Positions 1 through 64,000 of a stretch of 64,000 nt of DNA are shown one piece after another. Made by a program: the position numbers and the translations under genes. Position 1 is the first letter of the stretch, and every line of letters begins with the position of its first letter. The stretch comes from Actinomycetota bacterium (GTDB lineage: Bacteria > Actinomycetota > Thermoleophilia > Gaiellales > Gaiellaceae), in assembly GCA_005885125.1 (NCBI GenBank), contig VAXU01000026.1:1532-65531 (forward strand), in the 5' to 3' direction. Below the pieces are notes generated by a model. The model did no database searches. It was not told the DNA's origin and worked only from the letters and a program-made list of their open reading frames with translations.

Positions 1-786
1 AATCCCGGCTCGGACATCACGTTCTTCGAGTATCCGGGCTCGCCCCGAGGGCGGGCCGGGGCGGGGATGGTCCACCTGATCACGTGGCGAGTCGAGTCGG
101 AGGATGCCCTCTCGTTTTGGGCCGAGCGGCTCGAGGCGGAAGGCATCGAGGCGTCGCGCGACGGCTCCCGGCTGCGGTTCGCCGACTCCGAGGGGCTCGT
201 TCTCGAGCTGGCTGTCGTCGTCACGGACGACGCGCCGCTGATCGCGGAGCATCCCGAGATTCCCGCTGAGCTTGCGCTGCAGGGATTCGACTCCGTGCGC
301 GCGTATGCGGAGGAGCCGGATCGGAGCCGCGGCTTCCTCGAGGAGACGCTTGGCTTCGAGCCACGGGGCGACAACGAATGGGAAGCGCGCGGCCCCAGCC
401 GTGGCTCGCTCTACGCGTACGACGCGCCGCCCGCGGAGCGGGGGCTGCATGGCGCGGGGACCGTCCATCACGTCGCCTGGTCGTCGACCGTCGAAGATCA
501 CGCAACCTGGCGAAAGCGCGTCGCGGACGTGGGCGCGCGCCCGACGCCGATCATCGACCGCTTCTGGTTCAAGTCGGTCTACTTCCGCGAGCCGAGCGGC
601 GTGCTCTTCGAGATCGCCACGCTCGGGCCCGGTTTCGCGACCGACGAGCCGCTCGAACGGCTCGGCGAGCGGTTGACGCTGCCGCCGGACTACGAGCGGC
701 TCCGTGACCAGCTCGAGCATGTGTTGACCCCGCTCCCGAATCCGCGGGAACACTTCGTCCGTGCGCGAACCCAAACGCGGGATTAG
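1..786 (+). CDS. Ring-cleaving dioxygenase / glyoxalase (VOC) family protein, 5'-truncated by window edge
   Basis: Frame 1 is open from base 1 (NPGSDITFFEYPGSPRGRAGAGM...), so the track M at 67 is internal. VOC-type motifs GTVHHVAW and FKSVYFREPSGVLFEIAT. Stop at 784-786. Confidence 0.8.
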   Translation, partial: NPGSDITFFEYPGSPRGRAGAGMVHLITWRVESEDALSFWAERLEAEGIEASRDGSRLRFADSEGLVLELAVVVTDDAPLIAEHPEIPAELALQGFDSVRAYAEEPDRSRGFLEETLGFEPRGDNEWEARGPSRGSLYAYDAPPAERGLHGAGTVHHVAWSSTVEDHATWRKRVADVGARPTPIIDRFWFKSVYFREPSGVLFEIATLGPGFATDEPLERLGERLTLPPDYERLRDQLEHVLTPLPNPREHFVRARTQTRD

Positions 787-930
787 ACGGTCATGCGGGC
801 GGAGCCCGCATGACCTTTACGCGGCACCGCAAGCGGCGCCGTTGGCGGATCCGCGCGCGGCCTGGTCTCGCAGCTGAGGCGACGCGGGGTCGTCATCGGT
901 TCCGGGCCGAACGGTCTTGTAGCTGCCGTC

Positions 931-2250
931 GTGCTCGCGCGGGCGGGATTGGACGTCGAGGTGTTCGAGGCGTCCGCAGCGATCGGCGGCGGGACGCGGA
1001 CCGAGGAGCTGACGTTGCGGGGCTTCCGGCATGACGCGTGCTCGGCGATCCATCCGCTTGCGCGCGTGTCGCCGGCGTTCCGGGACATCGGGCTCGAGCT
1101 CGACTGGATCGAGTCGCCGGCGGCGTGCGCGCATCCGTTCGACGACGGGACGGCGGTCACGCTCGAGCGCGAGGTCGACGCCACTGCCGCGCAGCTCGGA
1201 GCCGACGCGTGTGCATACCGAGCGCTGCTGGAGCCGGTCGTGCGCGGAGCGCGGCAATTCGAAGGGCGTCGTTTCCCGCGCGGCGCGCTTCCGCGTGTGC
1301 TCACGTCGCTGCGATCTGCTCGAGCAGTCGCGGAATCGGCGTTCGTGTGCGAGCCCGCGCGCGGCTTCTTCGCAGGGCACGCCGCGCACTCCGTCCTTCC
1401 GCTCGAGCGTCGTCCTTCAGCCGGCTTCGGACTGGTGCTCGGGGCGCTCGGTCATGCGGTCGGCTGGCCGTTCCCGCGCGGCGGCTCGCAGGCGATCGCC
1501 GACGCATTAGCAGCCCGTCTCGGCGAGCTCGGCGGCGTCGTTCACGCCTCGTCGCCGGTCGACGAGCTTCCGCGCGCGGATGTCGTTCTCGCCGACGTGA
1601 TGCCTCGCGAGCTCCTGCGACTCGGCCGGTTCCCGGCGCGCTACGCTTCTGCACTGCGGGGCTACCGACACGGCCCCGGTGCCTTCAAGCTCGACTGGGC
1701 GCTCGACGAGCCGATCCCGTGGACCGCGGAGGTGTGCAGGCGCGCTGCGACGGTGCATCTCGGCGCGACGTTCGACGAGATCGCCGCATCGGAACGCGCG
1801 AATCGATCGTCGCGCCCGTTCGTCCTGCTCGCCCAGCCCAGCCTGTTCGACACGTCACGCGCACCGGCGGGGAAGCACACGGCATGGGCGTACTGCCACG
1901 TGCCGAACGGATCAGCGGACGACCGGGCCGACGCGATCGAAGCGCAGGTCGAGCGCTTTGCGCCTGGGTTTCGCGGAGTGATCGCGGCCCGCAGCGCGCG
2001 CGGCCCCGCCGAGCTGGAGCGCGACAACCGTAACTACGTCGGCGGCGACATCGGGGGCGGGATGATGGATCTCCGGCAGCTGCTCTTCCGTCCGGTGCGT
2101 CGCGCGGTGCCGTATCGAACGCCGCTGCCCGGCGTGTACCTGTGCTCGTCGGCGACGCCGCCGGGCGGCGGCGTGCACGGCCTGTGCGGCTGGCTGGCGG
2201 CCAAGGTGGCGCTGCGCGACGTCGCCAAGGGTCAGACCCTCCGGGTCTGA
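931..2250 (+). CDS. NAD(P)/FAD-dependent oxidoreductase (phytoene desaturase/CrtI-like family)
   Basis: 439-aa ORF with coding-like composition. The dinucleotide-binding motif VVIGSGPNGLVAAVVLARAG is encoded at 889-948, mostly upstream of the first canonical start (GTG 931) in the same open frame (open from 814), so the true 5' end is unresolved. Confidence 0.75.
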   Translation: MLARAGLDVEVFEASAAIGGGTRTEELTLRGFRHDACSAIHPLARVSPAFRDIGLELDWIESPAACAHPFDDGTAVTLEREVDATAAQLGADACAYRALLEPVVRGARQFEGRRFPRGALPRVLTSLRSARAVAESAFVCEPARGFFAGHAAHSVLPLERRPSAGFGLVLGALGHAVGWPFPRGGSQAIADALAARLGELGGVVHASSPVDELPRADVVLADVMPRELLRLGRFPARYASALRGYRHGPGAFKLDWALDEPIPWTAEVCRRAATVHLGATFDEIAASERANRSSRPFVLLAQPSLFDTSRAPAGKHTAWAYCHVPNGSADDRADAIEAQVERFAPGFRGVIAARSARGPAELERDNRNYVGGDIGGGMMDLRQLLFRPVRRAVPYRTPLPGVYLCSSATPPGGGVHGLCGWLAAKVALRDVAKGQTLRV

Positions 2251-2253
2251 CCC
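2229..2253. terminator. GC-rich hairpin GGGTCAGACCC-TCC-GGGTCTGACCC (repeat family 1) between convergent genes
   Basis: Perfect 11-bp inverted repeat followed by GCTTT. Contains the TGA of the + gene (2248-2250) and the TGA of the - gene (2232-2234). Confidence 0.6.
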
Positions 2254-2885
2254 GCTTTCAGCTGCTGCGCAATCCACTCTGGCAACTCGCGTGCGAATCT
2301 CGGATCGATGGTGTGCGGCAACGGGTACTCGCGGTAGAGCACGTCGGCACCCGCCTCCTCGAGCAATGCCCTTGCCGCTCGGCCGAACTCGACCGGGATC
2401 ACCGGATCGAGCGTCCCGTGCCCGATCGCGACCGGCGGGAGCGGCGGCGCGAGATCCAGGTCGAATCCGTCCACCGTCGGCACGAAGCTGCTGAGCGCGA
2501 CCAGCGCCGCCGGTCGCGGCCGCCCGGCGCCGAGACCGAGCGCGTACGTCATCACCCCGCCCTGCGAGAAGCCGCCGAGCACGAGCCGCTCCGGCGGAAC
2601 GTCGTTGTTTCCAAGGAAGTCGTCCAACCACCGGGCCGCGACGGGGTAGACGCGGTCGAACGTCGCCGGATCGGGGTGGCCAACCTCGCGGAAGGCGTAC
2701 CAATGCCAGCCGCCGGGCGGCAATCCCAGCGGCGCGCGCGGGGTTGCGGCGACGAGCCGGCGTTCCGGATCGAACACGTCGAGAAGCGGAAAGAGATCGA
2801 ACTCGTCCGCTCCTCGCCCGTGGAGGAGCACGAGCGCTCCTTCGGGCTCACCGTCCGCGGGCCGAACGCGTGACTCGAGGCTCAC
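2232..2885 (-). CDS. Alpha/beta hydrolase, phospholipase/carboxylesterase family
   Basis: 217-aa ORF. Nucleophile elbow GFSQGG, LLHGRGADE near the N-terminus, and a conserved GxxD..V motif near the C-terminus. Confidence 0.85.
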   Translation of the reverse strand: MSLESRVRPADGEPEGALVLLHGRGADEFDLFPLLDVFDPERRLVAATPRAPLGLPPGGWHWYAFREVGHPDPATFDRVYPVAARWLDDFLGNNDVPPERLVLGGFSQGGVMTYALGLGAGRPRPAALVALSSFVPTVDGFDLDLAPPLPPVAIGHGTLDPVIPVEFGRAARALLEEAGADVLYREYPLPHTIDPRFARELPEWIAQQLKAGQTRRV

Positions 2886-3826
2886 AGCCGCAACGGCTCG
2901 TACTTCGCCCGGATCTCGTCGACGAACGTGACCATCTGCTCCGCGAGCGCGGCGTCCTCCACCTCCACGACGTTCTCCGCATTCTGCTCGCCGGAGTGGG
3001 AGAGATTGAAGCTGCCTGCGAACACGGTGTCATCGCAGACGGTCACCTTGGCGTGCATGTAGTCGTGCACCGCTCCCGGCGCGTACGGTGTCGAACGCTT
3101 GCCTGTGAAGCTCGCGCGGTCGAGGACGAACCGAAGCGACGGCGTCTTCCACGTCGCATTGCCGTTTGCCTTCCACTGGCCGAGCACTTCGGCGATCTGC
3201 GTCGCATCGACGACGCCTGCGAGGTCGACCTTCCCGTCCGCCGCGACCTCCGCCAGCGTCCCGAGGATCGGGCCGGACGTGATCACCGGCGACGCGATGC
3301 GCACGCGCCGCTCAGCCGTCGCGATTCCGCGCGCGATCTGGTGCGCGAGCTTCTCGCCGCGCTTCGGCGAGAACCACGTGCGAACGGGTTTCCCGTCGAC
3401 GTCCACCGGCGACGAGTCGACCTTGCCGCTGCGATCGACCTCACGCGTCTTCCACAGCTGTTCGAAGTCCTCGCCGAAGCGAGCGGCGACCGGGGCCGAC
3501 TCGAGGATCGCGATCACGTTCTCCTCGCGCGTCCAGGAGTCGTCGGTCCAGTTCGTCGAGCCCGTCCAGACCGCAGCGTGGTCGCGGACGACGTACTTGT
3601 GGTGCATCAGGTCGGGCCACCCGGGGATGCCCGCAGTCTCGAACGGCAACGACTCGATCAGCTCCGGTTCGGTCTTCGGCGGTGGAGGCACCGGAAAGCG
3701 GTCGGGGCGGTCGACGTTGTAGAGGAGCCGGATCTTCACGCCGCGTTCATTCGCGCCGAGGAGCGCGGCGCGGACGACCGCGGCCGTGTCGTCGTCCAGG
3801 CGAACGTCGTAGAGCGCAAGCTCCAT
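2882..3826 (-). CDS. Phospholipase D-like protein with two HKD motifs
   Basis: HHKYVVRD...GSTNWT and HAKVTVCDD...GSFNLS motifs. ATGA overlap with the downstream esterase gene. The reading frame stays open and coding-like upstream to 4030 without a canonical start. Confidence 0.8.
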   Translation of the reverse strand: MELALYDVRLDDDTAAVVRAALLGANERGVKIRLLYNVDRPDRFPVPPPPKTEPELIESLPFETAGIPGWPDLMHHKYVVRDHAAVWTGSTNWTDDSWTREENVIAILESAPVAARFGEDFEQLWKTREVDRSGKVDSSPVDVDGKPVRTWFSPKRGEKLAHQIARGIATAERRVRIASPVITSGPILGTLAEVAADGKVDLAGVVDATQIAEVLGQWKANGNATWKTPSLRFVLDRASFTGKRSTPYAPGAVHDYMHAKVTVCDDTVFAGSFNLSHSGEQNAENVVEVEDAALAEQMVTFVDEIRAKYEPLRL

Positions 3827-4069
3827 CGTTCGCTCCGCGCGCTCGAGGAATGCGGCGAGCTTGCGCGCGACGTCGAGCGCAGCCTGCCCGCCGTCCGTGA
3901 GCGTGTGGAACTCGATCAGGGCAGTCGGACGAAAATGGGAGTGGAGGTGAGCACGAAGGCCGTAGGTTACGTCCGGGTCAGCCGAGTTGGAGGCGGGAGG
4001 GCGACAGCTTCCTGTCGGAGGTGGTCGATCTCAGGTCGCAGACGGCGACAATCGAAGAAGAGATCAGCG

Positions 4070-4483
4070 ATGCAGATCACGAGGAACGGGATCGACACCG
4101 CAGCGGGGCCGAGTGACTGGTTCAGCGGCGCGGTCTACGTCGACACCGTCGCGACGCCGTCAGGCGCTTCGCGCCTGAGTGCGAGCAGCGTCCACTTCAC
4201 CCCCGGCGCACGCACCGCGTGGCATACGCACCCGAGCGGCCAGACGATCTACGTTCTCGAGGGCGTCGGCCTCGCGCAGCGGCGGGGCGGTCCGGTCGAG
4301 GTGATCCGATCCGGCGACCGTGTGTTCTTCGAGCCGGGCGAGGAACATTGGCACGGCGGTGCGGCGACGCGGTTCATGACGCACCTCGCGATGCTCCAGG
4401 TCGACGATGAAGGGAACAGCGCGACGTGGGGAGCCCACGTCACGGACGAGGAGTACGGGGCGGCGCCGGCCATCGACAACTGA
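4070..4483 (+). CDS. Cupin domain protein
   Basis: 137-aa 3' part of track ORF 2744..4483, starting at ATG 4070. Cupin motifs HTHPSGQTIYVLEG and GEEHWHG. The upstream part of the track ORF is an Arg-rich antisense shadow. Confidence 0.8.
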   Translation: MQITRNGIDTAAGPSDWFSGAVYVDTVATPSGASRLSASSVHFTPGARTAWHTHPSGQTIYVLEGVGLAQRRGGPVEVIRSGDRVFFEPGEEHWHGGAATRFMTHLAMLQVDDEGNSATWGAHVTDEEYGAAPAIDN

Positions 4484-4499
4484 GGCTGCGCGATCACAG

Positions 4500-5720
4500 T
4501 TATGGCTGAGTCAGGAACAGCCGCTTCTCAGTGCCGAGGTGCGGCGCCCACACGAGCCTGTCGGCGCCCGCGAAGCCGAGATACGCGCGCAGTGCGTCGC
4601 GCATCGCGTCGACGAACCCCTCAGCGCGGCGTGGCGCGAACCCATCCTCCCACCAGGCACCGAGCACGTGCACGCGAGCCTCGTCCCGGTCGATCCGCGG
4701 CTCGATCCGGCCGACGAAGCGGTCCCTGAAGACGATCGGCAGTACGTACCAGCCCCAACGGCGCTGGGCCGGTGGGAAGAAGAGCTCCCAGACGTACTCG
4801 AACTCGAAGAGGCTCCCGAGGAGGCCGCGATCCCAGACGATCGGGTCGAACGGGGGAACGAACGCGACGGAAGCGGGCGGGTTCGGCGGCGCTGCCAGCA
4901 GTTCGGCGTCCTCGCTGACGACGAAGCGTTTCCCGCGGACGCCCTCCACCTCGACGGAAACGAGGTCTCCGCGTTCGACGAGCTCCTCGCGTAGAGCGCT
5001 CCGGCCTGGGTACCCCGGCCACCGCTCGTCCGGCTTCGCGGGCCCGAGACCGCCGAAGATATCCCCGCCACCGGCGACACCGAGCAGGCCGTGCGCGCGG
5101 TACCGCGACAGGAGCTTGTACCGGAGCTGTTCTTCCAGCGGGAGTTTGCGGGCCAGCACTTCGGGCGGTAGCAGCCGTTCGAGCAGGTCGTAGTACCTGC
5201 GGTTCGCGTCGCGCCGGGCGAGGCCGAGCACGCCCGTGACGGCATACGCCTCGAGCACGGCCCGAACGACGTTTGTCGCCATCCCGAACCAGTCGGTCGT
5301 TGTCCCGCGCTCGCGCTCGAAGTCGAGAGATGACAGCGGGCCCTCGGCGCGAATCCGCTCGAGCACGCGCTCTGCCACGTCGGGGTTCTCGGCAATGGTT
5401 CGCGGCGCGTTACGGCTCAGGTTCCCGCGGAACCACGCGAACTCGCTCGTGGGTACGAAGGAGAGGCCTTTGTTGTACGCCTCGAAGATCTCGCGGCGTT
5501 CGTAGAGCCGGTCGCACCAGGCGGGGTCGTAGCCGGCGACGCGCGCATGCAGCACGAGGTCGTGGTTCCGGCCGGCGACGGCGAGCGGGTCGAACTGGAC
5601 GGAACCGAGTCGGCGGAACACTTCGAGCACGCCGTCGGGACCGCCCTTCAGCGAGCGCGCCGGCGCAAGCATGTGTCGTGTGACGAGGAAGCGCCGTGCC
5701 GCCTCGGCGCTGACCGTCAT
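4500..5720 (-). CDS. Winged-helix DNA glycosylase, YcaQ/AlkZ-like family
   Basis: FLVTRHML...LGSVQFDPLAVAGRNHDLVLHARV...EAYNKGLSFVP resembles YcaQ/AlkZ. ATG at 5720 chosen; alternatives are 5753 and 5765. The track start 5966 gives an implausible leader. Confidence 0.7.
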   Translation of the reverse strand: MTVSAEAARRFLVTRHMLAPARSLKGGPDGVLEVFRRLGSVQFDPLAVAGRNHDLVLHARVAGYDPAWCDRLYERREIFEAYNKGLSFVPTSEFAWFRGNLSRNAPRTIAENPDVAERVLERIRAEGPLSSLDFERERGTTTDWFGMATNVVRAVLEAYAVTGVLGLARRDANRRYYDLLERLLPPEVLARKLPLEEQLRYKLLSRYRAHGLLGVAGGGDIFGGLGPAKPDERWPGYPGRSALREELVERGDLVSVEVEGVRGKRFVVSEDAELLAAPPNPPASVAFVPPFDPIVWDRGLLGSLFEFEYVWELFFPPAQRRWGWYVLPIVFRDRFVGRIEPRIDRDEARVHVLGAWWEDGFAPRRAEGFVDAMRDALRAYLGFAGADRLVWAPHLGTEKRLFLTQP

Positions 5721-5802
5721 GGCCTCCCGCTTCCGCGATCGCCGGTCGGCCATTCGGCGTAGCATCGCACGGCGCTGTACCGCGACCAAGGGGGAGAGTG
5801 CT

Positions 5803-8013
5803 ATGAAGACCTTGCGAAGGCTGTCGTGTCTCGCGGGGATGTTGCTGCTGCCGTCGCTGTTTGCTCCGCTCGGCGCTGACGCCCGGCCGTTGCCTGCGGG
5901 ATCCCTTGCACCATTGTCGTCGTTGTTGATGCCGTTGCCGAGCGTCGTCGGAGCGCACCTGATCATGTCCCGACTCAGCTCGGCCCCGCAGCACGCGCGC
6001 GCGGGTCACGTCTATGTGCTCCACGGGAGCGTCGTGAACGACGGGAGCGCTGCCGCGCGTGGCCCTGTCGTCGTTCATCTGCTCCGCGTCGGCACGCGAC
6101 CGCTCGCAATCGGACGAACGGTGGTCGGTCTCGCGGCCCACGACTCGACCGATGTCGGAGTGCGCATCCGGCTGCCTCGCGGGCTGCACAACGGCTCGTA
6201 CACACTCGTCGCTTGTGTCCAGCGTGCAGGACGAAGCGGGAAGCTCGGGTGCGTGACCGCCGAGCGTCATCTTCAGATCGGACCGAGGTCGCGCACTCGC
6301 GCGGCTCGCGTGTCCGCGGCGGCGCCGAGTGCTGCGTGCTCGTCCGGCGCCCATTCCCTGTCGCCGTTCGGTGCGCACGTCTATCCGGAGACCGGCAACG
6401 GCGGCTACACGAGTCTCCACACCGACGTGTACCTGAACTACGACACGGCGTCGAACCTCTTCCTGCCCGGGACCCACGTCGTTCTGAGCAACCAGGCGAC
6501 GCAATGTCTGACCGACTTCAGTCTCGACTTCGAACGGACGTCGCCCAACACCAAGGACGGCCCCGATCTCACGGTCGGATCGGTGCTCGTCAACGGTCAG
6601 CCTGCGAGCTTCACGTTCGTGCAGCCGACGTATCCCGGCGATCCCAACGGCCAGAACGATCCCGACCCTCGCGCTCACGAGGCCGGCCAGCTCAATCCGG
6701 TCGGAGGGCCCGACAACAATCCGCTTCCGCCCGCGTGTTCGCCCGAGCTGTTGTCGACGAACCCGAACAAGCAGTTCGACCTGGACGGGACACAGTGCCC
6801 GGCGAACAAGCTCGTCATCACGCCCTCGAGCGCGATCCCGAGCGGCGCGAGCTTCGTCGTCGAGGTCGACTACACGGGTCGGCCCGGAGTCCACAACGAC
6901 GGCGACGGCACGACGGAGGGCTGGTTCAGGATCTCCCAGCAAAACGACGCCGGCGGTTTCGTGACCACCGAGCCCGTGGCGACCGAGGACTGGATGCCGT
7001 TGAACAACCATCCAAGCTCGAAGCCGACCTACGACTTCTACGACACGGTTCCGCTCGGCAAGACGGCGATCGGGAACGGAGAACTCGTCTCGCAGCTGGC
7101 GAACCTTCCCGATGCGAACTTCCCGGGCGGCTCGACGACCTGGCACTGGCACTCGCCGGAGGGCATCGCGTCGTACCTCGTCGAGAACAGCATCGGCTCC
7201 TACGACCTGAGCGTGCGTCTCTCGTCGAGCGGGATCCAGTACTACGAGGCGCAGGATCTCGCGATTCCGAAGCCCAAGGCCGCAGCGAACAAAGCGATCA
7301 TGGACATGCAGGAAGACATCCTGAACTTCCAGAGCGCCTTCAACGGCACCTACCCGTTCACGACGGACGGCGTCGTCATCGGGGTCCCTGCGGCCAGCTT
7401 CGAAGAGGAGATGCAGACGAAGATCACGTTCGCGAACGGGAAGATCGACCTGCAGACGCTGCACCACGAGAACATGCACCAGTGGTGGGGCGACAACGTC
7501 TCGGAAGCGAATTACAACCTCACCTTCTTCAAAGAAGGCCTCGCGACGCTCGGCGAATACTTCTTCATCGCAGCGAACGCGCAGGCTGCAGCGGGAGGGT
7601 CTGCCGCGGCGTTCGAGCAGAGTCTCGTCAACACGTTCAACACCGTGTACGCGGGCTCTGATCTCTTGTGGACGGGCGCGCCTTCCGACCCGCGTCCGTA
7701 CACGCTGTTCTCGGGCTCGAAGACCTACAGGCGGCCGGGCATCGCGTACATCGCGCTGCGCCTCATCCTCGGCCCCGCGAACTTCAACGCTGCGTTCCAG
7801 CAGATACAGAGCACGTACCGGCAGTGGAGCGTCAGCGAGGCGCAGCTCGAATCCGCGTTCGAGTCGTTCCTCCCGGTGCCGTCCGCGTCGTGCAGGGCGC
7901 GGCTGGGCCAGTTCTTCACCGAGTGGTGGGACACCGTCTATCCGCCGGGCGGTGGGGCGAACCGACCGCAGATCACCGGGCCCGGGCTCGACGGCGGCGG
8001 CTTCCACTGCTGA
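5803..8013 (+). CDS. Secreted M1-family zinc metallopeptidase
   Basis: ATG 5803 preceded by AAGGGGGAGAG. Signal-like N-terminus MKTLRRLSCLAGMLLLPSLFAPLGADA. HExxH in HENMHQWWGD, followed by FKEGLATLGE. Confidence 0.85.
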   Translation: MKTLRRLSCLAGMLLLPSLFAPLGADARPLPAGSLAPLSSLLMPLPSVVGAHLIMSRLSSAPQHARAGHVYVLHGSVVNDGSAAARGPVVVHLLRVGTRPLAIGRTVVGLAAHDSTDVGVRIRLPRGLHNGSYTLVACVQRAGRSGKLGCVTAERHLQIGPRSRTRAARVSAAAPSAACSSGAHSLSPFGAHVYPETGNGGYTSLHTDVYLNYDTASNLFLPGTHVVLSNQATQCLTDFSLDFERTSPNTKDGPDLTVGSVLVNGQPASFTFVQPTYPGDPNGQNDPDPRAHEAGQLNPVGGPDNNPLPPACSPELLSTNPNKQFDLDGTQCPANKLVITPSSAIPSGASFVVEVDYTGRPGVHNDGDGTTEGWFRISQQNDAGGFVTTEPVATEDWMPLNNHPSSKPTYDFYDTVPLGKTAIGNGELVSQLANLPDANFPGGSTTWHWHSPEGIASYLVENSIGSYDLSVRLSSSGIQYYEAQDLAIPKPKAAANKAIMDMQEDILNFQSAFNGTYPFTTDGVVIGVPAASFEEEMQTKITFANGKIDLQTLHHENMHQWWGDNVSEANYNLTFFKEGLATLGEYFFIAANAQAAAGGSAAAFEQSLVNTFNTVYAGSDLLWTGAPSDPRPYTLFSGSKTYRRPGIAYIALRLILGPANFNAAFQQIQSTYRQWSVSEAQLESAFESFLPVPSASCRARLGQFFTEWWDTVYPPGGGANRPQITGPGLDGGGFHC

Positions 8014-8045
8014 TCGCCAAGGGGGGCCGCCCGGAGTGGTTCACC

Positions 8046-8075
8046 GCGGGGAGGACGCGGCAGCGTCCTCCCCGC
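8046..8075. terminator. Hairpin GCGGGGAGGACGC-GGCA-GCGTCCTCCCCGC between convergent genes
   Basis: Perfect 13-bp stem read directly from the sequence. Lies between the stop at 8013 (+) and the stop at 8091 (-). No U-tract. Confidence 0.55.
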
Positions 8076-8090
8076 CAGTACGTGAGTCGT

Positions 8091-8666
8091 TCAGCCCGAC
8101 TGTCGCTGCGCCCGAAGGCTCGCCTTGTGCGCCCGCTTCTTCGCCTGATAGTCGGCGAGCGCTTCAGCGGAGTCGACGTCGCCGAGCGTCGGATGGTTCG
8201 GGACGAGCTCCTGCGCCGCCTCGACGCCAAAACGCTTCGCGAGCACGGAGCCGAGCGCGATCACCTTCATCTTCCCGAAGCCGGGGAGCGACTCGATTCG
8301 GCGGCGCAGGTCGGCGCCGTCCGCGGCGTCCTGCCACACGCGCGCTGCATCCCCACCGTAGTCCTCCACGACGACCGCGGCCAGGTCCTGAACACGCTGC
8401 GCCATCGTCCCCGGGAACCGGTGGATGGCCGGCTTCTCGCGAAACGCCGCTTCGAGCTTCCCGGGATCGGTCGACGCGATCGCGCCCGCGTCGAGCGTTC
8501 CGAGCCGCTGCTTCAGCTTCAGCGGTCCGGTGAACGCCGTCTGCACGGGAACTTGCTGATCGAGCGCGAATCCGATCAGCAGCGCGAACGGCTCGTGCGC
8601 GAGCAGCGCGTCGGCTTCGTCGTTCCCGGTGAAGTGGAGTGCGTCGGGTGTCGTCGTGGTGGCCAT
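8091..8666 (-). CDS. HhH-GPD-type base-excision DNA repair protein
   Basis: 191-aa ORF. LPGFGKMKVIALGSVL helix-hairpin-helix-like segment. The overall pattern matches small actinobacterial HhH-GPD proteins (from memory). Confidence 0.65.
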   Translation of the reverse strand: MATTTTPDALHFTGNDEADALLAHEPFALLIGFALDQQVPVQTAFTGPLKLKQRLGTLDAGAIASTDPGKLEAAFREKPAIHRFPGTMAQRVQDLAAVVVEDYGGDAARVWQDAADGADLRRRIESLPGFGKMKVIALGSVLAKRFGVEAAQELVPNHPTLGDVDSAEALADYQAKKRAHKASLRAQRQSG

Positions 8667-8682
8667 GCCACGATCCTACTCC

Positions 8683-9191
8683 TTAGTCCGAGGTGTACTC
8701 GAACGTGGTCGCGAACGCGCAGTTTCCCTGGAGCTCCCAGCTGAACGGATCGTCGTCGACGCCCAGCTCGTCGGCAAAGTACTCGTTGCCGCCACGCTCG
8801 TAGCCACGGAATTCCGCAAGCGACGCGATGACCGTCGTCGGCAAGCCGCGAGACGCGGATCCCCGCGACGTTGCCGACGCGGAGCGAACGGCCCTCCGCG
8901 TCGAGTTCGATCGCCGCGGGACGGACGGCGACGACGTGACGCGGTTTCCGCACCCACGGCAGCGCAGCTTCACGACGTGCGGGCCGCCGCGCTCGCCGAG
9001 CAAGATCTCCGCGAGCCCTCGCGCTGTTCGTCGCTGCCGCGCTCGTCCACGTACAGGACGATCGTCCACGGCAACCCGGGCTCGTCGTCGTCGCATGCGC
9101 CACACGACGAGTACGGCAGTTCCGCCGATGCTCCCATTTCAAATGGGACGACGCACGTGTCGGCGCAGGCGTCGCCTTTACAGCCACGCTA
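8683..9191 (-). pseudogene. Degenerate DUF1326-like gene remnant spread over three frames
   Basis: Coding-like pieces lie in different frames: CADTCVVPFEMGASAELPYSSCGACDDDEPGLPWTIVLYVDERGSDEQREG; LAEILLGERGGP; RHVVAVRPAAIELDAEGRSLRVGNV; FRGYERGGNEYFADELGVDDDPFSWELQG. Confidence 0.4.
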
Positions 9192-9351
9192 CTCGCTGTC
9201 GGGATTGCGACGGTGATTCTGCGGCGCGGCCGCAGACGTCTCGCCGGTCTCTGAAAAGCGCGGCGGTAGCGAGCGAAAGCCTGAGCGGGCATTAGGCCCG
9301 CTCAGGCGTTTTCGCGCAGGCGGCTCGAGGAGGGAGCTGCAATGCGCCAGC

Positions 9352-10643
9352 TCATCGCAGCTGTTCCGCGATCTTCTCGGCAATCCCGAGCACTGTCAGG
9401 TGCGTGTTCGCACGTGGCACGGTCGGCATGATCGACGCGTCTGCGACGTACAGGTTCTCGACACCGCGCACGCGGGCGTCTCGCTCGACGACCGAACCGA
9501 GCGCGCAGCGAATCCTGCCGCGAGCGTCTTCCGGTCCAGTCCCTCCGGGTCGGAGAGAAGGCGATGGTCGATGTCCGGCGCGGCGGAGGGATCGGTCGAG
9601 CGGAGCCGGACCCGGCCGCGCGAAGCCGGTTGCATCACTGCGACGGTGAGGTGCGCACTGTCGCCGACTCGGCTCGTCACCGGAAGGATGTGGACGTCGA
9701 AGGCATCGTCCGCGCAGTGCTCCGTGCGCGCCTTGATCAGGCCGTGCGAGAAGGCGACTGGGGCGACGGCGGCAGTTCGCTCGCGTAGCTCGTCGGTAGC
9801 GTCGAACTCGAGCCAGGCCGTCCCGTGGTCGCTCATGTTCGCACCGACCTAGTCCATCGGTGAGGCCATGTCGATGCCGAGCGCGCGCAACTCTCGCTCG
9901 GGGCCGATCCCGCTCCGCATGAGAACGCAGGGCGAGCCGATCGCGCCCCCTGCGAGTACGATGCGCTCACCCTCCACGATGCCGTCGTTCGTTGCGACGG
10001 CGACGGCCCGGTCGCCGTCGAGCACCACGCGGTCGGCAAGCGCGTCGCCCATGATCGTCAGGTTCGCTCGCCGCCGCGCCGGATCGAGGTACGCAAACGC
10101 CGCATTCCACCGCACGCCCTCCGCGATGTTGAACGGCCCGGTGCCGACGCCGACTCCGGATGCGGGCTCGTTGACATCACCGAGGAAGGGGAGCCCCAGC
10201 TCGTCGGCGGCGTCGACGGTGGCTCCGAACCACGGCGAGAAGTCGTCGCGCGAGTAGACGACCGGTTGCGGCGCCATCGTCTCCTGCGCGCGCCGAATGA
10301 ACGGAGCCAGGTCGGCGGCGGTCCACCCGTCGCCCCACGCGTCGTAGTCGGCGGCGGGCGCCCAGACGAGGAAGCACGCATTGTGCGCCGAGCAGCCGCC
10401 GAGCACCTTTGCCCTGAGCGGCTGGTAGGGGCTCTCGTCGGCATGCCACTGATGGCTGTCGGGAATGTCGTCCGGATCGAGCAGCTCTGCCGGCCAGCGG
10501 CCGTCCGCATTTGGGCCGTAGTCGGGCCCGGCCTCGACTAGGCAGACCGTGCGCCCCTCGTCCTCGCTCAGCCGCGCGGCGAGCACGCATCCCGCCGAGC
10601 CGCCGCCGACCACGACCACGTCGTACCGCACGTGCGTAGCCAA
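9352..10643 (-). pseudogene. GMC-family (choline dehydrogenase-like) FAD oxidoreductase, disrupted
   Basis: N-terminal YDVVVVGGGSAGCVLAARLSED. In-frame TAG at 9849-9851 (..SPMD*VGANMSDH..). Frame change near 9508-9516. The canonical C-terminus VRGVENLYVADASIMPTVPRANTHLTVLGIAEKIAEQLR lies in another frame and ends at 9352. Confidence 0.75.
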
Positions 10644-10668
10644 TCACCCGGGTGGGTAGGCCGTACCT

Positions 10669-10881
10669 ATGGTCAATTCAGCTGAAAAGGCGAGGGACGT
10701 CGTCCACGCCGTCGAGCATCCCGTCGAGACCGCGAAGGCCCTAGAGCGCGAGGCGGAGGAAGGACGGAGCCCGCGAACTCCGTTGATCGCACTCACCGGG
10801 GTCACACTGTTCGTGAGCGTCATCTTCGTGATCGTGGTCACGATCGCCCTCGTCCTCTACTTCGTCTACGGCGGCAAGTAG
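10669..10881 (+). CDS. Small membrane protein, hypothetical
   Basis: 70-aa ORF with a hydrophilic N-terminal half and one clear C-terminal TM helix (LIALTGVTLFVSVIFVIVVTIALVLYFVY). Confidence 0.45.
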   Translation: MVNSAEKARDVVHAVEHPVETAKALEREAEEGRSPRTPLIALTGVTLFVSVIFVIVVTIALVLYFVYGGK

Positions 10882-10939
10882 GCACTTGAAGCTAAATAGC
10901 GGTCTATATTGGTTCCTTCCAACTCCGGGGAGGAGCCTC

Positions 10940-12196
10940 ATGGGTAGACGTGTGCTTGGAGTCGGGGCTTGCGCGTTCGTTCTTGCGAGCGTGTGGGCGG
11001 CAGCGGCTGGTGCTTCGTCGTTCTCGAACACGGTGCTTCGCGCGCCGTTCGTGTTGCCACCGGGTTTCTCGTCGAATCCCGCGAACCAGAGTGGTGACAG
11101 CGAACCCGCGATCACGTTCGGCGGGCCCGGCAACACGATGGCGGTCGACGGCCTGGGCTGGCTTCCGTTCGCCGTCAATCTCTGGAAGGGTCAGTTCGGT
11201 TCTACACCGTCGTTCTTCGGGCCCATGGACACGAGCCTGCCGATCACCGGGAAGGGACGTGTGAACCTCGGTGACGGCGACGCGGACACGAGCGACTGCA
11301 CGTCAACCGTGCTGGACACGGCCGGCGCCGATCGGCCGTGGATCACGCATCTCGGAACGACGGCGTGGGTTTCCTACCACGACTCGCAGAACAGCTCGAT
11401 CATTCGCACCTGGAAGTCGACGGACGACGGCGTCACCTGGAGGCCGAGCGGCGAGCCGCTGAACGGCCTCGGCGGCATCACGGGCGGCGCGACGTTCAAC
11501 AACATCCAGGGGCCGATCGTCGCCGATCCGACAACGGGAAACGTCTACGACGTCTTCGCGGCCGGCGAGCCGCAGACGAAGTGTTGCAGCGCCAACTACA
11601 ACAACGTCTACGTCGCGCGTTCGACGGACGGTGGAGCGCATTACACGGCGTCGCTCGTCTTCCACGCGGCACCGTTCACGGCGCTCAACAACATCTTTCC
11701 GTCGCTCGCCGTCGACCCCGTGACGGGCAAGCTCTACGCCGTCTGGTCTGACGGACACGGGATCTGGGAATCGACCTCGGGCGACCACGGCTCGACGTGG
11801 TCGATGGCGTTCAAGGTCTCGAATACTGCGACGTCGCTGATGCCGTGGGTTGCAGCCCGCGGCGGCAAGGTGGACATCGTCTACTACGGGACCACGGCCG
11901 CTTCGCAGGACGATCCGACAGCAATCTGGAACGTCTACGACTCGCAGATTCAGGGCGGGTCGCTGACCGTCAGCCAGGTGAGCAACGTGCCGAACCGCGT
12001 CGGTGCAGTCTGCACCAAGGGCACGGGATGTGTTGGCGGAAAGGACCGCGAGCTGCTCGATCTGTTCGAGGTGGCCGAGGATCCTGCAAGCGGCAAGGCC
12101 GCGATCATCTTCACCAACACCACTTTCGACACCTGGACGAGCCCGACGACCGGCCTGCACCAGCTGCCGGAGATCGTCCTCGCCTACGAGCAGTAG
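10940..12196 (+). CDS. Secreted BNR/Asp-box repeat (sialidase-like) protein
   Basis: ATG 10940 preceded by GGAGGAG. Signal peptide MGRRVLGVGACAFVLASVWAAAAGA. Asp-box repeats STDDGVTW, STDGGAHY, SGDHGSTW. Confidence 0.75.
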   Translation: MGRRVLGVGACAFVLASVWAAAAGASSFSNTVLRAPFVLPPGFSSNPANQSGDSEPAITFGGPGNTMAVDGLGWLPFAVNLWKGQFGSTPSFFGPMDTSLPITGKGRVNLGDGDADTSDCTSTVLDTAGADRPWITHLGTTAWVSYHDSQNSSIIRTWKSTDDGVTWRPSGEPLNGLGGITGGATFNNIQGPIVADPTTGNVYDVFAAGEPQTKCCSANYNNVYVARSTDGGAHYTASLVFHAAPFTALNNIFPSLAVDPVTGKLYAVWSDGHGIWESTSGDHGSTWSMAFKVSNTATSLMPWVAARGGKVDIVYYGTTAASQDDPTAIWNVYDSQIQGGSLTVSQVSNVPNRVGAVCTKGTGCVGGKDRELLDLFEVAEDPASGKAAIIFTNTTFDTWTSPTTGLHQLPEIVLAYEQ

Positions 12197-12210
12197 ATCG
12201 TCGTTCTGAG

Positions 12211-12246
12211 CTCGTGCGCCCGCTGCAACCGGAGCGGGCGCACGAG
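12211..12246. terminator. Hairpin CTCGTGCGCCCGCT-GCAACCGG-AGCGGGCGCACGAG
   Basis: Perfect 14-bp stem, 15 nt after the stop at 12196. The last stem base is the first base of the annotated lhr GTG. Confidence 0.5.
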
Positions 12247-15200
12247 TGACTAGGCTGGAGGGCGTGGATCCGCTCGCACCCTTCAGCCCGGAGACGCGAG
12301 CGTGGTTCGACCAGGCCTTCGCTGAGCCGACGCCTGCGCAACGGCTCGGCTGGCCCGCGATCGCCACCGGTGAGCACACGCTGATCCAGGCACCCACCGG
12401 CTCCGGAAAGACCCTCGCGGCGTTCCTCTACGGCATCGACAAGCTCAATTCCGAACCGCGCGCCGGCTTGCGGCTGATCTACGTCTCGCCGCTGAAGGCG
12501 CTCAACTACGACATCGAGCGAAACCTCCGTGGCCCGCTCGCAGGACTCCAGTCGCAACTTCGCGTCGCGGTGAGAACAGGCGACACGCCGCAGAAGGAGC
12601 GCGCAGCGATGCTGCGCGAGCCGCCGGACATCCTGATCACGACCCCGGAGTCGCTCTACCTCCTGCTCACCTCGCGCGCGCGCGAGAACCTGAAAGGCGT
12701 CCGCACGCTGATCCTCGACGAGGTGCACGCCGTTGCGGGCACCAAGCGGGGCGCGCATCTTGCGCTCTCCGTGGAGCGGCTCGAGCGGCTGGTGGACGAG
12801 CCGTTCCAGCGGATCGGCCTCTCGGCGACGCAGCGACCGCTCGAGGAGATCGGACGGTTCGTCTCCGGTGCGCGGCCCATTCGGCTCGTCGACGCAGGGA
12901 TCGCGAAGAAGCTCGACCTCCAGGTCGTCGTGCCGCTCGAGGACATGCGGGAGCTCCCCAGCACCGACGCGCTCTCGACGCCCGTGCTCAGCGACGGAGT
13001 CGAAATGGGCCCCGGAGTCGAGACGTCGAGCCAGTCGATCTGGCCGTCGATCTATCCGGCGATCCTTCGGCTCGTCGAGGAACACCGCTCGACGATCGTC
13101 TTCGTCAACAATCGCCGGCTTGCGGAACGCCTCGCCCTCCGATTGAACGAGCTGGCGGAGAAGGAAATCGCGCGCGCCCATCACGGCTCGATCGCCCGCG
13201 AGCAGCGGCTCGAGATCGAGGAGCTGCTGAAAGCCGGCGAGATCCCGTGCCTCGTCGCGACGTCGTCGCTCGAGCTCGGAATCGACATGGGCGCCGTCGA
13301 CCTCGTGATCCAGGTCGAGTCGCCGAAGTCGGTCGCGCGCGGGCTGCAGCGGATCGGCCGCGCGGGACACGAGCTGCACGCCACGTCGAAGGGACGGATC
13401 TTTCCGAAGTTCCGCGCCGATCTCCTCGAGTCCGCTGTCGTCGCCGAGCGGATGCAGCACGGCGCGATCGAGGAGACCGTGATCCCGCGCAATCCGCTCG
13501 ACGTGCTCGCGCAGCAGATCGTCGCCATCGCCGCTGACGAAGAGATTGCCGTTGCGGACCTGCATGACCTCGTGCGCGCCGCCTATCCGTTCGCCGACCT
13601 CTCGCGCACGCAGCTCGAGAACGTGCTCGACATGCTGGCGGGCCGGTATCCCTCCGACGAGTTCGCGGAGCTCCGGCCGCGCATCATCTGGGACCGCACG
13701 GCGGGCGTGATTCGCGGACGCAGCGGCGTGCGGCGCCTCGCGGTGACGAACGCCGGCACGATCCCCGACCGCGGGCTCTTCGGCGTGCACCTGATCGACG
13801 GCGGGGGCCGCGTGGGCGAGCTGGACGAGGAGATGGTCTACGAGGCGCGCGCGGGCCAGACGTTCCTGCTCGGCGCCTCGACCTGGCGGATCGAGGAGAT
13901 CACGCGCGACCGCGTGCTCGTGTCGCCCGCGCCGGGCGTGCCGGGCGCGGTGCCGTTCTGGAAGGGCGAGGGCGTCGGCCGTCCCTACGAGCTCGGCGAG
14001 GCGATCGGCCGTGCGTCGCGGGAGCTCGTGGCGCTGAGTCACAAGGCCGCGGTCAAGCGGCTTCAGGAGCAGCACATGCTCGACGAGCGCGCGGCCGAGA
14101 ACCTGATGACGTTCCTCGAGGAGCAGGCCGCTGCGACCGGCGCCGTTCCATCCGACCGCACGATCGTGGTCGAGCGCTTCCGCGACGAGATCGGCGACTG
14201 GCGGCTGTGCATCCTGACGCCGTTCGGCGCCCGCGTGCACGCGCCCTGGGCGCTTGCCCTGTCCGCGCGCCTGCGCGAATCGCTCGGGCTCGAGGTGCAG
14301 TCGATCTGGTCGGACGACGGGATCGCAATCCACCTTCCGGATGCGGATACGCCGCCGCCGACCGACGACATCGTGATCGCGCCCGACGAGCTGGAGGAGC
14401 TCGTTGTCCAGGAGGTGGGGCAGAGCGCGCTCTTCGGTGCACGCTTCCGCGAGAACGCGGCACGCGCGCTCCTGATCCCGCGTCGGCGTCCGGATCAGCG
14501 AACACCGTTGTGGCAGCAACGTCTGAAGGCCCAGGGCCTGCTGCAGGTCGCGCGCAAGTACGGCTCGTTTCCGATCATCCTCGAGACGTACCGCGAGTGC
14601 CTGCAGGACGTGTTCGACCTGCCCGCGCTGAAGCGCTTGCTGCAGGGCTTACGTACGCGCGAGCTGGATGTCGTCGACGTCGAGACCGCCTCCGCGTCGC
14701 CGTACTCCGCGTCGCTTCTCTTCGACTACATCGCCACCTACATGTACGAGGACGACACGCCTCCCGCCGAACGGCGGGCGCAGGCGCTGTCGCTCGACCG
14801 CGACCTCCTGCGCGAGCTGCTCGGGCAGGAGGAGCTGCGGGACCTGATCGATCCCGGCGCCTTGGAGGAGGTCGAGGCGCAGCTCCGCGGCGATCCGCGC
14901 ACGGTCGACCAGTTGCACGACAAGCTGCGGTTGCGCGGGGATCTGCGCGCGGGCGAATACGAGGCGCGTCTCGCCGAGCCGCTGCTCGCCGAGCGGCGCG
15001 CGCTGCTCGTCCGGTTTGCGGGAGAGGAGCGCCTGATCGCTGCCGAGGATGCGGGTCGCTACCGCGACGCGCTCGGCGCGATGCCGCCCGGCGGTCTGCC
15101 GGAGGTGTTCCTGGAAGGCGGCTCGGAGTCGCTGGAACAGCTCGTGCTTCGGTACGTGCGCGGCCGCGGCCCGTTCACGACCGCGGAAGCGAACGCGCGC

Positions 15201-16544
15201 TTCGGGATCGACGTCGAGCCTGTGCTCATCTCGCTGGAGCGCCGCGACAAGCTGTTGCGCGGCGAGCTCCGCCCGGGCGGGACGACGCGCGAGTGGTGCG
15301 AGCCGGACGTGCTGCGGAGACTGCGTCGCGCGTCGCTCGCCGCGCTGCGCAAGGAGGTCGAGCCGGCCGAGCAGGCCGCGCTTGGCCGGTTCCTCCCGAA
15401 CTGGCACGGAATCGACCGCCGCGCCACTTTGCGCGAGGCGCTCGTCCCGCTACAGGGTCTCGCGCTGCCCGTGACGCTCTGGGAGTCGGAGGTGCTGCCG
15501 CGGCGCGTGCCCGGCTACAACGCCGGACAGCTCGACCAGTTGTGCGCCTCCGGTGAGGTCGTCTGGGTCGGCGCGGGACTCGACCGGGTCGCGATCTTCT
15601 TCCGCGAGGACGCGCCGGTGCTCGGCCGTCCGCCAGCCACGGCGCCGCCCGAGGGCGACGCGCACGACCGCATCCGCGCAGCGCTCGGACAGAGCGCCGA
15701 GTTCTGGTACGACCTCGTCGCCGCGACCGAGCTCGAAGCGGCGGAGGCGCTTCCCGCCTTGTGGGATCTGGTCTGGGCCGGCGAGGTGACGAACGACGCC
15801 TGGACGCCGCTTCGGGCGGGGCGCCGGTACCAGACGGCCGCGCCGAAAACCCGTCCGCGGCGCTTCTCCCGCCAACGCTCTGCACAGGTCACTGCGACAC
15901 AGGGACGCTGGTCGCCGACGGAGCGGCTGTTCGCCGGCAAAACGGATCCGCGTGCGCTCGCAGAGCTGCTGCTCGAGCGGCAGGGAATCGTCACGCGCGA
16001 CAGCGTGCGCGGCGAAGGCATCCCCGGCGGTTACGGCGCCGTCTACGGACAGCTGCGCGCGCTCGAGACGCTCGGCGTCTGCCGTCGCGGGTACTTCGTC
16101 GAAGGGCTCGGCGGCGCCCAGTTCGCGTTACCGGGCGCGGTCGAACGGTTGCGCGAGCTGAGGCCGCGCGAAGGCGACGAGCCGGAGCCGCTGGTGCTCG
16201 CGGCTGCGGACCCGGCGCAGCCGTACGGCGCGTCGCTGCCCTGGCCGAAGCGCGCGGGTGCACGCGCCGCACGGGTGGCCGGCGCGCAGGTCGTGCTCCT
16301 GGGCGGCGAAGCGGCGCTGTTCGTCGAGCGCGGCGGTCGCTCGCTCGTTCCGTTGCGCGATCCGGAGGACGACTGGTTGCGGGTCGCGCTAGCCGCGCTC
16401 GTCGACTACGTCAAGCAGGGCGGTGCGAAACGACTGGCGGTCGAGCGCTTCGACGGTCAGCCCGTCGGCGAGACGGAGATCATGCCGTTGCTGCTCGAGG
16501 CCGGCTTCCTAGCCGGCCCGCGCCGCGCCGTGCTGCGTCCCTAG
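12246..16544 (+). CDS. lhr: Lhr-family ATP-dependent DNA helicase (large helicase-related protein)
   Basis: 1432 aa. FSPETRAWF...PTPAQ, Walker A APTGSGKTLAAF, DEVH box, and a long C-terminal extension typical of Lhr. An alternative GTG start is at 12264. Confidence 0.9.
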   Translation: MTRLEGVDPLAPFSPETRAWFDQAFAEPTPAQRLGWPAIATGEHTLIQAPTGSGKTLAAFLYGIDKLNSEPRAGLRLIYVSPLKALNYDIERNLRGPLAGLQSQLRVAVRTGDTPQKERAAMLREPPDILITTPESLYLLLTSRARENLKGVRTLILDEVHAVAGTKRGAHLALSVERLERLVDEPFQRIGLSATQRPLEEIGRFVSGARPIRLVDAGIAKKLDLQVVVPLEDMRELPSTDALSTPVLSDGVEMGPGVETSSQSIWPSIYPAILRLVEEHRSTIVFVNNRRLAERLALRLNELAEKEIARAHHGSIAREQRLEIEELLKAGEIPCLVATSSLELGIDMGAVDLVIQVESPKSVARGLQRIGRAGHELHATSKGRIFPKFRADLLESAVVAERMQHGAIEETVIPRNPLDVLAQQIVAIAADEEIAVADLHDLVRAAYPFADLSRTQLENVLDMLAGRYPSDEFAELRPRIIWDRTAGVIRGRSGVRRLAVTNAGTIPDRGLFGVHLIDGGGRVGELDEEMVYEARAGQTFLLGASTWRIEEITRDRVLVSPAPGVPGAVPFWKGEGVGRPYELGEAIGRASRELVALSHKAAVKRLQEQHMLDERAAENLMTFLEEQAAATGAVPSDRTIVVERFRDEIGDWRLCILTPFGARVHAPWALALSARLRESLGLEVQSIWSDDGIAIHLPDADTPPPTDDIVIAPDELEELVVQEVGQSALFGARFRENAARALLIPRRRPDQRTPLWQQRLKAQGLLQVARKYGSFPIILETYRECLQDVFDLPALKRLLQGLRTRELDVVDVETASASPYSASLLFDYIATYMYEDDTPPAERRAQALSLDRDLLRELLGQEELRDLIDPGALEEVEAQLRGDPRTVDQLHDKLRLRGDLRAGEYEARLAEPLLAERRALLVRFAGEERLIAAEDAGRYRDALGAMPPGGLPEVFLEGGSESLEQLVLRYVRGRGPFTTAEANARFGIDVEPVLISLERRDKLLRGELRPGGTTREWCEPDVLRRLRRASLAALRKEVEPAEQAALGRFLPNWHGIDRRATLREALVPLQGLALPVTLWESEVLPRRVPGYNAGQLDQLCASGEVVWVGAGLDRVAIFFREDAPVLGRPPATAPPEGDAHDRIRAALGQSAEFWYDLVAATELEAAEALPALWDLVWAGEVTNDAWTPLRAGRRYQTAAPKTRPRRFSRQRSAQVTATQGRWSPTERLFAGKTDPRALAELLLERQGIVTRDSVRGEGIPGGYGAVYGQLRALETLGVCRRGYFVEGLGGAQFALPGAVERLRELRPREGDEPEPLVLAAADPAQPYGASLPWPKRAGARAARVAGAQVVLLGGEAALFVERGGRSLVPLRDPEDDWLRVALAALVDYVKQGGAKRLAVERFDGQPVGETEIMPLLLEAGFLAGPRRAVLRP

Positions 16545-17819
16545 GTCGTCGCGCCGGCCCACTTCGACGTCGCGAAGGCGCGGGAAGAACGCGAGCGTGA
16601 GCGCGAGGATCGACGCGCTCGCGGCCCCGGCGCCGATCAGCGTCGTCCGGAGGCCGATCGCCGCCTCGACCGGCGCCGTCACGGCGTAGGAGAGTGGAAC
16701 GAGCGCGTACGACAGCAGCGCGTCGAAACTGGCGACGCGGCCTAGCACCTCACGCGGCACGAGTCGCTGCAGGAGCGTCGACCAGAGGACCTGGCCGGCC
16801 ACGAGCAGAGCGGTCCCGCCGAAGCTCGCGATCGCGACCTCCCACAAGGTGTCGGCCGTCGCGTAGCCGATGAGCTGCAGTGACATCAACGCCCACGCGA
16901 CGTACATCACGGTCACCGGTCGCCGTGGCAGGCCGCGGCCGCCGAGCGTCAGCGACATCGCGATCGCGCCGATTCCACCGGCCGCGAATACGAGCCCAAG
17001 GTCGCCTGCGGAACCACCGAGCACGTGCTTGACGACGAACGGGAGCAGGACGTACACCGGCCCGTAGAAGAACATCATCGCGAGCGACGAGCCGATCAGC
17101 GTCCCGAGCAGCCACGGCTGCGACCGCGCGAACGCGAGCCCTTCACCGACTTCCCGAACGATCGACGAGCGCACGCGCCGCTCGAGCTCGGCCGCGGCGC
17201 CGCGGCCGATCGCGACGAGCGCAGCGAGCGACGCGCCGAACGACGCCGCGTCGGCGACGAACGCCCAACCGACGCCGAGCTTCGCGATCAGCAGTCCTCC
17301 GAGCGCCGGCCCGAGGAAGCGCAGCATCAGCGGTCGCGAGACCTGGTTGAGGGCGTTCGCCTCGAGCAGACGGTCGCTCGGGACGAGCTCCGGCACGAGC
17401 GCCGTGATCGCCGGGACGAACATCGCCGTCCCGATCCCGTACAACGCGACGAGTGCCACGAGCTGCCACAGACGGAGCACGTCGGCCAGCGCGAGGGCGC
17501 CGATCATCGCGACGATGACCGCGCGCAGCACGTCCGCGCCCAGCATCACGCGCCACCGCTCGAACCGGTCCGAGACGACGCCGCCCAGAAGCACGAGCAC
17601 GAGCTGCGGCACCGTCGCCGACAGGCCGACGAGCGAGAGCGCGGTCGGCGCGCCCGAGAGCTCGTAGGCCGTCCACGCGATCGCGACCGTGTACATCCCG
17701 TCGCCGAGGAGCGAGATCGTCATCCCCGACCAGAGCAGCGCAAAGTTGCGCACGCGCAGCGGACGCAGGAGACGGAAGCCGCCCGCGGTCGCGAGCAACG
17801 ATCGGCGAGACGGCACCAC
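16509..17819 (-). CDS. MFS transporter
   Basis: 436 aa with about 12 hydrophobic segments and an N-terminal LLWSGMTISLLGDG motif. Its 3' end overlaps the lhr 3' end by 36 nt. Confidence 0.85.
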   Translation of the reverse strand: MVPSRRSLLATAGGFRLLRPLRVRNFALLWSGMTISLLGDGMYTVAIAWTAYELSGAPTALSLVGLSATVPQLVLVLLGGVVSDRFERWRVMLGADVLRAVIVAMIGALALADVLRLWQLVALVALYGIGTAMFVPAITALVPELVPSDRLLEANALNQVSRPLMLRFLGPALGGLLIAKLGVGWAFVADAASFGASLAALVAIGRGAAAELERRVRSSIVREVGEGLAFARSQPWLLGTLIGSSLAMMFFYGPVYVLLPFVVKHVLGGSAGDLGLVFAAGGIGAIAMSLTLGGRGLPRRPVTVMYVAWALMSLQLIGYATADTLWEVAIASFGGTALLVAGQVLWSTLLQRLVPREVLGRVASFDALLSYALVPLSYAVTAPVEAAIGLRTTLIGAGAASASILALTLAFFPRLRDVEVGRRDDLGTQHGAARAG

Positions 17820-17867
17820 CGGCGGGAGAGCCTAGATCGGCAGGCGATGCTTGTCTAGAGAGGAGGG

Positions 17868-18509
17868 CTAGTTGACGCCGACGTTGAAGCTCGGGTACCG
17901 CGGGGTCAGCAGCGCGATGTACGCGTAGGTTTGCGTCTCGTAACGGAGGGCAAACGCAGCGAAGTTCCTGATCCCTTCCGGCACGCGCGCCGTGAAGATC
18001 GCGATGAACCAGCTGAAGACGGCCAGGGCGCCCGACAGGTACCGCAGGATTTGCGTGATGATCATCGCCGGGATCGCGAGGATGATCCGGAACCCCACCG
18101 TCCAGCGGCTCTGGACATCGGGCGGATCGACCTCGAGGTCAACCGGATAGTCCTGCTTCAGGTTGATCAGGAAGAACCCCGGATACGGGTCGGCGATCAG
18201 GAACATATAGGCCGATACGTGCGTCGCGTAGCGGAGGTACCCCGCGATGAACGAGTGCAGGCCGGGAGGCGACTGACCTGCGAACAGCGTCGCGAACCAA
18301 TTCGCGAGTACCGCCAGGATCACGACGATCGACAGCAGGGCTTCCCAGAAGAAGTGCGGAATCCCGAGGAAGAGCCGGAAGAAGACCGTCGACCGCGTGC
18401 GCCGCAGGTCGTCCGTGACGCGAAGGCGGATCGGATGTTGCGCCGAGACCGACGCGGCGCCCGCTTCGCTCATAGGTCGATAGTAACCCGGCAGTACATT
18501 TGCCGCCAT
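17868..18509 (-). CDS. DUF4389-like membrane protein
   Basis: RLFLGIPHFFWEALL...ANWFATLFAGQSPPGLHSFIAGYLRY..YMFLIADPYPGF, and the pattern occurs twice. An alternative start is ATG 18473. Confidence 0.7.
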   Translation of the reverse strand: MAANVLPGYYRPMSEAGAASVSAQHPIRLRVTDDLRRTRSTVFFRLFLGIPHFFWEALLSIVVILAVLANWFATLFAGQSPPGLHSFIAGYLRYATHVSAYMFLIADPYPGFFLINLKQDYPVDLEVDPPDVQSRWTVGFRIILAIPAMIITQILRYLSGALAVFSWFIAIFTARVPEGIRNFAAFALRYETQTYAYIALLTPRYPSFNVGVN

Positions 18510-19252
18510 GCCCGAGGGAGATGCCGTTCACCGCGCGGCACGGCGGCTGCAGGCGCTCGTCGGCGAGGAGCTCGAGGTCGAGACACCGCATCCGCGCGCC
18601 GCCGTGAAGCAGCTCGCCCCGCTGCTCGACGGACGGCGGCTCGAAGCGGTCGAGGCGGTTGGCAAGAACCTGCTGCTTCGATTCGAAGGCGGAGTCGTCC
18701 TACGCAGTCCACATGCGGATGAAGGGACGCTGGCGCGTGCTGCCGCGCAACGCGGAGATCTTCGGCGTGCCGTGGCTCGTGCTGCGTGGCGAGCAGCACG
18801 TCGGCGTCCTGTCGGGCGGATCGGTGCTCGAGCTCGACCGTGGGGTCGCCGGCCGCGTCGGGCCCGACATCCTCGCGCAGCCGCCTGACTTCGACGCGAT
18901 GCTGCGGAACCTGCGGGCGATCGAGCAGACGCGCGAGGTGGGGGACGCGCTGCTCGATCAGCGCCTCATCGGCGGCATCGGGAACGTCTGGAAGGTGGAG
19001 AGTCTGTGGGCTGCGGAAGTGTCGCCGTGGCGGCCGCTCGCGGACGTCGGCGACGACGAGCTGCGCGCGGTCCTCCACGAGGCGCACGGGTTGATGAAGG
19101 GACGCCTCGACGGCATCCGCGGGCGGGCTCGCGTGTATCGACGGAAAGGACGACCGTGCCCGCGCTGCGGCCTGCCGATCCGCTCGTGGCCGCAGGGCGA
19201 CAGCGCACGGATGGCGTACTGGTGCCCGCAGTGCCAGCCGGGCCCGCGCTGA
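18508..19252 (+). pseudogene. nei: Fpg/Nei-family DNA glycosylase (endonuclease VIII-like), split by a 1-nt frameshift
   Basis: The N-terminal catalytic MPEGDAVH...GKNLLLRFEGGVVLRS stops being sensible at 18709. HMRMKGRWRV...IGGIGNVWKVESLW...CPRCG...WCPQCQ continues in the +1 frame (track ORF 18659..19252). Confidence 0.8.
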
Positions 19253-19259
19253 GACCAAA

Positions 19260-19284
19260 GGGTCAGACCCTCCGGGTCTGACCC
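19260..19284. terminator. Hairpin GGGTCAGACCC-TCC-GGGTCTGACCC (repeat family 1)
   Basis: The 32 nt AAGGGTCAGACCCTCCGGGTCTGACCCGCTTT are identical to the copy at 2227-2258. Lies 8 nt after the nei stop. Confidence 0.6.
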
Positions 19285-19336
19285 GCTTTTGGACGGCTGC
19301 GAAGGAGAGGTGATGCGCGCGCCGTAGACGGAACCC

Positions 19337-20575
19337 GTGGCCGTGCGTGCTCCGCACCTGTATCGCTCGCTCCGCGGCTTCTGCCTCGGCGCCTTTCGCA
19401 CGCTGCTCGGGGACATCGACGACGGCGCCGACGTCCCGTTCGCCTTCGAGGAGCACACGTCGTTCGACCGGCCGGCGCTGTACGAGTACCGTCCGCTCGT
19501 CCGCCCGTTCGTCGAGGTTCGTGCGCACCGGCTCACGCGTCGCGAGGACGCGCGCATCGCGATCGACGACCTCAAGCGCGAGCCTGCGGCGGCGATCTTC
19601 GCGCGCGCGCATGCAAGTCCGCGCGCGTCTGACGACGACGGGCTCTTCGCCAGCGTCCTGCTCCCGTTGCTCGCGCGCACGGCCGAGCTGTGCGGCGGGT
19701 TCGACTGGGACGACGCGGCGTACGACAAGGCATACGCGGAGCTCGAGCAGTCGCTGTTCGGCGCCGGCCACTCGTACGGCGCTGTGGCTCCGCTCGTCGG
19801 GATCACGCTCGGCGGCCAGGCTGTCGACCTCGGCGGCGGGATTCGCGTGCGAACGGCGGCGACGGGCGAGGTAGCGAAGCTCTGGCCGGAGGCGGGAGGC
19901 TTGCTCCCCGTCGACTTCGGCCGCGAGCCCGACCGGATCTGCGTGCTGGAGCTCGAGCGTGCCCTCCCGCGCGGCGACACCGAGCCGCCCGATGCGCCCG
20001 GCGAGATCGCGGACGCGGTGACGGCGATCCGCCTCGCCGCAGCGGCGCCGATCGCCGCCGGGCCGGTCCTGTTCGAGCGGCTCGACTGGCGTCCGTACGG
20101 CGTCAGGCCCGTCCTGCCAATCGCCGCCACGCAGCCCGCGGGCGAACCGACCCGGCTCGACTCCTTCCGCGGCGCGCTCGCAGCCGACCTGCGTACGCGG
20201 CTCGCGGCGGCCGACGAAGACCCCGATCTCGGCGAGGCGCTCGACCGGTGGGAGCTCTCGCTGTTCCAGGACGGCCCGTTCCGAGCGGAACAGCTGCGCG
20301 AGTCGCTCGTCGCGTTGCTCGGAGGAACGGACGGGCTGTGGGCGGCCGTCGTTCGCGGTGCGATCCTGCTCGGCGAGGACGGCCGCGAACGTGCTGACGC
20401 CCAGGTGCGCCTGGCCGGCGATCCGGAGTCGGACCTCGTCCGTCGCGCGCTCGTCGAGACGCTCGTGCGCGGCGACCGCGCGACACTCGTCCGCATGCTC
20501 GACGAGACGATCCTCGGCCTCCGCCCGGCACCGGCCGCGCGCCCGCCCTCGGTCGCCCGCGCGCTCGCGAGCTGA
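19337..20575 (+). CDS. Hypothetical protein (412 aa), no recognised family
   Basis: Long ORF with genome-typical codon bias and a non-Arg-rich composition. Its stop overlaps the next start (TGATG at 20573-20577). Confidence 0.65.
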   Translation: MAVRAPHLYRSLRGFCLGAFRTLLGDIDDGADVPFAFEEHTSFDRPALYEYRPLVRPFVEVRAHRLTRREDARIAIDDLKREPAAAIFARAHASPRASDDDGLFASVLLPLLARTAELCGGFDWDDAAYDKAYAELEQSLFGAGHSYGAVAPLVGITLGGQAVDLGGGIRVRTAATGEVAKLWPEAGGLLPVDFGREPDRICVLELERALPRGDTEPPDAPGEIADAVTAIRLAAAAPIAAGPVLFERLDWRPYGVRPVLPIAATQPAGEPTRLDSFRGALAADLRTRLAAADEDPDLGEALDRWELSLFQDGPFRAEQLRESLVALLGGTDGLWAAVVRGAILLGEDGRERADAQVRLAGDPESDLVRRALVETLVRGDRATLVRMLDETILGLRPAPAARPPSVARALAS

Positions 20576-21249
20576 TGCCCGCGGCGCTCGTCACCGGGGC
20601 GAGCCGCCGCATCGGGCTCGCCGCTGCAGCCGTCCGGGCGCTCGAGCGCGACGGTTGGGAGGTCGTCACCGCCGGCTTTCCTCGGTCCGACGTGGGCGAG
20701 GCGCGCGAGGTCGACATCCAGGCCGACATCTCCGAGCCCGATGCACCGGCGCGCATCTTCGACGCTGCCGGCGACGTGACGGCATTGATCATGGCGCACG
20801 CGCACTCCGAACACGGCGGCGTGGTGAGCACGAGCGTCGAGGACTTCGATCGTCACATCGCCGTCAACGCGCGCGGTTCGATGTTGCTGATGGCAGAGTT
20901 CGCACGCCGCTTTCGCGGCGAGCGCGGCAGCATCGTCAGCTACACGAGCGACGCCGTGATCGACGAGGTCGGCTACGGCGCTAGTAAAGGGGCGCTCGAC
21001 CGGATCACGATCGCCGCTGCAATCGAGCTCGCGCCGCTCGGAATCACGGTGAACGCGCTCAATCCGGGCCCGGTCGACACCGGGTGGATGACGCCCAACC
21101 TCTCGGCGCAGATCGAAGAGCGCACGCCACTCGGTCGCCTCGGCCGCCCCGAGGACTCGGCGGAGCTCGTCGCCTTCCTGTGCTCGCCGGGCGGCGGCTG
21201 GATTACCGGCCAGATCCTCCGCTGCGACGGCGGGATCAGCCTCCTGTAG
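20575..21249 (+). CDS. SDR-family oxidoreductase
   Basis: TGASRRIG N-terminal motif, catalytic YGASKGAL (YxxxK), and a PGPVDT motif. Confidence 0.85.
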   Translation: MPAALVTGASRRIGLAAAAVRALERDGWEVVTAGFPRSDVGEAREVDIQADISEPDAPARIFDAAGDVTALIMAHAHSEHGGVVSTSVEDFDRHIAVNARGSMLLMAEFARRFRGERGSIVSYTSDAVIDEVGYGASKGALDRITIAAAIELAPLGITVNALNPGPVDTGWMTPNLSAQIEERTPLGRLGRPEDSAELVAFLCSPGGGWITGQILRCDGGISLL

Positions 21250-21257
21250 TCGACTGC

Positions 21258-21941
21258 TTAGCGAAGCGACTGCCGCGCCCGAATGCGCGCTGCGAACTTC
21301 GCCGGGACGCGGTAGAACGTTCCGTCGCGATAGAGCCACCCGCCGCGGCGCGACACGCGTACGTCCGTCAAGGAGTCACTCCACGGGCTTTGCGCCACTG
21401 TTGTCATTCGCACGCGCAGCCAGCCGACTGGATGCGCCGGCAACGCAGCTGACCCGACCGCCCACAACCGCGCGTAGCTCGCCGGGTCGCGCGCCGGGCG
21501 ACCACCAACTGTCACGCGCGTGATCGTCGGCGCCGGCATTGGCTTGATGCCCGCGCTCAGACGACCAAGGACCTGCAGTGCGCCGGGGCTCGGACGGAGC
21601 CACGACACCGCGGCGTCGAAGGAGGTGCTCCCACCCAGGGCGGCGCCGAAGAGACGGACCAGGCGCGAGTCGCCGATGTAGTACCCGGATTCCGGCCGCT
21701 GGTTCGCGAACTGCCACCGCAAGACGTAGAAGTCCGACGGCACGGCAGTCGGCCCGATGAACGTGACGCCTGCGCCGTAGAAGAGACTGACCGCGACGGT
21801 CTCCGCGTCGTTCCCAGCCAGCGACACGCACGCAGACCCGCCGCAGAGCCGGAAGCCGTCTGGCGGCGCCTTGGCCTCGGCGCCCGTCGCGAACACCAAC
21901 ACAGGGCTTGCGAGGACTGCGGCAACCGGCAGTCGGCTCAT
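21258..21941 (-). CDS. Secreted protein of unknown function (paralog B of 21938..22546)
   Basis: 227-aa 3' part of track ORF 21258..23672. Signal-like MSRLPVAAVLASPVLVFATGAEA. Colinear similarity to the upstream gene (AEAKAPP.GF..CG..AC, TVGG.P..DPASY.RLW.VG, SPW.D, SRRGG.L.RD.T.YR.P). ATGA start/stop overlap. Confidence 0.7.
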   Translation of the reverse strand: MSRLPVAAVLASPVLVFATGAEAKAPPDGFRLCGGSACVSLAGNDAETVAVSLFYGAGVTFIGPTAVPSDFYVLRWQFANQRPESGYYIGDSRLVRLFGAALGGSTSFDAAVSWLRPSPGALQVLGRLSAGIKPMPAPTITRVTVGGRPARDPASYARLWAVGSAALPAHPVGWLRVRMTTVAQSPWSDSLTDVRVSRRGGWLYRDGTFYRVPAKFAARIRARQSLR

Positions 21942-22546
21942 CGAAGCGACGCGCGTGCGCGGACGAGCCGGGCGAGCTGCGTCGGAATGCGGTAGACCGT
22001 CGAGTCCCGCATCAGAAAACCGCCACGGCGCGAGATGCTCAGGTGCGCCGCGCCGTCGGTCCACGGACTCACCAGATCGGACGTGACCTTGATCCCCGTG
22101 AAACCCGTCGGCGGCCAGGTATAGGTCGGAGTTCCCACCGACCAGAGCCGCAGGTAGCTCGCCGGATCCTGCACCGGCTTCCCACCGACCGTCACGAGCG
22201 ACGGGATCGGGGCGGAAAACGGCTGGAGCGTCGACGTGAGCCGCTCGAGCACCGTGCGCACGCCTTGGCCCAGCTTGATCCAATGGACGAGCGCGCCGGC
22301 CGACTCCGGACCCGATGGCGAGCCCACGTACCGGAACGCATTCAGGAGCGGCACGTAGTACCCGGTGCGCGCCTCTCCCTGCTGGAACGACCAGGCCAGT
22401 GGCTCGGCGTCGGCGAATGCGTCGATCGCGGCGCACGCAGTCCGCCCACAGACCTGGAACCCGCTCGGAGGTGCTTTCGCCTCCGCGCTCGACGTGACCG
22501 CCAGAATCGACACCGCAAGCAGCGCGGCGGCCAGCACCCGTCTCAT
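21938..22546 (-). CDS. Secreted protein of unknown function (paralog A)
   Basis: 202 aa, signal peptide MRRVLAAALLAVSILAVTSSAEA. See paralog B. Confidence 0.75.
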   Translation of the reverse strand: MRRVLAAALLAVSILAVTSSAEAKAPPSGFQVCGRTACAAIDAFADAEPLAWSFQQGEARTGYYVPLLNAFRYVGSPSGPESAGALVHWIKLGQGVRTVLERLTSTLQPFSAPIPSLVTVGGKPVQDPASYLRLWSVGTPTYTWPPTGFTGIKVTSDLVSPWTDGAAHLSISRRGGFLMRDSTVYRIPTQLARLVRARASLR

Positions 22547-22558
22547 CGAAACCCCCTC

Positions 22559-23362
22559 CTACTCGCTTGGAGAGGTTACACCCAAGGGCGCGAGGAGGTT
22601 CCCTCGCGGTGAGTCTTCGTCGGGGGCCGCGAGCGTGCGAACCGCCGATGCAAATCGGCCCACCTCTGACGCCGAGAGCGCGCCGCCGTGCAGTTCGACG
22701 ACAAACGCCGTCGTGCCCGGCAGAACATGGTCTTGCCACGACGTCGCGCTGCCGGGATATCGAGGGAGGCGAACGAGGGGAAGCCCGACGAGATCCGCGA
22801 AGCGCCGCTCGATCGTCACGCTTCCGCCCGACTCGTCGACGACGTCGAGCGCCTGATGGAACCAGATCGTCACCGCGGGTCGCAGCCGCAGGATCAGGTG
22901 TGCGGCGAGGCGCGACTCGGGTTCGGAGAGCGGCCGAGGGCCCGCGTAGTGCAGGGATCCCGGCGATTCGAGCGGGCGCCAGTGCCAGGGGAAGTTTCGG
23001 TTCAGGTCGACTCCGCGCCCGTTCATGCGTGTGCCCGCGGCGAAGCCGTCCGGATTCAGGTTCTCGACGATCCAGAGATCCGCGTTTGCAAGCGGCGCCC
23101 CGCGCGCGAGCTCGCGCGCGACCGCGATTCCCGCGCACTCGCTCCCGTGGATGCAACCGATCACGAGGAGCTTTCGGCGCTCGTCCGGGTCGCCGAGCTC
23201 GGTGATCCTGATCGGGCGGCCGAACGCCGAACGGCCGAGCAGCGCGTGCCGGACGACCGTCCGGTCGTGCGTCGCAGCGTGACCGACGTGCGGATGAGGC
23301 GCGACGAGCAAGGTCGCTGCGACGAGCAGAATCCGGCACGAATGCGTCACGGTCCCGTGCAT
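22559..23362 (-). CDS. M14-family zinc carboxypeptidase (MpaA/gamma-D-Glu-DAP peptidase-like)
   Basis: IGCIHGSECAG, NLNPDG, GVDLNRNFP and WFHQ motifs. N-terminal signal-like segment. Confidence 0.8.
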   Translation of the reverse strand: MHGTVTHSCRILLVAATLLVAPHPHVGHAATHDRTVVRHALLGRSAFGRPIRITELGDPDERRKLLVIGCIHGSECAGIAVARELARGAPLANADLWIVENLNPDGFAAGTRMNGRGVDLNRNFPWHWRPLESPGSLHYAGPRPLSEPESRLAAHLILRLRPAVTIWFHQALDVVDESGGSVTIERRFADLVGLPLVRLPRYPGSATSWQDHVLPGTTAFVVELHGGALSASEVGRFASAVRTLAAPDEDSPRGNLLAPLGVTSPSE

Positions 23363-23385
23363 TTTGCCGAGCTACCGTCGAGGGA

Positions 23386-23613
23386 ATGGACGAGGCCCGC
23401 GCGGTGATCGAACGGCTCGACCGGATCGACGTGCTCGAGCGGGACGGCGCTCCCCCCGCGGTGCTGCTCGAGGAGCTGCGCGGACTCGTCCACGATGCGG
23501 AAGCCTGGGCCCGGCTCGAAGCCGACGAACGCGCCGCCGCTGCGCTCGAACGCTGCGATTTGGCTCTCGCGCAACCCGTGGCGTTGCGTCCGCCGATTCG
23601 GACGGCGGGCTGA
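23386..23613 (+). CDS. Small hypothetical protein (75 aa)
   Basis: Helical, non-Arg-rich translation with GC3-rich codons, divergent from the M14 gene. No family recognised. Confidence 0.4.
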   Translation: MDEARAVIERLDRIDVLERDGAPPAVLLEELRGLVHDAEAWARLEADERAAAALERCDLALAQPVALRPPIRTAG

Positions 23614-23705
23614 CCCAGGAGCGGGTTGAGACGGAGGCGCGGGCGAAGCCCACACCTCCTCTGAATCGACATCGCAAGCGATGTCTACGGCGTAGAGTCG
23701 CGCGC

Positions 23706-24649
23706 GTGGGGATCGCGCACTGGGACGACGTTCAGAAACGGCGAAACGAACGAGGCGAGATGGCCGCCACGTGGTCGAATCTCGGCGGCGCCGCAGGGAG
23801 TTACCGCTGCGGCGTCCAGCGCATCGAGCTCCAGCCGGGCGAGATGCCGACGCCGGCGCACGTCCACGGCGAGGCGGAGGAGATCTTCTACGTCCTCGGC
23901 GGCTCGGGTCTCACGTGGCTGGACGAGAAGGCCTACGAGATCCGCGCGGGCGATTGCATCGTTTACAAGAACTTCCACGAAGCGCACACGATTCGCGCGG
24001 GCGACGACGGACTCGACGTGCTCGCGTTCGGCGCGCGCGAGTACACGCCTGTCGGAGAGCTCCCCCGTGGCGGCAGCATGTGGACGGTCACCGGCTGGGC
24101 GGAAGTCCACACGGACAGCCATCCTTGGGACCGTGAGCCGGCGCTCGAGTGGCCCGAGCCCGAGCCCGAGCGCGTGCCGACGATCGTGAACGTTGCCGAC
24201 GTCGAGCCCGAAGTGCGCGGCGGGAGGCGCAGGCGCCACCTCGGGAGCGCGGCGGGCTCCCGTTGGACGGGTCTTGCCACATCGAGTGCGAGCCGGGCAT
24301 CCTCTCGGGACCACCGCACGCGCACTCGGCGGAGGAGGAGATCTTCGTCGTCCTCGGCGGCGACGGAACGCTCGAGCTGACGCCGTCACCGCGCGGTGCG
24401 GCGGAGTTCGACGATCGACCGGAGACACAGCCGGTCCGCCGCGGCACGGTCGTCGCGAGCCCGCCGGGCACCGGCGTCGCCCATGCGTTCCGCGCCGGCG
24501 ACACCACGCTGACCCTCATCGCGTGGGGAACACGCGAGCCGAACGACATCTGCTGGTACCCGCGCTCGAAGAAGCTCTTCTGGCGCGGCGTCGGCGTGAT
24601 CGGTCGCGTAGACATGCTCGACTACTGGGACGGCGAGGAGCTGGAGTGA
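23706..24649 (+). pseudogene. Bicupin protein, interrupted by a -1 frameshift near 24257-24263
   Basis: GTG 23706 (VGIAHWDDV...). The first cupin (HVHGEAEEIFYVLGGSG) is in the frame of track ORF 23364. The second cupin (HAHSAEEEIFVVLGGDG) is in the frame of track ORF 24149. Colinear with the intact downstream paralog. Confidence 0.7.
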
Positions 24650-25569
24650 TCGCGCACTGGGACGACGTCCAGGCCGTCCGCCTGGAGAAGGGTCACATGT
24701 GCGGGACGTGGACGGATCTCGGCGAAGCGGCAGGCTCGCAGCACATCGGGGTGAACCGCATCCAGATCGATCCGGGACGCTGGTCCACTCCCGTGCACCG
24801 CGAGCTCGACGCGGAGGAGATCTTCTTCATGCTCGCCGGCTCCGGGCTGTCGTGGCACGACGGCAAGACCTACGAGATCGGGCCAGGCGACTGCATCGTC
24901 TATCGCGTCGCCGAAGAGCACACATTGCGTGCAGGCGACGAGGGCCTCGACGTGCTCGCGTTCGGGGAGCGGATCATCGCCAGGTACACGCACTTTCCGC
25001 GCACGAACGTGATCGGCAACTACCCCGGCGTGACAGTCGACGTCTCGCAGGGCCCCCGCGCATGGGACCGCGAGGTCGAGGCGGGCGAGCCCGAGCTGCC
25101 CGAGGCGTCGCCGCGGCCCGCGAACATCGTCAATGTTGACGATGTCGCAGGCGAGTACGACGGCCGTTGGAAGCGGCTTGCTGCGGAGGCCGGCTCGGTG
25201 CGCACAGGCCTCAACCTCGCGAGCCAGGGACCCGGCGAGGACGGCGCCGACCCGCATTGTCACTCCGCGGACGAGGAGATCTTCGTCGTCCTCGCGGGCT
25301 CGGGACGGATCGAGCTCTGGCCTGCGCCGCTCCGAGCCGCGCACGGTGCCGAGCGCGAGGAGCACCCGATCCACGCGGGCCATGTGATCTCGCGGCCGCC
25401 GGGGACCGGAATCGGGCATTACCTCGTGGCGGGGGACGAGGGAATGACGTATCTCGCTTACGGCACGCGCCGACCGGACGACGTTTGCTACTACCCGCGC
25501 GCGAACCAGATCTACTTCCGCGGCCTCGGGCTACTCACGGAACTGCCTCCGGTCGCGCCCGAGGAGTAG
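24646..25569 (+). CDS. Bicupin protein (intact paralog)
   Basis: GTG 24646 overlaps the upstream stop (GTGA). VIAHWDDV..., two cupin motifs (ELDAEEIFFMLAGSG; HCHSADEEIFVVLAGSG). Confidence 0.8.
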   Translation: MIAHWDDVQAVRLEKGHMCGTWTDLGEAAGSQHIGVNRIQIDPGRWSTPVHRELDAEEIFFMLAGSGLSWHDGKTYEIGPGDCIVYRVAEEHTLRAGDEGLDVLAFGERIIARYTHFPRTNVIGNYPGVTVDVSQGPRAWDREVEAGEPELPEASPRPANIVNVDDVAGEYDGRWKRLAAEAGSVRTGLNLASQGPGEDGADPHCHSADEEIFVVLAGSGRIELWPAPLRAAHGAEREEHPIHAGHVISRPPGTGIGHYLVAGDEGMTYLAYGTRRPDDVCYYPRANQIYFRGLGLLTELPPVAPEE

Positions 25570-25682
25570 CGCTCGACTTAGCGAACTCGTTGGATTCCTG
25601 CTACTCGTAGTCCAGCCCTAAAGGCCGGTCCTCCCTCATTCGCGTCTCCAGCTTCCTTTCGCGTCGCCCGATACCCCCCTCA

Positions 25683-26642
25683 ATGGGGAGAGCGTTCCGT
25701 GCCTTCAGGTCTCGTCGCGTTCGAATCGCCGTCAACGCCATCGTTGTCGCCGGCGCGCTGACCGCTGCTGCGCTCGCCACGCACCATTTCCTCCACGCGG
25801 GCTGGCCGCTCTCGAACGCCGACCCGCTGCTCGTGTCCGCCGCGGGCGTGCTCTTCATCGCCGCCTACGCCTTCAAGGCGTGGGGCTGGCAGCGGCTGTT
25901 CGCGCCGCACGAGCGACCGCAGGCGCTGACGCTCGCCGCCGCTGGTGGTGCTGCGTCGGTCGGCGGAGTCGCGCTGCCCGGACGGTTCGACGAGGCGATC
26001 CGGATCGCGGTCGTCCGCCGGCTTCCCGGCAAGACCGCAGGTTTCGGCGCGATCTGCCTGACGATCGTGGTCGTCGGGCTCCTGGACTCCGCGGCGCTGA
26101 CGCCTGCGGCGTCCGTCGCCGCAGCCGCGTCGGAGAAGGGCAGCGTGCAGATCGGGTTCGCACTCGTCGCCGCCGCCGGGCTCGCGGCAGCGCTGCTCGT
26201 CTTCTTCTTGCCGCGCCTCGCCCGCGTCGGGTGGGTCGCACGGTTCAAGCTCGGGCGCTGGTTGCAGGAGCATTGCGCTTGCCGCCGCAGCGCCTGGCAG
26301 GCCTGGATGCTGATCAGCGTCTCGTGGGCGCTGCGTGCACTGGCGGTGTTCGTGCTGTTGCAGGCGCTCGCCGTCGGCGCGTCGTTCCCGCTCGCCCTCG
26401 CATTCCTGTGTGCGTCAGCTGCATCTGCAGCGCTTCCGATCGCACCGGTCGGCGCGGCGACGCAGGCCGGTGCGGGCGCTGCGATCCTGATCGTCAGCGA
26501 CGTTCCGAAGGCGGAAGCCGTTGCGTTCGCCGTCGCGGCACAGGGATTGATCATCCTCGCCGGCGCCGTGATCTGCGCGGTCGCCGGCCTGTGGCATCTC
26601 GCCGCGCGCCTCCGGCGAACGGCCGCCGTCGCCGCCTACTAA
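25683..26642 (+). CDS. Flippase-like / UPF0104 (LPG-synthase TM region-like) membrane protein
   Basis: 319 aa, polytopic. AYAFKAWGWQRLF and GRFDEAIRIAV motifs resemble UPF0104. Confidence 0.65.
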   Translation: MGRAFRAFRSRRVRIAVNAIVVAGALTAAALATHHFLHAGWPLSNADPLLVSAAGVLFIAAYAFKAWGWQRLFAPHERPQALTLAAAGGAASVGGVALPGRFDEAIRIAVVRRLPGKTAGFGAICLTIVVVGLLDSAALTPAASVAAAASEKGSVQIGFALVAAAGLAAALLVFFLPRLARVGWVARFKLGRWLQEHCACRRSAWQAWMLISVSWALRALAVFVLLQALAVGASFPLALAFLCASAASAALPIAPVGAATQAGAGAAILIVSDVPKAEAVAFAVAAQGLIILAGAVICAVAGLWHLAARLRRTAAVAAY

Positions 26643-28135
26643 CCTGCGACGAGCTCCGCTTCGTGTCCCGCTTCGGCGGTGAAGTCCTCTTGCCGCACGA
26701 GTGCAAGCGCGAGCACCGCGCCGGCGAGTGCGATGCACGCTCCGATCAGGAAGAGCTCGCGCAAGCCGCCGACGAACACCTGGTCGACATGACGAACAAG
26801 CTGTTGGTTCGCCTGGCCGGCCAGCTCATTCAGCCGCCCGGAGGCGAGCGCGCTCAGCTGCGCACCATGGATGCCGGGAAACGCCGCGCGAACGTGGTGC
26901 TCGAACAGTGCGCCGAACGCGGCGATTCCGGTCGCGACCCCGACCTGACGGAAGGTCGAGTTCGTTCCCGACGCCATTCCCGCACGCGCCGGCGGCACGA
27001 CGCCGATCGCGGTCGACGCAAGCGCCGGATTGGTCAAGCCGACGCCGGCGCCCATGAGGATGAACCCGGGGAGCAGCGCTGTCCAGGAGGAGTCGACCGT
27101 GATGTTGCGCAGCAGGAACAGCCCGACGGCGCAGAGCAAGAGCCCCGCGGCGAGCAGCAGCCGCACGGGCATCTGCGCGGTGAGCTTCCCGGACGCCGCC
27201 GCGCAGACGAATGCGAGCACGGTGATCGGCACGAACCGGACTCCTGTCTGGATCGGCGAGAAGCCGAGGTAGTTCTGCAGGTACAGCGTCAGATAGAGGA
27301 ACATCGCGAACACGGCGCCCGACAGCGTGAACGCCGTGATCTGCGCGCCGGCGAACGCGGGGCGGCCGAAGAGGGAGAGGTCGATCATGGGCCGGCTTCC
27401 GCGCCACTGGGAAACGACGAACAGCGCGAGCAAGACTGCGCCCCCGACGAGCATTCCCAGGATCAGCCCGCTCGACCATCCCTTGTCGTTCCCGCGGAGG
27501 AGCGCGTACACGAAGGTGAATAGGGAGACGCTCAGCGTGACGAGTCCGACCCAGTCGGCGCCGCCGTGCTCGGGGTCGCGCGACTCGCGAGCGTAGAGCA
27601 CGGCGATCACAGCGGTGGCGATCCCAATCGGGATGTTCACGAAGAAGATCCAGCGCCAAGACAGCCAGGTTGTCAGCCCCCCGCCGACCAGTGGGCCGAT
27701 CGCAACCGCGGCGCCCGTGGTCGCGCCCCAGATCCCGAACGCGGTGCCGCGCTCCCGGCCTCGGAACTCCTGCGAGATCAGCGCGAGCGAGGTCGCGAAC
27801 ATGATCGCCCCGCCGATTCCCTGGGCCGCGCGCGCCAGGATCAGGAACAGCGACGAGTTCGCCGCGCCGCAGAGGGCCGAGGCGGCCGTGAAGAGCACGA
27901 CGCCGCCGACGAAGACCTTCTTCCGCCCGAGGAGGTCGGCGAGGGAGCCGGCATTGAGGACGAACGTGGCCAGGGTCAGCGCGTAGGCGTCGATCACCCA
28001 CTGCAGGTCCGTGAAGCTGGCGTTCAGGTCCCGCGCGATCGGCGGCAGGGCCACGTTGACGATCGTGATGTCGAGCAGCAGCATGAAGATCGCCGCGCAG
28101 ACGACGATCAGCGTCCACCACTTCCGGTCGAGCAC
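26639..28135 (-). CDS. MFS transporter, DHA2 (EmrB/QacA-like, 14-TMS) family
   Basis: 498 aa. LDITIVNVALPPIARDL and GSLADLLGRKKVF motifs. Confidence 0.85.
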   Translation of the reverse strand: MLDRKWWTLIVVCAAIFMLLLDITIVNVALPPIARDLNASFTDLQWVIDAYALTLATFVLNAGSLADLLGRKKVFVGGVVLFTAASALCGAANSSLFLILARAAQGIGGAIMFATSLALISQEFRGRERGTAFGIWGATTGAAVAIGPLVGGGLTTWLSWRWIFFVNIPIGIATAVIAVLYARESRDPEHGGADWVGLVTLSVSLFTFVYALLRGNDKGWSSGLILGMLVGGAVLLALFVVSQWRGSRPMIDLSLFGRPAFAGAQITAFTLSGAVFAMFLYLTLYLQNYLGFSPIQTGVRFVPITVLAFVCAAASGKLTAQMPVRLLLAAGLLLCAVGLFLLRNITVDSSWTALLPGFILMGAGVGLTNPALASTAIGVVPPARAGMASGTNSTFRQVGVATGIAAFGALFEHHVRAAFPGIHGAQLSALASGRLNELAGQANQQLVRHVDQVFVGGLRELFLIGACIALAGAVLALALVRQEDFTAEAGHEAELVAG

Positions 28136-28287
28136 CCCAAGACCGTACCCGGCCGTCCGAGGCCCACGCCATCATCAGAACCCCTGGAGGAAACAGCTAT
28201 CCTGGCCCGAAAGACCGCCCGATGGGGCTGTCACGCCTACTTCCGCGTCCGAACACACGCGGATCTTCGTCCGGTAAGGGGAACCAC

Positions 28288-29058
28288 GTGAAGAGAGTGA
28301 TCGCCTTCGCCAACCAGAAGGGCGGCGTGGCGAAGACGACGACGACCCTGAATCTCGCGGTCGCCCTCAAGGAGCAGGGCTTCAACGTCCTGACGATCGA
28401 CCTCGACCCACAGGGCAATCTGACCATGAGCCAGGGATGGAACCCCGACGAGATCGAGCGGTCGATGTTCGACGTGCTCGTCCACCAGCTCCCGATCCAG
28501 GAGATCATCCGGCCGGCGGAGATCGACGTGGCCGTCTCCTCGATCGACCTCGCCGGCGCCGAGCTCGCGCTGTCCTCGATGATCGGCCGCGAGCGCGCGC
28601 TCGAGAAGGCGCTGGTTTCGGTCAAGGCCACGTACGACTACATCCTCATCGACACGCCGCCGTCGCTCGGCCTGCTGACGATCAACGCGCTGGTCGCCTC
28701 CGACGGCGTGATCGTCCCCGTCCAGTGCGAGTACCTCTCGCTGCGCGGTCTCGTCCAGCTGGAGAACACGCTCTCGATGATCCGCGAGAACCTGAACCCC
28801 GACGTGGCGATCGACGGGATCCTGCCGACGATGTACGACAAGCGGCTGCTGCACTCGAAGGAGGCCGTCGACATCCTGAAGGAGAACTTCGGCGACCTCG
28901 TCTACAAGACGCTGATCCGCAAGACCATCCGCTACGCGGAGGCGCCGGTGAAGGGGCAGTCGGTGCTCTCGTACGATCCGCGCGGCGAGGCGGCCGAGCT
29001 CTATCGCGATCTCGCCAAGGAGGTGCTCAATGGCGCGAAAGCGCGCGAGCATGCGTGA
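28288..29058 (+). CDS. parA: ParA/Soj-family (PldP-like) P-loop ATPase
   Basis: GTG 28288 preceded by AAGGGGA. Deviant Walker [16 protein letters not shown], plus IDLDPQGN and [12 protein letters not shown]. No parB adjacent. The 3' end overlaps ftsZ by 29 nt. Confidence 0.9.
29017..29023 (+). promoter_or_regulatory. Shine-Dalgarno AAGGAGG for ftsZ, embedded in the parA-like coding region
   Basis: Perfect AAGGAGG lies 6 nt upstream of ATG 29030. Confidence 0.6.
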
Positions 29059-30397
29059 GGGCCCGCTCGCGGAGCTCTTCAAGGCGACCGAGGCGGCACA
29101 GCGGCAGCAGGAGCAGACCCAGCAGGGCGCGCCGCCGGAAGAGCCGCACGAGTCGACGGTCGAGCACGTCCCGACGTGGGAGGACGAGGTCGAGGCTCCG
29201 GCGCCGCCGAAGCACGAGCCGGTGCCCGAACCGGGGCCACGCCGGCCCGAGCCGCAGGCGAAACCACCCGCATCCGCCCCGACGCCGGCGCCGCCGACGG
29301 TGCCCGAGCCGCCGGTCACCCGCTACGTCGAGACGATCCCGGAGCCCGCACCCCGACTGCACCGCGTGCCAACCGGAACAGTCGGTTCCTACCTGGCCAA
29401 GATCCAGGTCGTCGGCGTCGGCGGCGCAGGCCTGAACGCCGTCAACCGGATGATCGACGCCGGCATCAACCAGGTGGAGTTCGTGGCCGTCAACACCGAC
29501 CTGCAGCAGCTGCAGATGTCGGACGCCGAGACGAAGATCCACATCGGGCGCGAGTTGACGAAGGGATTGGGCTCGGGCGCGGAGCCGACGATCGGGCGCC
29601 AGGCCGCAGAGGAGGCGTACGACCAGATCAAGCAGGCGCTCCGCGGCGCGGACATGGTCTTCGTCACCGCAGGCGAGGGCGGCGGCACGGGGACGGGCGG
29701 CGCGCCGATCGTGGCGAAGATCGCGCGCGAGCTGGGGGCGCTGACGGTAGGGATCGTGACGCTGCCGTTCAACTTCGAAGGGACGAAGCGGCGCTCGCAG
29801 GCGCTGGTCGGCATCGACGAGCTGCGCGCCGCGTGCGACACGACGATCGTGATCCCGAACGAGCGGCTACTCGAGGTCCTCGACAGGACGACGTCGATGC
29901 TGGATGCGTTCAAGATCGCCGACGACGTGCTGCGCCAGGGTGTGCAGGGGATCTGCGACCTGATCACGCTCCCTGGGCTGATCAATCTGGACTTCGCGGA
30001 CGTCCGCACGATCATGGAGGGCAGCGGCACCGCCCTGATGGGGATCGGCTTCTCGTCGGGCGGCGAGAATCGTGCGCGCGAGGCCGCGGAGCGCGCGCTG
30101 CGCTCGCCGCTGATCGACATGGAGCTGCGCGGCGCGAAGGGGATCCTGCTGTCGATCGCCGGCGGCGACGACCTCGGGATGCTCGAGGTGAACGAGGCCG
30201 CCGAGGTGATCCGGCAGACCGCGACGGAGGACACGCAGATCATCTTCGGCGCCACGATCGACGAGCGGCTGACGGGCCAGGTGTGGGTGACCGTGGTCGC
30301 GACCGGCTTCGGAGCGCCGCAGCGCTCCCGCAGCTTCGTCGGCGCGCTTACTGCGCCGGAGGACGAGCTCGAACCGCCGTCGTTCCTGCGCAGCTGA
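29030..30397 (+). CDS. ftsZ: Cell division protein FtsZ with long N-terminal extension
   Basis: [14 protein letters not shown], tubulin signature [11 protein letters not shown]7-loop NLDFADV, C-terminal peptide [11 protein letters not shown]. About 120 aa of Pro/Glu-rich sequence precede the GTPase core. Confidence 0.92.
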
Positions 30398-30529
30398 CTC
30401 GGACAGGCCCCTTACGTCCGTGTCGGCCGCAGCCCCCGTGGGGGGTGCGCGCGAACCCCTAGAGTCACGTTACCGCGCCTTTTCGCGCGCGTGGGTGACG
30501 GATTCGCGACGAAAGCGTGCCGGCGCGGA

Positions 30530-31255
30530 CTAGCGGCCGGCTTCCGCCACCGTTGGTTCTCCGTCGACGATTGCGCCGTCCTGCATCCGGACGACGCGCC
30601 CTGCTGTCGCTGCGATCTCCTGGTTGTGCGTGACGACGACGATCGTCTGCTGACGTTCCAACGACAGCGAGCGAAGCAAGGCCATGATCTCCTGGCCCGT
30701 CACCGAGTCGAGGTTGCCGGTCGGCTCGTCGGCCAGCAGCACCCGCGGCTCGTTCGCCATCGCGCGCGCGATCGCGACTCGTTGCTGCTCGCCACCCGAG
30801 AGCATGGACGGGAGGTGGTCGCCGCGCCGCTCGAGCCCCACCGAAGCGAGCAGGTGCTCGGCCTTGCTCCGACGTACGTCTCCAGGAAGACCTTGCGGCG
30901 CGAGCGCCACCTCCACGTTCTGGCGGGCGTTGAGGGTCGGGATCAGGTTGAACTGTTGGAAGACGAAGCCGATCGTTGCGGCCCGGAGCTTCGTCAGCTC
31001 GCCGTCGGCGAGCTTGCCGAGATCGCGTCCCTCGAACAGCACCTGGCCGTTCGTCGGGCGGTCGAGTGCCCCGAGCAGCTGCAGCAGCGTCGTCTTTCCC
31101 GAGCCGCTCGGCCCGGCGATCGCAACGAGCTCGCCCTCGTCGATCGTCAGGTCGAGCTCGCGCACCGCATGAATCTGTCCGGCACCTTGCCCGTACGTCT
31201 TCGTCACGCCGCGAAGCTCGTAGAGCGGGCGAGGATGGATGTCGGTCACGGTCAC
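30530..31255 (-). CDS. ABC transporter ATP-binding protein (MacB/LolD-type)
   Basis: Walker [10 protein letters not shown], signature [14 protein letters not shown], Walker [12 protein letters not shown]. Confidence 0.9.
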
Positions 31256-31265
31256 TGTCTTCCTA

Positions 31266-32729
31266 TCAATCGATGTGTCGAAGAGCGTCGGCAGGACGGA
31301 GACGCGAAGCGCGGAGCGCGCCGACGGCGCCGGAGAGGAGCCCGCCCAGTACGGCGAGACCGACTGCGAGCGCGATCAGGCCGATGCTCACGGGCGCGTC
31401 CAGGGCGACCGTGGTCGAGCCGGCGGTGACATTCCCCTGGCCGAATGCGCCCACCAAGCCGGGGCCCGCCTGCGTCGCGGCTTGTGCGACCGTCGCCCTC
31501 AACGTCGGAGAGAAGGCGGAGATCAGCGCCGCGCCGATGACGCCGACGGCGATTCCCAGCACTCCCCCGAGCACACCTTGGAGGAGCGACTCGCCCGTCA
31601 CCTGACGCACGACGAGCGGCTGCGACCAGCCGAGCGCCTTCAGCGTCCCGAGCTCGCGGATCCGTTTCGTCACCGACGACAGCGTCAGCAGCCCTGCGAT
31701 CAGGAAGGCGGCGAGCAACCCCACGATCTCGAGAGCCGTGCCGAGCTTCTTCGTCAGGTTCTTCGCGTCGATCAGCGAGCCGCTGACTCGGTCAGCGAGA
31801 TCCTTCGCGGTTGTCACAGAAGCACCCGAGAAGCGCGTGCGGATCGCCGTCGCGACCCGGCCGACCTGCGAAGCGCTCGTCGCGCGCACGTAGATCGTGT
31901 TGATCCGTCCGGACCGGCCGGAGAGTTTCTGCAGGACGCCGAGATCCATGTACACGTCCGAGGCCTGGCCCCCCAGCGGCGTTCGCGCGAAGCCAACGAC
32001 GTGCAGCTTCGTGGTGCCGAACGAGATCGTGTCGCCGAGATGGATGTTCTTCCGCCGTGCGTAGCTGAGATTGAGCACGGCCTGCTTGGAGGACTCGAGG
32101 TAATGGCCCGCGACGATCTGGCCGGGTGTGACGGCGGCGACGTCGGGAGTGCTCCAGTCGACGCCGGTGACGGTGCGGGAGTCGAAGTTGAGGCTGCTCG
32201 GCGGGCCGACTCGAGTGTCGTTCTGCCTGGGAGCGAGCGGTCGCGACTGCCGACCCTGCTTGGGCACTCTGCCGGAGAGATGCAGCACAGTCAGTGTCAA
32301 CCCGCCTGCCGCGCTCTTCACGCCCGAGATCGTGCGGACCTTCGCCACCTCGCTCTGCGGGAATGTCAGCTGCGAGGTCGAGAGGAACGAATCATGTGTG
32401 AACTTGGCGCCGGGCTTGCCGAGATTCTGGAGCCCGAACCGCAAGCCGCCGTTCTCCTGCTGAAGCCGACTCCGCTCTGCCCGCGGCAACGCGCGCGGCC
32501 CTTGGCCTGTCGGTGTCCCCGCCGTGAAGCGCACCGGCCGCGAGACCGACAGATCGGTGCCAACGCCGGTCAGCGGCTTCAGCACCTTGGCCTGCGCGCG
32601 GTCGAGCCCGGTCGACAAAGCACTGACGGCAACGACGAGGCCGACGCCGACAGCGAGACCGAGAGCGGTCAGGACGGTGCGCCCGCGCCGTCGCCGCAGC
32701 TCGCTGACCATGTAGGTGACGTAGAACAT
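31266..32729 (-). CDS. ABC transporter permease, MacB/FtsX-like fold with large extracytoplasmic domain
   Basis: 487 aa. An N-terminal TM, a ~270-aa hydrophilic domain, then three C-terminal TMs with a RIRELGTLKALGW motif. Confidence 0.85.
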   Translation of the reverse strand: MFYVTYMVSELRRRRGRTVLTALGLAVGVGLVVAVSALSTGLDRAQAKVLKPLTGVGTDLSVSRPVRFTAGTPTGQGPRALPRAERSRLQQENGGLRFGLQNLGKPGAKFTHDSFLSTSQLTFPQSEVAKVRTISGVKSAAGGLTLTVLHLSGRVPKQGRQSRPLAPRQNDTRVGPPSSLNFDSRTVTGVDWSTPDVAAVTPGQIVAGHYLESSKQAVLNLSYARRKNIHLGDTISFGTTKLHVVGFARTPLGGQASDVYMDLGVLQKLSGRSGRINTIYVRATSASQVGRVATAIRTRFSGASVTTAKDLADRVSGSLIDAKNLTKKLGTALEIVGLLAAFLIAGLLTLSSVTKRIRELGTLKALGWSQPLVVRQVTGESLLQGVLGGVLGIAVGVIGAALISAFSPTLRATVAQAATQAGPGLVGAFGQGNVTAGSTTVALDAPVSIGLIALAVGLAVLGGLLSGAVGALRASRLRPADALRHID

Positions 32730-32819
32730 GTTCTGAGTGTAGGTCGCCCGGAGGCTGGGCTCAGGGAACCAGGGCCCAGTGAGAGCGGGCTAAGACCTGC
32801 CTAAGAAGTGTTTAAGACG

Positions 32820-33848
32820 TCACGGCAGCGACACGGCCAGCTTGAATGCGCCGCTCCCCGCCGTCCGCGTCACCCGAAAAGTGAGCGTCCGCGGCCCGCA
32901 GACGGTCCCCGCCGTTGACCTCGTCCCCCGCACGAGGCGCTTCTTGCCGGAGAAGACATCGAGCCGCAGTACGGGGCTCCCTTGCACCGACGCGGTGAAG
33001 GCTCCGTCCAGCGGCGTCGCCACATTGAAGCTTCGTACCGACGAGCCGCGTGCTGCGAAGCGCCCCGCGATCGTGACGGTGTGGTTTGCACTCCACGGCT
33101 GCATGACGTCTTGCTCGACGAGCGTGAGGTCGTGGTCGTTCGGCTGCAGGCTCTCGTCGACGACGCGCCACGGCGTCTCGGGGATCCCGGCCTTCCGCTC
33201 GTTCATCAGCCGGTACGTCTCGGCGAACACCTCGCCGGGGTTGAACAGGTATACGAGCCCTCCCTCCGCACCAGGGAACAACTCATGCGCCCGTGTGCGG
33301 CGGCAGACCTGTTCGTACGACGCCCACCGCTTGGTCCCGTACGCGAGCGCCCGCCAGGGCGCGTTCGACCGGTTGGCGGCGATGTGGTGGCCGTACTCGT
33401 GCGTGATCACCGACTCGGCGGACACCTCGAACATGTCCTCGCCCGGCGCGACGAGGCGGTCGTCTCCGTAACAGCCGAGGATGTCCTCGCCGCCGCAGAT
33501 CGCCGACACCTGGGACGGCGGCGCCAGGTAGACGGACACGAGCGACAGCTCGGGCCCGTGCACGAGCGACGCGAGGAAATCCGCCCAACGCTGGTTCGCC
33601 GCTTCGTCGACGGCGTATGCGTTGGAGGAGTAGATGGTCGCGTGCTCGTTCGTCCGTGTCGTGTACACGCCGCCCCAGAATCCCTCGGGTGCGTCCAGGC
33701 GACGCAGCATCGCGTCGCGAATGACCGCAGGCCCGGCCGCGATCTCGGCACGGCGCGGGTTGTCGAGCGTCAGCCTCGAGGCCGCCCCGGCAGGCGCGGC
33801 GACGAGGATCAGCGCCGCAAGACAGATGACCCACACGCGGACGGTCAC
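32820..33848 (-). CDS. Secreted protein with HExxH motif (putative zinc metalloprotease)
   Basis: Signal peptide MTVRVWVICLAALILVAAPAGAAS, and ITHEYGHHIA. First gene of a same-strand trio with the ABC permease and ATPase. Confidence 0.6.
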   Translation of the reverse strand: MTVRVWVICLAALILVAAPAGAASRLTLDNPRRAEIAAGPAVIRDAMLRRLDAPEGFWGGVYTTRTNEHATIYSSNAYAVDEAANQRWADFLASLVHGPELSLVSVYLAPPSQVSAICGGEDILGCYGDDRLVAPGEDMFEVSAESVITHEYGHHIAANRSNAPWRALAYGTKRWASYEQVCRRTRAHELFPGAEGGLVYLFNPGEVFAETYRLMNERKAGIPETPWRVVDESLQPNDHDLTLVEQDVMQPWSANHTVTIAGRFAARGSSVRSFNVATPLDGAFTASVQGSPVLRLDVFSGKKRLVRGTRSTAGTVCGPRTLTFRVTRTAGSGAFKLAVSLP

Positions 33849-33899
33849 GCCGGGTCAGTGTGGCACACGTTCGGAACTACCGGCGAATCACGACGACTC

Positions 33900-34901
33900 T
33901 CAAGCGAGCGGTACGAGCACCGTGGCGCAGAACGCCGCGGCGATGCACGCGGCCGCACCGGAGGCCGCGAGCACGAACACGCGCTTGCGCGTCCCGAGCA
34001 TGAACACACCCGCACTCCCGCACGCGATTCCCGCGGCGGTCTCGACGGCGTGGAAGGCAATGCCGGTCGCGAGCGCCTGTTGGAGCCCGACGCCGTGAGC
34101 CTGCAACGCCATCGCGACTGCGCCGCTCGTGATGCCCAGGTTCCCAGACAGTGGGATTAGCCCCGCGAGATCGAGCGCCGGCAGGATGATCAGCGCCGCC
34201 AGCACCGGACTGGGGACGCCGAGCCCCGCCGCGACGGCGGTCGCACCGAGGAAGCGTGCACCGGTCGAAACGGCGATCCAGCCCGCGACCCGCGCGCCTG
34301 CCGCCGGCGTGCGACCGAGCTCCCGGACCGCGTCGAGCAGGTGCGCGACGTGATTGCGCGGGGTGCGATTCCGCGTTGCGAGCGCAACGACCGCGGTCGC
34401 GACGCCGACGCAGCCGACGATGAACACGAACCGGAGCGGGACGGCTCCGACCGCGGCGGCACTGGCGACGATGACCCCGAAGACGATCAGGCGCATCGCG
34501 GCGATCACCGCGAAGACGCCGCCCATCCGCCACGCGCGATCCTCCCCCTCGAGCCGGCGCGCGAAGAGCGTCAATCGCACCGCCTCGCCGATCCGGATCG
34601 GCGCGAGGCTGTTCACCAGCGACCCGACCCCGTACCGCGCCGCCGCATCGGACCGTGTGAGCCTTCCACCGCAGAGCGCAAGCGCAGACCGCCAGACAGA
34701 CGAGCTCGCAAGCAACGAGCCGACGAAACAGAACGCGGCCAGCCACAGCCAAATCGGGCGTGCGTCCTCGAGGCCTCCGAGTGCGAAGCGCACCTGCCGT
34801 CCCGCGATTCCCACCACGACGGCGGCGAGGGCGAGAAACACACAGGCCGCGGCGAGGCTGCGACGAGATACCAGGGAGCGGAGGTCTAGTTGGAGGAGCA
34901 C
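33900..34901 (-). CDS. Flippase-like / UPF0104 membrane protein (second copy)
   Basis: 333 aa, polytopic. VWRSALALCGGRL and PIRIGEAVRL motifs. Same architecture as 25683..26642. Confidence 0.65.
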   Translation of the reverse strand: MLLQLDLRSLVSRRSLAAACVFLALAAVVVGIAGRQVRFALGGLEDARPIWLWLAAFCFVGSLLASSSVWRSALALCGGRLTRSDAAARYGVGSLVNSLAPIRIGEAVRLTLFARRLEGEDRAWRMGGVFAVIAAMRLIVFGVIVASAAAVGAVPLRFVFIVGCVGVATAVVALATRNRTPRNHVAHLLDAVRELGRTPAAGARVAGWIAVSTGARFLGATAVAAGLGVPSPVLAALIILPALDLAGLIPLSGNLGITSGAVAMALQAHGVGLQQALATGIAFHAVETAAGIACGSAGVFMLGTRKRVFVLAASGAAACIAAAFCATVLVPLA

Positions 34902-34963
34902 GGCTTCCTTTCGGACGCGAAACGGGTCTTTCTGTTTGTCGGGTTCGGACTACATTCCCTTGA

Positions 34964-36454
34964 ATGCGAGGCGCAATCGCTGCCGGCCACCCGCTTACCG
35001 CCGAGGCGGGAGCAAGGGTGCTCCGCGAGGGTGGGAACGCGGTCGACGCGGCCGTGGGCGCGGCCCTCGTCTCCTGGGTAGCTGAGAGTACCCTGACCGG
35101 CCCCGGGGCGGGCGGCTTCATGCTCGTCCACCGGGCGCGCGACCGCTCCACGCGGGTGTTGGACTTCTTCGTCGCCATGCCCGGTCTGGGCCTTCGGGGC
35201 CCGGCCCTGCGGGAGATGGAGGAGGTGGACGTCGACTTTTCCGGTGGGTCGACCCAGATGTGCCGGATCGGCGCCGCGTCGTGCGCCGTCCCGGGGGCGG
35301 CGCTCGGCCTCGAGGAGGCGCACGGCGCGTACGGGACGCTGCCGTGGGCAGAGCTCTTCACGCCGGCGATCGAGCTCGCGCGCGCCGGCGTCGAGCTGAC
35401 GCGAGGGCAGGCGTACCTGCACGCGATCCTCGATCTGATCCTGCGCCATACGCCCGAGAGCCGTGCGGTCTACGAGCTCGACGGCGAGCGGCTCGTCGCG
35501 GGCGACACGCTCGTTCAAAAGGATCTTGCGCGGACACTCGAGCTGCTTGCCGAGCGGGGCGCGAAGGAGCTGTACAGCGGCGAGCTCGCGCGCGCGCTCG
35601 TCGACCACGTCCGTGCGAGCGACGGTTCCATCACTCGGCGTGACCTGAAGGAGTACCGGGTCGTCCGCCGCCGTCCGGTGGCGACCGAGTTCCGCGGTCA
35701 CGAGTACCTGTCGAACCCGCCGCCGAGCGCCGGCGGGATCCTGATCGCATTCGGACTCGGGCTTCTCGACGACGCCGGCGGGCCGGGCAGCGCCGAGGCG
35801 ATCGACGCGCTGGCCCGCGTGATGCGCGAGCAGACGCATGCGCGGGAAGAGAACTTCGACCGCGCGCTGCGGCGGGGCGGCCTCGCGAAGCTGCTCGAGG
35901 AGCGTGCCGTCGTCGTTCGCGGCACGACCCACATCTCCGTCGTCGACGAGCGCGGGAATGCAGTTGCGCTGACGGCGTCCACCGGAGCAGGCTCGGGGAT
36001 CGTCGTCCCGGGCACCGGCATCCATCTGAACAACATGCTCGGCGAGTTCGACCTGCCGAAGCCGCCGCGCGCGGGTGAACGGCTGTCGTCGGGGATGAGC
36101 CCGTCGCTCGTGCTGCACGATGGCCGCCCGCGACTCGTCGTCGGGAGCGCCGGCTCGCTGCGCCTTCGCGGTGCGGTGATGCAGATCGTCGTCAATGTCG
36201 TGCAGCACGGGCTCGGCGTGGGTGACGCGATCGGGCGGCCGCGCGTGCATCTCGAGGGCGAGCATCTTCATTGCGAGGGCGGGCACGATCCCGCAGAGCT
36301 CGACAAGCTGGAGGCGATGGGGTGGGACGTGACGCGCTGGCGCCGGCAGAACCTCTACTTCGGCGGCGCTGCAGCGGTTGAGAGGACGGATGAGGGGACG
36401 CTCGCCGCGGCCGGCGATCCGCGGCGCGGCGGTGCGGGCGTGGTCGTGCGGTGA
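34964..36454 (+). CDS. ggt: Gamma-glutamyltransferase
   Basis: GHPLTAEAGARVLREGGNAVDAAV, autoprocessing/catalytic GTTHISVVD, SSGMSPS. Confidence 0.88.
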   Translation: MRGAIAAGHPLTAEAGARVLREGGNAVDAAVGAALVSWVAESTLTGPGAGGFMLVHRARDRSTRVLDFFVAMPGLGLRGPALREMEEVDVDFSGGSTQMCRIGAASCAVPGAALGLEEAHGAYGTLPWAELFTPAIELARAGVELTRGQAYLHAILDLILRHTPESRAVYELDGERLVAGDTLVQKDLARTLELLAERGAKELYSGELARALVDHVRASDGSITRRDLKEYRVVRRRPVATEFRGHEYLSNPPPSAGGILIAFGLGLLDDAGGPGSAEAIDALARVMREQTHAREENFDRALRRGGLAKLLEERAVVVRGTTHISVVDERGNAVALTASTGAGSGIVVPGTGIHLNNMLGEFDLPKPPRAGERLSSGMSPSLVLHDGRPRLVVGSAGSLRLRGAVMQIVVNVVQHGLGVGDAIGRPRVHLEGEHLHCEGGHDPAELDKLEAMGWDVTRWRRQNLYFGGAAAVERTDEGTLAAAGDPRRGGAGVVVR

Positions 36455-36954
36455 CATTCGTTGTCCGTCCAGCCGATCCGGGCGACGCGCAGGAGCTGAA
36501 GCGGCTCGGCGACGAGGTCGCTGCCGAGCCCGAGGGGTGGCTCGCCACGCAGGACGGGTGGCGCAGCGTCGGCGACGAGCGCCGCTATCTGCGCGCGATC
36601 CGGCGGTACCCGCACGCAGCGGTGTTCGTAGCGGAGGCAGAGGATGGAACGATCGTCGGCCGGCTGTCGATCGCGCGTGACCAGCATCCCGCGAGCCGCC
36701 ACGTTGCGGATCTCGGCCTGATGGTCGCGCAGTCCCACCGGCGGCGGGGGATCGGCCGCGCCCTGCTCGCCGCCGCCGCGGACTGGGCGCGCGAGAACGA
36801 CGTCCGCAAGCTCGAGCTGCACGTGTTCCCGTACAACCAAGCGGCGATCGCGCTGTACCAGCGCTTCGGCTTCGTCCAGGAGGGCTATCGCAAGCAGCAC
36901 TACCGGCAGGGCAACGCGTACGTCGACGCCCTCCTGATGGCGTACGAGCTCTAA
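36451..36954 (+). CDS. GNAT-family N-acetyltransferase
   Basis: RRRGIGRALL acetyl-CoA motif. GTGA overlap with the ggt stop. Confidence 0.85.
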   Translation: MTFVVRPADPGDAQELKRLGDEVAAEPEGWLATQDGWRSVGDERRYLRAIRRYPHAAVFVAEAEDGTIVGRLSIARDQHPASRHVADLGLMVAQSHRRRGIGRALLAAAADWARENDVRKLELHVFPYNQAAIALYQRFGFVQEGYRKQHYRQGNAYVDALLMAYEL

Positions 36955-36973
36955 GAGTCACACGCGCGCGCGC

Positions 36974-36989
36974 CCCCACCCGGGTGGGG
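36974..36989. terminator. Palindrome CCCCACCCGGGTGGGG between convergent genes
   Basis: Perfect 16-nt palindrome 20 nt after the GNAT stop. No U-tract. Confidence 0.4.
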
Positions 36990-37136
36990 ACATCGCCCAC
37001 CACCCTCAACGTCGATCGTACCGGGGAAGTGCGCACGCGTCTGGGCCGGATCGGGAACAGCTCTGTGACGCGTTGCGAGCCTCTCCGCGCGGCTATGCAT
37101 CGCGAACACCGGCGCGCCGCGTAAACCGAATGCGAC

Positions 37137-38210
37137 CTAGCCTGCGTGCTCGGCCGCTTCGGCCTGCAGACGGACGTCCTGCGCCCGAATGCGCCGGCCC
37201 CACTCGACGAGCTCCGCTTCGGCGTTCGTCAGCTGCCGGTCGCGATCGTCAAGCTGGGCTTCACGCTCGTCCAGCCCCTGTTCGCGGAGCAAGATCTGCT
37301 TCGCCTCTCGCTCGCGCTCCAGCAGAACCTGCTCCTGCTCTCCGAGCCCGGCGATCGCCGACTCGACCCAGGCGGCGCGTTCGTCGAGTTGCGCGGCCAG
37401 CTGATCGAGCTCGTCGCGCCGCTGGCGCAATGACTGCTCCCGCTTGCCGAACGACACAGCTCGTGCCTCCGCCTCACGGACGTCGCGGGTGCGGTGGGAG
37501 AGCTGCGTCTCGGTGACCGCGGTCTTCGCCGCCCGCCGATTCAAACGCTCCTCCGACGCGCGCAGACGCGCCTTCTGCTCCTCGAGCGCAAGCTCGAGCT
37601 CCGTGGCTTGGACTTCGCGCCGCGTGACTGCGTCGACCTGCTCCTGGAGCTCGCGTTCGCTTCGCTCGACTACCTTGCGCCGGCCCTCGACGTCCTCGAG
37701 CGCCGCCGCGCGCTTGTCGAGCTCCGACATGAATGCCTTTTGGATCCGCCCCTCCGACGCAGTCTCGGCCAGCCGCCGAGCAAGCTCGTCCGCACGTTCT
37801 TCCAGGTCCCCGACCTGGCGCTCACGGTCCGCCAGCGCTGCCTCGGCTGATGTGAGCCACTCGCCCCGCTCGTCGAGCTCCGCCTGCAGCTCCGCGAGCT
37901 GCCGCGCTTGCTGCTCGACCGCGCGCTCCTCCGCGCGAAGCCGCTCCAGTCGCACCTCTCCTTCGCGCACCGCGCTCTCGCGGCCCCGCAGCGCCGCCTC
38001 CGCAGTCTCGATCCGCTCGGCGCGCCCGTCGAGCTTTCCCTCCTCCCGCGCGAGATCGTCGGCCCGCTCGCGGAGCTCCTCGGACAGCTCTCCGAGCCGC
38101 GCCGCCCGCTCGTCGAGCTGAGCCGTCCGTCGGTTGACCGTCTCGTTCAGCCGCCGCTCCCGCTCGGCGAGTGCGGCCAAGGCCTCCGCGACGTCCGGCT
38201 GCATGTTCAT
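37137..38210 (-). CDS. Long coiled-coil protein (cytoskeletal/scaffold-like), no family assigned
   Basis: About 357 aa, almost entirely E/R/A/L/Q heptad-like repeats (..ELRERADDLAREEGKLDGRAERIETAEAALRGRE..). ATG 38210 chosen; alternatives are ATG 38204 and TTG 38255. Confidence 0.75.
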   Translation of the reverse strand: MNMQPDVAEALAALAERERRLNETVNRRTAQLDERAARLGELSEELRERADDLAREEGKLDGRAERIETAEAALRGRESAVREGEVRLERLRAEERAVEQQARQLAELQAELDERGEWLTSAEAALADRERQVGDLEERADELARRLAETASEGRIQKAFMSELDKRAAALEDVEGRRKVVERSERELQEQVDAVTRREVQATELELALEEQKARLRASEERLNRRAAKTAVTETQLSHRTRDVREAEARAVSFGKREQSLRQRRDELDQLAAQLDERAAWVESAIAGLGEQEQVLLEREREAKQILLREQGLDEREAQLDDRDRQLTNAEAELVEWGRRIRAQDVRLQAEAAEHAG

Positions 38211-38340
38211 GGGAGAAGTCTCACGGCCCGGGAAGACGGCGCGTTCGCCGCCCAAGTTCCATGTTGGACGCGCCGGGGACGCTTTCCTCCACGGGTCGGG
38301 CGCGGCGCAAGTTTACGAGTTGAAACGCGTCTCCTTAAGC

Positions 38341-38961
38341 ATGAGACGGCTCATTGCGGCAGCCGTCCTGGCTCTCGGCTTGGCTGCGACGGCCACGGCG
38401 GGAACACCGGCCACGGCCCAGAACCTGGGCTGCGGCGCCGGGACGCTCGTACTGAACGTCCACTACCTCGTTCAGAGCGACGTGGACACGGGCACCCGCG
38501 GCAACAACTGGGCCTTCGACACGTACAACCGCACGGTCCGGGTGTGGCGGAAGGCGCCGGGGCGGTTCTGCGCGGCATCGACCTACGCGGGCCAGTTCGC
38601 GACGATCGCGGGCGCGAGCCCCGGCGGCAAGACCTCGATCCCGGCGGGTATCCGCGGGACGATGACAGGCCAGTCGACGACCACCTTCCGGGGAACGCAG
38701 AAGCTGCATCTGACGACGCGCGGCGACCTCGGGACGAAGGACTTCCAGTGCACGAGCGCCGACACGAAAGGCCAGTGCGCCGGGACGTACGACTGGCTGA
38801 GCGCATACTTCACGAGCACGGACAACTTCGGAAGCTTCAAGTACGTGCGCTACGAGTTCACCTATCACGCCACGGATGCCGGCAAGGGCACGTGGACGGA
38901 CAAGCTCGTGGGCGGCAAGTACCTCAGCGCAGGCGACATTCGCCCGCTGAAAAAGAAGTAA
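38341..38961 (+). CDS. Secreted hypothetical protein
   Basis: ATG 38341. Signal peptide MRRLIAAAVLALGLAATATAGTPATA, four Cys, Thr/Gly-rich beta-like sequence. Confidence 0.7.
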   Translation: MRRLIAAAVLALGLAATATAGTPATAQNLGCGAGTLVLNVHYLVQSDVDTGTRGNNWAFDTYNRTVRVWRKAPGRFCAASTYAGQFATIAGASPGGKTSIPAGIRGTMTGQSTTTFRGTQKLHLTTRGDLGTKDFQCTSADTKGQCAGTYDWLSAYFTSTDNFGSFKYVRYEFTYHATDAGKGTWTDKLVGGKYLSAGDIRPLKKK

Positions 38962-38983
38962 GGGACGACCAGAGGGGGGCATA

Positions 38984-39014
38984 AGAGGGTCTGACCTTCC
39001 GGGTCAGACCCTCT
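38984..39014. terminator. Hairpin AGAGGGTCTGACC-TTCCG-GGTCAGACCCTCT (repeat family 1, arm-swapped variant)
   Basis: Perfect 13-bp stem 23 nt after the stop at 38961, followed by TCTTTGG. Confidence 0.6.
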
Positions 39015-39069
39015 TCTTTGGTGCCGAACCGACACAGACGCGTCACACGCCGCGCCGTTCAATGACCGG

Positions 39070-39267
39070 GTGGCATCGCCGACCGTCCGTCAGATCTACG
39101 CGCTCGCCGCAGCGCTGTGCGAGCGAATGGGGGAGGAGTTCCCGGAGACGCGAGAGGGAGCATCGGAAACGATCGAACGACTGCGTATGGAGAACGGCCA
39201 TCCAGCGCCGCGACTCGAAGACACTCCGTCCCGCCCGCGTGGAAAGAGACGACGTCGCGAGGACTGA
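39070..39267 (+). CDS. Small hypothetical protein (65 aa)
   Basis: ORF with a helical N-terminal half (VRQIYALAAALCERMGEEF) and a basic tail. Weak support only. Confidence 0.35.
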   Translation: MASPTVRQIYALAAALCERMGEEFPETREGASETIERLRMENGHPAPRLEDTPSRPRGKRRRRED

Positions 39268-39275
39268 CGGTCGAC

Positions 39276-40136
39276 CTACCGCGACTGCAAGATCCGCGCG
39301 AGAACCGCCGAGTAGTCCCGGTCGCCCGAGCCGGCGTCATCCGCATCTCTGAACCAGGACCGCGCCGCCTCGACGACGCGCAGATCGATTCCCGCCGCTG
39401 CGGCTGCCGCTGCGATCAGGTCCGCGTCCTTTCGCGCGAGCGAGAGCGCGAAGCGCGGTGGGTACTCGCCCGTCTCGATTGCTTCACGCCGTTGCTCCGC
39501 CTGCGTGCCCAGAGACGTCGTGGACAGAACTGCGAACGTCGCGTCGCGCGACAGGCCCAGAGCTTGCGCGAGGCCGATTGCTTCGCCGAGGACGGTGACC
39601 GTTCCGATGAGCGTCGTGTTCGCAACGAGCTTGGCCGCCGCACCGGCGCCGAGCGGACCCACGTGAGTTGGAGAACCGAGCTCGGACAGGAGTGGGGTCC
39701 ACCGTTCGACCAAGGAGTCCGGACCGCCGACGAAGACGTGCAGCGTCCCGGACTCGGCCTCGAGCACGCTCCCGAGCACCGGCGCGTCGAGGAAACCTGT
39801 CCCCTCCGGCACGACGGACGCGAGTCGCGACACGGCCGCCGGCCCGACGGTGGACATGTCGATGATCGTCGTCGAGCCGTCCACGCCCGCGACGACGCCG
39901 TTCGGCCCTTCGGTCACGTCTTGCAGCGCCTGAGGGTTCGCGACCATCGTGATCGCGACCTCGGCCCGGCGGGCAGCGTCGGCAGGGCTCGCCGCCAGAG
40001 CCGCCCCGAGCTCGACGAGCTCAGCAGCTTTCGCGGCAGTCCTGTTCCAGACGATCAGCTCGTGGCCCGCGTCGAGGAGACGGCGAGCGATGCGACTTCC
40101 CATCGCTCCGAGCCCAACGACGGCGACCGCGCTCAC
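39276..40136 (-). CDS. NAD(P)-dependent oxidoreductase, 3-hydroxyisobutyrate/6-phosphogluconate dehydrogenase-like
   Basis: GTG 40136 gives VSAVAVVGLGAMGSRIARRLLDAGHELIVWNRT (Rossmann). The longer track start would overlap the upstream gene. Confidence 0.8.
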   Translation of the reverse strand: MSAVAVVGLGAMGSRIARRLLDAGHELIVWNRTAAKAAELVELGAALAASPADAARRAEVAITMVANPQALQDVTEGPNGVVAGVDGSTTIIDMSTVGPAAVSRLASVVPEGTGFLDAPVLGSVLEAESGTLHVFVGGPDSLVERWTPLLSELGSPTHVGPLGAGAAAKLVANTTLIGTVTVLGEAIGLAQALGLSRDATFAVLSTTSLGTQAEQRREAIETGEYPPRFALSLARKDADLIAAAAAAAGIDLRVVEAARSWFRDADDAGSGDRDYSAVLARILQSR

Positions 40137-40188
40137 CGCGCCATCTTGACGTGGCGCGGCGCGCGCGGTCGCACACGATCGCTCGCCG

Positions 40189-40683
40189 CTAGACCGGCTG
40201 GCCGACGCGCTGCGCGAGCTTCTTCGTCGCATCGCGCGCCTTCTTCAGCGTCGCCTGCTCCTGCTCCAGGTTCTCCTGGAACAAAGCGACGATGTCCTCT
40301 TCGCCCATCCCCTCGGCGTGCGTGATCAGCACGTCGTAGACGGCGATCTCGTGCGCCTCGGTCTCGATGACGCCGGCGAGGATGACCGCGTCGTTGAGCG
40401 AGTCGTCGACGTCCTTCAGGTTCTGCTCGCCCTCTCGCTCGAGCCCCTCGATCGTCGCGGTGGGCTGCGACTCGGGCTCGACCCCGAGTGCCGCGAAGGC
40501 CCGCTCCAGGTTGTGAACCTGCTGTTGGGTCTCGCGAAGGTGCTGGCGGAGGTTCTGCTTGAGCTGCGGATCTTTCGCCTTCTCCGCAATCTCTTCGAGC
40601 ATCCGGAGGATGGTCTCCTCCATCGTCAGCGCAGCGCCCAGCTTGTGGACGAATAGCTCGCGCGGACTCTCGATCTTGGCCAT
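40189..40683 (-). CDS. Ferritin-like DUF892 (YciE/YciF) family protein
   Basis: FVHKLGAALTMEETILRMLEEI...ETEAHEIAVYDVLI pattern. Confidence 0.8.
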   Translation of the reverse strand: MAKIESPRELFVHKLGAALTMEETILRMLEEIAEKAKDPQLKQNLRQHLRETQQQVHNLERAFAALGVEPESQPTATIEGLEREGEQNLKDVDDSLNDAVILAGVIETEAHEIAVYDVLITHAEGMGEEDIVALFQENLEQEQATLKKARDATKKLAQRVGQPV

Positions 40684-40749
40684 CTGACCCCTTTCAGTCG
40701 GTTCCGTTCGGGCTACCCCGGCGGGACCGATGCAAACGCCGAGAATTCG

Positions 40750-41193
40750 CTACGAGCGATCAATGCGTTCGGGCCCTGGGGTGGTTGGCTGGGTAGCCGA
40801 GGCCGTCCACTCGCGCGCCTCGGTCACGTCCACGGCCAGCACGGGGCCGTCGGGCGGCTCGTCGCGGTACTGCGGATACTTCTCTTGCAGCAGCCCGAGC
40901 GCGCGTTCCCGTTCTTCGCCGTCGTCGAGCACGCGCGCGCGGCCGCGGACGCGAATCCACCAGAGGCGGCTCCATTCGTCCTCGTAGTGGTCGACGAGGA
41001 TCGTGACGTCCGGCCGCGCACGCGCGTTCTCGATTCGCCGCAACGTCTGCGAGCGCTTCGGTTTCCGGTCGACCGCCGAGTAGAGGGTGTTGCCGTCGAG
41101 CGCGAACACGATCGGAACGAGATGCGGCCGCCCGTCCGGATCGACGGTCGCCAGCCTCGCCACGCGCGCCGCGGTTAGTCTCGCGTCGTGCAT
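40750..41193 (-). CDS. PPOX-class F420-dependent oxidoreductase (pyridoxamine 5'-phosphate oxidase fold)
   Basis: RVARLATVDPDGRPHLVPIVFALDGNTLYSAVD...WWIRVRGRARVL. Confidence 0.8.
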   Translation of the reverse strand: MHDARLTAARVARLATVDPDGRPHLVPIVFALDGNTLYSAVDRKPKRSQTLRRIENARARPDVTILVDHYEDEWSRLWWIRVRGRARVLDDGEERERALGLLQEKYPQYRDEPPDGPVLAVDVTEAREWTASATQPTTPGPERIDRS

Positions 41194-41855
41194 TTCGGTG
41201 TCATCCTGAGCACATCATCGTCGGCCCCGAGGGCGTCGATCCGTACGGGCGCGTGTATGACCCGCTCGTCACGCTCGGCTGGATCGCCGGCTGGACGGAG
41301 CGGATCGGGCTCGGCACCTCGATCGTGCTCGTGCCGCTGCACAACCCGATGCACCTCGCGAAGCAGGTCGCGACGCTCCAGGAGCTCTCGGGCGGCCGCG
41401 TCACGCTGGGTGTCGGCATGGGCTGGCACAAGGACGAGTTCGACTTCATGGGCGTCGAGTTCGAGGGCCGCGGCCGGCGCGCCGACGAGGCGATCCGGCT
41501 GATGCGCGCGCTCTGGAACGGCGAGAAGGACTTCGATGGACAGTTCTGGTCGTTCCACGACGCGACGTCGGAGCCCCATCCGTCCCCACTGCCGGAAATC
41601 TGGGTCGGCGGCAGCTCGGATCGCGCGGTGCGCCGGGCGCGAGAGCTCGGCGATGCGTGGCATCCCTCGCGGGGCTCCGATGCGGACCATGTGCGGCGAA
41701 TCAAGGAGCAGCACCCGGACCTCCGAGCGATCCCGCGGACATCGCCGGAGAAAGTCGAAGCGATGCTCGACGCGGGTGCCGAAGGTGCGGTGATCCAGTT
41801 CCCGGACGAGGCGGCGATGCGCGACTTCGCGCGTAATCTTCCGCCCGGTCGTTAG
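41188..41855 (+). pseudogene. LLM-class (luciferase-like) F420-dependent oxidoreductase, frameshifted/shortened at the N-terminus
   Basis: GTG 41188 gives MHFGVILS (a typical LLM start), but sense is lost near the CCCC run at 41225-41228. The main body (TERIGLGTSIVLVPLHNPMHLAKQVATLQELSGGRVTLGVGMGW) is in the -1 frame (track ORF 41253). Confidence 0.6.
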
Positions 41856-43121
41856 GAAACGGCGGCGGCAAACGCCGCGAGCGTGCGGCTGACGTCGTCG
41901 TCGGTGGTCGACCAGTTACTCACCGAGATACGGATCGCACGCCGTCCCTGCCAGATCGTCCCGCTCATCCACGCCTCGCCCGACGCCTGGACCGCTGCGA
42001 GCACGGCTTCCGTCTCCTCGTCGCTCCCGAAGCGGAAGAGCACCTGGTTCAGCACCACGTCGTTCAGCACCTCGCACCCGGGGAGAAGCGCCAGTTCCTC
42101 CCCGAACCTGCGAGCGTGGGCGCACCCTTGCTCGACGAGCTTCGCCACGCCGCTGCGCCCGAGCGACCGCAGCGCGGCGTAGACCGGAAACCCGCGAGCG
42201 CGGCGCGAGAACTCGGGATTCCAGTCCAGCTGGTCGCGCGGCCCGTGCTCCTCGGCCTGGATGAGATACGCGGCCTGCGCTCCCATCGCTTTCCTGTGCG
42301 CGTCGGGGTGACGGCAGAAGGCGAGTCCCGATCCCGAAAGCCGCGTCGACGTGGAGCCAAGCGCCGTGTTGCGCGGCAGCGTCAGCAGCCTCGTCGAGCG
42401 CGTCGAACGCGCCGGTATTGACCTCGCCTGCCTGCACGCAGACGATCGTCGGCCCGTCCGTCCGCTCGAGCGCCGAACGCAGCGCTTCCGGAACGATTCG
42501 GCCTTGATCGTCGGCGGGAATCACATCGACGGCTGCCGTGCCAAAGCCGAGGAAGCGGAGCGCACGGTCGATCGTCACATGCCGCTGCGCGCCTGTTACG
42601 ACGGTGATACGCGGAGCACCGAAGAGCCCGTCACGCTCGACGTCCCAGCCGTGCGCGGCGAGGACGTGGTGACGTGCTGCGGCGAGACAGGTCACGTGCG
42701 CCATCTGACAGCCCGTGACGAAGCCGAACGAGACGCCATCAGGGAGCCCGAACAGTTCCCGCATCCACTCGCCCGCGACTTCTTCGACTATGGCCGCAGC
42801 AGGCGCCGGCGCAAACAGTCCTGCGTTCTGATCCCAGGCGGAGGTGAGCCAGTCGGCTGCCAGCGCGGCCGGAAGGCTCCCGCCGAGCACGAAGCCGAAC
42901 CAGCGGCCGCTCGGCATCCCGGCGATTCCGGGGTCGGCCGCGCGCGCGAGCTCCGCGATCACTTCGATCGGGGAGGTTGTTTCCTCGGGAAGCGGCCCGC
43001 CAAGCGCCCGACGGAGCTCGTCCACGTCGAGCGCCGGAAGCACCGGCCGCTGCGGAAGCGACTCGAGGAACTCCGCCGCGATGGAGGACGTGAAGTCCAG
43101 TAACTGGCGCAACTCGCCCAT
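41852..43121 (-). pseudogene. PLP-dependent decarboxylase (group II fold), with out-of-frame internal deletion
   Basis: The N-fragment runs to WLHVDAAFG (about aa 263, track ORF 41916..43121). The C-fragment SGLAFCRHPDAHRKAMGAQAAYLI...NWSTT is in another frame (track ORF 41852..42286). The segment that normally carries the PLP-lysine (HK) is absent. Confidence 0.7.
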
Positions 43122-43167
43122 GATGCGACCCTACCCAGTGGCAATTTTTGGTGACGAGAGGAGGCAG

Positions 43168-44013
43168 ATGGAAAGCGGCGCGCAAACCTGGCACTACGGC
43201 CTGATCGCGAAGTGGTGGTCGGAGTTCAACGACGACTTCCGGCCGCACGAGATCCCGTACTTCCAGAGATACATCGAGCGCGACGGTCAGCCGGCGCTTG
43301 ACGTCGCATGCGGGACCGGCCGCTTGCTCCTTCCGTATCTTCGAGCGGGCCTGGATGTCGACGGCTGCGATGTCTCGGTGGACATGGTTGCGCTCTGTCG
43401 CGAGAAGGCTGAGCGCGAAGGCTTGTCGCCGACGCTCTGGGCGCAGCCGATGCACGAGCTCGATCCGCCGCGGACGTACAGGACGATCTACGTGTGCGGC
43501 GCATTCGGGCTGGGGAGCACGCGCGAGCAGGATCTCGAGGCGCTCCGCCGCTTCCGCGAGCACCTGGAGCCGGGCGGGACGCTGCTCGTCGACATCGAGG
43601 TCCCCTATGCGGACGCCGAGCTGTGGCGGTACTGGCTGAAGGACGAACGCGCGTCGCTTCCGGAAGCCGCGGCCCGGCCGAAGTCGTTGAGGCCGGCGTC
43701 GGACGGAACGGAGCTGGGACTGCGCTCACGGGTTGTCGAGCTCGATCCGCTGGCGCAGCGAGTGACGTACGAGATGCACGCCGAACAGTGGCGCGACGGA
43801 ACGCTCGAGGCCGAAGAGGACCACGTGCTGAACATCGGCCTGTACTTCAGGAACGAGCTACTCCTGATGCTGGAGCGAGCCGGCTTCGCCGACGTCGTCG
43901 TCGAGGGCGACCACAACGACGAGCCGGCGACGAGCGAGGACGACTTCATCGTGTTCGTAGTGAAGAGGCCGGGCGTGACCGAGGACAAGGGTCAGGAAGT
44001 GATCTCAATTTGA
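43168..44013 (+). CDS. Class I SAM-dependent methyltransferase
   Basis: ATG 43168 preceded by GAGAGGAGG. Motif I LDVACGTGRLL. The last 8 codons and the stop lie inside the IS left inverted repeat. Confidence 0.8.
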   Translation: MESGAQTWHYGLIAKWWSEFNDDFRPHEIPYFQRYIERDGQPALDVACGTGRLLLPYLRAGLDVDGCDVSVDMVALCREKAEREGLSPTLWAQPMHELDPPRTYRTIYVCGAFGLGSTREQDLEALRRFREHLEPGGTLLVDIEVPYADAELWRYWLKDERASLPEAAARPKSLRPASDGTELGLRSRVVELDPLAQRVTYEMHAEQWRDGTLEAEEDHVLNIGLYFRNELLLMLERAGFADVVVEGDHNDEPATSEDDFIVFVVKRPGVTEDKGQEVISI

Positions 44014-44028
44014 GCAGGGACCCGGGCG

Positions 44029-44936
44029 GTGCCGTCGAACGGCGCTGCTATGAACAACACTTGTGCTCAATCACGCAGGCGGCGGGTGGGACGCTCGCGG
44101 CCGTTGAAGTGGCGCGTTTCGGACGCGCTCTGGCAGCGGCTGGGGCCGCTGCTTGCCGACCCGCCCCGTCGCTTTCGTTATCCCGGACGCCACCGCTATC
44201 CGGCGCGCGCTTGTTTGGAGGGGATCCTCTTCGTCCTCTACACCGATACGCCCTGGCTTGAGGTTCCCTACCGCGAGCTCGGCTTGCCGAGCGGCGAGAC
44301 CTGCCGGCGGCGGCTGGAGGAGTGGTCGCGGCGTGGGCTGCTCGAGGCGGCGCTGCGAGTGCTGCAGGAGCAGCTCGCCGGCGCTGACCGGCTCGACTGG
44401 TCGCGGGTGATCGTCGATGCCTCGTTGGTGGACGCCAAAAAGGGGGCGAGAAGGTCGCGCGCACGCTGCGCGGCACACCCGGCAGCCGCTACCACCTCGC
44501 CGTAGACGCCCACGGGGCGCCGCTTGCGGTCCGGCTGGCCGCCGGCAACGAGAACGAGCAGCGGCACCTGCTGCCGCTGCTGGACACGTTGGCCGCGCGC
44601 GGAATCCAACCCGACGAGCTATGGGCCGACCGCGGTTATGCCTCCAACGCGATCGACGCTGCGCTGCGTCAGCGTCAGATCGAACCGCGGATCAGCAAGC
44701 CACGCCGCCGCGGCGAGCCAATCCCGGCAGGCACCCCGACCCGCGAGGTCTGGCGCGGCAAGAAACGACGGCTCAAAACCTCCGATCCGCACGCACGCCA
44801 CCGCTGGCCCGTCGAACGCACCAACGCCTGGCTGAAAGCGAAACGCCGGATCGCCACCCGACGCGACCGCAAAGCCGACACCTACCTCGCCTTCCTCCAC
44901 CTCGGCATGATCCTCATCCTCGCCAGATCATTCTGA
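44029..44936 (+). CDS. IS5-family transposase, two overlapping frames joined by predicted -1 frameshift
   Basis: orfA carries a DUF4096-like motif (ARACLEGILFVLYTDTPWLEVPYRELGLPSGETCRRRLEEW). The -1 frame is open from 44388 and continues GGEKVARTLRGTPGSRYHLAVDAHGAPLAVRLAAGNENE...WADRGY...WPVERTNAWLK. A possible alternative start is ATG 44050. Confidence 0.75.
44439..44445 (+). promoter_or_regulatory. Candidate -1 ribosomal frameshift heptamer A_AAG_GGG
   Basis: X_XXY_YYZ-type motif located exactly where the orfA sense ends and the -1 frame becomes transposase-like. Confidence 0.5.
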
Positions 44937-44945
44937 GATCAGCTC

Positions 44946-44962
44946 CTGACCCTCTGGGTCAG
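44946..44962. repeat. Partial family-1 hairpin CTGACCC-TCT-GGGTCAG abutting the IS right end
   Basis: The left arm is contributed by the IS terminus. The right side continues GGGTCAGACCCGCTTTGGG, like the other family-1 copies. Confidence 0.45.
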
Positions 44963-44976
44963 ACCCGCTTTGGGTG

Positions 44977-45411
44977 TTACGCAAGCCCTTTAGCGCGCAG
45001 CTCCCCGATGGCCCTCTCAGACTTCGCTGCGTCGATTCCCATCCGGTTTGCGATCTCGGGCGCCTTCGTGAACTGGACGTCGCGGTACTGGACGACCTCG
45101 ATGTTGTTGCCCCACGGATCCTTGAAGCGGAGGTGACCGCCCTCCGAGCCGGCAGGTAGGCCGGCCTCGAGGACGTTCACGCGTACGGCTTCCTTGTCGT
45201 CGACGACAACGCCGAAGTGTCGGTGGGAGTCAGGCGGCTGTGTGCGTCCGTGCGCGAGCGCGACGAACTGGTCGCCGAGGTCGATGAACGCCATGCCGCC
45301 GCTGCGTCCGCGGAGCTCGACGTCGCCGAAGATCCGCTCCCAGAACGCGATCGCCTCGTCGAGGTCGCCGACCTCGAGCGCCACGTGGTTGATCCCGACC
45401 GCTTTGGCCAT
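44977..45411 (-). CDS. VOC (glyoxalase/bleomycin resistance) family protein
   Basis: ATG 45411 gives MAKAVGINHVALEVGDLDEAIAFWERIFG...HFGVVVDD...FKDPWGNNIEVV. Confidence 0.8.
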   Translation of the reverse strand: MAKAVGINHVALEVGDLDEAIAFWERIFGDVELRGRSGGMAFIDLGDQFVALAHGRTQPPDSHRHFGVVVDDKEAVRVNVLEAGLPAGSEGGHLRFKDPWGNNIEVVQYRDVQFTKAPEIANRMGIDAAKSERAIGELRAKGLA

Positions 45412-45455
45412 CGGGTCCACCGTAGCCGCCTGTGGACAGCCTGCGCACCTTTCGT

Positions 45456-45474
45456 CGCGGTGCCTGGCACCGCG
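45456..45474. repeat. Palindrome CGCGGTGCC-T-GGCACCGCG (family 2, copy 1)
   Basis: Perfect 9-1-9 palindrome read from the sequence. Confidence 0.8.
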
Positions 45475-45523
45475 AGGTCGCCGGCCAGACCGACCTGTGG
45501 ACGGTCTGCGCACCTTTCGTAGC

Positions 45524-45536
45524 GGTGCCTGGCACC
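45524..45536. repeat. Palindrome GGTGCCTGGCACC (family 2, copy 2)
   Basis: Identical 13-nt core. Confidence 0.8.
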
Positions 45537-45609
45537 GGGACGGCGCCGACTAGGGGGAATGCCCCCGCCGGTCTCGGCTCCCGTGGAAGGAACGTCACAC
45601 TTCGGTCGC

Positions 45610-45622
45610 GGTGCCTGGCACC
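45610..45622. repeat. Palindrome GGTGCCTGGCACC (family 2, copy 3), 50 nt upstream of the ECF sigma start
   Basis: Identical core preceded by GTCACACTTCGGTCGC. Confidence 0.8.
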
Positions 45623-45671
45623 GGGTTGGTCCGGCGGGACCGGCCCGGAACCTCACGGCATCCGCAGGTGT

Positions 45672-46232
45672 ATGACCTTGACAGTGGAGGGCCGTCCACT
45701 CGACGAATCTCAACTGGTCGAGCGCGCGAGGCGCGGCGACCACGAGGCCTACTCAGAACTCGTGCACGCATACCAGGGCATCGCATTCCGCACCGCGTAT
45801 CTGATCGCCGGCGGCGCGACCGAGGCGGAGGACGCCGCGCAGGAGGGCTTCGTCAAGGCGTGGCGCGCGCTCGGTCGCTTCCGTCCCGGGGCGCCGTTCA
45901 AGCCATGGCTGCTCCGGATCGTCGCCAACGAGGCGCACAACCGCCGCCGCTCCGCGGGCCGCCGCGCGCGCCTCGCGTTCCGTGCCGCCGCAGCAGAGCC
46001 CTCGGGGGACGCGGCCCCGTCCCCCGAGGCGTCCGTGCTCGACTCCGAGCGGCGCACCGAGCTGCTCGCGGCGGTGAACGGGCTGCCGGAAGACCAGCGC
46101 CTCGTCGTCGCGCTGCGGTACTTCGCGGGCCTGAGCGAGGACGAGGTCGCCGAGACGCTCGGCATCGCGCCAGGCACCGTCAAGTCGCGCACCTCGCGTG
46201 CGCTCGAGCGCCTGAGGGAAGCGTATGACTGA
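45672..46232 (+). CDS. ECF-type RNA polymerase sigma-70 family factor
   Basis: ATG 45672. Region 2 (AEDAAQEGFVKAWRAL, PWLLRIVANEAHN) and region 4 (LPEDQRLVVALRYFAGLSEDEVAETLGIAPGTVKSR). Confidence 0.88.
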   Translation: MTLTVEGRPLDESQLVERARRGDHEAYSELVHAYQGIAFRTAYLIAGGATEAEDAAQEGFVKAWRALGRFRPGAPFKPWLLRIVANEAHNRRRSAGRRARLAFRAAAAEPSGDAAPSPEASVLDSERRTELLAAVNGLPEDQRLVVALRYFAGLSEDEVAETLGIAPGTVKSRTSRALERLREAYD

Positions 46233-46932
46233 GCTCGAGCAGGCACTCGTCGCGCTCGGCCGCGAGGTGGAGTTCCCGCCGACCCCCGATCTCGCCGGCG
46301 CAGTGCGCGCGCGGATCGACAGGCGCGCCCGCGCGCGCCGATGGCTCGTGCTCGCGCTGGCCGTGCTCGTGGTCGGGATCGGGATCGCAATGGCGGTCCC
46401 GGACGCGCGCTCGGCGATCCTGCGCTTCTTCCACGTCGGCTCGGTCAAGGTGGAACGCGTCGACACACTGCCGGCCGCCCGCGAGGCGCCGCTGACGGCC
46501 GGGCTCGGCACTCCGCGCACGCGCGCCGAAGCAGAGCGCCGCGCCGGGTTCCGCATGATCCTCCCGAAGTTCAAAGGTGCGCCGCCGAGCCGTTACTACG
46601 CCCTGAACGGGCTGATCGCGACCGTGATCCGGTCAGGCTCGACGCCGCTGCTCCTGACCGAGCTGCGGGGCGACCAAGCCTGGCTCGGCAAGAAGATCGT
46701 CGATCCTCAGACAAAGGTCGAGGGCGTGAGCGTCGGCTCGCACGGCGGGCTCTTCCTCTCCGGCGGCCGGCACGTGCTCATGTACCAGATCTCCCCCTCG
46801 GACGTGGGCCAGCTCTTCCCCCGTTTCGCCGGAAATGTCCTGCTCTGGACGGCCAGAGACCGCACGTTCCGCCTCGAAGGTGAGGTCTCGCGGGACGAGG
46901 CGCTCCGCCTGGGCCGGCTGATCACCGGCTGA
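46225..46932 (+). CDS. Single-pass membrane protein, putative anti-sigma factor (DUF4367-like C-terminal domain)
   Basis: 8-nt overlap with the sigma gene (ATGACTGA). One TM (WLVLALAVLVVGIGIAMAV) and an extracytoplasmic C-terminal domain. Confidence 0.6.
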   Translation: MTELEQALVALGREVEFPPTPDLAGAVRARIDRRARARRWLVLALAVLVVGIGIAMAVPDARSAILRFFHVGSVKVERVDTLPAAREAPLTAGLGTPRTRAEAERRAGFRMILPKFKGAPPSRYYALNGLIATVIRSGSTPLLLTELRGDQAWLGKKIVDPQTKVEGVSVGSHGGLFLSGGRHVLMYQISPSDVGQLFPRFAGNVLLWTARDRTFRLEGEVSRDEALRLGRLITG

Positions 46933-46993
46933 GGATTTCCCCCGAGCAGGGGACATCCGCGAGGCCCGAACGGCCGAATACGAGGGTGGAGAC

Positions 46994-47194
46994 ATGATGA
47001 CCACTGCGGAAACAGAGACCTACGAAGAGACCGAGCTGATCGAGGCCTGGCGGGCCGAGGCGCTCGAACGGTCGGGCTACGGAGCGGCTGCGGCCGCCGA
47101 GATCGCCGTCCGGTTCGACATCGATCTGCACGTCGCGACGGACTTGCTCGAGCGGGGCTGCCCCGCTGACATGGCCCTCCGGATCCTGCTCTAA
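46994..47194 (+). CDS. Small acidic hypothetical protein (66 aa)
   Basis: Non-Arg-rich ORF. C-terminal DLHVATDLLERGCPADMALRILL resembles a motif seen in small actinobacterial proteins (from memory). Confidence 0.45.
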   Translation: MMTTAETETYEETELIEAWRAEALERSGYGAAAAAEIAVRFDIDLHVATDLLERGCPADMALRILL

Positions 47195-47224
47195 CCAGCA
47201 GGCTCGGACCCAGCGTTCCGCGCT

Positions 47225-47246
47225 GGGGGAACCTCCCGGTTCCCCC
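47225..47246. terminator. Hairpin GGGGGAACC-TCCC-GGTTCCCCC
   Basis: Perfect 9-bp stem 31 nt after the stop at 47194. Overlaps an alternative hairpin at 47209-47227. Confidence 0.45.
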
Positions 47247-47311
47247 AGACCCCTTCCACTGGTCCGCTTACGCGGACGGGACGCTGGCGCGTCCGGCAGA
47301 ATCCCGACGGC

Positions 47312-48196
47312 GTGAGCCTGCTCGCTTCGATTCCCTCACCGCATAGCGGCACGATCGACCTCGGCCCGCTGACGATCCACATGTACGGGCTGATGCTGCT
47401 GCTCGCGATCGCGGCGTGCCTCGCGCTGACCGGTTACCGCTGGGTGAAGTGGGGCGGCGACTGGGACCTGGTCTTCCGGGTCGCGGTCTGGGGCGTCGGC
47501 TTCGGGATCGTCGGCGCGCGCGCGTACCACGACCTGACGAGCTGGAACGAGGTTCCGGAAAAATGGTGGGGGCCGTTCGCCGTCTGGCAGGGCGGGCTCG
47601 GGGTGTGGGGCGGCATCCTGCTCGGCGTCCTGGCTGGGGCGTGGATCGTCTACCGCTCGGGGCAGAGCATCCGGCTCTTCATGGACGCAGTCGCGCCGGG
47701 GCTGCTGCTCGCGCAGGGGATCGGGCGGTGGGGAAACTGGTTCAACCAGGAGCTGTTCGGCAAGCCGACCCAGCTGCCGTGGAAGCTGAAGATCGACGAC
47801 CAGCACGTGCCTGCGGGGTACTTCGGGCACCACTACTTCCATCCAACGTTCCTGTACGAGTTCATCTACGACTGCGTCGGCGTCGGGATCCTGCTCGCCG
47901 TCGACAGGTACTTCCGCATCAAGCGGCCCGCGCTGTTCGCGCTGTACGTCTCGTACTACTGCTTCGGACGGTTTTTCGAGGAGCTGATCCGGATCGATCC
48001 TGCGCACAAGTTCGGGCCGCTTCGGGTCAACGCGTACGTATCTGCAGTGCTGTTCGTGCTGTCGACGGCGTTCTTCATCTGGTGGCAGTTCGTCCGGCGC
48101 GGCGAGGCCCGGACCGACCGCCCGCGCGCGACGCCCGTCGTGCCGAAGGGACCCGCCATGGCCGTGCCGAAGGGGCGCATCCGCTCTTCTCGCTAA
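47312..48196 (+). CDS. lgt: Prolipoprotein diacylglyceryl transferase
   Basis: GPLTIHMYGLMLLLAI, GARAYH, WQGGLGVWGG, GRWGNWFNQELFG. Confidence 0.9.
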   Translation: MSLLASIPSPHSGTIDLGPLTIHMYGLMLLLAIAACLALTGYRWVKWGGDWDLVFRVAVWGVGFGIVGARAYHDLTSWNEVPEKWWGPFAVWQGGLGVWGGILLGVLAGAWIVYRSGQSIRLFMDAVAPGLLLAQGIGRWGNWFNQELFGKPTQLPWKLKIDDQHVPAGYFGHHYFHPTFLYEFIYDCVGVGILLAVDRYFRIKRPALFALYVSYYCFGRFFEELIRIDPAHKFGPLRVNAYVSAVLFVLSTAFFIWWQFVRRGEARTDRPRATPVVPKGPAMAVPKGRIRSSR

Positions 48197-48197
48197 G

Positions 48198-48974
48198 GTG
48201 CGTCGCGTGATCGTGCGCGAGCTCGAGCTGGATCTCGACGCCTTCGAGGGCCCGTTCGACCTGCTCCTGACGCTGGTCTTGAAGGAGGAGCTCGACCTCG
48301 CGGACGTGGACGTCGCGGGGATCGTCCTGGGGTTCGTCGAGCGGCTGGCGGAGCGCGAGGAGCTCGACCTGGAGGCCTGTGGCGAGTTCCTGATCCTGGT
48401 CTCCGCCTTGATGGAGCTGAAGGCGCGAGGGCTCTTCCCCGACGAGGAGGCCGAGCTCGCGGAGCTGGAGCCGGAAGAGGCCGCGGAGGAGCTGGCGCGG
48501 CGGCTCGCGGAGTACCGGCAGATGAAGGAGGCGGCCGCGTGGCTGCGGGAACGGCTCGCCGGGGAGCGCGACCGGTTCTTCCGGGTCGGGCCGGCGCCGC
48601 TGGCGCCCGAACCGGAGCGGCGGCTCGCGCCCCAGGATCCGGACGGGCTCGCCTCCGTGTTGCGTTTGCTGGCCGTTGCACCGCCCGAGGTGTCGCTTGC
48701 ACACATGACGTTGCACTTCCCGCCGGTGGCGCAATTCCTGGAGCGGTTCCGCGCGCTCCTGCGCAGCCGGTCCATGTTCGACTTCGACCAGGAGATGGAA
48801 GGGCTGTCGCGCCAGGAGCAGGCGGTGGCGTTCTTGGCCCTGCTCGAGTTGCGGCGCGCGAACCAGATTACGATCAGCCAGGCGGCGCCGTTTGCTCCGA
48901 TTCGCATCGGGCGGACGGAGGAAACGGGCGCCTCGAACGAAAGGACTCCTGCGTGGAACCTCCGCTCCGCCTAG
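48198..48974 (+). CDS. scpA: Segregation and condensation protein A
   Basis: LDAFEGPFDLLLTLVLKEELDLADVDVAGIV, plus a C-terminal AFLALLELRRANQI motif. Confidence 0.85.
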   Translation: MRRVIVRELELDLDAFEGPFDLLLTLVLKEELDLADVDVAGIVLGFVERLAEREELDLEACGEFLILVSALMELKARGLFPDEEAELAELEPEEAAEELARRLAEYRQMKEAAAWLRERLAGERDRFFRVGPAPLAPEPERRLAPQDPDGLASVLRLLAVAPPEVSLAHMTLHFPPVAQFLERFRALLRSRSMFDFDQEMEGLSRQEQAVAFLALLELRRANQITISQAAPFAPIRIGRTEETGASNERTPAWNLRSA

Positions 48975-49555
48975 TCGTCGCGAACCCACTCGACCGCCTC
49001 GCGCGGACGCTCGAGGCGCTGCTCGTCGTGGCGACGGCGCCCCTGTCGCTGGAGGAGCTGTGCGAGGCGACGGAAGAGGAGAAGGATCGGGTCGAGACGG
49101 CGCTCGGGTTGCTGGCGGAGCGCTACGGCGAGGGTCGGAGCGGGATCGTTCTGGAGCAGGTCGCCGGCGGGTGGGCGTACCGGGCGTCGCGGGATGCGGC
49201 GGAGGCGTGCGCGCGGCTGTTCGAGCGGCCGGTGCAGCGCGGGGTGTCGCAGGCCGCCATGGAGACGCTGGCGATCGTCGCGTACCTCGGGCCGTGCACG
49301 CGGCCGGAGATCGCACGGATCCGCGGCGTCGCTGCCGACTCGGCGGTGGCGGGGCTGGTGGAGCGCGGTTTGATCGCCGAGGCCGGGCGCGGAGACGGCG
49401 CCGGCGGCGCGGTGCGGTATCGCGTCACGCCGCTGTTCGAGCGTGTGTTCGGTCTGGAGAGCCTGTCGCAGTTGCCGCGCCTCGACGACCTCGGCGACGA
49501 CGTCGACGCGATCCGCGAACGGTTGCACGCGGTCGCCTCGCAGCGCAGCGCGTAG
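48953..49555 (+). CDS. scpB: Segregation and condensation protein B
   Basis: GTG 48953. LEALLVVATAPLSLEEL, GWAYRAS, LSQAAMETLAIVAYLGPCTRPEIARIRGV. Confidence 0.8.
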   Translation: MEPPLRLVVANPLDRLARTLEALLVVATAPLSLEELCEATEEEKDRVETALGLLAERYGEGRSGIVLEQVAGGWAYRASRDAAEACARLFERPVQRGVSQAAMETLAIVAYLGPCTRPEIARIRGVAADSAVAGLVERGLIAEAGRGDGAGGAVRYRVTPLFERVFGLESLSQLPRLDDLGDDVDAIRERLHAVASQRSA

Positions 49556-49688
49556 TCGCCTTCCCATCCATTCGTCACACTTTCGACGCAGACGCGTCTC
49601 CCACGCGTGCGGATTTTCTCGTTACGCTGAAAGCGCGGGGTACCTCACGGGGGGTCCCCGGGGAAGTTTGTCGCGTGTACCTAAGAGG

Positions 49689-50447
49689 CTAAGAGGCGCG
49701 TTTGCGGCCGGTCGCTTCGACCCACCGGTAGCCCGGGATCGGCACGCCGATCGCGCGCCGCGCTCGCGCAAGCCAGCTCGGGCCTTTGACGTACAGCTCC
49801 GGTAGCCGCTCTGGAGCTACGAGTCGCGCCTTCGCCGCGGCGCGAACGGCGAAGTCCGTCAGCGGGAAGTTCAGCTGCGCCGAGCGAACGGTGTCGAGCT
49901 CGAGGTCGGGATGGGCAAGGGCTGCGCGGAATTCGTCCTCCGACGCGTACTCGCGCATGTGGGTCGGATCGAGCTGCCATCGCTCCGGCGCCGGCGGCTT
50001 ACCCCTGTAGATCCAGAATGCCCTCGGGCCCCTGATCACGCTCGACACGTAGAACCAGCCGCCGGGCCTGAGCAGCCGTGCGATCTCGGGCGCGAGCACG
50101 CGATCGTCGGGTAGATGCTCGATCACCTGCGACGACACGACCGAATCGACGGATCCGGCCGCGAGCTCGTCGACGTGCGCGACGTCCGAGACGATCCCAT
50201 GCACCTTCGGCGACAGCCGCTCGCACAGCGCAACGTGCTTCGCGGAGATGTCAACGGCGTAGATCGTCTCGCCGACGAGCCCCGCATGGTCGAGCGGCCA
50301 GAGCGTCCCGCCGTCCCCGGCGCCGAGGTCGGCCAGCACGCGCGGAGGATCACGCTCGGCCGTCCGTCGCAACAGCGGCGGCATCCATTCGGTGAGGAAG
50401 TATCGGGAGTGCTCGAGATCTTCGGTGCTCGGCCCGGCCGAGCTCAT
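49689..50447 (-). CDS. Class I SAM-dependent methyltransferase
   Basis: ATG 50447 (ATGA overlap with the upstream cupin stop). Motif I VLADLGAGDGG, VVSSQVIEHL, LRPGGWF. Confidence 0.8.
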   Translation of the reverse strand: MSSAGPSTEDLEHSRYFLTEWMPPLLRRTAERDPPRVLADLGAGDGGTLWPLDHAGLVGETIYAVDISAKHVALCERLSPKVHGIVSDVAHVDELAAGSVDSVVSSQVIEHLPDDRVLAPEIARLLRPGGWFYVSSVIRGPRAFWIYRGKPPAPERWQLDPTHMREYASEDEFRAALAHPDLELDTVRSAQLNFPLTDFAVRAAAKARLVAPERLPELYVKGPSWLARARRAIGVPIPGYRWVEATGRKRAS

Positions 50448-50845
50448 CCGCCCGCGCCGAACGCCTGCCGCCGCGGGAGGTCCCGCTCGGGGTCGACGAG
50501 GTGCCCGTCCCGCTCGACGTAGCCGTCCTTGCCGCCGACCACCAGCAGCACGAGATCGTCCGTGTCGCTCGCGTTCGAGACCCTCCGCGGTGTCGTCGAC
50601 TCGACGTGGATAAGCCCCCACTCGCCGACCTCACGCGTCTCCCCGCCCACCTCGACCCGCGCGCGACCGCGGTGCACGAAGTAGAGCTCGTCCTGCGTGT
50701 CGTGGAAGTGGAGGAAACCCTCGTAGCCCGGCGGCATCACGATCCCGTTGACGCCGAACGCCGTCACGCCTAGCGCGGTGCGCACCTTGCGGAAGCCGTG
50801 CGTGTCGCCGAGCTCGTCCAGCGAGGAGAACGCAAAACCGCTCAT
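50444..50845 (-). CDS. Cupin domain protein
   Basis: 133-aa 3' part of track ORF 50444..51739. HFHDTQDELYFVHRGRARVEVGG. Confidence 0.75.
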   Translation of the reverse strand: MSGFAFSSLDELGDTHGFRKVRTALGVTAFGVNGIVMPPGYEGFLHFHDTQDELYFVHRGRARVEVGGETREVGEWGLIHVESTTPRRVSNASDTDDLVLLVVGGKDGYVERDGHLVDPERDLPRRQAFGAGG

Positions 50846-51132
50846 AGCCGCTTGACGATCTCCTCCGCTTCCTCGCGCGTGAACCCGCGTAGGGTCTCGG
50901 TGTGCTCGGCGCCATAGCGCTGCAGCTTCATCAGGATCTCGACCGCGACCTCGTCGTCGGGCGCCTCGAAGATCTCGACGACGTCGTACCGGCCGAGCGT
51001 CACGTAGACGCCGACGAGCCGGCCGCCCGCCTCCTGGATCGTCCGCTCGCCCTCTTCCACGCGCTCCCGCCACCCCGGCAGGCCTGCGAGCCCTTGCGAG
51101 GTCCAGCGCATCAGCGAGATGTAGTGCGCCAC
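50842..51132 (-). CDS. GYD domain protein
   Basis: 96 aa. YISLMRWTSQG...YVTLGRYDVVEIFEAPDDE pattern. Confidence 0.8.
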   Translation of the reverse strand: MAHYISLMRWTSQGLAGLPGWRERVEEGERTIQEAGGRLVGVYVTLGRYDVVEIFEAPDDEVAVEILMKLQRYGAEHTETLRGFTREEAEEIVKRL

Positions 51133-51151
51133 GAGCCGCGACTATAACCGG

Positions 51152-51877
51152 GTGCGTCTGAATGCCTACCTCGCCCGTGCCGGCGTTGCGTCGCGACGCG
51201 GCGCGGACGAGCTGATCAAGGCCGGCCGCGTGCGGGTGAACTGCGCGCCGGGGCAGCTGAACACGTTCGTCGAGCGCGGCGATCGTGTCGAGGTGGACGG
51301 GGAGGCGGTGACCGCGCAGCGGCTGGCGTACGTCCTGCTGCACAAGCCGCCCGGGACGGTGACGACCGCGCGCGACCCGCAGGGACGGCCGACGGTCGTG
51401 GAGCTGGTCGACCTGCCGGAGCGGGTCGTCCCGGTCGGCCGCCTCGACGCGGACACGACGGGCGCGTTGCTGCTGACGAACGACGGTCCGCTCGCGCACC
51501 GGCTCGCGCATCCCAAGTACGGCGTCGAGAAGGTGTACGAAGCCGAGATCGAAGGCGAGCCGGACGAGCGGGATCTCGAACGGCTCCGGCAAGGTGTCGA
51601 GCTCGACGACGGCCTTACGGCGCCTGCGCAGGCCCGGCTCCTCGGGCCCTCGACGATCGAGCTGACGCTCCACGAGGGGCGCAAGCACCAGGTCAAGCGG
51701 ATGTGCGAGGCCGTCGGCCATCCCGTCCGCCGTCTCCATCGCGCCCGCTACGCGGGACTGACGCTCGAAGGGCTCGAGCCCCGCGCGTGGCGCGAGCTCG
51801 AGCCCTCCGAGGTAACGCGGCTTAGGAGCTCGCCGCCAGAGCCGAAGCCTGGTCGATCAGGTCCTGCGCCTGAGTGA
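51152..51877 (+). CDS. rluB: Pseudouridine synthase, RsuA/RluB family
   Basis: S4-like N-terminus LNAYLARAGVASRRGADELIKAGRVRVN. Catalytic GRLDADTTGALLLTNDG. Confidence 0.85.
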   Translation: MRLNAYLARAGVASRRGADELIKAGRVRVNCAPGQLNTFVERGDRVEVDGEAVTAQRLAYVLLHKPPGTVTTARDPQGRPTVVELVDLPERVVPVGRLDADTTGALLLTNDGPLAHRLAHPKYGVEKVYEAEIEGEPDERDLERLRQGVELDDGLTAPAQARLLGPSTIELTLHEGRKHQVKRMCEAVGHPVRRLHRARYAGLTLEGLEPRAWRELEPSEVTRLRSSPPEPKPGRSGPAPE

Positions 51878-54026
51878 TCCAGTTCTTCGCCTGCTGTTCG
51901 TTCAACGCCTGACCCGCGAACTGAGCCTTGTTCAGGCCGGTTCGGATCGCGGCCATCAGCGCGTTGCGGGCATCGGTCAGATCGGAGATCTGCTTCTCGA
52001 TCGACGTGTACTTCGAGTCGTCGGCCGGACTACCGCTCGCAAGCGCCTTCGTGGACGCCACAAGCGTGTCCATCGCGAACGTACCGAACGACGCTGTCAG
52101 TTGCTTGTACACCGCGCCGAGCCGCAGGAGCGTCTCACGATGCGCCCGCAGCGTCTGCGGCACCGCCCAGTCGTACAGCGGCTCGACGACTGCTCGCCCG
52201 TCGGTCTCGTAGTCGTCCTTCAGACCGAGCAGCGTCATCATCGTCGGCCGGACGTCCGTGTGGTCGGTCCAGCCCGTGTAGTCACCGACGTTCCTCACTC
52301 CCGGCCCGACCATGCCGACCCAGGTCGACGCGATCTCGTCCTGGATGTCGCCGTGGTTCCACGCGAAGCTCTGCGACGTGCGTGCCGGAATGAACGCACA
52401 GGCGGCCGGTGTCGCACAATTCGCGCCGCCCGTGGCGAAGAAGAACCAATCCGGGTCGGCGAACGGTGTGAACGTCGGCGTCCGGAACGGATCCGCCGTG
52501 ACCATGTGCAGCGTCTTCATCTCGGTCTTGTCCGCGAGCGCGACCATGATGTTGTTCTCGGTCGCGTTCGTATACGGGTTCAGCCAGCTCAGCTGCCCCA
52601 TTTCGCGCTCCAGTGTGCGGGTGGCAGGGTCGGTCTGGCTGGGATTGCCGTTGATGTACACGTTCGGCGCGTCATCGGAATGAACGCTGAAGTTCGTCGT
52701 GTCGTTGAACTGCGTCCGGATCATGCGCCTGAGGTCGCCGTTGATCTCGCCGACGCGGTTGTAGTTGCACGGCACGATGAGACCGTCGCAGCCTGCCGGC
52801 GTCGGCTGGTCGCCGGCGAAATGGTCGCCCTCGTCGACCGTGACGACGAAGAGCGTGTTGCTCTTGTTGATCCCGTCGGCCGCGAGGCGGTTGAAGAACT
52901 TCTCGAACGCTAGGTCGTAGTCCTTCAACTGCTGCACGTACCCCGGCTCTCCCGGGCCGTACGCGAAGTGAATGTTTCCGGACGTGCCATGCCCGTCATG
53001 GGCGTCCGAGATGTACCCGTACGTGACGGGGATGCCGGCCTCCTGCATCTGCGCGATCCAGGAGAGCGTGACCGTTGCTTCCATCCCGTCGAAGCCGGGG
53101 AAGCCGACGTGCCCGGTCGCGTCCTGGATCGTGTTGCCGTTGAGGTCGGTCATCGGACCGCTCGGCTTGATCATCGGATTGACGTACTTCGCGCCGAAGA
53201 GGCCGTTGAAGCCCGAGTAGCCGCCCGGCTCGTCCGGGAGCAGGTCGGGCCGGCCGTGGTTCGCCGCCGCGCAAAGTGAGGAGCCCTGCGCACAATGGAC
53301 GCCGAGGCCGACGAAGTCGGCGAATGCCTGGGCCGGGTTGCTGGAGACTTCCGCCGCCTCGGGCGAACCCGCACCGAACACCGTCGGGATGTCGATCGCC
53401 GTGTTCTCGAGGATCGTGTTCGCCGTCGCCACAGAGCCAACGTCACAGCCGGCCCGCGTGTAGGGGACCCACGGCGCCGGAGCGATCTTCCCTTTCTCGT
53501 TGATCATTTCCGGAGTGAGGTCCGTCTGAGCGGCCGGTGGGAACGGAGGTCCGGCGGGATCGAACAGCGGCGCCGTCCAGTAGGCGAACGACACGCCCGT
53601 CCGGGATGCGCCGCTCGTCGTGAAGTACCGATAGCTGTTCGAGATCGGCTGTCCCATGCGATCCGGATAGACGCCAGTAAGCGACGTCAGGATTCCTGTC
53701 GCAGTGTGCGAGATCAGCACGGTGTGGTCGTTCGTCATCAGCGTGCCGTTGCCGCGGATGAAGTTGAGTAGGTGCGGCATCTGCTCCAGGTCCGACGGAA
53801 CGTTCGCGTTGTCACGCCGGAAGTGCGTGTTGTCGAACTGGAGGTAGATCACGTGCTTGATGTCGCCCTTGGCCGAGCTCAAGTTGCAGCTCGGCGCGGC
53901 CGCGAGCGTGCGTGAGGTACCGCCGCCACCGCCGCCGGATCGCACCTGCGCCGCAGCAAGACCGACCGCGACGAGGCACATCAGGGCAAGGACGCCCAGG
54001 GCGCCCGCCCGTTGCCTACGAGTCAT
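51822..54026 (-). CDS. Secreted alkaline-phosphatase-superfamily phosphoesterase-like protein
   Basis: 734 aa with a signal/TM N-terminus. HVIYLQFDNTH...SHTATGILTSLTGVYPDRMG and ISDAHDGHG metal-site-like motifs. GGAGG precedes ATG 54026. The subfamily is uncertain. Confidence 0.6.
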   Translation of the reverse strand: MTRRQRAGALGVLALMCLVAVGLAAAQVRSGGGGGGTSRTLAAAPSCNLSSAKGDIKHVIYLQFDNTHFRRDNANVPSDLEQMPHLLNFIRGNGTLMTNDHTVLISHTATGILTSLTGVYPDRMGQPISNSYRYFTTSGASRTGVSFAYWTAPLFDPAGPPFPPAAQTDLTPEMINEKGKIAPAPWVPYTRAGCDVGSVATANTILENTAIDIPTVFGAGSPEAAEVSSNPAQAFADFVGLGVHCAQGSSLCAAANHGRPDLLPDEPGGYSGFNGLFGAKYVNPMIKPSGPMTDLNGNTIQDATGHVGFPGFDGMEATVTLSWIAQMQEAGIPVTYGYISDAHDGHGTSGNIHFAYGPGEPGYVQQLKDYDLAFEKFFNRLAADGINKSNTLFVVTVDEGDHFAGDQPTPAGCDGLIVPCNYNRVGEINGDLRRMIRTQFNDTTNFSVHSDDAPNVYINGNPSQTDPATRTLEREMGQLSWLNPYTNATENNIMVALADKTEMKTLHMVTADPFRTPTFTPFADPDWFFFATGGANCATPAACAFIPARTSQSFAWNHGDIQDEIASTWVGMVGPGVRNVGDYTGWTDHTDVRPTMMTLLGLKDDYETDGRAVVEPLYDWAVPQTLRAHRETLLRLGAVYKQLTASFGTFAMDTLVASTKALASGSPADDSKYTSIEKQISDLTDARNALMAAIRTGLNKAQFAGQALNEQQAKNWITQAQDLIDQASALAASS

Positions 54027-54104
54027 GCTCTCCTCCCCTTGAGGTGACGGGAAGACCGTAACGCGCCTTGGCTTCGCGTGGGGAGGGGTCTGGAAAGCGG
54101 CCGG

Positions 54105-55094
54105 TTACAGCCTGGCGAATCCCATCCGCTCGTACATCGCCTCGAGTGTGGGGGCCGACGCTGCACGCGCCTTGTCGGCGCCGAGTGCAAGGAGGCGGCC
54201 GAGCTCTCCCTCGTCGGCACGCAGTTCCTCGTACCGGGCGCGGATCGGCGTGAGCAGTGTCACGATCGATTCTGCGACCTCCTCCTTGAAGCGCCCGTAG
54301 CCGGAGCCGTCGTACCGTGCCTCGATCTCGGGGATCGACTCTCCCGTCGTCACAGAGAGAAGCTCGATCAGGTTCGAGATCCCGGCCTTCGCGTCGGGGT
54401 CGTAGCGGACGTCGCTCCCCGAATCGGTGACGGCACTCTTCACCTTCTTGCGGATCGTGTCCGGTGGGTCGAGCATCAGCACGGTCCCCTGAGACGCGCC
54501 CCGCGATTTGGACATCTTCACGTCCGGCTCTTGCAGATTCATGACTCGGCCGCCCGTGTCGGGGAAGACGCCCTCGGGGACGACGAACGTCTCGCCGAAG
54601 CGGTGGTTGAAGCGCTGCGCAACGTCGCGCGCGAGCTCAAGATGCTGGCGCTGGTCGTCGCCGATCGGGACGATGTCGGTCTGGTAGAGCAGGATGTCGC
54701 CGGCCATCAGGATCGGATACGTGAACAGGCCGGCGGAGACGAATTCCTCGTCCTCCGCCTTCTCCTTGAACTGCGTCATCCGCGCGAGCTGGCCGTAGCT
54801 CGTCACGGCCGACAACAGCCAAGCCGCCTCGGCGTGCGCGGTGACGTGGCTCTGGACGAAGACGACGGAGCGGTTCGGGTCGATCCCCGTCGCGAACAGC
54901 ATCGCGGCGATGTCGAGCGTCCCCTGGCGGAGCTCGGCGGGATCGTGCTGAATCGTGATCGCGTGCAGGTCGACGATGCAGAAGAAGGCCTCGCCTCGCT
55001 CCTGGGTGGCGGCGTACTGGCGGAAGCCGCCGGAGTAGTTGCCGATGTGGGGATCGCCTGTCGGTTGGATGCCGCTGAAGATGCGCACGGTCAA
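54105..55094 (-). CDS. trpS: Tryptophan--tRNA ligase
   Basis: GIQPTGDPHIGNY (HIGH-type) and KMSKS motifs. Confidence 0.92.
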   Translation of the reverse strand: MTVRIFSGIQPTGDPHIGNYSGGFRQYAATQERGEAFFCIVDLHAITIQHDPAELRQGTLDIAAMLFATGIDPNRSVVFVQSHVTAHAEAAWLLSAVTSYGQLARMTQFKEKAEDEEFVSAGLFTYPILMAGDILLYQTDIVPIGDDQRQHLELARDVAQRFNHRFGETFVVPEGVFPDTGGRVMNLQEPDVKMSKSRGASQGTVLMLDPPDTIRKKVKSAVTDSGSDVRYDPDAKAGISNLIELLSVTTGESIPEIEARYDGSGYGRFKEEVAESIVTLLTPIRARYEELRADEGELGRLLALGADKARAASAPTLEAMYERMGFARL

Positions 55095-55284
55095 GCTCCA
55101 TTCTGTCGCGCGGGACGGGAACGGTGAGGTCGAGCGGGCGGGCTGTGGGCGCGCGCTAGGCCGCGCGCAGGCTCCCGCCGCGCTCGCTGCGCCAGCCCCA
55201 GCCGCGAGTCTGCAGTGCGGGAGTCATCCGTCTCAGCGTAGCCGCGATCCGGGCTGGACGAAAGGCGCTATCTACACTGAATCG

Positions 55285-56640
55285 ATGGCTGTCACCGGCT
55301 CCACCTGGTCTCCGTCCTCCTGGCACGCTTACGCCGCGGCGCAGCAGCCCGACTGGCCGAGCCCCGAGCGGGCCGAGACGATCCGCGCGCAGCTGGCCGC
55401 GATGCCGCCACTCGTCTTCGCGGGCGAGGCACGCGCGCTCAGGGATGCGCTCGCCAAGGTCGCGGAGGGCCGTGCGTTCCTGCTGCAGGCCGGCGACTGC
55501 GTCGAGTCCTTCCAGGAGTTCACGGCGATCACGATCCGGGAGAAGCTGAAGATCATGCTCCAGATGGCGGCCGTGCTCACATACGGCGCCACGCTCCCCG
55601 TCGTCAAGGTCGGGCGGATCGCCGGGCAATTCGTGAAGCCTCGCTCGTCGCCGACGGAGCGGGTCGGCGACGAGGAGATCCCGTCGTTCCGCGGGCACAT
55701 GGTGAACGGCGATGCGCCGACGCGCGACGCTCGGCGCCCAGATCCGGACCGAATGCTGCAGGGCTATCACCAGTCGGCGGCGACGCTCAACCTCGTCCGC
55801 GCGTTCACGAAGGGCGGCTTCGCCGACCTGAACCAGGTGCACATGTGGAACCAGGAGTTCGTCGCGTCGTCGCCCCAGGGCCGCCGCTACGAACAGCTCG
55901 CGTCGGAGATCGAGCGCGCGCTCCGCTTCATGGCCGCCTGCGGGATCGACCTCGGCGACGAGCCGCACCTGCACCAGGTCGACTACTGGACGAGCCACGA
56001 GGGACTCCTGCTCGAGTACGAGGAGGCGTTGACGCGGCGCGACTCGCTGACCGGTGACTGGTACGACTGCTCCGCGCACATGCTCTGGATCGGCGAGCGC
56101 ACGCGGCAGGCCGACGGGGCGCACGTCGAGTTCTTCGCCGGCGTGCACAACCCGGTCGGCGTCAAGCTCGGCCCGACGGCCACGCCGGAGGAAGCGCTCG
56201 AGCTCTGCGAGCGGCTGAACCCGCAGCGCGCACCCGGACGCCTGACTCTGGTCACTCGCATGGGCTCGAGCCGTGTTTTCGACCTGCTGCCGCCGATCCT
56301 GCGCGCGGTGCGTGACGCCGAGCATCCCGTCGTCTGGGCGTGCGACCCGATGCACGCGAACGTTCTGACGAGCTCGGGCGGACGGAAGACCCGGCACTTC
56401 GACGACGTCCTCGGCGAGATCGAGGGCTTCTTCGCCGCGCACCGGCAGGCCGGCACGTGGCCCGGCGGCGTGCACCTGGAGTTCACCGGCGACGACGTGA
56501 CGGAGTGCCTCGGCGGCTCGGAGGACGTCCAGGAGGAGCAGTTGGACTCCAGGTACATGTCGCTGTGCGATCCGCGCTTGAACGCGCGCCAGTCGCTCGA
56601 CCTCGCCTTCCGCGTCGCCGAGCTGATGCGCTCTGCCTAG
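55285..56640 (+). CDS. aroG: 3-deoxy-7-phosphoheptulonate (DAHP) synthase, class II
   Basis: ATG 55285. WSPSSWH...QQPDWP, LLQAGDCVESF, RIAGQFVKPRS, WIGERTRQ, and a C-terminal CDPRLN motif. Confidence 0.9.
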   Translation: MAVTGSTWSPSSWHAYAAAQQPDWPSPERAETIRAQLAAMPPLVFAGEARALRDALAKVAEGRAFLLQAGDCVESFQEFTAITIREKLKIMLQMAAVLTYGATLPVVKVGRIAGQFVKPRSSPTERVGDEEIPSFRGHMVNGDAPTRDARRPDPDRMLQGYHQSAATLNLVRAFTKGGFADLNQVHMWNQEFVASSPQGRRYEQLASEIERALRFMAACGIDLGDEPHLHQVDYWTSHEGLLLEYEEALTRRDSLTGDWYDCSAHMLWIGERTRQADGAHVEFFAGVHNPVGVKLGPTATPEEALELCERLNPQRAPGRLTLVTRMGSSRVFDLLPPILRAVRDAEHPVVWACDPMHANVLTSSGGRKTRHFDDVLGEIEGFFAAHRQAGTWPGGVHLEFTGDDVTECLGGSEDVQEEQLDSRYMSLCDPRLNARQSLDLAFRVAELMRSA

Positions 56641-56743
56641 GGCGTTCGGAATGAATTCGATTGCATCGACCGGTCATTTCAGACGGATGCATGGTCAAAG
56701 CCCACGCATCCTGGTGTCGGCACCGCAAGCGGCGCCTTAGCTC

Positions 56744-57838
56744 GTGACCGTGCGCAGGCTCGCAGTCGTCGGCACCGGGCTGATCGGCGCCTCGGTCGGT
56801 CTCGCCGCGCGCGAGGCGGGCGTCGGCGAGGTCCGCGGCTGGGACGTCGATCCCGACGCGCTCGCGGCCGCCGGCGAACGCGGTGCCGTGGAGCCCGCGA
56901 GCTCGCTGGCGGCGGCGGTCGAGGGCGCGGAGCTCGCGGTTGTCGCCGCGCCGGTCGCCGCCCTGCCGGACGGCGTGGGGGAGGTGCTCGCCGCGAGCGG
57001 CGCGCAAACGACGGTCACGGACGTCGGCTCGACGAAGAGCGCAGTCACCAACGCGGTCACCGACGCGAGGTTCATAGGCGGCCATCCCGTTTGCGGATCG
57101 GAGGCGCGCGGCGCGGCGCACGCGAACGGTGAGCTCTTCCGCGGCGCGACCTGGTTCCTGACGCCCGTCGCCGCGACCGAGCCCGAGCGCTACCGCACGC
57201 TTCACGGCTTCGTCGCCTCGCTCGGCGCCGTTCCCGTTGCCGTCGACCCGCAGGCGCACGACCGCCTCGTCGCGCTGACGAGTCACCTGCCACACGCATT
57301 GGCGAACCTGCTCCTCAACCAGGCGGGAACGAACCGGATCGAGGGACACGATCCGCTCGCTGCCGCGGGCGGCTCGCTTCGCGACATGACCCGTGTCGCG
57401 GGTGCGAACCCGCGCATCTGGGTCGACATCTTCCTCGACAACGCCGATGCACTCCGCGACACGCTTGCCGAGCACCGGCGTCGCATCGAGCAGGTCGAGC
57501 GCGCGCTCGAGGCGGGCGACGCCGGCTTTCTCGCGCGCTGGATCGCGGAGGCCGCCGGCAACCGTCGCCGCATGCTCGCCGAGGCGTATGACCAGCCGGG
57601 CGCGCTGCAGCGGCTTCGTGTGCACGTTCCCGACCGGCCCGGCGTCCTGGCCGGGATCACACAAGCGCTCGGCGCGGAGCGAATCAACATCGAGGACTTC
57701 GAGCTCCACCACATGTCGCGTGAGCGCGGGGGCACACTGACGCTCCTGGTGTCGGGCGAGGGAGAGGCGCGGCGCGCTGTCGACCTGCTCGAGGCGCAGG
57801 GCTATTCCGTGGTGGTCGCGCCGGTGCTGGACGAATGA
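56744..57838 (+). CDS. tyrA: Prephenate dehydrogenase with C-terminal ACT domain
   Basis: VVGTGLIGASVG Rossmann, DVGSTK, FIGGHPVCGSE, ACT-like VHVPDRPGVLAGITQALG. Confidence 0.85.
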   Translation: MTVRRLAVVGTGLIGASVGLAAREAGVGEVRGWDVDPDALAAAGERGAVEPASSLAAAVEGAELAVVAAPVAALPDGVGEVLAASGAQTTVTDVGSTKSAVTNAVTDARFIGGHPVCGSEARGAAHANGELFRGATWFLTPVAATEPERYRTLHGFVASLGAVPVAVDPQAHDRLVALTSHLPHALANLLLNQAGTNRIEGHDPLAAAGGSLRDMTRVAGANPRIWVDIFLDNADALRDTLAEHRRRIEQVERALEAGDAGFLARWIAEAAGNRRRMLAEAYDQPGALQRLRVHVPDRPGVLAGITQALGAERINIEDFELHHMSRERGGTLTLLVSGEGEARRAVDLLEAQGYSVVVAPVLDE

Positions 57839-57860
57839 GCCACGCCTGTTTCGGCCGCGC

Positions 57861-57873
57861 GGTGCCAGGCACC
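57861..57873. repeat. Palindrome GGTGCCAGGCACC (family 2, copy 4) in the tyrA-aroA spacer
   Basis: Same 13-nt core (central A instead of T), followed by the hairpin TCACAC-GGAA-GTGTGA at 57884-57899. Confidence 0.8.
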
Positions 57874-58025
57874 GGTTTGAGGTTCACACGGAAGTGTGAC
57901 GAGATCGCCAAGCCGCTCGAGGGCGTTTTTCCCGCTGCGCGGTCGACGCCGCGCGGAGAAGGTGTCGAACGGCGTCGTCGTCGGGCGGGTGTCGGACGAA
58001 AGGGCCGCGGCTGCTTTCGCGGCCC

Positions 58026-58038
58026 GGTGCCAGGCACC
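58026..58038. repeat. Palindrome GGTGCCAGGCACC (family 2, copy 5), 8 nt upstream of the aroA start
   Basis: Same core, preceded by CTTTCGCGGCCC as in the other copies. Confidence 0.8.
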
Positions 58039-58045
58039 GCGACGG

Positions 58046-59347
58046 ATGACTGACGGGACCGTGACGAGAGTGGAACCGGCAGGCTCCCTCGTCGGGCATA
58101 TCGCGGTTCCCGGCGACAAGTCGATCTCGCACCGCGCGCTGCTGATCGGCGCCCTCACCGAGGGCGAGACGCGGGTGCACGATTTCGGCCGCTCCGGCGA
58201 CACGGAATCGACACTCGCGGCGGTGCGCGCACTCGGCGTCCGGGTCGACGAGGAGGCGGACGACGAGCTCGTCGTCCACGGCGTGGGGCTGCGCGGGCTG
58301 CGTGCGCCGGCGGAGCCGATCGACGCCGGCAACGCCGGCACGCTGCTGCGACTGCTCACCGGAATCCTCGCCGCCCAGCCGGGAACGTACGAGCTCACCG
58401 GCGACGAGTCTCTCCGCTCGCGGCCGATGGACCGGGTCGCGGAGCCGCTGACGCGGATGGGGGCGCGGATCACGACAACAGACGGGCGCGCGCCGTTGAC
58501 GATCGAAGGCTCGGACGCGTTGCGCGGCATCGACTACAAGCTGCCGGTCGCCTCCGCGCAGGTGAAGTCCGCGCTGCTCCTCGCCGGCCTGAACGCGCAG
58601 GGGACCACGACGGTCGTCGAGCCGGTGCAGACGCGCGACCACACCGAGCTCATGCTCGAAGCCGCGGGTGCGAGCGTGCGCCGCCGTCCTTCGTCCGTCT
58701 CCGTCGAGCCCGCGGGAAGGCTGCGGCTGGACGAGGTCGTCGTTCCCGGCGATTTCTCCGCCGCGGCGCCGTTCGTCGTCGCCGCGACGCTGCTCGCGGG
58801 CTCCGAGCTCACGATCCACGACGTCGGTCTCAATCCCCGGCGCATCGGCCTGCTCGACGTGCTGGAGCGGATGGGAGCGCGCATCAGCGTCTTCAACCGT
58901 CGGAAGCTCGGCGGCGAGTGGATCGGAGACCTCGACGTTCGCTCCGCGGAGCTGACCGGGGCCGAGATCACGCCGGAGGAAGTCCCGCAGCTCGTCGACG
59001 AGCTGCCGCTGTTCGCGCTCGCCGCCGCACTCTCGCGCGGCGAGAGCCGCGTCCGCGGCGCCGGCGAGCTCCGGGTCAAGGAAACGGACCGGATCGAAAG
59101 CGTGACGAATGCGCTCAAGGCCCTGGGCGTGCGCATCCGCGCGAGCGACGATGGATTCGGTGTGCGCGGCGTCCCCTCACGGCCGTACGGCGGCAAGATG
59201 AGCTCCGACGGCGACCATCGGATCGCGATGGTCGGCGCGATCGCCGGGCTCGTCTCGCGTGAGGGCGTCGACGTCGGGGACGCCGATGCGGCGGCTATAA
59301 GCTTCCCCGGGTTTTTCGACGTTCTGGACTCGGTCTCACGACGATGA
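58046..59347 (+). CDS. aroA: 3-phosphoshikimate 1-carboxyvinyltransferase (EPSP synthase)
   Basis: ATG 58046. VPGDKSISHRALL, GNAGT, LRVKETDRI, DHRIAM. Confidence 0.9.
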   Translation: MTDGTVTRVEPAGSLVGHIAVPGDKSISHRALLIGALTEGETRVHDFGRSGDTESTLAAVRALGVRVDEEADDELVVHGVGLRGLRAPAEPIDAGNAGTLLRLLTGILAAQPGTYELTGDESLRSRPMDRVAEPLTRMGARITTTDGRAPLTIEGSDALRGIDYKLPVASAQVKSALLLAGLNAQGTTTVVEPVQTRDHTELMLEAAGASVRRRPSSVSVEPAGRLRLDEVVVPGDFSAAAPFVVAATLLAGSELTIHDVGLNPRRIGLLDVLERMGARISVFNRRKLGGEWIGDLDVRSAELTGAEITPEEVPQLVDELPLFALAAALSRGESRVRGAGELRVKETDRIESVTNALKALGVRIRASDDGFGVRGVPSRPYGGKMSSDGDHRIAMVGAIAGLVSREGVDVGDADAAAISFPGFFDVLDSVSRR

Positions 59348-59976
59348 TCGTTGCCATCGACGGCCCCGCGGGGGCAGGGAAGAGCACGGTCGCGCGGCGG
59401 CTCGCGGAGCGACTCGGCTTCCGCTACCTCGACACCGGCGCGATGTACCGCGCGCTGACCTGGCTCGCCATGAACAGGGGGATCGCTCTCGACCGGGCGG
59501 ACGACCTCGCGCGGCTCGCAATGGAGTATCCGGTCACGTTTGACGACCAAGGGCGCGTCTGGATCGCCGGAACCGACGTCACCGCGTCGATCCGCCAGGC
59601 CCGCATCGACCGCCAGGTTCCCGTCGTTGCGCGCCATCCGCCGGTGCGCGAGGTGATGCGCGAGCGGCAGCGCCAGCTCGGCGCCGAGGGCGACGTCGTG
59701 ATCGAGGGCCGGGACATCGGCACCGTCGTCGCGCCGAACGCGGAGGTGAAGGTGTATCTCAACGCCGACGTGTCAGTGCGCGCGCGACGCCGTCAGGAGG
59801 AACGACCGGACATCGGCGGCGACGCGCTCGCCACCGATCTGCGACTGCGCGACGAGAGCGATGCCGCCCGGATGCGACCTGCAGCGGGCGCCGAGCAGAT
59901 CGACACCACCGCGCTCCAGGTCGACGACGTCGTCGACCAGATCGAGCGCCTCGTTCGCGAGCGGCAACCGGCATGA
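59344..59976 (+). CDS. cmk: Cytidylate kinase
   Basis: IAIDGPAGAGKST, LDTGAMYRA. ATGA overlap with aroA. Confidence 0.92.
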   Translation: MIVAIDGPAGAGKSTVARRLAERLGFRYLDTGAMYRALTWLAMNRGIALDRADDLARLAMEYPVTFDDQGRVWIAGTDVTASIRQARIDRQVPVVARHPPVREVMRERQRQLGAEGDVVIEGRDIGTVVAPNAEVKVYLNADVSVRARRRQEERPDIGGDALATDLRLRDESDAARMRPAAGAEQIDTTALQVDDVVDQIERLVRERQPA

Positions 59977-60620
59977 ACCGCATTCAGGCCGCGCAGATCG
60001 TCGGGCGGCCGGTGTTCGCAGCCCTCACGCGCACGTTCGCGCGTCTGCGGGTCTATGGCATCGACAGGATCCCGCGCCACGGCCCGCTCGTCCTCTGCTT
60101 CAACCACTTCTCGTGGCTCGATCCGTGGGCGATCGGCAACCCAATTCCCCGTACCGTCTACTACGTCGCCAAGCAGGAGGCGCACGACACGCCGGTGATG
60201 GGCTGGTTCATCCGGCTCTTCGGGACGACGCCCGTGCGCCGAGGCGAATCGGACCGCGAGGCAGTGCGCATGATGCGTGAGATCGTGCGGCGCGGTGACG
60301 CGCTGGGAATGTTTCCGGAAGGGACGCGGCAGGAGCGTGAGCCGGGCGATGTACTGCCGGGCGCGGCGATGATCGCGATCCAGGAGGGAGCCCCCGTCGT
60401 CTGCGGTGCGATCCACGGCTCGCAGGACTGGCGCTTCGGCAACTTCCATCCCGTGTCCGTCGCGTTTGGCGAGCCGTTCTCGCTCGACCGGCACCCGCAC
60501 AATTCGCAGGGCTACCGCGCGGGGTCGGCGGAGATCCAGCGGGAGCTCCGGCGCCTGTGGGAGTTCCTGGTGGAGATGCACGAGGTCGGCCGGCCGCGCG
60601 TCGCCGTTCCACCGACATGA
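59973..60620 (+). CDS. plsC: 1-acyl-sn-glycerol-3-phosphate acyltransferase
   Basis: NHFSWLDP (HX4D) and FPEGTR motifs. Confidence 0.85.
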
Positions 60621-61933
60621 GCACGACGGACGGGCCGCTGCTCGGAACGGTTGCGATCGTCGGCTTCCCGAACGTCGGCAAGTCGACGCTCGTGAACCGG
60701 CTCACGGAATCCCGCGCCGCGGTCGTGCACGAGACGTCCGGCGTGACGCGAGATCGCAAGGAGATCGTCGCGGAGTGGATTGGGAAGCGGTTCCTGATTG
60801 TCGACACCGGCGGCGTCGATGTCGCCGATCCGTCGCCGATCACGCGCTCCGTCGGGGAACAGGCGCGCGAGGCCGTCGACGACGCAGATCTCGTCCTCTT
60901 CGTCGTCGACGCGCGTACGGGGATCACACCCGGTGACGAGGAGGTGGCGGAGATCCTGCGGCGCGCCCGCAAGCCGGTGCTGCTGATCGCCAACAAGATC
61001 GACGATCCGACGCAGGAGGCGCTCGCGCTCGAGTTCCACCGCCTCGGTCTCGGCGACCCGTTTCCCGTTTCGGCCCTCCACGGCTACGGCACGGGCGACC
61101 TCCTCGACGAGGTCGTCGAGCGACTGCCGGGCGCAGGTCGGCCGGAGATCGGTGACGACGCGATCCGCGTTGCGATCCTCGGCCGCCCCAACGTCGGCAA
61201 GTCGTCGCTCCTGAACGCCATGATCGGCCGTGAGCGCGTGATCGTCTCCGACGTTCCCGGGACGACGCGCGACGCGATCGACACGGTCTTCGAGCGCGGC
61301 GACCGCACGTTCGTCTTCGTGGATACGGCGGGCCTGCGCCGCAAGCGGAAGCACCGCCAGGGGATCCAGTACTACTCCGAGCTTCGGGCGCTCGAAGCCG
61401 CGGAGCGCGCGGACGTCGCGCTCGTCCTGATCGACACCACCGAAGGCATCGTCGAGCAGGACCTGTCCGTCGCGGACGTCGCGCGTAAGGCGCAGTGCTC
61501 GACGATCGTCGTCCTCTCGAAATGGGACGAGACGACCGTCGGCATCGAGGACGTTCGACCCGAGCTCGAGCGGCGTCTGCGTCAGCGGCCGCCGTGGGTG
61601 GCCGTGTCGGCGAAGACGGGCCGCGGGATCGAGCGCCTGCTGGACGCGATCGAGCGGCAGTTCGACAAGCACGTGGCGCGAGTGCCGACGGCCGAGCTGA
61701 ATCGCTTCCTCGCGGAGCTGCGCGAGGCGCGCGAGCCGCCGTCGAGGAACGGCAAGCGCCTCAATCTCCTCTACGCCGCGCAGGTCACCGCGCGGCCGCC
61801 GCGCTTCCGCGTATCGGTGAACGACCCGTCGCTCGTCACGCGCGACTACGGCTACTGGATCGAGAACCAGCTCCGCGACCGGTTCGAGCTGGAAGGCGTG
61901 CCGGTCTCGATCGACTTCGTCCGGCGTTCATGA
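60617..61933 (+). CDS. der: Ribosome biogenesis GTPase Der (EngA)
   Basis: ATG 60617 (ATGA overlap). Two G domains: [10 protein letters not shown] and [19 protein letters not shown]-terminal KH-like domain. Confidence 0.92.
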
Positions 61934-62886
61934 ACGTCTCCGTCGTCGGCGGCGGGTCGTGGGGGACGGCGTTCTCCGCGCTGCTGCGTGACCGTGGACA
62001 CGAAGTGACGCTCGTCTGTCGCGACGCCGAGCAGGCGCGGACAATCACAGCGACCGGTCACAACCCGCGGTACTTGCAAACCATCGACCTTCGCGGTCTG
62101 CACGCCATGCCTCTCGACGGTTCACCGCTCGACGAGTCCGAGCTGATCGTGCTCGCGGTCCCGAGTCGCGCGTTCGCGGAGGTCGCCGCGTCGCTGCCGG
62201 GAGACGCTCCGGTGCTCATCCTGACGAAAGGTCTCGACCCGGCGACCGGCCGGCGCCTGTCGACGCGCGTGACCGGACGCGGGGTCGCGGTCCTCTCCGG
62301 GCCGAACATGGCGGAGGAGGTCGCCGAGGGGCTCCCGTCGGCGACCGTGATCGCGAGCGAGGACCGCGCGCTCGCCGAAGAGCTGCAGCACGCCGTCAAC
62401 TCGATGGTGTTCCGGGTCTACGTGAACGACGACCTCGTCGGCGTCGAGCTCTGCGCCGCGGCGAAGAACGTGATCGCGCTCGCCGCCGGCGCCGTCGACG
62501 GCCTTGGTCTGGGCGACAACGCGAAGGCGAGCCTGATCACCCGCGGGCTCGTCGAGATGGCGCGGCTCGGCGAGGCCTGCGGCGCCCAGCCGGAGACGTT
62601 CTCCGGCCTGGCGGGAATGGGAGACCTGATCGTCACGTGTTTCTCGGGCTACGGGCGAAACCGCCGCGCGGGCGAGTTGATTGCTCGGGGCAGCACGCCG
62701 GAGGAGGCGGCTGCCCAGATCGGCCAGGTGGTGGAAGGCCTGACGACGGCGCCGGTATTGCGCGAGCTGTCCCACCGGCTCGGCGTCGAGCTGCCGATCA
62801 CGGAGGGCGTCTGCCAGGTGCTCGGGGGCCAGGAGCTCAGGGAATTGGTGGTCAACCTGATGGGCCGCGAGCCGACCCAGGAATGA
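61930..62886 (+). CDS. gpsA: NAD(P)H-dependent glycerol-3-phosphate dehydrogenase
   Basis: ATG 61930 (ATGA overlap). [30 protein letters not shown]. Confidence 0.9.
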
Positions 62887-64000
62887 CGGCTACCATTCTG
62901 GGCGTGCGCGCCCTTCTCGTCGCCGCGCTGGCCGCTCTCGCACTCATCGCGGCGGGCTGCGGCGGCGGTGGCAAGGCCGGCGTCGCACGCGGTGCGACCC
63001 TCGGTGCCGATGCGGCGCAGCTCGTCCCGCCGGACGCCGCCGCGTTCGTCTCGGTCGACTCCAACCTCGACTCCGCGCAGTGGCAGCGCGTCGACGACCT
63101 GACGAAGAGCTTCCCCGCGCGCGCGAAGCTGCTCGACGACATCCGCGGCGAGCTTCAGAAGCGCGGGCTGAGCTGGAAGGACGACATCGCGCCTGCACTG
63201 GGCGCGGAGGTCGACCTAGCGGTGCTCGGGAGCGGCAAGAACGCCGAGTACGTCGCATTCGCGAAGCCGGACGACGTCGCGAAGCTGCGCGCGCTCGCGG
63301 CGAAGGTGAGCGAGGGGACGGACCACTACACGGTCGAGCAGATCGGCGGCTGGTCGGTCGTCGCCGACTCGCAGGAGCTGTTCGACAAGGTGCGCAGCGC
63401 GCAGAGCGGCCGCTCACTCGCCGACGTCGCGGCGTTCAACAACGCCTGGTCCTCCGTCTCCGGCGACGCGCTTGCGCGCGCCTACGTCAACGGCGACGCG
63501 CTCGCGGCGAAGCCGAAGCTCGTCAAGCTCGCCGGCAAACCAGACTGGTTCGCCGCGCGCGTCGCCGCCGACGGTGACGCGCTCCGGCTCGAGATCGCGA
63601 GTCATCCGCTCGCGGCGACTTCAGCGCCGAAGAAGCAGGCGCTCCTCGGCGACCTGCCTTCGGGATCCGCGCTCGCGGTCGCGTTCCACGGATCGACCGA
63701 CCTGCTCGCGCAGGCGTCGTCGACGAAGCTCGGCGCCAAGCTGCCGCTGAAGCAGCTCGCACCGCTCCTCGCGGGGGACGGCGCGCTCTACGTCCGTCCC
63801 TCGGGGCTGATCCCGGACATCGCAATCGAGCTGGCGCCCTCGGATCCGCAAGCCGCGCTCGCATCCGCCCGGACGCTCCTCCAGAAGATTTCCGGAAAGC
63901 TTGCACCGCTTCAGCTCACAGCTCAGCTCTCCGGTAGCAAGCTCGTCATCTCGGACGGCCCGGGCGCAGCCGCGGCGCTGCACGGTGGGTCGAAGCTCGT
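62883..64000 (+). CDS. Putative lipoprotein (DUF3352-like), 3'-truncated by window edge
   Basis: Not in the ORF track because there is no stop in the window. ATG 62883 overlaps the gpsA stop (GAATGA). [26 protein letters not shown] has a lipobox. I translated the frame by hand to base 64000 and found no stop. Confidence 0.7.
   Translation, partial: MTATILGVRALLVAALAALALIAAGCGGGGKAGVARGATLGADAAQLVPPDAAAFVSVDSNLDSAQWQRVDDLTKSFPARAKLLDDIRGELQKRGLSWKDDIAPALGAEVDLAVLGSGKNAEYVAFAKPDDVAKLRALAAKVSEGTDHYTVEQIGGWSVVADSQELFDKVRSAQSGRSLADVAAFNNAWSSVSGDALARAYVNGDALAAKPKLVKLAGKPDWFAARVAADGDALRLEIASHPLAATSAPKKQALLGDLPSGSALAVAFHGSTDLLAQASSTKLGAKLPLKQLAPLLAGDGALYVRPSGLIPDIAIELAPSDPQAALASARTLLQKISGKLAPLQLTAQLSGSKLVISDGPGAAAALHGGSKL

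Follow-up and report, generated by a model that had tools for sequence, protein, structure and literature searches.

A conserved N-terminal peptide on FtsZ, encoded in overlap with a Soj-like ParA gene, may link ParA to the division ring in Gaiellales

The 64-kb window considered here (the whole stretch of DNA that was analysed, 64,000 nucleotides) contains two overlapping genes, parA and ftsZ, the features of which are collected in Table 1. The genes that flank the pair are transporters, and a dcw-cluster context for ftsZ is ruled out. We considered, and rejected, an independent gene for a small adaptor lying between these two, and a scan for promoters and terminators found nothing. The downstream gene encodes a bona fide FtsZ, with a GTPase core that begins at residue 121. 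It scores 419.8 bits against the TIGR00065 ftsZ model (equivalog cut-off, 295.2 bits), with residues 121–433 matched, and is matched in Pfam by Tubulin (PF00091; residues 124–284, 168.5 bits) and by FtsZ_C (PF12327; residues 333–427, 106.6 bits). The nucleotide-binding loop, GGGTGTG, occupies residues 217–223, and the T7 loop, NLDFADV, residues 319–325. A search with the full-length protein is saturated with relatives at 78–97% identity. The C-terminal peptide, the usual docking site for FtsZ partners, is well kept: among 80 sequences P450 and F452 never vary, and conservation of L453 is 99%.

Table 1. Features of the parA-ftsZ locus (positions in the window)
Feature	Position	Strand	Length	Basis or remark
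parA, Soj-like deviant Walker A ATPase	28222-29058	+	278 aa, from ATG 28222	Pfam, PDB relatives, synteny
ParA N-terminal motif MGL[SAT]RLLPRPxxR, then variable linker	28222-28260	+		Conservation
Shine-Dalgarno site AAGGAGG of ftsZ	29017-29023	+		Inside the parA coding sequence; 6 nt before ATG
parA/ftsZ overlap	29030-29058	+	29 nt	parA stop TGA inside ftsZ codons 9-10; same geometry in 80/80 loci
ftsZ	29030-30397	+	455 aa	ORF; TIGR00065 and Pfam matches
FtsZ motif 1 (residues 1-26), candidate ParA-interaction/ATPase-activating peptide	29030-29107	+		Conservation in 81 sequences
Acidic Pro/Glu/Ala-rich tether (residues 27-120), predicted disordered; contains motifs 2 and 3	29108-29389	+		Composition, AlphaFold2
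FtsZ motif 2 (residues 38-50), E-P-x-E-x-T-V-E-H-[VA]-P-x-[WF]	29141-29179	+		Conservation, 80 sequences
FtsZ motif 3 (residues 98-112), R-(Y)-[LIV]-E-P-[LM]-P-E-P-[AP]-P-R-L-H-R	29321-29365	+		Conservation
FtsZ globular core (residues 121-427; GTPase and C-terminal domain)	29390-30310	+		TIGR00065, Pfam Tubulin, Pfam FtsZ_C
Short Arg-rich C-terminal linker (residues 428-446), C-terminal peptide L-E-P-P-S-F-L (447-453) and stop codon	30311-30397	+		

Public gene calls begin parA at GTG 28288 and give it 256 aa. In Pfam, its product matches AAA_31 (202 bits) and also CbiA; the MipZ model matches the N-terminal half only, with 49.7 bits. Its best relatives in the PDB are Myxococcus xanthus ParA (8RAY, 201 bits), the ParA-like protein of M. 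smegmatis (4PFS/5IF9, about 199 bits), the structures of which have the same Walker A sequence, KGGVAKTT, and T. thermophilus Soj. The segment KGGVAKT and residues K13, K18, D40, D42, N46 and R188 are invariant in 77/77 ParA sequences. R188 we take to be the equivalent of R189, the DNA-binding arginine of B. subtilis Soj, and the protein looks both active and able to bind DNA. Its N-terminus, which reads MGLSRLLPRPNTR here, has no Pfam family. The motif at this end starts 23–77 residues before the Walker A strand, and a regular expression finds it in frame in 70 of 77 loci; variant forms occur in most of the remaining seven. Third codon positions are the least conserved within it.

The pairing of the two genes is strict. 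The first-pass annotation, made from the DNA letters and open reading frames of this window, had placed an ATPase next to ftsZ; that neighbour is a Soj-type ParA, and its gene lies directly upstream, overlapping ftsZ, in all 80 loci, with ParA identities of 74–91%. Codon 9 of ftsZ is CGT in 79/81. The other neighbours of the pair are not conserved among loci, but the parA-ftsZ coupling itself is invariant across the order Gaiellales, and among the Gaiellales compared we found no lineage with the N-terminal FtsZ peptide alone or the adjoining ParA alone. Covariation between peptide and ParA is not a feasible test, since each is nearly invariant and what variants there are follow clades. A tblastn search with a ParB sequence as query gave no match to a ParB-like gene, either in the window or to a distance of about 6 kb in any of the 80 loci, and the sampled sequence, roughly 1.1 Mb in all, is without a GLGRGL-type motif. 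Because parA lies directly upstream and overlaps it, ftsZ holds the place of parB in a parAB operon. In the literature searched, on FtsZ of Thermoleophilia and Gaiella and on FtsZ N-terminal extensions with ParA, we found no description of such an arrangement, nor of the tether motifs or the ParA N-terminal motif discussed below.

The start of ftsZ at position 29030 had been proposed on the strength of its Shine-Dalgarno site, and comparison bears this out: the site is essentially invariant in 81/81 orthologous loci, with G at −11, −10 and −8 in every one. The first-pass annotation had also named the circumstance that would undo its reading—translation that in fact starts near residues 110–120—and in the 35 codons preceding the core, in 66 loci, there is no conserved internal start. 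Some start codon occurs within those 35 codons in 43 of the 66; the positions are scattered, and an SD-like site occurs in only 4. Were the extension an annotation artefact, the real start would lie near the core, and the conservation upstream would come from the 3′ end of parA or from an RNA element. The first 29 nt of ftsZ do overlap parA, so that codons 1–10 are doubly constrained. Codons 11–26, however, lie beyond the overlap, and they change synonymously while the amino acids stay the same: the invariant residues G11, P12, L13, A14, L16, T20, A22 and A23 are each encoded by 3–6 different codons, and across motif 1 as a whole the invariant residues use 2–6 synonymous codons (81 sequences). 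Since the codons vary and the residues do not, outside the parA overlap, selection acts on the protein sequence of the FtsZ N-terminus. The reading frame, moreover, is open through tethers of 93–173 residues in all 80 genomes, and GC3 is 0.93 across the entire ORF. The synonymous variation, the invariant SD site and the lack of a conserved internal start together show that the long form is translated. An artefact is thus barely credible, and a wrong start codon was considered and rejected. By these signals in the sequence, the extension is genuine: it is translated, and strong purifying selection maintains it.

The extension has a near-invariant beginning and a variable remainder. Motif 1, which opens MAR[KRN] and closes [RK]ATEAAQ, is present in 80/80 of the species-representative Gaiellales genomes that make up our conservation sample. 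Within residues 1–24, sixteen positions never change and a further seven are conserved at 90% or above (81 sequences). Over the 80 species-level genomes, this conservation equals that of the GTP-binding loops and exceeds that of the canonical C-terminal peptide; it is far above chance. Past about residue 28, both the sequence and the length of FtsZ diverge between Gaiellales. The N-terminal residues and the P/E/A-rich stretch ahead of the core read exactly as first quoted, and the orthologue alignment gives the pattern that a built-in interaction peptide had been expected to leave: some 26 residues that hardly change, followed by a linker that drifts. The basic head of motif 1 is formed by the invariant R3 and R5 together with K/R4 (93% conserved) and R9 (97%). 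The part that follows is predicted to be helical, and its acidic residues are as well kept (E15 and E21 invariant; E10, 95%). Each locus has a single copy of the strict motif GPL[AS][EDQ]LF. AlphaFold2 places a helix at residues 12–31 with low confidence (pLDDT about 50–56) in a model of mean pLDDT 57, in which helix and disordered tether are both only weakly supported.

Where else does this peptide occur? The extension has no Pfam family. In an exhaustive profile search, the best 150 of 648 representatives all have the Gaiellales-type peptide. A word-index search yielded nothing but fragments, none longer than 91 aa. We read them as artefacts, produced from the same FtsZ by frameshift or truncation, because the tails of those on long contigs read as frame-shifted P/E-rich linker. 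Two apparent fusions of ParA to the peptide (P0241 and P0216) are frameshifted gene calls.

The whole region ahead of the core varies in the order from 93 to 173 aa, with a median of about 122. The tether, some 95 residues long here, is made up of P (27%), E (18%) and A (13%) to a large extent and has a net charge of −0.12 per residue. The first-pass annotation had supposed it to be a flexible linker, and AlphaFold2 models it as coil; for the greater part of it (segments 30–69, 71–84 and 92–121), pLDDT is below 50. Tandem Repeats Finder detects no meaningful tandem repeat in it. Two islands of conservation interrupt the drift. In motif 2, T43, V44, E45 and H46 are 93–96% conserved and P48 is 91% conserved (80 sequences); in motif 3, the figures are 96% for P104, 97% for E105, 93% for R109 and 95% for L110. 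Neither these motifs nor the one at the ParA N-terminus had been remarked on in the first-pass annotation. Conservation of all three shows that there are probably interactions beyond what a ParA-peptide model explains.

What might the peptide bind? Its helical part is amphipathic, and one suggestion is that it targets the membrane, so that FtsZ would bind there directly, as some FtsZs of Mycoplasma and Odinarchaeota do. Terminal amphipathic helices that tether FtsZ to the membrane have been reported, the hydrophobic moment of residues 12–26 is 0.47 (moderate), and Actinobacteria are not known to have FtsA. The moment, though, did not discriminate the peptide from membrane-targeting helices or from ParB helices; charge alone did, the helical segment having a net charge of 0 to −1 versus +3 to +4 for the membrane-targeting sequences compared. 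The acidic residues E10, E15 and E21 are conserved, just three large hydrophobic residues are present where such helices have a broad hydrophobic face, and the canonical C-terminal peptide, where an anchor such as SepF could bind, is retained. We consider membrane targeting very unlikely. A direct role in DNA binding, by which the basic head (MARKRAS-R) would tether FtsZ to the nucleoid or exclude it from there without ParA, is less likely again. Residues 1–9 include four basic ones, of which R3 and R5 are invariant, yet four is few for DNA binding, the invariance runs well past the head into the acidic and hydrophobic helix, and a strongly acidic tether follows.

A third candidate ligand is ParA, and here there is a pocket with which to compare. 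In M. xanthus ParA, the pocket for the ParB peptide has been mapped experimentally to V116, L150, L152, L155, L187 and L192, with an arginine site formed by Y81, E82, D110 and E117; the residues of the ParB helix are L11, R13, L15, L18 and I19, in the motif L-G-[RK]-G-L-x-x-L-[IL] (PMC12462528). In a pairwise alignment to 8RAY, the pocket equivalents in the Gaiellales ParA are L95, L129, L131, I134, M166 and L171. Each of the six is a hydrophobic residue that hardly ever varies, and the hydrophobic pocket is, as far as such an alignment can tell, intact. At the arginine site three of the four positions are kept (F/Y63, D64 and D89); the equivalent of E117 is Ala or Ser. On the side of the peptide, FtsZ L13, L16 and F17 can be placed by eye in register with ParB L15, L18 and I19, which makes three of four hydrophobic positions. 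The fourth is out of register, a Gly-Pro is inserted, and R9 lies 4 residues before the first leucine versus 2 in ParB. A regular expression for the ParB motif has no match in the window or the loci, and a profile of the peptide run against the PDB returned no ParB chain, only a chance match with E = 1.4. We do not class the peptide as a canonical ParB motif. The true partner of this ParA might instead be a ParB from a canonical parAB elsewhere in the genome; if such a ParB has the usual motif, the deviant peptide on FtsZ and the replacement of E117 would be consistent with insulation of two ParA systems from each other. The proposal in the first-pass annotation of a ParB-like peptide for interaction with ParA has therefore held in part: the basic peptide is conserved, a ParA adjoins and its pocket is preserved, but the canonical motif is missing and the PDB profile does not lead to ParB.

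Our preferred interpretation is that the FtsZ N-terminal peptide is the partner, or activating peptide, of the ParA encoded by the overlapping gene, tethered to FtsZ for positioning of the Z-ring. We give it a probability of roughly 0.45. In the definition that we draw from PMC7993993, activating peptides of ParA/MinD ATPases—those of ParB, MinE, ParG, PomX and McdB—have a positively charged N-terminus and sit, by way of an unstructured stretch, on a domain that interacts or self-assembles. A further mark of the class is a cognate ATPase gene alongside, and all of these features are found here. Members of the class bind the ATP-bound ATPase dimer and, by means of a basic residue, stimulate hydrolysis of ATP, as the FtsZ peptide would do on this reading. 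By analogy with PomX, FtsZ would carry a graft that activates ParA; binding, activation of the ATPase and the outcome for positioning are inferred from that comparison. Against this has to be set the possibility that the peptide docks some other partner (SepF, a DivIVA-like protein or a kinase) or tunes the polymerization of FtsZ, and that parA is adjacent for co-expression only. R-[KR]-R-A-S7, which is invariant, looks like a site for a basophilic kinase; an amphipathic helix with three large hydrophobics is typical of many protein-binding linear motifs; and the departure from the ParB motif, like the two further tether motifs that have no assigned partner, is readily accommodated. FtsZ N-terminal extensions, furthermore, are reported to affect polymerization in heterocyst-forming cyanobacteria (Anabaena; PMC6175996). 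Such a role leaves unexplained, however, why parA overlaps ftsZ in 80/80 loci while the other neighbours vary, and why a ParA without an adjacent ParB should keep an intact peptide-binding cleft; and AlphaFold2, in what is a poor model, did not dock the peptide on the FtsZ core. We regard another partner as possible, though on the unlikely side.

If the peptide does engage ParA, events might run as follows. ParA and FtsZ would be translated from the same mRNA, and ParA-ATP dimers would assemble on the nucleoid. The flexible acidic tether, about 95 residues long, would carry the peptide ahead of a canonical FtsZ: a basic head (R3, K/R4, R5 and R9) and then a short helix presenting L13, L16 and F17. 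R9 of FtsZ would help to trigger the hydrolysis of ATP by ParA. Filaments of FtsZ would display many peptides side by side, a multivalency that would parallel closed ParB clamps and PomX filaments, and because of this display polymerized FtsZ should be a much stronger binder and activator of ParA than monomers. The outcome would be a two-protein coupling of Z-ring position to the nucleoid. It could take either of two forms: the ring might be moved to mid-nucleoid, in the manner of PomXYZ or McdAB, or FtsZ might be kept off DNA-rich regions, in the manner of MipZ or nucleoid occlusion. A bolder version, which we think improbable, holds that parA-ftsZ is a minimal, self-contained positioning system in which the FtsZ polymer is both cargo and multivalent activator, no adaptor of the ParB, MinE or PomX kind is needed, and the N-terminus of ParA possibly acts on FtsZ in return. 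In that reciprocal arm, the MGLxRLLPRP motif of ParA, on its variable tether, could act on FtsZ, for example on its GTPase. The N-terminus of FlhG, which acts on FlhF, provides a parallel.

Among characterized systems, PomX comes closest. It comprises a short, conserved, positively charged N-terminal peptide, an unstructured Ala/Pro-rich region and a self-polymerizing domain; its filament offers many activating peptides to the nucleoid-bound, ParA-like PomZ, and PomXYZ positions the Z-ring in Myxococcus xanthus (PMC7993993). The Gaiellales FtsZ likewise consists of an N-terminal basic peptide, a tether and a self-assembling domain. It differs in that the polymerizing domain is FtsZ itself, so that a separate adaptor would not be needed; there is no sequence similarity, and activation of ParA is demonstrated for PomX but only proposed here. 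With ParB, the likeness is in a peptide that is N-terminal and predicted to be helical, with a basic residue followed by Leu-x-x-Leu-hydrophobic, and in a gene directly downstream of parA. The Gaiellales FtsZ nonetheless has no ParB/Srx domain, HTH domain or CTPase. In Caulobacter, dimers of MipZ bind DNA and act directly on FtsZ, and ParB positions MipZ. As with MipZ and MinD/MinC, we propose that an ATPase of the ParA/MinD family governs where FtsZ assembles; MipZ, however, acts on the FtsZ core, and its FtsZ has no dedicated MipZ peptide.

Nearer relatives in terms of taxonomy are PldP of Corynebacterium and Rv1708/MSMEG_3743 of mycobacteria. These Soj-like proteins have no adjacent ParB, and septum placement has been linked to them, with neither activator nor cargo yet assigned (10.1101/2025.07.02.662783; PMC10482377). 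The Gaiellales ParA, too, is Soj-like and without an adjoining ParB. We do not take this likeness to the orphan actinobacterial ParAs as orthology, since the chromosomal ParA of M. xanthus scores equally high. The genes for PldP and Rv1708/MSMEG_3743 are not known to lie beside ftsZ, nor is FtsZ of mycobacteria known to be extended at its N-terminus. A conserved, clade-specific N-terminal peptide is a trait shared with cyanobacterial and plastid FtsZ. In heterocyst-forming cyanobacteria, such a peptide is reported to be needed for normal FtsZ function (PMC6175996). It probably differs from the Gaiellales peptide in sequence, it belongs to another clade, it has no associated parA gene, and the role reported for it is in polymerization.

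An entire deep-branching order of actinobacteria, then, ties parA to ftsZ and carries an activator-like peptide on FtsZ. This points, short of proof, to direct action of ParA on FtsZ in placing the division ring of Gaiellales. Actinobacteria generally lack MinCDE and Noc/SlmA, and for this reason the question of how the phylum chooses its division site has long stood open. Should the peptide engage ParA, FtsZ would for the first time be seen as a direct ParA client, and the positioning system would be cut to two proteins. The rule 'basic N-terminal peptide, tether, assembling domain' would then reach the cytoskeletal protein itself. It would also hint at where to seek the missing partner of the orphan ParAs of actinobacteria, and would provide a concrete mechanism of Z-ring placement for one actinobacterial lineage.

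The ftsZ ORF encodes a genuine FtsZ, with a score of 419.8 bits against the NCBIfam equivalog TIGR00065 (cut-off 295.2 bits; residues 121–433 aligned). It contains the Pfam domains Tubulin (124–284) and FtsZ_C (333–427), together with the GGGTGTG and NLDFADV (T7) loops and a C-terminal docking peptide, L-E-P-P-S-F-L. Its C-terminal linker is short (~19 residues) and Arg-rich; the long, flexible, acidic tether lies on the N-terminal side, not the C-terminal. The 120 residues ahead of the core are identical to those described in the first-pass annotation.

Scanning for orthologues, with one genome per species, gave 80 loci, and the lower-taxon names in their titles are all Gaiellales, Gaiellaceae or Thermoleophilia. 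In every one, the frame is open from the same N-terminal peptide into the FtsZ core. Residues 1–26, 16 of them invariant, are conserved to the level of the GTPase core (mean top-residue fraction 0.94–0.98), and more so than the canonical C-terminal peptide, while the pre-core region spans anywhere between 93 and 173 residues (median ~122), always in frame: a conserved head on a drifting linker, as a tethered peptide had been expected to look. The Shine-Dalgarno sequence, six bases 5' of the ATG, is essentially invariant among 81 sequences, of which 77 start with ATG and four with GTG. Initiation near residue 110–120 would have left a conserved internal start, and none occurs in the 35 codons upstream of the core among the 66 loci in which the core motif was matched; 43 of these have some start codon there, at scattered positions, and only four have an SD-like site. 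Outside the overlap with parA, invariant residues are spelled by many synonymous codons (six for L13; four each for G11, P12, A14, A22 and A23), so that selection acts on the protein and not on DNA or RNA. The codon evidence and the lack of a conserved internal start exclude both a misplaced start and an effect at the RNA level. The long form is also the one called by public annotation pipelines. Proteomics aside, we take 29030 to be the established start, and the extension to be almost certainly real, translated and functionally constrained. Public collections hold many ‘small proteins’ of 40–90 aa with the FtsZ peptide at their N-terminus (e.g. P0002, P0010, P0043 and P0107), and some apparent ParA–peptide fusions (P0241 and P0216). 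Rather than standalone adaptors, these are apparently artefacts, with tails that are frame-shifted versions of the GC-rich, P/E-rich linker or genes cut by contig ends.

Features of the parA–ftsZ locus and its surroundings (window positions)
Feature	Position	Strand	Description
Tandem cupin-domain genes	23364-25569		upstream
LPG_synthase_TM-family paralogues	25683-26642; 33900-34901		membrane proteins
Conserved bases 5' of parA	28184-28215		GGAGGA-like block ~30 nt upstream; GAAA at −14 to −11
parA	28222 or 28288..29058		Soj-like ParA, directly upstream of ftsZ
ParA N-terminal motif	28222-28296		MGL[SAT]RLLPRPxxR + variable tether; in-frame in ≥70 of 77 loci
ftsZ Shine-Dalgarno	29017-29023		AAGGAGG
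ftsZ ORF	29030..30397	+	455 aa
FtsZ peptide			residues 1-26, then low-complexity Pro/Glu/Ala sequence
Tether motif 2	29141-29179		residues 38-50; E-P-x-E-x-T-V-E-H-[VA]-P-x-[WF]
Tether motif 3	29321-29365		residues 98-112; R-(Y)-[LIV]-E-P-[LM]-P-E-P-[AP]-P-R-L-H-R
FtsZ C-terminal linker	30311-30367		Arg-rich
Gamma-glutamyltranspeptidase gene	34964-36454		

After residue 28, Pro makes up 27% of the tether, Glu 18% and Ala 13%; its net charge is −0.12 per residue, and searches of it for tandem repeats and for Pfam families gave nothing. The composition is that of the low-complexity linker first claimed, but the tether is not featureless, for two islands within it (motifs 2 and 3) are conserved in the 80 orthologues. 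The AlphaFold2 model of FtsZ, poor overall (mean pLDDT 57), predicts a helix at residues 12–31 (pLDDT about 50–56) and coil (below 50) over most of residues 30–121.

The ParA encoded upstream (Pfam AAA_31, 202 bits) has ParA/Soj proteins as its closest solved structures. Its gene stops inside ftsZ codons 9–10; this 29-nt overlap, and the place immediately upstream of ftsZ, recur in all 80 loci (ParA identity 74–91%). A tblastn search found no ParB-like gene in the window or in any of the 80 loci, nor does a GLGRGL-type motif occur in the ~1.1 Mb of sequence sampled, and so ftsZ takes the position of parB in a parAB operon. The flanking genes encode transporters and unrelated enzymes, which rules out a dcw cluster. 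Other neighbours differ between genomes; the only recurrent one, in the flanks fetched, is a gamma-glutamyltranspeptidase gene (64/80 loci). Immediately beside parA–ftsZ here stand variable insertions, namely an ABC/FtsX-like pair and an MFS transporter, and two LPG_synthase_TM paralogues flank the pair of genes. The tandem cupin genes, which appear as two Cupin_2 ORFs in matching public contigs, have no link to the finding. Bases conserved across 72 loci 5' of the parA ATG may be promoter or leader elements; a sigma-70 consensus scan returned nothing.

ParA retains the signature and Walker A lysines, the catalytic D40, D42 and N46, and R188, which we take to be the equivalent of the DNA-binding R189 of Bacillus subtilis Soj. 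Its best PDB match is 8RAY, ParA of Myxococcus xanthus, in which the site for the ParB peptide was mapped in 2025 by mutagenesis and NMR (PMC12462528). Transferred by pairwise alignment, the hydrophobic pocket (V116, L150, L152, L155, L187 and L192) becomes L95, L129, L131, I134, M166 and L171, all hydrophobic and essentially invariant. In the arginine-binding cluster (Y81, E82, D110 and E117; here F/Y63, D64, D89 and A/S96), three of four residues are retained, and the invariant glutamate, E117, is replaced by A/S.

The first-pass annotation had called the FtsZ peptide basic and ParB-like. It is short, positively charged and at the extreme N-terminus, but it falls outside the canonical ParB motif, and a profile built from it retrieves no ParB chain from the PDB. 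That motif places hydrophobics at i, i+4, i+7 and i+8 and a basic residue at i+2 (L11, R13, L15, L18 and I19; PMC12462528). In the FtsZ peptide, M8-R9-E-G-P-L13-A-E-L16-F17, the residues L13, L16 and F17 fall at the positions of L15, L18 and I19, whereas R9 lies two residues further upstream than the ParB arginine and M8 is out of register. Peptide, tether and core do conform to the general rule for ParB, MinE, ParG and PomX, in which an unstructured region joins an interaction domain to a short stretch of positive charge at the extreme N-terminus (PMC7993993). The closest architectural parallel is PomX, where an activating peptide at the N-terminus is followed by an unstructured region rich in Ala and Pro and then by a filament-forming domain; here that domain is FtsZ. 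Productive activation of M. xanthus ParA requires two peptides side by side (PMC12462528). FtsZ protofilaments would offer peptides in this way, and polymerized FtsZ, not the monomer, is thus predicted to be the effective ligand.

That the peptide is an activator-like partner of ParA we hold at a probability of roughly 0.45. The serious rival is that it serves another partner, or self-regulation of FtsZ, for which there is a precedent in Anabaena (PMC6175996), with ParA merely co-expressed; this does not account for the invariant overlap with the gene of a ParA that lacks a ParB and yet keeps its peptide cleft. Membrane targeting by the helix is improbable, given the conserved E10, E15 and E21 and a net charge of 0 to −1 in the helical part, against +3 to +4 in reference sequences. 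Were the basic head to bind DNA directly, the invariant acidic and hydrophobic helix would go unexplained.

An activator-like ParA partnership might run in both directions. Conservation favours ATG 28222 (278 aa) as the probable parA start; public gene calls begin at GTG 28288 (256 aa; SD-like AAGGGGA upstream) and lose an N-terminal motif that starts 23–77 residues ahead of the Walker A strand, on a tether that is P/E-rich in its long versions. Third codon positions vary across the motif. Since both proteins carry tethered N-terminal linear motifs, their sequences hint at reciprocal regulation, and the ParA motif may in turn engage FtsZ or some other partner.

ParA-family regulators of FtsZ (MinD, MipZ and PomZ) have been described before, as have N-terminal activating peptides. 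New is an activator-like peptide built into FtsZ itself and hard-wired to an overlapping parA across the whole order Gaiellales; our literature searches found no description of this arrangement. Actinobacteria generally lack Min and nucleoid occlusion. Orphan ParAs of this phylum have been tied to septum placement with no known partner (10.1101/2025.07.02.662783; PMC10482377), and the finding bears on how the Z-ring is placed in Actinobacteria.
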